IMG/VR virus record: IMGVR_UViG_3300025882_000423
Strand: one strand, 5' to 3'
Length of the DNA: 20,000 bases
Source: an uncultured virus (IMG/VR IMGVR_UViG_3300025882_000423)
Lineage: Duplodnaviria > Heunggongvirae > Uroviricota > Caudoviricetes
Numbering within the stretch: the stretch's first letter is position 1; the number at the start of each line of letters is the position of its first letter. The translations under genes and the position numbers were made by a program. The notes beneath the pieces were generated by a model. That model did not search any database. It was not told the origin of the DNA and saw nothing but the letters and a program-made list of their open reading frames with translations. Shown one piece after another: positions 1 through 20,000 of this stretch.

Positions 1-1
1 A

Positions 2-625
2 CACATCGGTGTTATACACCGTGTCAGAGTCAGTGTTAGTTTGGCTATATAGTTCGGCATTAGTACGCTCTTGCAAGTAAAACGCCTGTGGAGCGCGTTT
101 TGTGCAAAGCAATACCCAAGGCTCTAATGCGCCCGCTTGCATATTGCTTACAGTTGCCGCTGTACCTGAGCCATCTTCGTTTGGGGCTACTGGGTGATCT
201 GTATCAAAAAAGAATTGGCCGTCATAACAAATGGTCGAGAATGCTGCTTTAATTGCGCCAAAGATTAAATCGTTTTTCAGATCAACAACAGACTGGCCGA
301 AGCTCTCAGCCACGTCGCCATACATTTCAAGGTTGTTATCTTCAAACGCTTCGCGTGGTACATCAAGCGTATTTTCAAACTTGCGGTTTGGCACGGTGTA
401 AGCGCGCTCTTTAACCGTTTTGTGTAAACGAGAGCCTACCCATTCGCGGAATGCTGGGAATTGTGATAACCATGCGTAAGTGTTGCTGGCACCGCCAGAG
501 CCAATACGCTTGGCAATTTGTTTCCATGTCTCTTCAGACATGCCCAAGCCTGCATTAAAGCGGGTTTGGATAGTGGTGTTAAACGCATTAATTTGCGCTT
601 GGGTTAAAATTGTAGCTGCTACCAT
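2..625 (-). CDS. Mu-like major capsid protein (gpT), runs off the left edge of the window
   Basis: Not in the ORF track. Manual translation from ATG at 625 (AGGAG at 637-633) gives MVAATILTQAQINAFNTTIQTRFNAGLG...NTYAWLSQFPAFREWVGSR...NRKFENTLDVPREAFEDNNL...ICYDGQFFFDTDHPV. The REW(V/I)G and CYDGQ.FFDTDHPV motifs are typical of Mu gpT. The frame is open to the window edge and follows the protease gene. Confidence 0.95.
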   Translation of the reverse strand, partial: MVAATILTQAQINAFNTTIQTRFNAGLGMSEETWKQIAKRIGSGGASNTYAWLSQFPAFREWVGSRLHKTVKERAYTVPNRKFENTLDVPREAFEDNNLEMYGDVAESFGQSVVDLKNDLIFGAIKAAFSTICYDGQFFFDTDHPVAPNEDGSGTAATVSNMQAGALEPWVLLCTKRAPQAFYLQERTNAELYSQTNTDSDTVYNTDV

Positions 626-658
626 TTTTGATCTCCTAAAGTGATCTGATTAGTTAAT

Positions 659-1126
659 TTAAGCTTGTGCTTGTTGTTTACGTGTTAACTCAGCCTGTTT
701 GGTTTTAGCAAACTCTTCAGGCTTCACACCCATGCGCGAACACATCGCCAACTCAGCTTCATCTAAGCCGTGGTTAATATCTTTGTGAGCAGGGTCAGCT
801 TGACGGCCTTGTGGCACCAACGGTGTGGTGGCTTCCAAGTATTCCGTCAGTGCAGCAAGGTTGAGTTTTTCAGCCCACGCTTTTTGTGCTGGCGCTACAC
901 GGCCATCAGTCAGCGCAGTCTGTAACAAATCTGCATGGGCTTTTTTTTCAGCCGCCAGTGCTGCTTGCGCTTTCTCTTCATCCATTTTTGCTAGCTTGTT
1001 GGTTAGCTCGGTTTTATCTGCTGTGAGCGCAATCACTTGCTCATTGGCTGTTTTTAAATCAGCAGTGAGTTTTGCCATTTGAGTGGTCAGCGCGGCTAAC
1101 TCGGTGTCTTGTTTGTTATCGGGCAT
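659..1126 (-). CDS. Nested in-frame scaffolding protein (Mu gpZ equivalent), 155 aa
   Basis: In-frame internal ATG at 1126 (MPDNKQDTEL...) with AGGAG at 1139-1135 and 8-nt spacing. It falls at the boundary between the protease domain and the coiled-coil region, as in Mu I/Z. Confidence 0.75.
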   Translation of the reverse strand: MPDNKQDTELAALTTQMAKLTADLKTANEQVIALTADKTELTNKLAKMDEEKAQAALAAEKKAHADLLQTALTDGRVAPAQKAWAEKLNLAALTEYLEATTPLVPQGRQADPAHKDINHGLDEAELAMCSRMGVKPEEFAKTKQAELTRKQQAQA

Positions 1127-1645
1127 TGCAATGTCTCCTGTGTAAAAGTCTTGCGTGGATTTGGTAAGGGCAGCCAAAGCTTTAAGGCCATCAAGCGCTG
1201 GCGTGTTGGTAAGGGCGACAGATACGATGTTGACAATCTCGCCAGTTTTAGCGTGGTAGTTAAATACAGCACTGATGTATTTGTATTCTTTGGTGCGAAT
1301 ATGCTCGAGTGCTGCTTGTGTCCATTCAATGTTGACAGCCCATAGGCCATCATCACGATATTCCATTTGCTTAAACCAACCTGCAGCAATGACTTTTTGA
1401 CCGTTTTCTTCAGCACGTAAGCTTTGATGCTCATAGTCAATCAGCGTCATGTTTTTGCGTACTGCCATGACGGCGATAATATTTTTTGCAATAGCGGCTG
1501 AAAGCTTAAAACTATCGACATTCAGAGGACGGCCATCATCTGGCGTAAAGTCGCCTGCAGGCAGCAAGTGTGCCTCATGATTATTTGGCTCGATGCTGCC
1601 ATCGAACACAAAAGACATCGACATTACATTTTGATTTTTAGCCAC
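659..1645 (-). CDS. Mu-like prohead protease/scaffold protein (gpI)
   Basis: Motifs LLPAGDF..DGRP, IDYEHQ, AAGW, EYKYISAVF and VALTNTPAL are characteristic of Mu-type protease I. C-terminal half is a coiled coil. GTG start with GAGG upstream. Confidence 0.93.
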   Translation of the reverse strand: MAKNQNVMSMSFVFDGSIEPNNHEAHLLPAGDFTPDDGRPLNVDSFKLSAAIAKNIIAVMAVRKNMTLIDYEHQSLRAEENGQKVIAAGWFKQMEYRDDGLWAVNIEWTQAALEHIRTKEYKYISAVFNYHAKTGEIVNIVSVALTNTPALDGLKALAALTKSTQDFYTGDIAMPDNKQDTELAALTTQMAKLTADLKTANEQVIALTADKTELTNKLAKMDEEKAQAALAAEKKAHADLLQTALTDGRVAPAQKAWAEKLNLAALTEYLEATTPLVPQGRQADPAHKDINHGLDEAELAMCSRMGVKPEEFAKTKQAELTRKQQAQA

Positions 1646-1670
1646 TCAATAGCCCTCGGTTAATAAGTGC

Positions 1671-1720
1671 ATTGTGGGCTGTGGCATTAATTAAAATAAC
1701 ATGCGAAATGTTTCGCGGTG
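1671..1720 (-). promoter_or_regulatory. Activator-dependent late promoter for the protease/capsid operon
   Basis: On the - strand, CACCGCGAAACATTTCGC (1720-1703, dyad GCGAAA-CA-TTTCGC) is followed by 26 nt and then CACAAT (1676-1671). The same 18-mer with the same spacing occurs at 11781. Confidence 0.75.
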
Positions 1721-1734
1721 CCAGAGGGTGGCTT

Positions 1735-1840
1735 AGATTTGATTTAACGCGTTTTGGCGCGTTTTTGTTTTTGGCTGCGCTAATGATACCAACTCAAAGG
1801 TGTTAAACGTTTGTGGGATTATTTAAACGCATTTTTGCTG
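1735..1840. other. Possible strong gyrase site (SGS)-like element
   Basis: Non-coding stretch with alternating T-tracts and CGCG blocks at roughly 10-bp spacing (gatttaacgc gttttggcgc gttttt... tgttaaacgt... atttaaacgc attttt). It lies just upstream of the protease promoter, where Mu carries its SGS. Inference only. Confidence 0.4.
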
Positions 1841-1862
1841 GGTATTCGATTGAGTGCTTTGC

Positions 1863-2270
1863 TTAAAATAAGTCAAACTGCCTGTCATCCTCTTCACGGC
1901 AGATATTTAAGATGTGCCGTGAGGTGAGGCGATAGTTTTTTGCAAGCTTTGATAATGTAGATTTGCTGCGCTCTTTGCGAATTTGCGTATCGCGTACCAG
2001 AATAAATAATTTGTCAGCTTTTGGTAGGCAAATACGATCTGCGCTATCAAGCATATTTGCCAGTGCAATACGCAAGCGCATCAACTCATCATCAGCAAGC
2101 CCAAGTGCATAGCTTTTATGCTTTGGCAAACTCACTAATACGCCACCGTGCGTTGATAAAAAATCACGGGCACGGGCAAAGCCGAGCGCTTTAACAATAC
2201 CGCGTAATGCAGGCGGCAAGGTTTTAAGCAGCTCTGGTTCTACATTCGGCCATGTGATTTGATTTGTCAT
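1863..2270 (-). CDS. mor: Mor/C-family transcription activator
   Basis: LP...IV..LG......F...HGG..V.LPK N-terminal part and a C-terminal HTH (RDTQIR...LSKLAKNYRLTSRHILNI). Follows gemA. Start moved to ATG 2270 (TAATG coupling with the gemA stop). Confidence 0.85.
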   Translation of the reverse strand: MTNQITWPNVEPELLKTLPPALRGIVKALGFARARDFLSTHGGVLVSLPKHKSYALGLADDELMRLRIALANMLDSADRICLPKADKLFILVRDTQIRKERSKSTLSKLAKNYRLTSRHILNICREEDDRQFDLF

Positions 2271-2722
2271 TAACGTGCTGCCCAAGCTTTGAGTGACTCA
2301 ATAATCACTGAGCACTCTTTCAGTGATAGCTCATCTAGGTTATTGACCTGTTTGCCAGTTTGACGGCCACAAAATTTAAGTAGGCTGGCACGGGTGGTAG
2401 ATTCCACCTTGCCCGCTTGGCCTAGCTTGGCCCATAATTTAAAAATGTTGGCAATGCGTGGCGGTACATCTTTACGCGTGTTGTTTGCTTTGTCATTAAA
2501 GCTGCGCGTGCGCGGCCAGCCACGTTTTTCATAATCTTCTAGTGCTGCGGCGAGCTGCGGCATATTCATGCTGCTTGCTGAGATACGGCCTTCAATTTCA
2601 ACTGCGCCATGACGGGCGAGTAAATTGCGGTGCAGATCATCGCACCAGCCGGGGAGGTTTTTTTCAGCCCAACTTTTGGCAATGCCAAGCAGCTGGCGGT
2701 AATGTTTTATGAGATCACTCAT
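2270..2722 (-). CDS. gemA: GemA / Mu gp16 (DUF1018)-like regulatory protein
   Basis: Pattern DD.HR.LL......SAS.M...QL...L....KRGW followed by KI..LW-like (NIFKLWAKL) and L....CS.IIESLKAW..R. Canonical position just before mor. Confidence 0.85.
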   Translation of the reverse strand: MSDLIKHYRQLLGIAKSWAEKNLPGWCDDLHRNLLARHGAVEIEGRISASSMNMPQLAAALEDYEKRGWPRTRSFNDKANNTRKDVPPRIANIFKLWAKLGQAGKVESTTRASLLKFCGRQTGKQVNNLDELSLKECSVIIESLKAWAAR

Positions 2723-2958
2723 GGCTGACCTATTGCTCCTGATGTTGTGCGATCTAATCCGTTCTGAATGGCATTTTCGTGAGGCTCAATTGTTTCTTCA
2801 ATCATATGCAGATCAATATCCAATACTTCACACCAGACCTCACTAGGACTTTCTACTTTAGCGAACTGGTTCCAATATCTATTTACACTATAATATCTAC
2901 CTAGAAATATCAGTCTTTCTGACTGTCCTATCCAATTGTACTTACCACCGATTTTCAT
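2719..2958 (-). CDS. Hypothetical phage protein (79 aa)
   Basis: Start MKIGGKYNW at ATG 2958 with AGGAG at 2970-2966. ATGA overlap with gemA. AT-richer than its neighbours. Confidence 0.7.
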   Translation of the reverse strand: MKIGGKYNWIGQSERLIFLGRYYSVNRYWNQFAKVESPSEVWCEVLDIDLHMIEETIEPHENAIQNGLDRTTSGAIGQP

Positions 2959-2971
2959 TTTTACTCTCCTG

Positions 2972-3005
2972 AAAATCATCTTGTTAACATCAACAAGATG
3001 ATTTT
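2972..3005. repeat. Perfect 14-bp inverted repeat with 6-nt spacer
   Basis: AAAATCATCTTGTT-aacatc-AACAAGATGATTTT, intergenic between HU and the 79-aa gene. Confidence 0.85.
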
Positions 3006-3038
3006 TTATTAAATTGCTCAGTATTAAGTTGCTTAGGT

Positions 3039-3317
3039 TTAGCCTGCGTTAACTGCATCCTTAAGCGCTTTAGCAGCACTAAAGCCGGGCACATTTTTGG
3101 CGGGGATTTGAATTGCCTCGCCTGTTTGCGGGTTGCGGCCAGTGCGTGCTTTACGTTGGCTAACTTTTAGCTTGCCTAGGCCGTGTAATGTGACTTCATT
3201 GCCTTTGGCTAACTCATGTTGGGTAACCGTTGTTAATGCTTCTAGCACGCGCTCTGCATCAGCTTTGGTAGTGCCTGATGCGTTTGCTACGGCGTCAATT
3301 AAATCTTGTTTATTCAT
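3039..3317 (-). CDS. HU family DNA-binding protein (phage-encoded)
   Basis: MNKQDLIDAVA...TKADA...V.L.GLG.L....RKARTGRNPQTGEAIQIPAK.VP.F.A.KALKDAVN, the classic HU signature. Confidence 0.97.
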   Translation of the reverse strand: MNKQDLIDAVANASGTTKADAERVLEALTTVTQHELAKGNEVTLHGLGKLKVSQRKARTGRNPQTGEAIQIPAKNVPGFSAAKALKDAVNAG

Positions 3318-3360
3318 GGTTTAAATCCTTTTAAAATGTAAAAAATGTTTGTTTTAAGTT

Positions 3361-3462
3361 GACCGCGCCCGCTGTTTGGATGACGCGCCCGAAGGCGTGG
3401 AGGTCAAACAAGCGTCACGGTCTGCTGCGGTTATATCCCCACTCACAGCTTGGGTTGTGGAT
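3361..3462 (-). ncRNA. Candidate structured RNA (possible pseudoknot plus a long hairpin capped by cUUCGg)
   Basis: Minus-strand hairpin at 3422-3361 with stems GACCGUG/CGCGGUC, CGCU/AGCG, GUUUG/CAAAC and CGCC-UUCG-GGCG. Upstream, the interleaved pairings CCCA/UGGG (or CCAC/GUGG) and GCUGUG/CGCAGC are possible. Confidence 0.55.
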
Positions 3463-3469
3463 CAACAAT

Positions 3470-3718
3470 CTACTTTTTCATCCATTTATCGTGCGCCCAC
3501 ATGCTGGCTATAATGGCAAATGGCCCTGCGCTTAAATAAGCGCTCATTTCAAAAAAGCCCGCCTGTGGTACGGTTTTAAATAGCACTAAGTTGCTGGTGC
3601 CGATTAAGAAGCTGGTAAAGAATGCAGCAAAGTAATGGCCACGGTTAACATTCATGCTCTGAAAACCGAGCGCAAATACCAGGACGAAAGTGCTACCAAA
3701 AATAAGTGCGGCTTCCAT
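3470..3718 (-). CDS. Small membrane protein (82 aa, about 3 hydrophobic segments)
   Basis: Likely start MEAALIFG at ATG 3718, with GGAGG upstream and TAATG coupling to the previous gene. Strongly hydrophobic sequence. Confidence 0.8.
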   Translation of the reverse strand: MEAALIFGSTFVLVFALGFQSMNVNRGHYFAAFFTSFLIGTSNLVLFKTVPQAGFFEMSAYLSAGPFAIIASMWAHDKWMKK

Positions 3719-3939
3719 TAAATATCCTCCGCGCTGCGAGGTACAAAGCTGGCACATACCGCGTTTACTTGTGTAGAGAATCTGCCAAGACTGCAAAATG
3801 CACCGTGGTTTTTGTCAATGCTTCCGCAATCACCACACTTTTGTACTAAGCCTTTTTTATTGCGCTCTTGTGGACTAAGCCATTCACGCTTAAAGCGCAC
3901 TTGCTCTGTCCATGTGCCAGATTGATCAGCTTTCATCAC
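3718..3939 (-). CDS. Hypothetical Cys-rich (putative Zn-binding) protein
   Basis: CGDC...FC...VC..F pattern. Overlaps both neighbours by coupled start/stop codons. Confidence 0.75.
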   Translation of the reverse strand: MMKADQSGTWTEQVRFKREWLSPQERNKKGLVQKCGDCGSIDKNHGAFCSLGRFSTQVNAVCASFVPRSAEDI

Positions 3940-4547
3940 ACGCTCGCAATATCTAAGCTAATGGGAGTGTATTCATCACTGTCACCCACACGCTTGTAAA
4001 TGCGCACATAAGCTTTGGTGCCAGCCACGCGCAGGCTATCTGATATGGCATCCATCGCTTGATGCCAGTCTCTATCTTCAATTTTGTGTTGACGCAGGCT
4101 CAGCACTTTGGTGGTACTAATCTTGCCTTCTTTATCTACTTCAAATGCGCCATTAACCAACACGCGAATATTGTCGTTGATGCCTTCAGCCCAGCGATTG
4201 ATGCACTCGTCAATCAAGTGCTTTGCCGCTTGCAGGCGCTCATCAAACACCAAGTTTTCAGCATAAGCGCGCTGTATTTTGTAGCGGCCATCGTAGCTGG
4301 TGAGGGTGACATTGCCTTTGTTGCCACCCAGCTTGGCGCCATATTGCTCACCGCTGATCTGCACAAAGGCGGCAATGTTGCCAAAAACATTGTCTTTGTA
4401 AGCTTTAATCAACTCGTGCAGCTCAATGGCTTCAAGCACAATTTCATTGACTAAGTTGTCACGCATCAAGTCGATTTCTTTAATTTTGCTAATTGGCACT
4501 AAATTGCCTTTTGCATCTTCTCTGTAGCCTTCTGGTATTGCGGTCAT
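3936..4547 (-). CDS. DUF3164 family protein (conserved Mu-like early protein, often suggested to be Gam-like)
   Basis: IPEGY.EDAKG.LVP...IK..D..RD, YGAK.GG.KGNVTL.SYDG.YKI, FDERLQAAK.LIDEC, AF.VDKEGKI, W..AMDAI.DS, Y.PI.LD.A. Confidence 0.9.
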   Translation of the reverse strand: MTAIPEGYREDAKGNLVPISKIKEIDLMRDNLVNEIVLEAIELHELIKAYKDNVFGNIAAFVQISGEQYGAKLGGNKGNVTLTSYDGRYKIQRAYAENLVFDERLQAAKHLIDECINRWAEGINDNIRVLVNGAFEVDKEGKISTTKVLSLRQHKIEDRDWHQAMDAISDSLRVAGTKAYVRIYKRVGDSDEYTPISLDIASV

Positions 4548-5053
4548 TTTGTTTCTCCTAGGTTGGTTAATTTTTTAAGGGTTGCTTTTAAGTTCACGGG
4601 TGCATCTTTTTTAATCTGCTTGGCTGTGTGCACCTCGCCATATTTGCGGCCTTGCTCTTGTTGACGCTCGGCTTGAGTTGCGGCTTTCTCAGCCATGCCT
4701 GCAATAATCTCAAGCAAGTAGCCGTGGCTTTTAATCGGTAAGCTGAGCTTGTCACGGCTGGCCAACATAGTTTCAATCGCTTGCTGCCAATAAGCTTGCG
4801 GTGCGGCGTAAATAGTGCCGCTGCGTGTGATTTGGCCTGACTTAATCATGGGTACCAACTCATCGAGCAGCTTTGCCAATTTGCTCATGCTGATAGCGTG
4901 CTTGGCTGGCTTAAAGAGCTGCACGTAGCGAATAAGAAAGCTGCCAATTTCAGTGAGCTCAAACGCACGCACTACCGCCTGACGCGCTGCCACATCATTG
5001 AGTGCAGATTCAAGCGGGTATTCAGCTTGGCAAATTGGGCAGACGAGTTTCAC
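4544..5053 (-). CDS. Conserved Mu-like early hypothetical protein with N-terminal CxxC
   Basis: MKLVCPICQ...D..AR, Y..LF.P.K, W..AI..ML..R..L.LP.K.HGYL.EI, a pattern recurrent in Mu-like early regions. Coupled overlaps with neighbours. Confidence 0.85.
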   Translation of the reverse strand: MKLVCPICQAEYPLESALNDVAARQAVVRAFELTEIGSFLIRYVQLFKPAKHAISMSKLAKLLDELVPMIKSGQITRSGTIYAAPQAYWQQAIETMLASRDKLSLPIKSHGYLLEIIAGMAEKAATQAERQQEQGRKYGEVHTAKQIKKDAPVNLKATLKKLTNLGETK

Positions 5054-5256
5054 GCTGGCTCCGAGTCATTTTGTTTAGATAAATCAAATTCAATACGATT
5101 AAAAACATCTGCAATTTTGTTTAATCTGATTTCGATTTCACAATTAGCTACATGTATGCTTACTGATGGATCGTCACCAGCCTTTAGCTGTTTTGCAAAA
5201 TTGCAAACCACATCAGCAAGCCAATCTTTAGCGGGTTGTTGTAAGTTTCCAATCAT
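5050..5256 (-). CDS. Hypothetical protein (68 aa)
   Basis: Fills the gap in the operon. GGAG upstream, GTGA overlap with the next gene. AT-rich. Confidence 0.65.
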   Translation of the reverse strand: MIGNLQQPAKDWLADVVCNFAKQLKAGDDPSVSIHVANCEIEIRLNKIADVFNRIEFDLSKQNDSEPA

Positions 5257-5259
5257 GGC

Positions 5260-6018
5260 TTACTCCATCGCACCGACAATTGGCATAACTTGCTCGCTAA
5301 GAAACTCAACCACATCTTTGGTTTGCGCTGGGTTAAGCTCAATCGGCATACCGTAATCATTTAATCCAAATAGCATCAAGCAACCATCGTTGGTATATGC
5401 CACGCGGAAAGGTTTAGTAGCTTGCTCAGCCACTTTTGGCGCGATAGGCGTTGGTTTTGGTATAGATAAGCTCTCGTACACCTTATCAATATCAATTACT
5501 GGTGCATCGAGTGGCGCTTCTAGCAATGTAGTTGCCAAGTCAGCCATATTTTCAACGGCTTTTGTTTGCAGCTCTGGCGCACGCACGCGACTAGGTTCTA
5601 CCTTGGCTGTATCTTTCGGTGCATCTTCAGCCATATAAAACATGCGGCCTCTTCCATCTGGTACTGGCATGGTGATGACTTCGCTTCTTGCTATCTCATG
5701 TTTAATGTATGCACATACGCCAGTTACGCCCATCGCTACGTCCAGCTCACCACCTGTAATGCCTGGTTGTTTTTTTATCAGTGCTAATGCATCTAATCTT
5801 GTACTCATCATTGTCTCCAAATGTTTGTTTCTCAATGGGCAAGCCGCGCGACCTGCAGGGGTGATTTGCCACATGCCACTTTTAAAGTCTGCGTAACCTT
5901 TTTTTTGCAATACATTAGCTGCGTGCGCACCATCAAATCTGGTATTTAAGTCTGATCCATCTATCGGGCCAGCTCGAAGCACCTGCAGCGTTGCAATTTC
6001 AAGGGCACTCAGTTTCAC
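5260..6018 (-). CDS. Hypothetical protein with two putative winged-HTH domains
   Basis: N-terminal L..L...P.....L......A.N.L.KKGY......W.IT.AGR and a second unit L.LIK.QPG.TG.EL...MG, followed by a Pro/Ala-rich linker and a small C-terminal domain. Confidence 0.75.
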   Translation of the reverse strand: MKLSALEIATLQVLRAGPIDGSDLNTRFDGAHAANVLQKKGYADFKSGMWQITPAGRAACPLRNKHLETMMSTRLDALALIKKQPGITGGELDVAMGVTGVCAYIKHEIARSEVITMPVPDGRGRMFYMAEDAPKDTAKVEPSRVRAPELQTKAVENMADLATTLLEAPLDAPVIDIDKVYESLSIPKPTPIAPKVAEQATKPFRVAYTNDGCLMLFGLNDYGMPIELNPAQTKDVVEFLSEQVMPIVGAME

Positions 6019-6263
6019 GCGGCTTGCCTTTGCATGTGGTTAAGTGCAGCGCGGCCAGCTTCGGTGATGCTGTACACATAGCTTTTGCTCATTTCAATTG
6101 CGCCTTCGGCCTGCATTTTTGATAGCAGCTGCTGCAAAGACACATCAAACAAATGGATGTGCGAAATCATGTTTGGCACGGTGGCTGGTTGTGCTGCCAG
6201 CAGCTCTAATATCTGCTGCTCGACGCTGCGAAAATAAAGCTGGTTAATCAAGTATTGCTGCAT
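6015..6263 (-). CDS. Small winged-HTH (MarR-like) protein
   Basis: E.QILELL...P.T...M...........LLSKM..EG.I......YSITEAGR..L. Likely ATG at 6263 after GGGGG. Confidence 0.75.
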   Translation of the reverse strand: MQQYLINQLYFRSVEQQILELLAAQPATVPNMISHIHLFDVSLQQLLSKMQAEGAIEMSKSYVYSITEAGRAALNHMQRQAA

Positions 6264-6265
6264 TG

Positions 6266-6352
6266 CTAAAACCCCCAAATTAAGCGACATGCCAAACAAA
6301 GTGCAAAAATTGGCACGGCTAGGTAAAATAAAATGGCTTTAATCATATGCAT
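6266..6352 (-). CDS. Putative 28-aa hydrophobic peptide
   Basis: MHMIKAILFYLAVPIFALCLACRLIWGF* exactly fills the gap between the stop at 6354 and the ATG at 6263. Not in the ORF track. Confidence 0.5.
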   Translation of the reverse strand: MHMIKAILFYLAVPIFALCLACRLIWGF

Positions 6353-6353
6353 G

Positions 6354-6542
6354 TTATTTATGCGCCAAGTGCCAGCTCATATCCCAGTTATGATGCGTGG
6401 TGAGCCACACTTTAATAGTGCGTAAAGTGCTTTTAAATCTGGTATCGTTGATATACATCGCAGGTGTTGCCACACGCTTTGTGTTAGTTGTACGTGTTTT
6501 TACGCGGTGTATCTGCGCCCAAGTTTGGTCATATTTAGTCAT
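6354..6542 (-). CDS. Hypothetical basic protein (62 aa)
   Basis: True start is probably MTKYDQTW at ATG 6542, with AGGAGG 8 nt upstream. The longer 136-aa ORF overlaps the B gene. Confidence 0.7.
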   Translation of the reverse strand: MTKYDQTWAQIHRVKTRTTNTKRVATPAMYINDTRFKSTLRTIKVWLTTHHNWDMSWHLAHK

Positions 6543-6661
6543 TGTGTTGCCTCCTGTTGAGTGTTTAAAAACGGGTCTTTGTGCTGCATGCGAACGGCTA
6601 AGACGATTACAATTAAAATGTTGATCACCAGCCATGTTGCTAAAACATAAAAGAGTGTCAT
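6539..6661 (-). CDS. Putative 40-aa single-pass membrane protein
   Basis: MTLFYVLATWLVINILIVIVLAVRMQHKDPFLNTQQEATQ*. GGAGG 5 nt before ATG 6661 and ATGA overlap with the next gene. Not in the ORF track. Confidence 0.7.
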   Translation of the reverse strand: MTLFYVLATWLVINILIVIVLAVRMQHKDPFLNTQQEATQ

Positions 6662-6672
6662 CTTGTCCTCCG

Positions 6673-7641
6673 CTATTTAATTGGGTGTAAGCACAGTGCT
6701 TGTGCGGCAATGGCATCAACCAGCTTGGTATCAAGCTCACGCCCTTTGCGAAACTGATTGACACTGGCGATTAAGCCTTCAACCAACATACGCGCCGAGC
6801 CTTGGCAGTAGGCCATCATGCGTTCTATCACTTCATCACTAATGTCTTCACCCGGAAAGGCGGCTTGCACCAGCGCTGCGCCATCATCTTTGGTGATTTT
6901 TCTAATCGTTTCAGGCCAAAAGCCTGTGCGGCTGCGGATTTGGTCAAACTGACCATGCTCTGGCTTAATCAAGCCGTTGAGGTATTCGGTACCACTTAAC
7001 ACCACGCCGATGTTGGCTTTGTCGCGTATGCGGCGCACGATATGCAGTTGCTTAGGCGTTAAGGTTTCAGCCTCGTCTAAAATAATCAGGCTGTCTGTGT
7101 CTTTAAGTTCTGATATCACAGCCTCTAACATCACATAGTTGGTGCCGTGAGCATCTGGCCCCAATATGCGCTTGGCAAACTCTTTTACAATGGTTTGCGG
7201 CGTCATGGTTGGGTCGGCTTCAATCATGAAGGTGTTGGGGTTTTGCTTGGCGTAGTACTTTAGGCTAAAGGTTTTGCCTAAGCCTACATAGGCGCTAATC
7301 ACGGCAAAGTTACGATTGCGGCGCGCCATTGTGCAAGCGGTTTGCACCATTTTAAAAACACTGGTTTCAACCGCTGGCAATAGATCAGTCTCTTGCTCTT
7401 CAATGTGTTTAATTGCGCTGATGATCTGCTCAATTATTTTGGTTGGGCTGGTGGCATAAGTGCCGCTTAAAATTTGGCTGATCGTGCTCACCCCAATGCG
7501 TGCCATACGTGCTAGTGCGGCTTGGCTGACGCGCTGTATATCATTCGTTGTTAATTTGCGCTCATCAAGCCAGTCTTTAACAATCTCAAGGTTTTTTAAG
7601 TCTTGGTCGGTATATTCAGTGTCTGTTTTAGGTCTTGCCAT
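6673..7641 (-). CDS. MuB-like AAA+ transposition ATPase
   Basis: N-terminal HTH (SQAALARMARIGVSTISQILSGTY), Walker A variant AYVGLGKT, Walker B LIILDEAE, R.I.D and Q..SR motifs. Directly downstream of the transposase. GGAGG RBS. Confidence 0.93.
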   Translation of the reverse strand: MARPKTDTEYTDQDLKNLEIVKDWLDERKLTTNDIQRVSQAALARMARIGVSTISQILSGTYATSPTKIIEQIISAIKHIEEQETDLLPAVETSVFKMVQTACTMARRNRNFAVISAYVGLGKTFSLKYYAKQNPNTFMIEADPTMTPQTIVKEFAKRILGPDAHGTNYVMLEAVISELKDTDSLIILDEAETLTPKQLHIVRRIRDKANIGVVLSGTEYLNGLIKPEHGQFDQIRSRTGFWPETIRKITKDDGAALVQAAFPGEDISDEVIERMMAYCQGSARMLVEGLIASVNQFRKGRELDTKLVDAIAAQALCLHPIK

Positions 7642-7655
7642 TGTTTTACCCTCCG

Positions 7656-9311
7656 TTAAATATCAGTTAAATCAAGTATCAGCGCTTCGCCGTCGTCGTC
7701 ATCTTGCTGTTGCTCTATCGCAAGCGCATTGGTTAATGCGTCAACATCAATGACGCGCCCAGCACGTGCTTTTTGTTCTGCCATTTTTTTCTCAAGGCGT
7801 TTAAGTGCGTCTTCAGCACTGGCGATGCGTTTTTCTTCAAGCCTTGTGGTATCCACAGCATCGATGCGGCCAATCAGATTTGCATCGCATATCCAGCGGC
7901 CATCAAGCGTGCGTACAATGCCGACTTCGTTCACCATTAAGTCGTACTCAAGCAGTACTTTTTCGCCATTGAATGCAATCAAATCAGGGTGACCATAGGC
8001 GCGTTTACCATGCGTTAAGCAGGCGCGGCGCACTGTTAGCTCTACCACTTGACGTTTCAGATCATGCACAGTGGCGTGCGGTGGAATTGGCACTAAATCA
8101 GCCCACAGTTGCGCACGGGTAACGTGTTTGTTTTCAGGGTGTGGGCGGTTGTGGTAGCGCTCTAGCCACTCGTTAAAAGCTTGGGTAAACTCTTGCAGGG
8201 TTGGTGGTTGTAAACGACCTGCTTTAATCTCACGCACGGTGAGCTGCTGCACTTCACTTGCCATGTCGGTACCGCAATAAAACTGCGGGCGCCATAGCTT
8301 TAAAAAGTCGTCTTTAACGATTCTAAAGAAGCGCTCAATCCAGCCCTTACCGTGCGGGTTACCGGGGATAGAGTGAATGATTTGTTGTATGCCAATGCGC
8401 TTATAGAAGCCCACTACATCATCGCTCATCAGTTTGTTTTTATAGCCCGAGCCGTTATCGATGTAGAGCATTGGTGGCACGTGGTTGTGCTGGTCGATGG
8501 CCTGCGCCCACATGTTTTGTACAGCAATCGTGCCTTCGTGCTCATCGGCACGCCATGCTACGATTTGGCGGCTGTGTAAATCCATGCCGACAGTCAATTC
8601 AGGCCGCCATAGATCACCAGTAACAGGGTGCGCTAAGTAAATGTCTGCTCTATAACCGTCAGCCACATATACATCGCCCGCCAGTGCGTTTTCTGTGCTG
8701 CGGCGTATGTAGGCTTTTTCAGTTAGGCGGTAGAGATTTTTACCAATACGTGCTGGGCTGTTGCGGCCTAGCATGGCAGGCACGCTATTAAGGTAATGGC
8801 GCACTTGGTCATAGGTGACCGCAAAATTATCAACCTCAACCAAGCGGCGATGCACTGCGCTAATGTCTGGTTTGCCCGGGTTGTTAAAGTACTCGAGCGC
8901 AGGCCCCCACCAGCTGCTTGACTCTACCACGCGGCCTTTATGATCTGGCAGTAAACCGATTAAACCTTCGGCTTTATAGTCAGCCATCCAAGCGCAGATG
9001 GTTGAGCGAGTTGGGCTGGTGCGGTCTTTTTTAGCTGTTGCCGCCATTGCGTTGGCTATGTGTACTGGCAGGCGTTTTGACTCGTTACGCTCTAACAGTA
9101 AGGCAACAGCGTTGTTTTGACTCACGCCATCTAACACCATGCTTTGCAATGTGTTGACAATAATTTCACGCTGCATTGCCACCTCACGTGCCTTGGCTGT
9201 TGATTCTTTCCAAGGGTCGCGTGCGCGCATTGCTAACACGTTATTGGTTGGCAGCACTACTTTACCGCCTGTGGGCGGGGTGACATGCATCATCATGGCC
9301 TTGGCTCCCAT
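7656..9311 (-). CDS. MuA-like DDE transposase
   Basis: Catalytic motifs YVADG, LYIDNGSGY and NPHGKGWIERFF; Y..GL.GLLP...G DNA-binding region; YHNRPH; C-terminal beta-barrel-like region. Confidence 0.95.
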   Translation of the reverse strand: MGAKAMMMHVTPPTGGKVVLPTNNVLAMRARDPWKESTAKAREVAMQREIIVNTLQSMVLDGVSQNNAVALLLERNESKRLPVHIANAMAATAKKDRTSPTRSTICAWMADYKAEGLIGLLPDHKGRVVESSSWWGPALEYFNNPGKPDISAVHRRLVEVDNFAVTYDQVRHYLNSVPAMLGRNSPARIGKNLYRLTEKAYIRRSTENALAGDVYVADGYRADIYLAHPVTGDLWRPELTVGMDLHSRQIVAWRADEHEGTIAVQNMWAQAIDQHNHVPPMLYIDNGSGYKNKLMSDDVVGFYKRIGIQQIIHSIPGNPHGKGWIERFFRIVKDDFLKLWRPQFYCGTDMASEVQQLTVREIKAGRLQPPTLQEFTQAFNEWLERYHNRPHPENKHVTRAQLWADLVPIPPHATVHDLKRQVVELTVRRACLTHGKRAYGHPDLIAFNGEKVLLEYDLMVNEVGIVRTLDGRWICDANLIGRIDAVDTTRLEEKRIASAEDALKRLEKKMAEQKARAGRVIDVDALTNALAIEQQQDDDDGEALILDLTDI

Positions 9312-9313
9312 TT

Positions 9314-10405
9314 TTACTCAGCCTTGGCTTTAGCTGGGCGACCACGACCACGTGGCTGGTCTGCATCACGTTTAATTTGACGTGCTGCCTCGGCAGCGCC
9401 GTGTGCGTTTTTGAGTGACTCAAAATCAAGCTGCCATCTTTCAGCCTCTGCAGGTGTTAGCACATGCTGGCCTTGTACGCGCTCTGGTAACTCTGGCGCG
9501 CGATTTCGCATAGCTTCTATGATGCTTAAACCTTTTGATACAGCTACACAGGTGGCGATATAGACTTGCTCAATACATAAATTCACTTCAAGAAATGTTG
9601 CTTGCACAAAAGATGATTCAAACAGCTGTTGAAGACTTTTTAAATTGAGTTCAACGCCTGCTTGTAAAACCATAGACTCTTGACGACAATCTTCGGTGAA
9701 GCGGTCAAACTGGGTGATGCGTTGCTGTTTTGAAAGGCGCTCAATTAGCATTTCTTGGCGCTCAATTTCGGCATCCATATTTTTGGTGCGTCTGCCGCTA
9801 GCTTCTAAATCTGCCTCAAGGTTGGTAACTTTTTCATTGAGTTCGGCTTTGTCTTTTTGATGTTTTGATACGATTCCATCTACTAAATCAATCAACTCAT
9901 CTTTGTTGCCAGAATTAGCAACTTGCTCAATCATTGCTCTATCTGTATCAGATACCTGTCTAATTGACCGCATGGTGGATGGGCCTATGCCAATTTTCCG
10001 CAAAGCATCGAACGTAGGCTGACCGAGTGACTCTAGATTTAGAATTTCTAAATCAATTGTTTTGTTGCTGCGACCTTCACAGTACTGACAAAAATCTGAC
10101 CAACTGCTAACCGTTAGCAGTTTTCCATCTACGATTAACTGAGCACCCTTATAAGCTTTGGTTTCCTTAATGTTAATTAGGTCTATTAAATCGCTAACCG
10201 TTAGCAATTTTGTTACTGCGTCAATCACAGATTTTCGCCCAATACGCTGATTAATTAGCGCCGTTGCTTCATGTGTAGAGTGCTCTACATCTAAACCAAG
10301 CGCGTCTTCATTAGAAGGGATGGCTACAGCTTTTTTTAATTTATTTGGTAGGCCATTTGTTTGGCTGGATAAGTTAATTAAATCTAAATCGATTTCATTA
10401 GTCAT
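9314..10405 (-). CDS. Conserved coiled-coil early protein upstream of the transposase, with a C-terminal AT-hook-like motif
   Basis: Start probably ATG 10405 (GAGG upstream). SW..FC motif, central coiled coil, and C-terminal QPRGRGRPAK. Typical position between ner and A in B3/BcepMu-type phages. Confidence 0.85.
   Translation of the reverse strand: MTNEIDLDLINLSSQTNGLPNKLKKAVAIPSNEDALGLDVEHSTHEATALINQRIGRKSVIDAVTKLLTVSDLIDLINIKETKAYKGAQLIVDGKLLTVSSWSDFCQYCEGRSNKTIDLEILNLESLGQPTFDALRKIGIGPSTMRSIRQVSDTDRAMIEQVANSGNKDELIDLVDGIVSKHQKDKAELNEKVTNLEADLEASGRRTKNMDAEIERQEMLIERLSKQQRITQFDRFTEDCRQESMVLQAGVELNLKSLQQLFESSFVQATFLEVNLCIEQVYIATCVAVSKGLSIIEAMRNRAPELPERVQGQHVLTPAEAERWQLDFESLKNAHGAAEAARQIKRDADQPRGRGRPAKAKAE
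10102..10122. repeat. Intragenic 21-bp palindrome (copy 1)
   Basis: AACTGCTAAC-C-GTTAGCAGTT, a perfect 10-1-10 dyad. Confidence 0.85.
10188..10210. repeat. Intragenic palindrome (copy 2)
   Basis: AAATc-GCTAAC-C-GTTAGC-aATTT; shares the 13-bp core GCTAACCGTTAGC with copy 1. Confidence 0.8.
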
Positions 10406-10562
10406 GATTAACCTCAAGACGTGAAATTTTTTTAATAAACATAGATTTAGAAATTAGAAATACCTCTTCTAAATATTTTCTATCTTTGGAAGATAGTTTT
10501 TCTTCAGGTACGCCACATTCTTTACATGCAGCAGTAATCATGGGGTTTAATAATTCATCCAT
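10398..10562 (-). CDS. Hypothetical 54-aa AT-rich protein
   Basis: MDELLNPMITAACKECGVPEEKLSSKDRKYLEEVFLISKSMFIKKISRLEVNHD*. Starts 2 nt after the ner-like stop, with GAGG upstream, and overlaps the next ATG by 8 nt. Not in the ORF track. Confidence 0.65.
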   Translation of the reverse strand: MDELLNPMITAACKECGVPEEKLSSKDRKYLEEVFLISKSMFIKKISRLEVNHD

Positions 10563-10564
10563 AA

Positions 10565-10759
10565 TTAAGCCGCCTCTTTAATGCCAAGCGCGACAGCTGC
10601 TTTGTGTGCTTTACCGAAGTTACCGTGGTTTCGACCATTCAATACTGCTACTACTGTTGGGTAGTCACAGCCAATGTCTTTAGCGATCTCTTTAAAGGTT
10701 TTACCTTGTTTTAAAATATGGGCTTTTGCCTCTTGTGGAGTGAGTAATTTTGGTGTCAT
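10565..10759 (-). CDS. Ner/Cro-like DNA-binding protein (BcepMu gp16-like family)
   Basis: LTP.EAKA.....G.T...IA...G.....V..VLNG...G.FGKAH.AAVALG.K. First gene of the early operon, divergent from the repressor. Confidence 0.88.
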   Translation of the reverse strand: MTPKLLTPQEAKAHILKQGKTFKEIAKDIGCDYPTVVAVLNGRNHGNFGKAHKAAVALGIKEAA

Positions 10760-10810
10760 AATGAATACCCTTTTTTATTAAATCTGAACATAAATTATCA
10801 AAGTGTTCAC

Positions 10811-10839
10811 ATTATGATAACTCAAGTTCTCTTTGTCAA
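10811..10839 (-). promoter_or_regulatory. Early lytic promoter (sigma70 type)
   Basis: Minus strand TTGACA (10839-10834), 17 nt, CATAAT (10816-10811). Its spacer contains an imperfect dyad GATAACT-CA-AGTTCTC that may be an operator. Confidence 0.8.
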
Positions 10840-10848
10840 GAGGTTTAT

Positions 10849-11313
10849 ATGAATATTGATTCTCAATTTGGCGAACGCCTTAAAATAGAGCGAAAAAGAT
10901 TGAACTATAGCCAGCAAGCCGCAGCTGATTTGGTTGGAGTTAGCCGTGAAATGTGGGGTAAATATGAGCGCGGCTCTAAGCCTGGTGCAGATGTTATAAA
11001 GAAGATGAGCGTATCTGGCTTTAATGTTCAATATTTACTCGTTGGCGAACATACCTTGGCGGTTGAAATATCGGTCGAGGAAATAGAGCTGCTGGATAAA
11101 TTTAGATTAAGTCCAATACAGGCGCAGGCAGCAGTATTAAATCTATTGGACATTACATCCAAGAGAGAACAAAAGTTAACATCAACTGAGAATGTATATG
11201 AAGCTGCAAATAACCACTCGAACTTAATAGCCGCTCAAAAAAGAGCTAAATATGGAGATGACGAACCTATTGTTTTGGATTTAAATAATCCGTCTTTGGG
11301 AGGTAAAAAATGA
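10849..11313 (+). CDS. Prophage repressor (XRE-family HTH)
   Basis: FGERLKIERKRLNYSQQAAADLVGVSREMWGKYERGSKPG...G.NVQYLL.G, then EE.ELL..FR. Divergent from the ner-like gene, with GAGG RBS. Confidence 0.9.
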   Translation: MNIDSQFGERLKIERKRLNYSQQAAADLVGVSREMWGKYERGSKPGADVIKKMSVSGFNVQYLLVGEHTLAVEISVEEIELLDKFRLSPIQAQAAVLNLLDITSKREQKLTSTENVYEAANNHSNLIAAQKRAKYGDDEPIVLDLNNPSLGGKK

Positions 11314-11714
11314 AATATTCAATTCTATTGATTACATTGGCCTTAATATCGCCAACTTCCTATGCGGAACCAACAAAGGCAAAGGCTGAAAAGTGGCGTA
11401 CAGAGTTCAGAGCAGCAAAAGATAAAGTATTTGACGCATTATTTATCACTAAAACTAGCGAACATCAAAATCTCACTAAAAAACTAAATCAGCTTAATGC
11501 GCAAGCAGAAAAACTATTCGGTAAGCCGATGACTTCGGAATTAGCGAGCTGTACTATTGCCGCGATAGACTTAAAAGGTGTGTGGCAGCATATAGCAGAA
11601 ATAGGCCGCACTGGACAGTTGGATAAAATGGTGCCGTCAGGGATAGCTTATGCGGCATGGAATGGTGGAGAGCATTATCCAGAATGCTTAGATGCAATGG
11701 ACAAACTAAAATAG
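11310..11714 (+). CDS. Secreted/periplasmic hypothetical protein (moron-like)
   Basis: Sec signal peptide MKYSILLITLALISPTSYA|EP and two Cys. GGAGG RBS and ATGA coupling to the repressor. Confidence 0.8.
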   Translation: MKYSILLITLALISPTSYAEPTKAKAEKWRTEFRAAKDKVFDALFITKTSEHQNLTKKLNQLNAQAEKLFGKPMTSELASCTIAAIDLKGVWQHIAEIGRTGQLDKMVPSGIAYAAWNGGEHYPECLDAMDKLK

Positions 11715-11780
11715 GCGCTTTGACTCTCTAGGGGTTCCGGCGCTCAGGCTTCATTAAGCACCAGTTAAACCGCTAATATA

Positions 11781-11830
11781 CACCGCGAAACATTTCGCGC
11801 CTCATTAAATCTCACGCGCGCGCGTAAGCT
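11781..11830 (+). promoter_or_regulatory. Activator-dependent late promoter for the lysis/packaging operon
   Basis: CACCGCGAAACATTTCGC (11781-11798; dyad CGCGAAA-CA-TTTCGCG), 26 nt, TAAGCT (11825-11830). Mirrors the element at 1671-1720. Confidence 0.75.
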
Positions 11831-11861
11831 CTTATCATCTTAACGATGATTGGAGCTTGCA

Positions 11862-12227
11862 ATGTTTGACTTTATTACCCGTTTTAGTTTTAAACTCCCA
11901 CGCCTTTTTGGCTTGCTGTTGCTCAATGTAGTTCTTATTTGCATTGTGCTGGCATTTTCGCCACAGCAGTTACCCGTCACTCTTTATAAGTTATCTCTGG
12001 TCACGCTGGCAGGCTTTGCTGGCTATTGGCTAGATCGTGCGCTATTCCCTTATGCTCGCCCTGATGACTTTGTGGTGTATCTGCAAGAGGTCAGCACATT
12101 CAGCCCCGATAACCATTATCAAAAAGTACGTGTTAAGTCTGATTATCAATGGGCGTTTTGCGTGAGCATGTTACGGCGTGCCATTGTGGTGGGCGCTGCG
12201 ATGTTATCTTTAGGCTTAGGTGCTTAA
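11862..12227 (+). CDS. Putative holin (2-3 TM family found in Mu-like phages)
   Basis: PRL...L, SPQQLPV.LYKLSLV.LA...GYWLDR.LFPYARP, RRAIVV.A.ML...LG. ATG 11862 after GGAG. Precedes the endolysin. Confidence 0.85.
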   Translation: MFDFITRFSFKLPRLFGLLLLNVVLICIVLAFSPQQLPVTLYKLSLVTLAGFAGYWLDRALFPYARPDDFVVYLQEVSTFSPDNHYQKVRVKSDYQWAFCVSMLRRAIVVGAAMLSLGLGA

Positions 12228-12864
12228 CATGCTTAGCAGAAGTGATATTCGCTATGTGATTGCATGGCTCATATTTATTGTTTGCGTTACCTACTATATG
12301 AGCGAGGCAGAGGCAGACCCTCTGCCAGCTAACGCAATTAAATACCGCGCTACGCTCACTCGTGAGGCACAACAGGTTTGGGGTTTAAATGCTCCAGTGC
12401 CAGTGTTTGCCGCGCAAATTCAGCAAGAGAGCGCATGGCGTACCGATGCGCTAAGCCGCGTGGGTGCGCAAGGCATGGCGCAATTTATGCCTGCTACTGC
12501 TAAGTGGTGGTGTGATCTCAATAAGCTTAGCCTGCTAGATTGCCAACCCAATAACCCACAGTGGGCGATGCGCGCACTGGTTGGCTATGATAAGTGGCTG
12601 CATGACCGCGTGTGGGGTGATAGCGAATATGATCGCCTACATGCTGCATTGCGCGGCTACAACGGTGGCCTAGGCCATTGGATGCGCGAAGCTGCAGTAG
12701 CGCAATCACGCAAGCGCACGCTAATAGATGCTGCCTGTGGCAAGGCACGCAGGCATATTATCCACTGCAAAGAAAACCTAAGCTACCCCAAACGCATTTT
12801 AAATGTGTATCAACCGCGCTATTACGGCTGGGGTAGAGCTGTGATGATGACAGGAGGTGTGTAA
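12220..12864 (+). CDS. Endolysin, soluble lytic transglycosylase (SLT) type, with N-terminal hydrophobic segment
   Basis: QIQQES (catalytic Glu), GAQGMAQFMPAT, AL.GYNGG and EN..YP..I motifs. Start is GTG 12220 or ATG 12229. Confidence 0.92.
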   Translation: MLNMLSRSDIRYVIAWLIFIVCVTYYMSEAEADPLPANAIKYRATLTREAQQVWGLNAPVPVFAAQIQQESAWRTDALSRVGAQGMAQFMPATAKWWCDLNKLSLLDCQPNNPQWAMRALVGYDKWLHDRVWGDSEYDRLHAALRGYNGGLGHWMREAAVAQSRKRTLIDAACGKARRHIIHCKENLSYPKRILNVYQPRYYGWGRAVMMTGGV

Positions 12865-13095
12865 ATGGCTGAAGATACGCAAACCGCTGTGGCCGTGACG
12901 CCACCAACCAAGCCTTGGTATAAAAGCCGCACGATATGGTTTAACGTGATTGTGGCGATACTCATTGCGCTAGAAACTGCTTTGCACATTGTGCAGCCGT
13001 TTATTCCCGGCAATATTTACGCCTGGTCTTTATTGCTTTTAATCATTGTTAATGCTGGCCTGCGCATTATTACCAGCCAAGGCTTAACGCTATGA
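12865..13095 (+). CDS. Small 2-TM membrane protein, second holin-like gene
   Basis: KPWYKSRTIWFN followed by two hydrophobic helices and N..LR..T.Q. AGGAGG RBS. Lies within the lysis cassette. Confidence 0.75.
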   Translation: MAEDTQTAVAVTPPTKPWYKSRTIWFNVIVAILIALETALHIVQPFIPGNIYAWSLLLLIIVNAGLRIITSQGLTL

Positions 13096-13643
13096 AATAC
13101 ATCATTCCACCTTGGGTTAAGCTGCTCGTCATTGTTGGCATTATCGCTGGTTTTGCATTGTATTTTTACCAAGCTGGCGTTAAGCACGAGCGCACTAAGT
13201 GGCAATCTAGCCAACATTTAGCCTTAATAGCAGCAGCTGAAGAAACCACCAAGCTAGAAGCCGCCAACCGCAAGCTAGAGCGCGATATGGCAAGCCAAGC
13301 CGCCCAATTATCCAACTTTTATAAAGGCCAACTCAATGAAAAACTTGCCCAAAAAGAGCGTGTTATTGTTAGTTTGCGCGCTGGCGCTCAGCGCTTGTCA
13401 ATCCCAACCCGTGGCGGTCAAAACTGTGCCAGTGCAAATAGCAGTCAACCCGCCAATAGACCCAGCATTGCTGAAACACCGCGAGCCGAACTTTCTGATA
13501 CGGCTGGTGAATTTCTTGTCGGACTCACCACCGAAGCCGACGAAGTAGTGATTGAAAGTAACCACGTTAAAGATTTACTCGCGCAATGTCGTGCGCAAAA
13601 CCAACAACAACAACGCATTGAAGGGCTGCAAAATGGCAACTGA
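13092..13643 (+). CDS. Rz-like inner-membrane spanin
   Basis: N-terminal TM, periplasmic coiled coil, LR.G..RLSI, RAEL.......L..L..EAD motif and a C-terminal Cys. Confidence 0.88.
   Translation: MKYIIPPWVKLLVIVGIIAGFALYFYQAGVKHERTKWQSSQHLALIAAAEETTKLEAANRKLERDMASQAAQLSNFYKGQLNEKLAQKERVIVSLRAGAQRLSIPTRGGQNCASANSSQPANRPSIAETPRAELSDTAGEFLVGLTTEADEVVIESNHVKDLLAQCRAQNQQQQRIEGLQNGN
13336..13548 (+). CDS. Rz1-like outer-membrane lipoprotein spanin, fully embedded in Rz
   Basis: Signal peptide with lipobox LSA|C and a Pro-rich mature part, nested in the +1 frame of Rz. Confidence 0.85.
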   Translation: MKNLPKKSVLLLVCALALSACQSQPVAVKTVPVQIAVNPPIDPALLKHREPNFLIRLVNFLSDSPPKPTK

Positions 13644-13959
13644 AGACGATTTAAAAGAAGTGATTAAAGGGTTTGGTGAGCTGACAGGCAAGATGGATTT
13701 TATTCATTCGAGCATTACCGAAAACTTTAGAACCATGCGTGAAGATATGCGCCGCATGGAAGACGCCAATAAAGCTAATATGCAACACCTTGAAGACCGC
13801 CTCAATACCAAGGTGGATAGCTTGGGTAAGCGCGTGGCCAGCCTTGAAAGCGCTGAAAAAGACAATATTAAGCTTACCGCTAAGCACAGTGTTGGCTTGG
13901 CTGCGGTTGGCAGCGCAATAACTTATGGCTTTGTAGAACTCTTGAAACGGTTGCACTAA
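13633..13959 (+). CDS. Coiled-coil protein with C-terminal hydrophobic segment (108 aa)
   Basis: Likely start MATEDD at ATG 13633, overlapping the Rz end. TAATG coupling to the small terminase. Confidence 0.75.
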   Translation: MATEDDLKEVIKGFGELTGKMDFIHSSITENFRTMREDMRRMEDANKANMQHLEDRLNTKVDSLGKRVASLESAEKDNIKLTAKHSVGLAAVGSAITYGFVELLKRLH

Positions 13960-14453
13960 TGGCACATAACCAGCAAACCCGCGATAACGTAAGGCGACTT
14001 TATATTGAAGGTATGCCTCTGAGCGGTGCCTCTGTCACCACAGGGGTGAGCTATGAAACTGCGCGCGATTGGAAAGCAAAAGCTAAATCAAACGGTGATG
14101 ACTGGGATACTGCACGCACAGCGTATTTAGTGAGTGAGCAAGGCGTTGATGAGTTGATGAAGACGCTCATCGAGCAAATGATGCGCCAAGCCGTGACTAC
14201 TATGCGCGAAATTGAAAATGCGCAAATGAGTGCGCAAACTAAGGTTGAGCTGCAAGCGCAGCTAAGTGATGCCGTTTCAAAATTCAGTAAGTCAATGAGC
14301 CGCATTAACCCTAAACTTGGTGCGCTGAGTGTGAGCTTAGACACACTTAAAACTATTGCGGATTACCTCGCTAAAAACGATAAAACTGCGCTGGCACAAT
14401 TTCAAGAGCACCTAGAGGGCATTGGTGCCGTATTACAGGCACGCTATGGCTGA
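13959..14453 (+). CDS. Terminase small subunit candidate (DUF1804 family)
   Basis: MAH....R..VR..Y....L..A....GVS..TAR.WK..AK..GDDWD.AR.A HTH pattern. Directly upstream of the large terminase. Confidence 0.85.
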   Translation: MAHNQQTRDNVRRLYIEGMPLSGASVTTGVSYETARDWKAKAKSNGDDWDTARTAYLVSEQGVDELMKTLIEQMMRQAVTTMREIENAQMSAQTKVELQAQLSDAVSKFSKSMSRINPKLGALSVSLDTLKTIADYLAKNDKTALAQFQEHLEGIGAVLQARYG

Positions 14454-16167
14454 TATTGATGACTTAGACATTAAGCCAATTAAAAGCTGGCGTGAGTTTG
14501 AAGCAGAGCTCGCCCAGCTGGGCGAAGATCTACGCGCAACCATTGAGCTAGAGTGCGAGGCTTTTGACGTTGACCCAGCGGCCAGCAAAGCACGCCGTGA
14601 ACGCGCGATTTTTGATTATGAGTTTTTTTGTCGGACGTACTTTCCACACTATGTGCCTACTGAGCATTTTAGTGTTTTTCAGCAATTTATCTTTAAGCAG
14701 CTACCAGCCTGTATAGACTCACCAAAAGATGCACGCGAAGACCATGAAGCGCCACGCGGTGAGGCTAAATCAACTTATGAAACACAGTTAGGCTCTCTCT
14801 GGTCAATTTGCCGCGCAACTTATATTCAGCAGCATATCACCAGTGGCAAGCTGCCGCGCAAAGCTCGCAAGCACATGATCGGTATCATTATGAATACCGA
14901 AGAGCAAGCCGCTGAAATGCTAGAAAGTATCAAAGCTGAGTTAGATACTAACCCACGCTTAATGATGGATTTTAGCGAAGCTACAGGGCAAGGCAGAGTG
15001 TGGCAAGCCACCACGGCCATCACGGCTAACAACATCAAAGTGCGCATTGGTGGCACGGGTAAAAAGCTACGCGGTATGAAACATGGCCCACATCGGCCAG
15101 ACCAAATTCACCTAGATGACTTAGAAAACGACGACAATGTTAAGTCTCTAGAGCAACGCAAAAAAACGCAAGACTTTGTCTTAAAAGCCGTGCTTGGCTT
15201 GGCTGGCCCACAAGGTGGCATGGATGTATTTTTAGTAGGTACCAGCCTACATTATGATGCTGCGATTAACCGCATAGGCCGCGCACCCGGGTGGCGTTTA
15301 CGCGTGTTTAAATCCATTATGCGCTGGCCAGACAATATGCACCTCTGGGATCAGTGGGAGGCGATTTATGCGCGCCCTGGTACACCTGAAGAAAAAGACG
15401 AAGCCGAGGCCGAAGCCTTAGCCTTTTATGAGGCTAACAAAGCCGAAATGGAAAAAGGCGCGGTGGTCAGCTGGCCACAAGTGCGCCCGCTATACCGCTT
15501 AATGTGCATGCGCGCGATTGACCATGAAGCCTTTAACCATGAGCAACAAAACGAGGCTGGCAATAGTGAAGATGCACCATTTAAAACGATACAATTTTGG
15601 GTTAATAAACTATCTGATTGGCTATTTTTTGGGTCGATTGACCCATCTATGGGCAAGAAAAAGAAAAAAAATGATTACTCAGCAATATTGGTTGGTGGAT
15701 ACAGAATTGTGACCATGACCTTAGATGTAGTCGAGGCTGATATACAGCGCCGTGTGCCAGATCTGATTATTACGCACGCCATTGATTACCAGAAAGAATA
15801 TAACTGCTTGATGTGGGCAGTTGAGACCGTGGCTTTTCAAGAGTTTTTATATACAGAACTACTCAAACGCGCGATTAAAGAAGGTGTTTATTTTCCTACG
15901 GCGCCAGAGGGTGGTGTTGAGAAAGGTCGCGACAAAGATCTGGCTATTTTATCGTTGCAGCCTCCTGTTAATCGCGGTCAGATTCGTTTGCATCATCAGC
16001 AAAGCAAGCTTATTGATCAGCTGAAGTTTTACCCTGAAGCCGACCATGACGACGGCCCTGACGCACTAGAGATGCTGTGGAAGATTGCCACCAGCTATTC
16101 ACAAGCCTTTGAGTATGTATCCGCTGCCAGCAACCGTGGCAAAAATAATGATGATATGGATGACTAA
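14446..16167 (+). CDS. Terminase large subunit
   Basis: F..TYFPHY, Walker A-like APRGEAKST, RG....PHRPD.I.LDD.END, nuclease motifs GSIDPS, DYSAI, E...FQ and HDDGPDALEM. Start moved to ATG 14446. Confidence 0.95.
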   Translation: MADIDDLDIKPIKSWREFEAELAQLGEDLRATIELECEAFDVDPAASKARRERAIFDYEFFCRTYFPHYVPTEHFSVFQQFIFKQLPACIDSPKDAREDHEAPRGEAKSTYETQLGSLWSICRATYIQQHITSGKLPRKARKHMIGIIMNTEEQAAEMLESIKAELDTNPRLMMDFSEATGQGRVWQATTAITANNIKVRIGGTGKKLRGMKHGPHRPDQIHLDDLENDDNVKSLEQRKKTQDFVLKAVLGLAGPQGGMDVFLVGTSLHYDAAINRIGRAPGWRLRVFKSIMRWPDNMHLWDQWEAIYARPGTPEEKDEAEAEALAFYEANKAEMEKGAVVSWPQVRPLYRLMCMRAIDHEAFNHEQQNEAGNSEDAPFKTIQFWVNKLSDWLFFGSIDPSMGKKKKKNDYSAILVGGYRIVTMTLDVVEADIQRRVPDLIITHAIDYQKEYNCLMWAVETVAFQEFLYTELLKRAIKEGVYFPTAPEGGVEKGRDKDLAILSLQPPVNRGQIRLHHQQSKLIDQLKFYPEADHDDGPDALEMLWKIATSYSQAFEYVSAASNRGKNNDDMDD

Positions 16168-16169
16168 AA

Positions 16170-17759
16170 ATGAGCAGAAAACATAAAAAAGCCGCTTTTA
16201 AAGCTGCACCGCCTACAGGCAAACCAGACACCAACTTGCAAGCTGGGCCGCGTACCAGCCTTGGCCACACACTTAATTATGCTAGCGTTAACACGCTTGA
16301 CCCTAGCCGTTTGGCCAATGCATTCAGGCAGGCAGATAGTGGCCAGATTACGCACCAGGCATCATTGTTTGAGTTGGTAGAAGAGCAAGACGCACATATT
16401 TATGCCGAGTTGGCCAAGCGTAAGCGCGGCATTACCTCATTGGGCTGGCAACTTGAGCCGTCTGATGATGCTGATCAGTCAGAGCTAGATCGTACTGATC
16501 AGCTGGAAGATATGATCCGCAAAATCCCCAATATTGAAGACGCACAATATGACTTGGCTGACGGTATAGGCAAAGGCTTTAGTGCGCTTGAAATAGAGTG
16601 GCGCTTTGGCGCAGAATGGCTACCAAAAGCACTGCACTATGTGCCGCAGCGTGACTTTGTGCTGCATGATAAAGACCGCCACTTACAATATAACGGCACA
16701 GGCATACCGGAAGATTTAAGACCGTTTGGCTGGGTGATTCACGAGCATAAAGCTAAGTCTGGCTATATGGAGCAATCAGCGTTATTTCGCGTGTTGGCGT
16801 GGACGTATGCTTACAAAGCCTACACGATTAAAGATATGCAGCGCTTTTTAGAGCTGTACGGCTTGCCGCTGCGCTTAGGTAAATACCCTGCGGGCATCGA
16901 TAAAGCCTCACGCGACCAATTGCTCAAAGCCGTGAGGTCAATCGGTAATGATGGCGCTGGCGTAATACCAGCCAATATGATGATTGAATTTGTCCAGGCA
17001 CAAGCTAAAGGCAATGTCACCGACTTTTTAAGCAATATAGAATATTGGGAGCAAAAACAAAGTAAGGCTATTTTGGGCGGTGAGCCTGACGGTAAGTCGA
17101 TGACTGAAGCGCGCATTATGTTATTTGATAAAACGCGTCGAGAGATCATGCTGCACGATGTATCACAAATGCAGCCGACACTCACCGAGCAGCTGGTAGC
17201 ACCTATCAATTTATACAACGGTATCTTTACGCCAGACCGCATGCCCAAGTGGTCATACTTAACCCAAGAGTCTGTTGATCAGCAAAAAATGGTTACCGTG
17301 TTGCAAGCGGCTACAGGGCTAGGCATGGAGATTAGCCTAGAGTATGCGCATGAGGTAATGCAAATACCAAAAGCTGAAAAAGGCGCGCGATTGCTTGGCA
17401 AGGTTGCCGAACCAAAGCAAGACCAGGATAAACCAAAGTCGGAAAAACCAGAGCCAAAAGAAGATGACGAAGATGAAACCAAAAGCGCACTCACACGCTT
17501 GGCCACACTGGCAAAACAGCAAGGTGCAAGCGCTGATCTAACCGATGCTTACACTGCACAACTGGCTGCACTTGGTGCAAAACATGAAGCCACATTGGTG
17601 CAAAAGATATCAGCCGTGGTGGCCGAGGCTGGCGACTTTGATGAGGCGATAGCAGGCATAGAAGCGCTGGCTGTTGACTTTAAAGTGCCAGCACTGGCAG
17701 AGGTGATTGCGCTTGGTTTGGCCGCAGCGAATTTGGGTGGACGCAGTGAGGTAATATAA
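16170..17759 (+). CDS. Portal protein (Mu gp29 / DUF935)
   Basis: LFE..EE.D.H..AEL.KRK, D.I.KG.S..EI.W, F.E.YGLP.R.GKY, SKAILG. Confidence 0.93.
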   Translation: MSRKHKKAAFKAAPPTGKPDTNLQAGPRTSLGHTLNYASVNTLDPSRLANAFRQADSGQITHQASLFELVEEQDAHIYAELAKRKRGITSLGWQLEPSDDADQSELDRTDQLEDMIRKIPNIEDAQYDLADGIGKGFSALEIEWRFGAEWLPKALHYVPQRDFVLHDKDRHLQYNGTGIPEDLRPFGWVIHEHKAKSGYMEQSALFRVLAWTYAYKAYTIKDMQRFLELYGLPLRLGKYPAGIDKASRDQLLKAVRSIGNDGAGVIPANMMIEFVQAQAKGNVTDFLSNIEYWEQKQSKAILGGEPDGKSMTEARIMLFDKTRREIMLHDVSQMQPTLTEQLVAPINLYNGIFTPDRMPKWSYLTQESVDQQKMVTVLQAATGLGMEISLEYAHEVMQIPKAEKGARLLGKVAEPKQDQDKPKSEKPEPKEDDEDETKSALTRLATLAKQQGASADLTDAYTAQLAALGAKHEATLVQKISAVVAEAGDFDEAIAGIEALAVDFKVPALAEVIALGLAAANLGGRSEVI

Positions 17760-18028
17760 TGATAGGCAAAAGACTTTATAGAGAAGATGGCGAAGAGAAT
17801 TTTCTAAATCGCATTTTTAATACACATGGCTCCTATGGAACGGCCAATGGCAAAGACTGGTTTTGCTCAACACCCAATGGATTGTTTGGTAATATCAGCA
17901 ACCATTCTGTAACTGAGCATGAAGATGGCACAATCACTGTGTCGCCATCAATATTAGTATCACAAAGTCATAATAATTTAAGTTGGCATGGATGGCTTGA
18001 AAAAGGCATCTGGCGTGAGTGCTCTTAA
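17759..18028 (+). CDS. Inserted hypothetical protein (89 aa), DUF6527-like C-terminal motif
   Basis: DGTITVSPSIL...WHGWL.KG.W. TAATG-coupled to the portal upstream and to MuF downstream. GAGG RBS. AT-richer than its neighbours. Confidence 0.75.
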   Translation: MIGKRLYREDGEENFLNRIFNTHGSYGTANGKDWFCSTPNGLFGNISNHSVTEHEDGTITVSPSILVSQSHNNLSWHGWLEKGIWRECS

Positions 18029-19326
18029 TGGCAGTCAATCCCACTCAACTCCCATTCAAAGAAGCGATCGCTTTCTACCGCGATAAAATCAAACTGCCAA
18101 CCAGCGGCTGGACTGATATTTGGGAAGAGCAGCACAGCAAAGCCTTTGTGGTGGCTGGTGCTCAATCTGACGCGCTGCTTGAGGACTTTTACAACGCCTT
18201 GCAAGATGCTAAACAAAACGGCGGTGGCTATGCCGACTTTAAAGAACGCTTTGGCCAAATAGTCGATAAACACGGCTGGAGCTACAACGGAACACCAGGC
18301 TGGCGCAGCCGCATAACATACGATACCAATATTACGCAGGCTTATAGCGCTGGCCGTTATGTGCAAATGCGAGAAGTTAAGCACCTACGGCCATACTGGC
18401 AGTATGAGCACACCAGCATTGAGCACCCACGATTAGAGCATAAATCATGGGATGGCATTATTCTGCCAGCCGACGATGCATGGTTTGATACGCACATGCC
18501 CCAAAACGGCTGGGGTTGTAAATGCCGTATTCACTCGCTTAGCAGTTATGAGGCCGAACAAGCTTGGATGGCCAAAGGCAACACTGGCCCAGATGAAGCG
18601 CCAAAAATCATTTGGGAAGATAAAATCGTCGGCAAAAACGGCAGCAACCCGCGCGTAGTAAGCACGCCTGAAGGCATTGACCCCGGCTTTGCATATAACC
18701 CGGGTAAAGCGTATTTAGAGCCGCACAGCCCATATCCCTATGGATATGAGGCCATCAACCCTAAAAATATTAACAAGAGTGGGCATTATGTGCGCACGGC
18801 CAACTTTGATGAACCGCTGCCAGCCACGCCCATGCAGCCACATTGGCTTAATGATAAATCAATCTCAGGTGAAGCTGCAGTCATTAACTTTTTAGATTTC
18901 TTTAATGCTGACCTCAATAATGCTAGCGTGTTTACTGACAAGGCTGGGGTTAACATCAGCATATCAAAAGCCTTGTTTATTGAGGGCAAAGACAAAGCGT
19001 CAGACCAGTTTAAGTGGCTTGAGGCTGAGGGTAAAGCTGCTAGATTAGAGTATTTAAACTTGTTAGCTCTCTCAATTGCAGACCCAGACGAGATATGGTG
19101 GCAATGGGAAAAAGAACGAAGCGAAAAAGGCCGGTGGCGCTTACAGCGTCGATACCTAAAAACGTTTGAGATTAGCGGTGATACTAAATATGCTATTAGC
19201 TCATTTAGTTGGAACCATAAAACAGGCTGGCAAGGTGCCACGACTTTTGTGCCAGATAACAAAGACCCAGCTGAGTATTTTGCTAAGCAACGTCTTGGTA
19301 GACTGGTTTATAAACGCACAAAATAA
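18028..19326 (+). CDS. MuF (gp30) minor head protein fused to a C-terminal PBECR2-like nuclease-fold domain
   Basis: MuF domain: PF.EAI.F...K, AF.VAG, TN...AYSAGR, PYW.Y, R.EH..WDG..LP.DD.W..H.P.NGWGC.C, DPGF.YNPG. C-terminus: LLA..I.DPDEIW...L.RRYL..F...W.G.T.F...Y..KQR.G.L.Y.R. Start ATG 18028. Confidence 0.88.
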   Translation: MAVNPTQLPFKEAIAFYRDKIKLPTSGWTDIWEEQHSKAFVVAGAQSDALLEDFYNALQDAKQNGGGYADFKERFGQIVDKHGWSYNGTPGWRSRITYDTNITQAYSAGRYVQMREVKHLRPYWQYEHTSIEHPRLEHKSWDGIILPADDAWFDTHMPQNGWGCKCRIHSLSSYEAEQAWMAKGNTGPDEAPKIIWEDKIVGKNGSNPRVVSTPEGIDPGFAYNPGKAYLEPHSPYPYGYEAINPKNINKSGHYVRTANFDEPLPATPMQPHWLNDKSISGEAAVINFLDFFNADLNNASVFTDKAGVNISISKALFIEGKDKASDQFKWLEAEGKAARLEYLNLLALSIADPDEIWWQWEKERSEKGRWRLQRRYLKTFEISGDTKYAISSFSWNHKTGWQGATTFVPDNKDPAEYFAKQRLGRLVYKRTK

Positions 19327-19352
19327 AAACGCTACCTCTGCATGGGTAGCGT
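19320..19352 (-). terminator. Intrinsic terminator on the - strand
   Basis: Minus strand ACGCTACC-catgcaga-GGTAGCGT followed by TTTTATTTT. The U-tract exists only in the antisense direction. Confidence 0.75.
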
Positions 19353-19406
19353 CTATGGAGCAGATTGGTGGGTTATGCAGAACCGCAACTTCATCTCCAC
19401 GCGAAT
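19320..19406 (-). ncRNA. Candidate small RNA (about 80-85 nt), antisense to the late operon
   Basis: Bounded by a sigma70-like promoter and a terminator. Two hairpins have complementary loops (CUGCAU and cAUGCAGa). Confidence 0.6.
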
Positions 19407-19410
19407 GGTT

Positions 19411-19439
19411 AGTATATGCAACTTGAATTTAAAATACAA
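19411..19439 (-). promoter_or_regulatory. Antisense sigma70-like promoter overlapping the gpG start
   Basis: Minus strand TTGTAT (19439-19434), 17 nt, TATACT (19416-19411). Confidence 0.6.
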
Positions 19440-20000
19440 GATATAGATACACTTAAATCAATGCAGCGCATTCAAAGCATGCTGCAGCATCCAGACCACT
19501 TACTTAAGAGCCTTGGCGAAAGCTTGCTACGCGTTAATAAAAAGCGACATGCACAAGGCTTAGCACCAGACGGCACACCGTGGAAACCTAACGCCAAAAG
19601 CACCTACGACGCATACGCCAGCGGCCTAAGCAAAAGCAGCTATGGGAAAGATGGCAGGCTTAATGCCAAAGGCGCAACCAAAGTGGCCAACAAAAAGCCA
19701 CTGCATGCATCAGGCGACATGCTTAACTCGTTAAACTATCAGGTAGCAGACAATGAATTGAAACTGGGTTTTGATGGAGAGCGCAACGCAAAGCTAGCGT
19801 TTTGGCATCATGGAGGCACTGATCCATACTTGATACAACCATTGAATAAACGTGCTTTAGCGTTCGGTGGTATAGTGGTTAAAAAGGTCAATCACCCGGG
19901 CTTAACTGCACGACCACTTTTAGACATGCCAGCGAGTGATTTAGTCTTAATTCAAAGCGTAGTTGCAGACCATTTAAAAGTAGTTTTAAACAGAGTTTAA
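19416..20000 (+). CDS. Virion morphogenesis protein (Mu gpG / gp31 family)
   Basis: L...GE.L......R......PDG.PW.P, L..SG...NS, A..HHGG, PG..ARP.L. Follows MuF. Stop TAA at 19998-20000. Confidence 0.9.
   Translation: MQLEFKIQDIDTLKSMQRIQSMLQHPDHLLKSLGESLLRVNKKRHAQGLAPDGTPWKPNAKSTYDAYASGLSKSSYGKDGRLNAKGATKVANKKPLHASGDMLNSLNYQVADNELKLGFDGERNAKLAFWHHGGTDPYLIQPLNKRALAFGGIVVKKVNHPGLTARPLLDMPASDLVLIQSVVADHLKVVLNRV

Follow-up and report, generated by a model that had tools for sequence, protein, structure and literature searches.

A predicted small RNA opposite the MuF-gpG spacer of Mu-like phages and its probable link to the PBECR2 domain of MuF

The described systems closest to the locus considered here are toxin-antitoxin loci, phage antisense RNAs, the pRNA of phage phi29, and protein immunity factors. 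In the type III system ToxIN, ToxI consists of tandem repeats encoded ahead of the toxin gene, on the same strand, and the toxin processes it. Type I examples include RatA/txpA and SR4/bsrG, both from Bacillus subtilis prophages, and RNA II of the pAD1 par locus. Among phage antisense RNAs, sar extends over both the start codon and the ribosome-binding site of the message it targets; c4, whose covarying loops define specificity types, is excised from a longer transcript and base-pairs with targets at separate sites. The phi29 pRNA, which is 120 to 174 nt long and has a three-way junction, binds the connector and is needed by a terminase-less, protein-primed phage. For BECR-fold RNases, protein immunity is known in the form of barstar and the colicin E5 and D immunity proteins. 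Head proteins of the MuF type that carry an effector domain at the C-terminus are believed to enter the host by injection. Immunity genes come after MuF polymorphic toxins in the available text of PMC5576092.

We analyzed a 20,000-nt stretch of DNA from an uncultured tailed virus (Caudoviricetes; IMG/VR record IMGVR_UViG_3300025882_000423), hereafter the window. A gap of 89 nt (19327-19415) separates the gene for a 435-aa MuF protein, whose stop codon ends at 19326, from gpG, which starts at 19416. The initial annotation had placed an independently promoted RNA on the opposite strand of this gap, with two hairpins and complementary loops, and had suggested that it could neutralize the RNase-fold domain of MuF. 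Reading the sequence directly, we found the gap, promoter, hairpins, and loops at the coordinates claimed for them (Table 1). A protein-coding spacer was ruled out: no ORF fits because the lengths among relatives (82 to 108 nt) vary in steps that are not multiples of three and the changes in the stems are compensatory. Among deposited phages, a DNA similarity search gave no match.

Table 1. Positions of the genes, protein residues, and predicted RNA features at the MuF-gpG junction of the window
Feature	Position	Strand	Basis or remark
MuF minor head protein gene	18019..19326	+	Pfam Phage_Mu_F, 54.7 bits (cut-off 29.6)
PBECR2 domain of MuF	residues 291-432, nt 18889-19314	+	Pfam, 86.2 bits (cut-off 27.1)
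Coupled MuF residues	K332 (19012-19014), R342 (19042-19044), T408 (19240-19242)	+	residue-element coupling
gpG virion morphogenesis gene, Phage_tail_S family	19416..20000	+	Pfam, 44.6 bits
-35 hexamer TTGTAT	19434..19439	-	read directly; within gpG codons 7-8
-10 hexamer TATACT	19411..19416	-	read directly; overlaps the A of the gpG start codon
Predicted transcription start, ~19404	19402..19406	-	inferred from the usual 6-8 nt distance to the -10
Hairpin B: outer stem GUGGAG/CUCCAU, internal loops, apical stem GGUU/AACC	19355..19400	-	minimum-free-energy fold
Loop B, CUGCAU on the RNA	19375..19380	-	pairs with loop A
Hairpin A, terminator stem-loop, ACGCUACC / GGUAGCGU	19329..19352	-	minimum-free-energy fold; top terminator-like scan match
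Loop A, CAUGCAGA on the RNA	19337..19344	-	complementary to loop B
U-run after hairpin A	19319..19328	-	covers the MuF stop codon (19324-19326) and its last codons

By itself, the window sequence is not beyond chance, and the case for an RNA rests on the relatives. The fold z-score was -1.43 on the minus strand, where 20 of 200 shuffles folded as well, and -1.05 on the plus strand. With 17 nt between them, the two promoter hexamers match the sigma-70 consensus at 8 of 12 positions; the scan tool did not call this promoter because the -35 has only 3/6 matches. An intrinsic terminator is indicated by the top terminator-like scan match, by a U-run with 9 U among the 10 nt following the stem, and by covariation of that stem. 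Between loops A and B we counted the seven Watson-Crick pairs to which the initial annotation had said the complementarity could be extended, or eight if one G-U is included.

Among close relatives, the element was present in 39 of the 42 that could be assessed. Covariance-model matches scored 83 to 104 bits, with a single match per locus, and the element was kept over MuF identities from 30 to 100%. In the class-1 alignment (14 sequences), 97.2% of cells were paired and 9 pairs showed double changes; 6/8 pairs of the hairpin A stem had changed on both sides, and the helices of hairpin B covaried as well. Class-2 helices were 92.9% paired and those of class 3 were 100% paired (10 pairs). Within each class, none of 500 shuffles matched the observed pairing or covariation score. 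MuF relatives at 29 to 37% identity, which have no gpG downstream, still carry a two-hairpin element with complementary loops after the MuF stop, followed by ~400 nt without a gene. Rfam 15 gave no relevant match at E <= 10 in positions 19000-19700 of the window or at E <= 1 in 12 relatives covering all three classes, so the Rfam search that the annotation had recommended matched no family. In 151 genomes of the host's order, covariance model R1 matched only the host MAG itself, and we found no description of the RNA in the literature on small or antisense RNAs of Mu-like prophages, PBECR2, and MuF antitoxins or immunity. The element belongs to a predicted, undescribed RNA family present in well over 100 phage loci.

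Pairing between the loops covaries across classes and in distant relatives, and it is realized through more than 12 different sequence pairs (e.g., CUGCAU/AUGCAG, CUGUA/UACAG, CCUGUAA/UUACAGG, UUGCAG/CUGCAA, AUCGC/GCGAU, and GGGCAUGCC). The longest Watson-Crick run between loop A and the hairpin B body averaged 5.92, compared with 4.39 for permuted partners; none of 2,000 permutations reached the observed average (25 distinct loops). The loop covariation that the annotation had suggested testing holds in class 1, where the kissing helix is 98.8% paired, but not in class 2, whose RNAs lack loop-loop complementarity (median of 4, which is the null level; n = 9). We rejected the idea that the RNA is a decoy resembling the tRNA-Cys anticodon loop, because loop sequences are not conserved and their letters change freely between relatives.

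The promoter was kept in all 27 unique sequences, scoring 8 to 11 of 12 at a fixed place with hexamers 16 to 18 nt apart. Every short-type relative (17/17) has a TTGxxx hexamer 17 nt from the -10 and a TAnnnT hexamer at the same offset (-5 to 0). In the long-type relatives (10/10), the -10 is a perfect TATAAT shifted to -22 to -17, and ATGCAA has taken over as the site of the -35. Since the -10 overlaps the gpG AUG, the RNA would start ~12 nt (short type) or ~29 nt (long type) upstream of that codon. The TTG of the -35 derives from Gln-8 of gpG, encoded by CAA in 17/17 short-type relatives. At these loci CAG is the commoner Gln codon (CAA:CAG, 185:238), and the chance of finding CAA in all 17 by codon usage alone is 1.8e-8 (synonymous-site test). 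The shift in promoter position goes with a matching codon change, in that the CAA shifts too. Covariation, promoter conservation, and the U-run back the annotated picture of a minus-strand RNA with its own promoter, two hairpins, and loop-loop pairing, and we think it very probable that a real minus-strand RNA gene, with a predicted transcript of ~80 nt, lies here.

Presence of the element follows the state of the PBECR2 domain. K332 was retained in 72 of 72 element-bearing MuF rows and missing in 10 of 10 element-less rows, an agreement across 82 of 82 labelled sequences for which element presence was assigned partly by eye. On the tree, each trait required six changes, and the two changed together in 6/6 phylogenetically independent contrasts (sign test, P = 0.031), the only six on which the coupling rests. 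The element was found only where PBECR2 keeps its conserved [F/L]-Lys motif, together with Arg and Thr, with one element-bearing sequence (L129) having changed T to I. In the element-less relatives, the decay is confined to the G-x-F-K-W-L segment, which has been replaced or deleted, its flanks staying nearly identical; those of the L065 and Ralstonia types retain Arg and Thr/Ser, the Lys motif being all that they have lost. The Arg and Thr pair moved in the same direction as the element in 4 to 5 of 6 independent pairs and in the opposite direction in none. R342 and T408 are present here and conserved in the family, and both are replaced in Mu F and JBD25. As given in the available portion of PMC5512222, the active-site set comprises an Arg/His in the first core helix and a C-terminal Thr/Ser; by that description we infer that R342 and T408 occupy putative catalytic columns of PBECR2. 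No column of the MuF-C alignment clearly tracked RNA class.

The sample of loci is biased, because two of the scans used conserved MuF motifs as anchors, and one of these motifs lies within PBECR2 ([ED]PDEIWW). A gpG-anchored scan left 22 of its 24 loci unusable as F-G controls, only L002 and L004 being Mu-like; 17 loci had an ORF of 156 to 241 aa overlapping the gpG-like start in P2 style, and 5 more were unassessable. Among the findings that the annotation had named as speaking against its idea was an element equally common behind MuF genes without the nuclease domain. Where MuF has a zincin-like, other, or no C-terminal domain, the next gene overlaps and the element is absent, and so the coupling stands on this count. 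The Lys match in 82/82 sequences and 6/6 contrasts likewise supports the proposed tie to the BECR-fold domain. The RNA is absent exactly where PBECR2 lacks a key residue, and for this reason we lean toward a functional coupling, with the two probably acting in concert.

A further argument, that the missing immunity ORF implies an RNA antitoxin, was weakened. Mu F orthologues normally end in PBECR according to the accessible text of PMC5512222. Moreover, Mu and JBD25 have no F-G spacer at all, and in four lineages (L059, L061, L074, and L079) an extra ORF of 106 to 285 aa lies between MuF and the RNA, which is kept. What remains of the initial reading is thus the RNA and its tie to the BECR fold, without the force of the immunity-ORF argument and without the tRNA-Cys decoy.

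The ORF-separated lineages, together with the distant relatives that lack gpG downstream, lead us to infer that the RNA probably acts in trans. The comparison points to an RNA of ~80 nt that would start near 19404 from the sigma-70 promoter overlapping the gpG start and end in the U-run over the MuF stop codon. Its predicted fold is a long hairpin with bulges, then a terminator hairpin, and its loops stay complementary though their letters change. By our reconstruction, the RNA and the PBECR2 [F/L]-Lys motif have been lost together six separate times. As to mechanism, we commit to a guess, which we hold tentatively. Made constitutively, in the lysogen and late in infection, the RNA would hold the nuclease domain in check in trans, much as an antitoxin does, and would probably bind it. 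The nuclease would thereby stay inactive in a lysogen or in a cell that is producing phage, up to the point at which MuF has been packaged and has reached a new host.

The main rival is antisense control of the late mRNA, which we consider unlikely. The same RNA would pair with the polycistronic message at the F-G junction, starting through its loops, and either lessen gpG translation or expose the MuF part to cleavage by RNase III and to decay, with sar in P22, OOP in lambda, and the 3'-overlapping type I antitoxins as precedents. By construction the RNA is perfectly complementary to the spacer, its promoter appears constitutive, and its terminator overlaps the MuF stop; it covers, however, neither the Shine-Dalgarno sequence nor the AUG of gpG. 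The short-type duplex would stop ~12 nt before the gpG start codon, within the ribosome footprint, whereas in 10 of 27 sequences (long type) the RNA ends ~29 nt upstream. Distant relatives have no gene for the next ~400 nt, and in four lineages inserted ORFs part the RNA from MuF. We saw no pairing with the start region of MuF (5.33 versus 5.41 permuted), in a test that is weak because the start motif was located in only 6/18 loci. Silencing of a harmful nuclease gene would account for the co-loss with the Lys motif too, but an antisense pair needs no selection for loop-loop complementarity on one strand.

It is also conceivable, if improbable, that the plus strand carries the function. The late mRNA itself would then hold an intercistronic structure that stabilizes the upstream message or that the PBECR2 RNase recognizes or cuts, an autoregulation comparable to the cutting of T4 mRNAs by the BECR-fold RegB, and the promoter and U-run of the minus strand would be of secondary importance. 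The available part of PMC5512222 cites the RegB precedent, and coupling to an active RNase suits a substrate role. Stems and loop complementarity exist on both strands, the plus strand folds as stably or more stably in 17/27 sequences, and in one relative (L048) loop pairing is longer on the plus strand. Against this stand the conserved promoter, with its position shift and synonymous CAA, and several features of the minus strand. Its U-run has a median of 8/10 in the 27 unique relatives (range, 4 to 9), compared with 4 on the plus strand, and persists behind a different ORF in L079 and L059. UNCG or GNRA tetraloops occur on the minus strand only, where they make up 8/12 of the class-2 apical loops. 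The closing pair of hairpin B is a minus-strand G-U in 9/27 sequences and would be A-C on the plus strand. Overall, G-U and A-C counts of 30:13 favor the minus strand, with 4 G-U and 0 A-C in class-3 helices, although the 13 A-C cells (9 in class 2) would read as G-U on the opposite strand. Taken together, the U-run, tetraloops, G-U versus A-C counts, and promoter favor the minus strand.

It seems very improbable that the RNA serves the virion as a structural cofactor or as cargo and is not a regulator. Rod-shaped monomers would join loop to loop, hand in hand like phi29 pRNA, while the Lys-bearing loop of the MuF C-terminal RNase fold grips the RNA at the portal. The RNA would ride in the capsid and be delivered with the nuclease as a guide, safety catch, or host-defense decoy, and the fast-changing loop pairs would set type specificity between competing phages. 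The narrower version, in which complementary end loops give dimers or rings that the RNA-binding fold at the MuF C-terminus keeps at the portal and that are packaged or injected with it, is more doubtful still. It draws on the two mutually complementary, covarying loops, but these are not complementary in class 2. An intramolecular kiss may be sterically awkward for adjacent hairpins of unequal length, and the RNA gene sits among the portal, MuF, and gpG genes on the genome map, which also includes a large terminase gene, a point against this reading. The coupling to the Lys motif and an RNA-binding role predicted for MuF-C in the available text of PMC5512222 speak for it; several related phages manage without the RNA, which speaks against it. 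Finally, a mere terminator insulating the phage end from host read-through, joined by chance hairpins and an AT-rich promoter look-alike, has a negligible probability: the single-sequence z-score of just -1.43, the weak -35 of the window, and the place of gpG at the close of the lysis-to-G operon, where inward transcription is plausible because host flank comes next, would suit it, but it is contradicted by covariation in every helix and between the loops, by promoter conservation, and by 83- to 104-bit matches over MuF identities of 30 to 100%.

The restraint that we favor bears on how a producing cell or lysogen copes with an active RNase domain. Against it, a virion protein that is expressed late, when the cell will soon lyse, may not require an antidote. 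Should the RNA restrain the nuclease or act as its partner, a virion-borne effector would have an immunity factor made of RNA, in a layout unlike those of types I and III; if the RNA is merely an antisense regulator, it would still add a widespread, undescribed small-RNA family to the transposable phages. The family should be easy to test, having clear boundaries, a predicted promoter and terminator, and natural compensatory and deletion variants, and a specific protein motif vanishes along with the RNA.

Compared with type III systems, the locus shares a structured RNA beside an endoribonuclease gene, a proposed direct neutralization, and joint inheritance and, here, joint loss. In place of a tandem array upstream on the same strand, it has a single-copy RNA downstream on the opposite strand, convergent and with its own promoter and terminator, and the protein is a 435-aa virion protein instead of a free toxin. 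Type I antitoxins resemble it as convergent prophage small RNAs that share or abut the terminator of a harmful gene and make their first contacts loop to loop. Their toxins, however, are small membrane peptides, unlike the MuF head protein; the overlap with MuF in the window is limited to the stop and last few codons, the rest of the RNA facing the downstream polycistronic RNA, and another ORF intervenes in four lineages. P22 sar, lambda OOP, and P1/P7 c4 are likewise RNAs of ~70 to 80 nt with their own promoter and terminator that oppose a phage operon. Unlike sar, the present RNA stops short of both the ribosome-binding site and the start codon. In contrast to c4, it has both covarying sites within one molecule, and the Rfam C4 family did not match the element in the window or in 12 relatives. 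With phi29 pRNA it has in common a location near head and packaging genes and, outside class 2, two mutually complementary, covarying loops; it differs in its length of ~80 nt, in the relatives that lack the loop match or the RNA, and in the presence of a large terminase. Immunity factors of BECR-fold RNases are proteins, and no ORF fits here, but the RNA is like them in lying directly after the nuclease-encoding end of the gene and, probably, in having its presence coupled to an active enzyme.

The window comprises bases 25321 to 45320 of a 46.3-kb viral record whose PHROG matches identify a Mu-like transposable prophage. Its minus strand carries, in order, genes for tail fiber, baseplate, tape measure, sheath, adaptor, and head protease, followed by the late activator and the B and A transposition genes; the plus strand carries regulator, holin, endolysin, spanin, large terminase, portal, F, and G genes. 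In Mu the lysis-to-G block is annotated as one late operon. Here this block (lysis, terminase, portal, F, and G) is inverted and lies at the right end of the phage, with G as the last phage gene (whole record; L092, L093, and L001). The open reading frame (ORF) 3′ of gpG is nonphage, and in the scan tables at least 25 related contigs of 32 to 39 kb end within about 1.2 kb 3′ of MuF. Beyond gpG lies a convergent 153-amino-acid ORF that has an H-E-x-x-H-like motif and no Pfam or PHROG family; it is probably host flank or a moron.

The candidate small RNA, of about 80 nt, occupies the 89-nt gap between MuF and gpG. The initial annotation had described a promoter, two hairpins, and complementary loops there, and that description was accurate: all were read in the sequence, and the loops pair over seven Watson-Crick pairs. 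The second hairpin (hairpin A) was the top-ranked site in a scan of the window for terminator-like sites. The promoter went uncalled in a promoter scan because its −35 matches the consensus at only three of six positions. With fold z-scores of −1.43 (minus strand) and −1.05 (plus strand) and no Rfam match, the window sequence taken singly is unremarkable.

Positions of the features discussed, in the window or in the named locus
Feature	Position	Strand	Remarks
MuF	18019-19326	+	Pfam Phage_Mu_F and PBECR2 (86.2 bits; cutoff, 27.1)
gpG	19416-20000	+	Phage_tail_S family
Promoter TTGTAT-N17-TATACT	19439-19411	−	Read directly in gap and first gpG codons
Bulged hairpin (hairpin B)	19400-19355	−	3′ of promoter
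Second hairpin (hairpin A)	19352-19329	−	After 2-nt linker from hairpin B
U-run, 9 U in 10 nt	Over MuF stop codon	−	3′ of hairpin A
89-amino-acid ORF	17759-18028	+	Portal-MuF interval; weak DUF6527 match (24.6 bits; cutoff, 23.6)
153-amino-acid ORF	L001 2330-2791	−	Just past window end
Inserted ORF	L059 3309-4163		285 amino acids
Inserted ORF	L061 3273-3617		115 amino acids
Inserted ORF	L074 3287-3646		120 amino acids; Lar restriction-alleviation family
Inserted ORF	L079 560-877		106 amino acids
Hairpin A remnant, Ralstonia prophage	L090 5182-5230
F-G spacer, other Mu-like phage	L002 2865-2967
F-G spacer, other Mu-like phage	L004 2873-2991
Spacer after diverged MuF	L250 2629-2725
Spacer after diverged MuF	L251 1331-1430

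Searching metagenomes with a MuF alignment as the query returned 57 loci (29 to 100% identity), of which 5 break off no later than the MuF stop and were left out of the element count. Among assessable close relatives (≥50% identity), 39 of 42 carried the element, and a Methylotenera MAG holds an identical copy. The exceptions have F-G gaps of 5 nt (L065 and L066) or 33 nt (L069). Two viral-contig scans each gave 80 further loci, many sharing samples. In the first, 56 loci matched one of two covariance models of the element (R1 or R2), 8 had class-3 or distant forms assigned by eye, and 10 lacked the element; 4 unassessable and 2 ambiguous loci were left unscored. The element is absent from Mu, PM105, and phiE255, where F and G overlap, and from JBD25, where they lie 1 nt apart.

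Hairpin B takes three forms: class 1, the form found in the window; class 2, in which the internal loop is invariant and a tetraloop forms the cap; and class 3. Pairing held in 97.2% of cells in class 1 (14 unique sequences), 92.9% in class 2 (8 sequences), and 100% in class 3 (7 sequences, 10 pairs), and fell to 23 to 43% in slid registers of the class alignments. In each class, none of 500 column shuffles reached the observed pairing or covariation score. Class 1 showed double-sided changes at nine pairs, including six of the eight terminator pairs. Pairing between the loops was likewise preserved despite changes of letter: the window has CUGCAU/AUGCAG, and relatives have GUGCAU with G-U ends, UUGCAG/CUGCAA (L079), CUGUA/UACAG, CUGCA/UGCAG, CCUGA/UCAGG, or CCUGUAA/UUACAGG. 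It also persists where MuF is only 29 to 37% identical, as GGGCAUGCC (L080), GGCUGCA/UGCAGCC (L087), CGGUGG/CCACCG (L083), AGCCC/GGGCU (L086), CUGCGG/CCGCAG (L200), and AUCGC/GCGAU (cultured Rhizobium phage RR1-B). When loop A was compared with the body of its own hairpin B (n = 25, one per distinct loop), the longest Watson-Crick run averaged 5.92, versus 4.39 with permuted partners (maximum, 5.0; 0 of 2,000 permutations reached 5.92). Loops of class 2 were unmatched (median run, 4; n = 9). In class 2, the invariant internal-loop string CUACUGC (A4 columns 35 to 46) retains the CUGCA core seen in the class-1 loop, but the terminator loop of the same RNA offers it no partner. The sequence fits loop pairing within one molecule or between molecules; since the hairpins are adjacent and of unequal length, an intermolecular contact is plausible.

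The element is very probably a minus-strand RNA gene, with four lines of sequence evidence favoring that strand. First, all 17 short-type promoters fit TTGxxx-N17-TAxxxT, and their −10 occupies positions −5 to 0 relative to the gpG AUG. All 10 long-type sequences carry an insertion that places the −10, there a perfect TATAAT, at −22 to −17, and their −35 is TTGCAT, the complement of ATGCAA. The codon supplying TTG tracks the promoter: Gln-8 is CAA in 17/17 short-type and no long-type sequences, and gpG codon 2 is CAA in 10/10 long-type versus 11/17 short-type sequences. CAG is commoner than CAA in the same genes (238 versus 185), so the chance of 17/17 CAA by codon usage alone is 1.8 × 10⁻⁸ assuming independent loci, which these are not fully; codon 8 is CAG in the element-less L065. 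Second, the U-run 3′ of hairpin A has a median of 8/10 on the minus strand versus 4/10 on the plus strand, and is retained where another ORF ends at that site. Third, minus-strand apical loops are UNCG or GNRA tetraloops in 8 of 12 class-2 cases, and terminator loops are UUCG or UACG in two sequences; their plus-strand complements are nothing special. Fourth, helix cells on the minus strand include 30 G-U and 13 A-C, and 9 of 27 sequences close hairpin B with an outermost G-U pair. Against this strand, class 2 accounts for nine of the A-C cells; folding energies do not discriminate. Promoter layouts are mixed mosaically with hairpin-B classes. Long-type loci (L038, L040, L043, L050, and others) have an extra 17 to 20 nt between hairpin B and the gpG start, with the TATA box inside a short inverted repeat (e.g., CGCC...GGCG) that, on the plus strand, competes with the outer stem of hairpin B.

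Presence of the element appears to be coupled to an intact PBECR2 domain. PMC5512222 identifies the C terminus of Mu F as a PBECR domain, predicted to be inactive in Mu with orthologues that are probably active RNases, and describes an active site made up of a C-terminal Thr or Ser and, in the first helix, a His that is an Arg in one family. We aligned the C-terminal domains using window numbering; which residues are catalytic is inferred. K332, R342, D357, E358, R377, Y379, and T408 are retained in all element-bearing sequences apart from one exception each in L129 (T to I), L141, and L179. The G-x-[F/L]-K motif is gone from every element-less lineage, between flanks that stay nearly identical to those of element-bearing relatives. 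The motif is replaced by GGVEWP in the L065 type and by GGFVAP or GSFTAP, with T to S, in the Ralstonia prophages; its segment is deleted in the L069 type (R to H, T to A). The Lys is absent from the L171 type (R to K) and JBD25 (R to S, T to A), and all key residues are changed in Mu. In a tree of 88 unique MuF proteins, 82 with an element label, the same 10 rows lack both the element and the Lys, no other labeled row lacks either, and each trait requires six changes. Lys and element were concordant in 6/6 independent pairs (two-sided sign test, P = 0.031), a coupling that rests on only six contrasts, with element scoring partly by eye and two scans anchored on conserved motifs. The Arg-Thr pair was concordant in four to five of the six and opposite in none. 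Behind MuF proteins with other C termini (zincin-like L253, L256, and L257; L254; the short L255; and the diverged PBECR2 of L252), the element is absent and the next gene overlaps. In Ralstonia solanacearum prophages (L090, L091, L163 to L167, and L237), hairpin A is all that is left of the element; it sits within a GUGG...CCAC frame, the −10 is decayed, and the Lys motif is lost. This remnant looks like a natural intermediate in element loss.

This coupling suggests a trans-acting RNA whose function either relies on an active PBECR2 or is made necessary by one. Trans action is also favored because the RNA survives inserted ORFs of 106 to 285 amino acids between it and MuF, persists 3′ of MuF where gpG does not follow, and shows conservation of a compact fold whose internal-loop bases are invariant. 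(The ORFs are inserted after the MuF stop, ahead of the terminator hairpin, and the element remains beside gpG.) Tentatively, the RNA would restrain the nuclease in an antitoxin-like manner, most simply through binding. This agrees with the central proposal of the initial annotation, that the RNA could neutralize or bind the BECR-fold domain, for which the co-loss of Lys and element is indirect support. The main rival, antisense control of the late mRNA, is somewhat unlikely: it accounts for the location and the apparently constitutive promoter but leaves unexplained the selection for loop-to-loop complementarity, an RNA that does not reach the gpG ribosome site, and the loci where no gene lies downstream. 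A plus-strand substrate or stabilizer is improbable, a pRNA-like assembly RNA very improbable, and the lack of any RNA gene scarcely credible. The suggested tRNA-Cys anticodon decoy was rejected because loop sequences are not conserved among relatives.

Two other Mu-like phages (L002 and L004), whose MuF has no PBECR2 match and a PBECR3 match below threshold, have a different conserved F-G spacer of about 100 nt with a strong minus-strand fold (in L002, −44.8 kcal/mol, z = −3.14, versus −27.2 kcal/mol on the plus strand) and a minus-strand TATAAT close to gpG; this spacer could hold an RNA gene of an analogous kind. In L250 and L251, the diverged, Lys-less PBECR2 MuF is followed by a spacer of about 95 nt; both spacers start with GGGATCT, and neither matched either covariance model.

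No Rfam family matched the element in the window or in 12 relatives that cover its three classes, and our search of the literature on small and antisense RNAs of Mu-like phages, PBECR2, and MuF immunity found no paper describing the RNA. It does not have the layout that defines type I toxin-antitoxin systems, nor that of type III; its likeness is to known loop-presenting small RNAs of phages and plasmids and, possibly, to RNA antitoxins.
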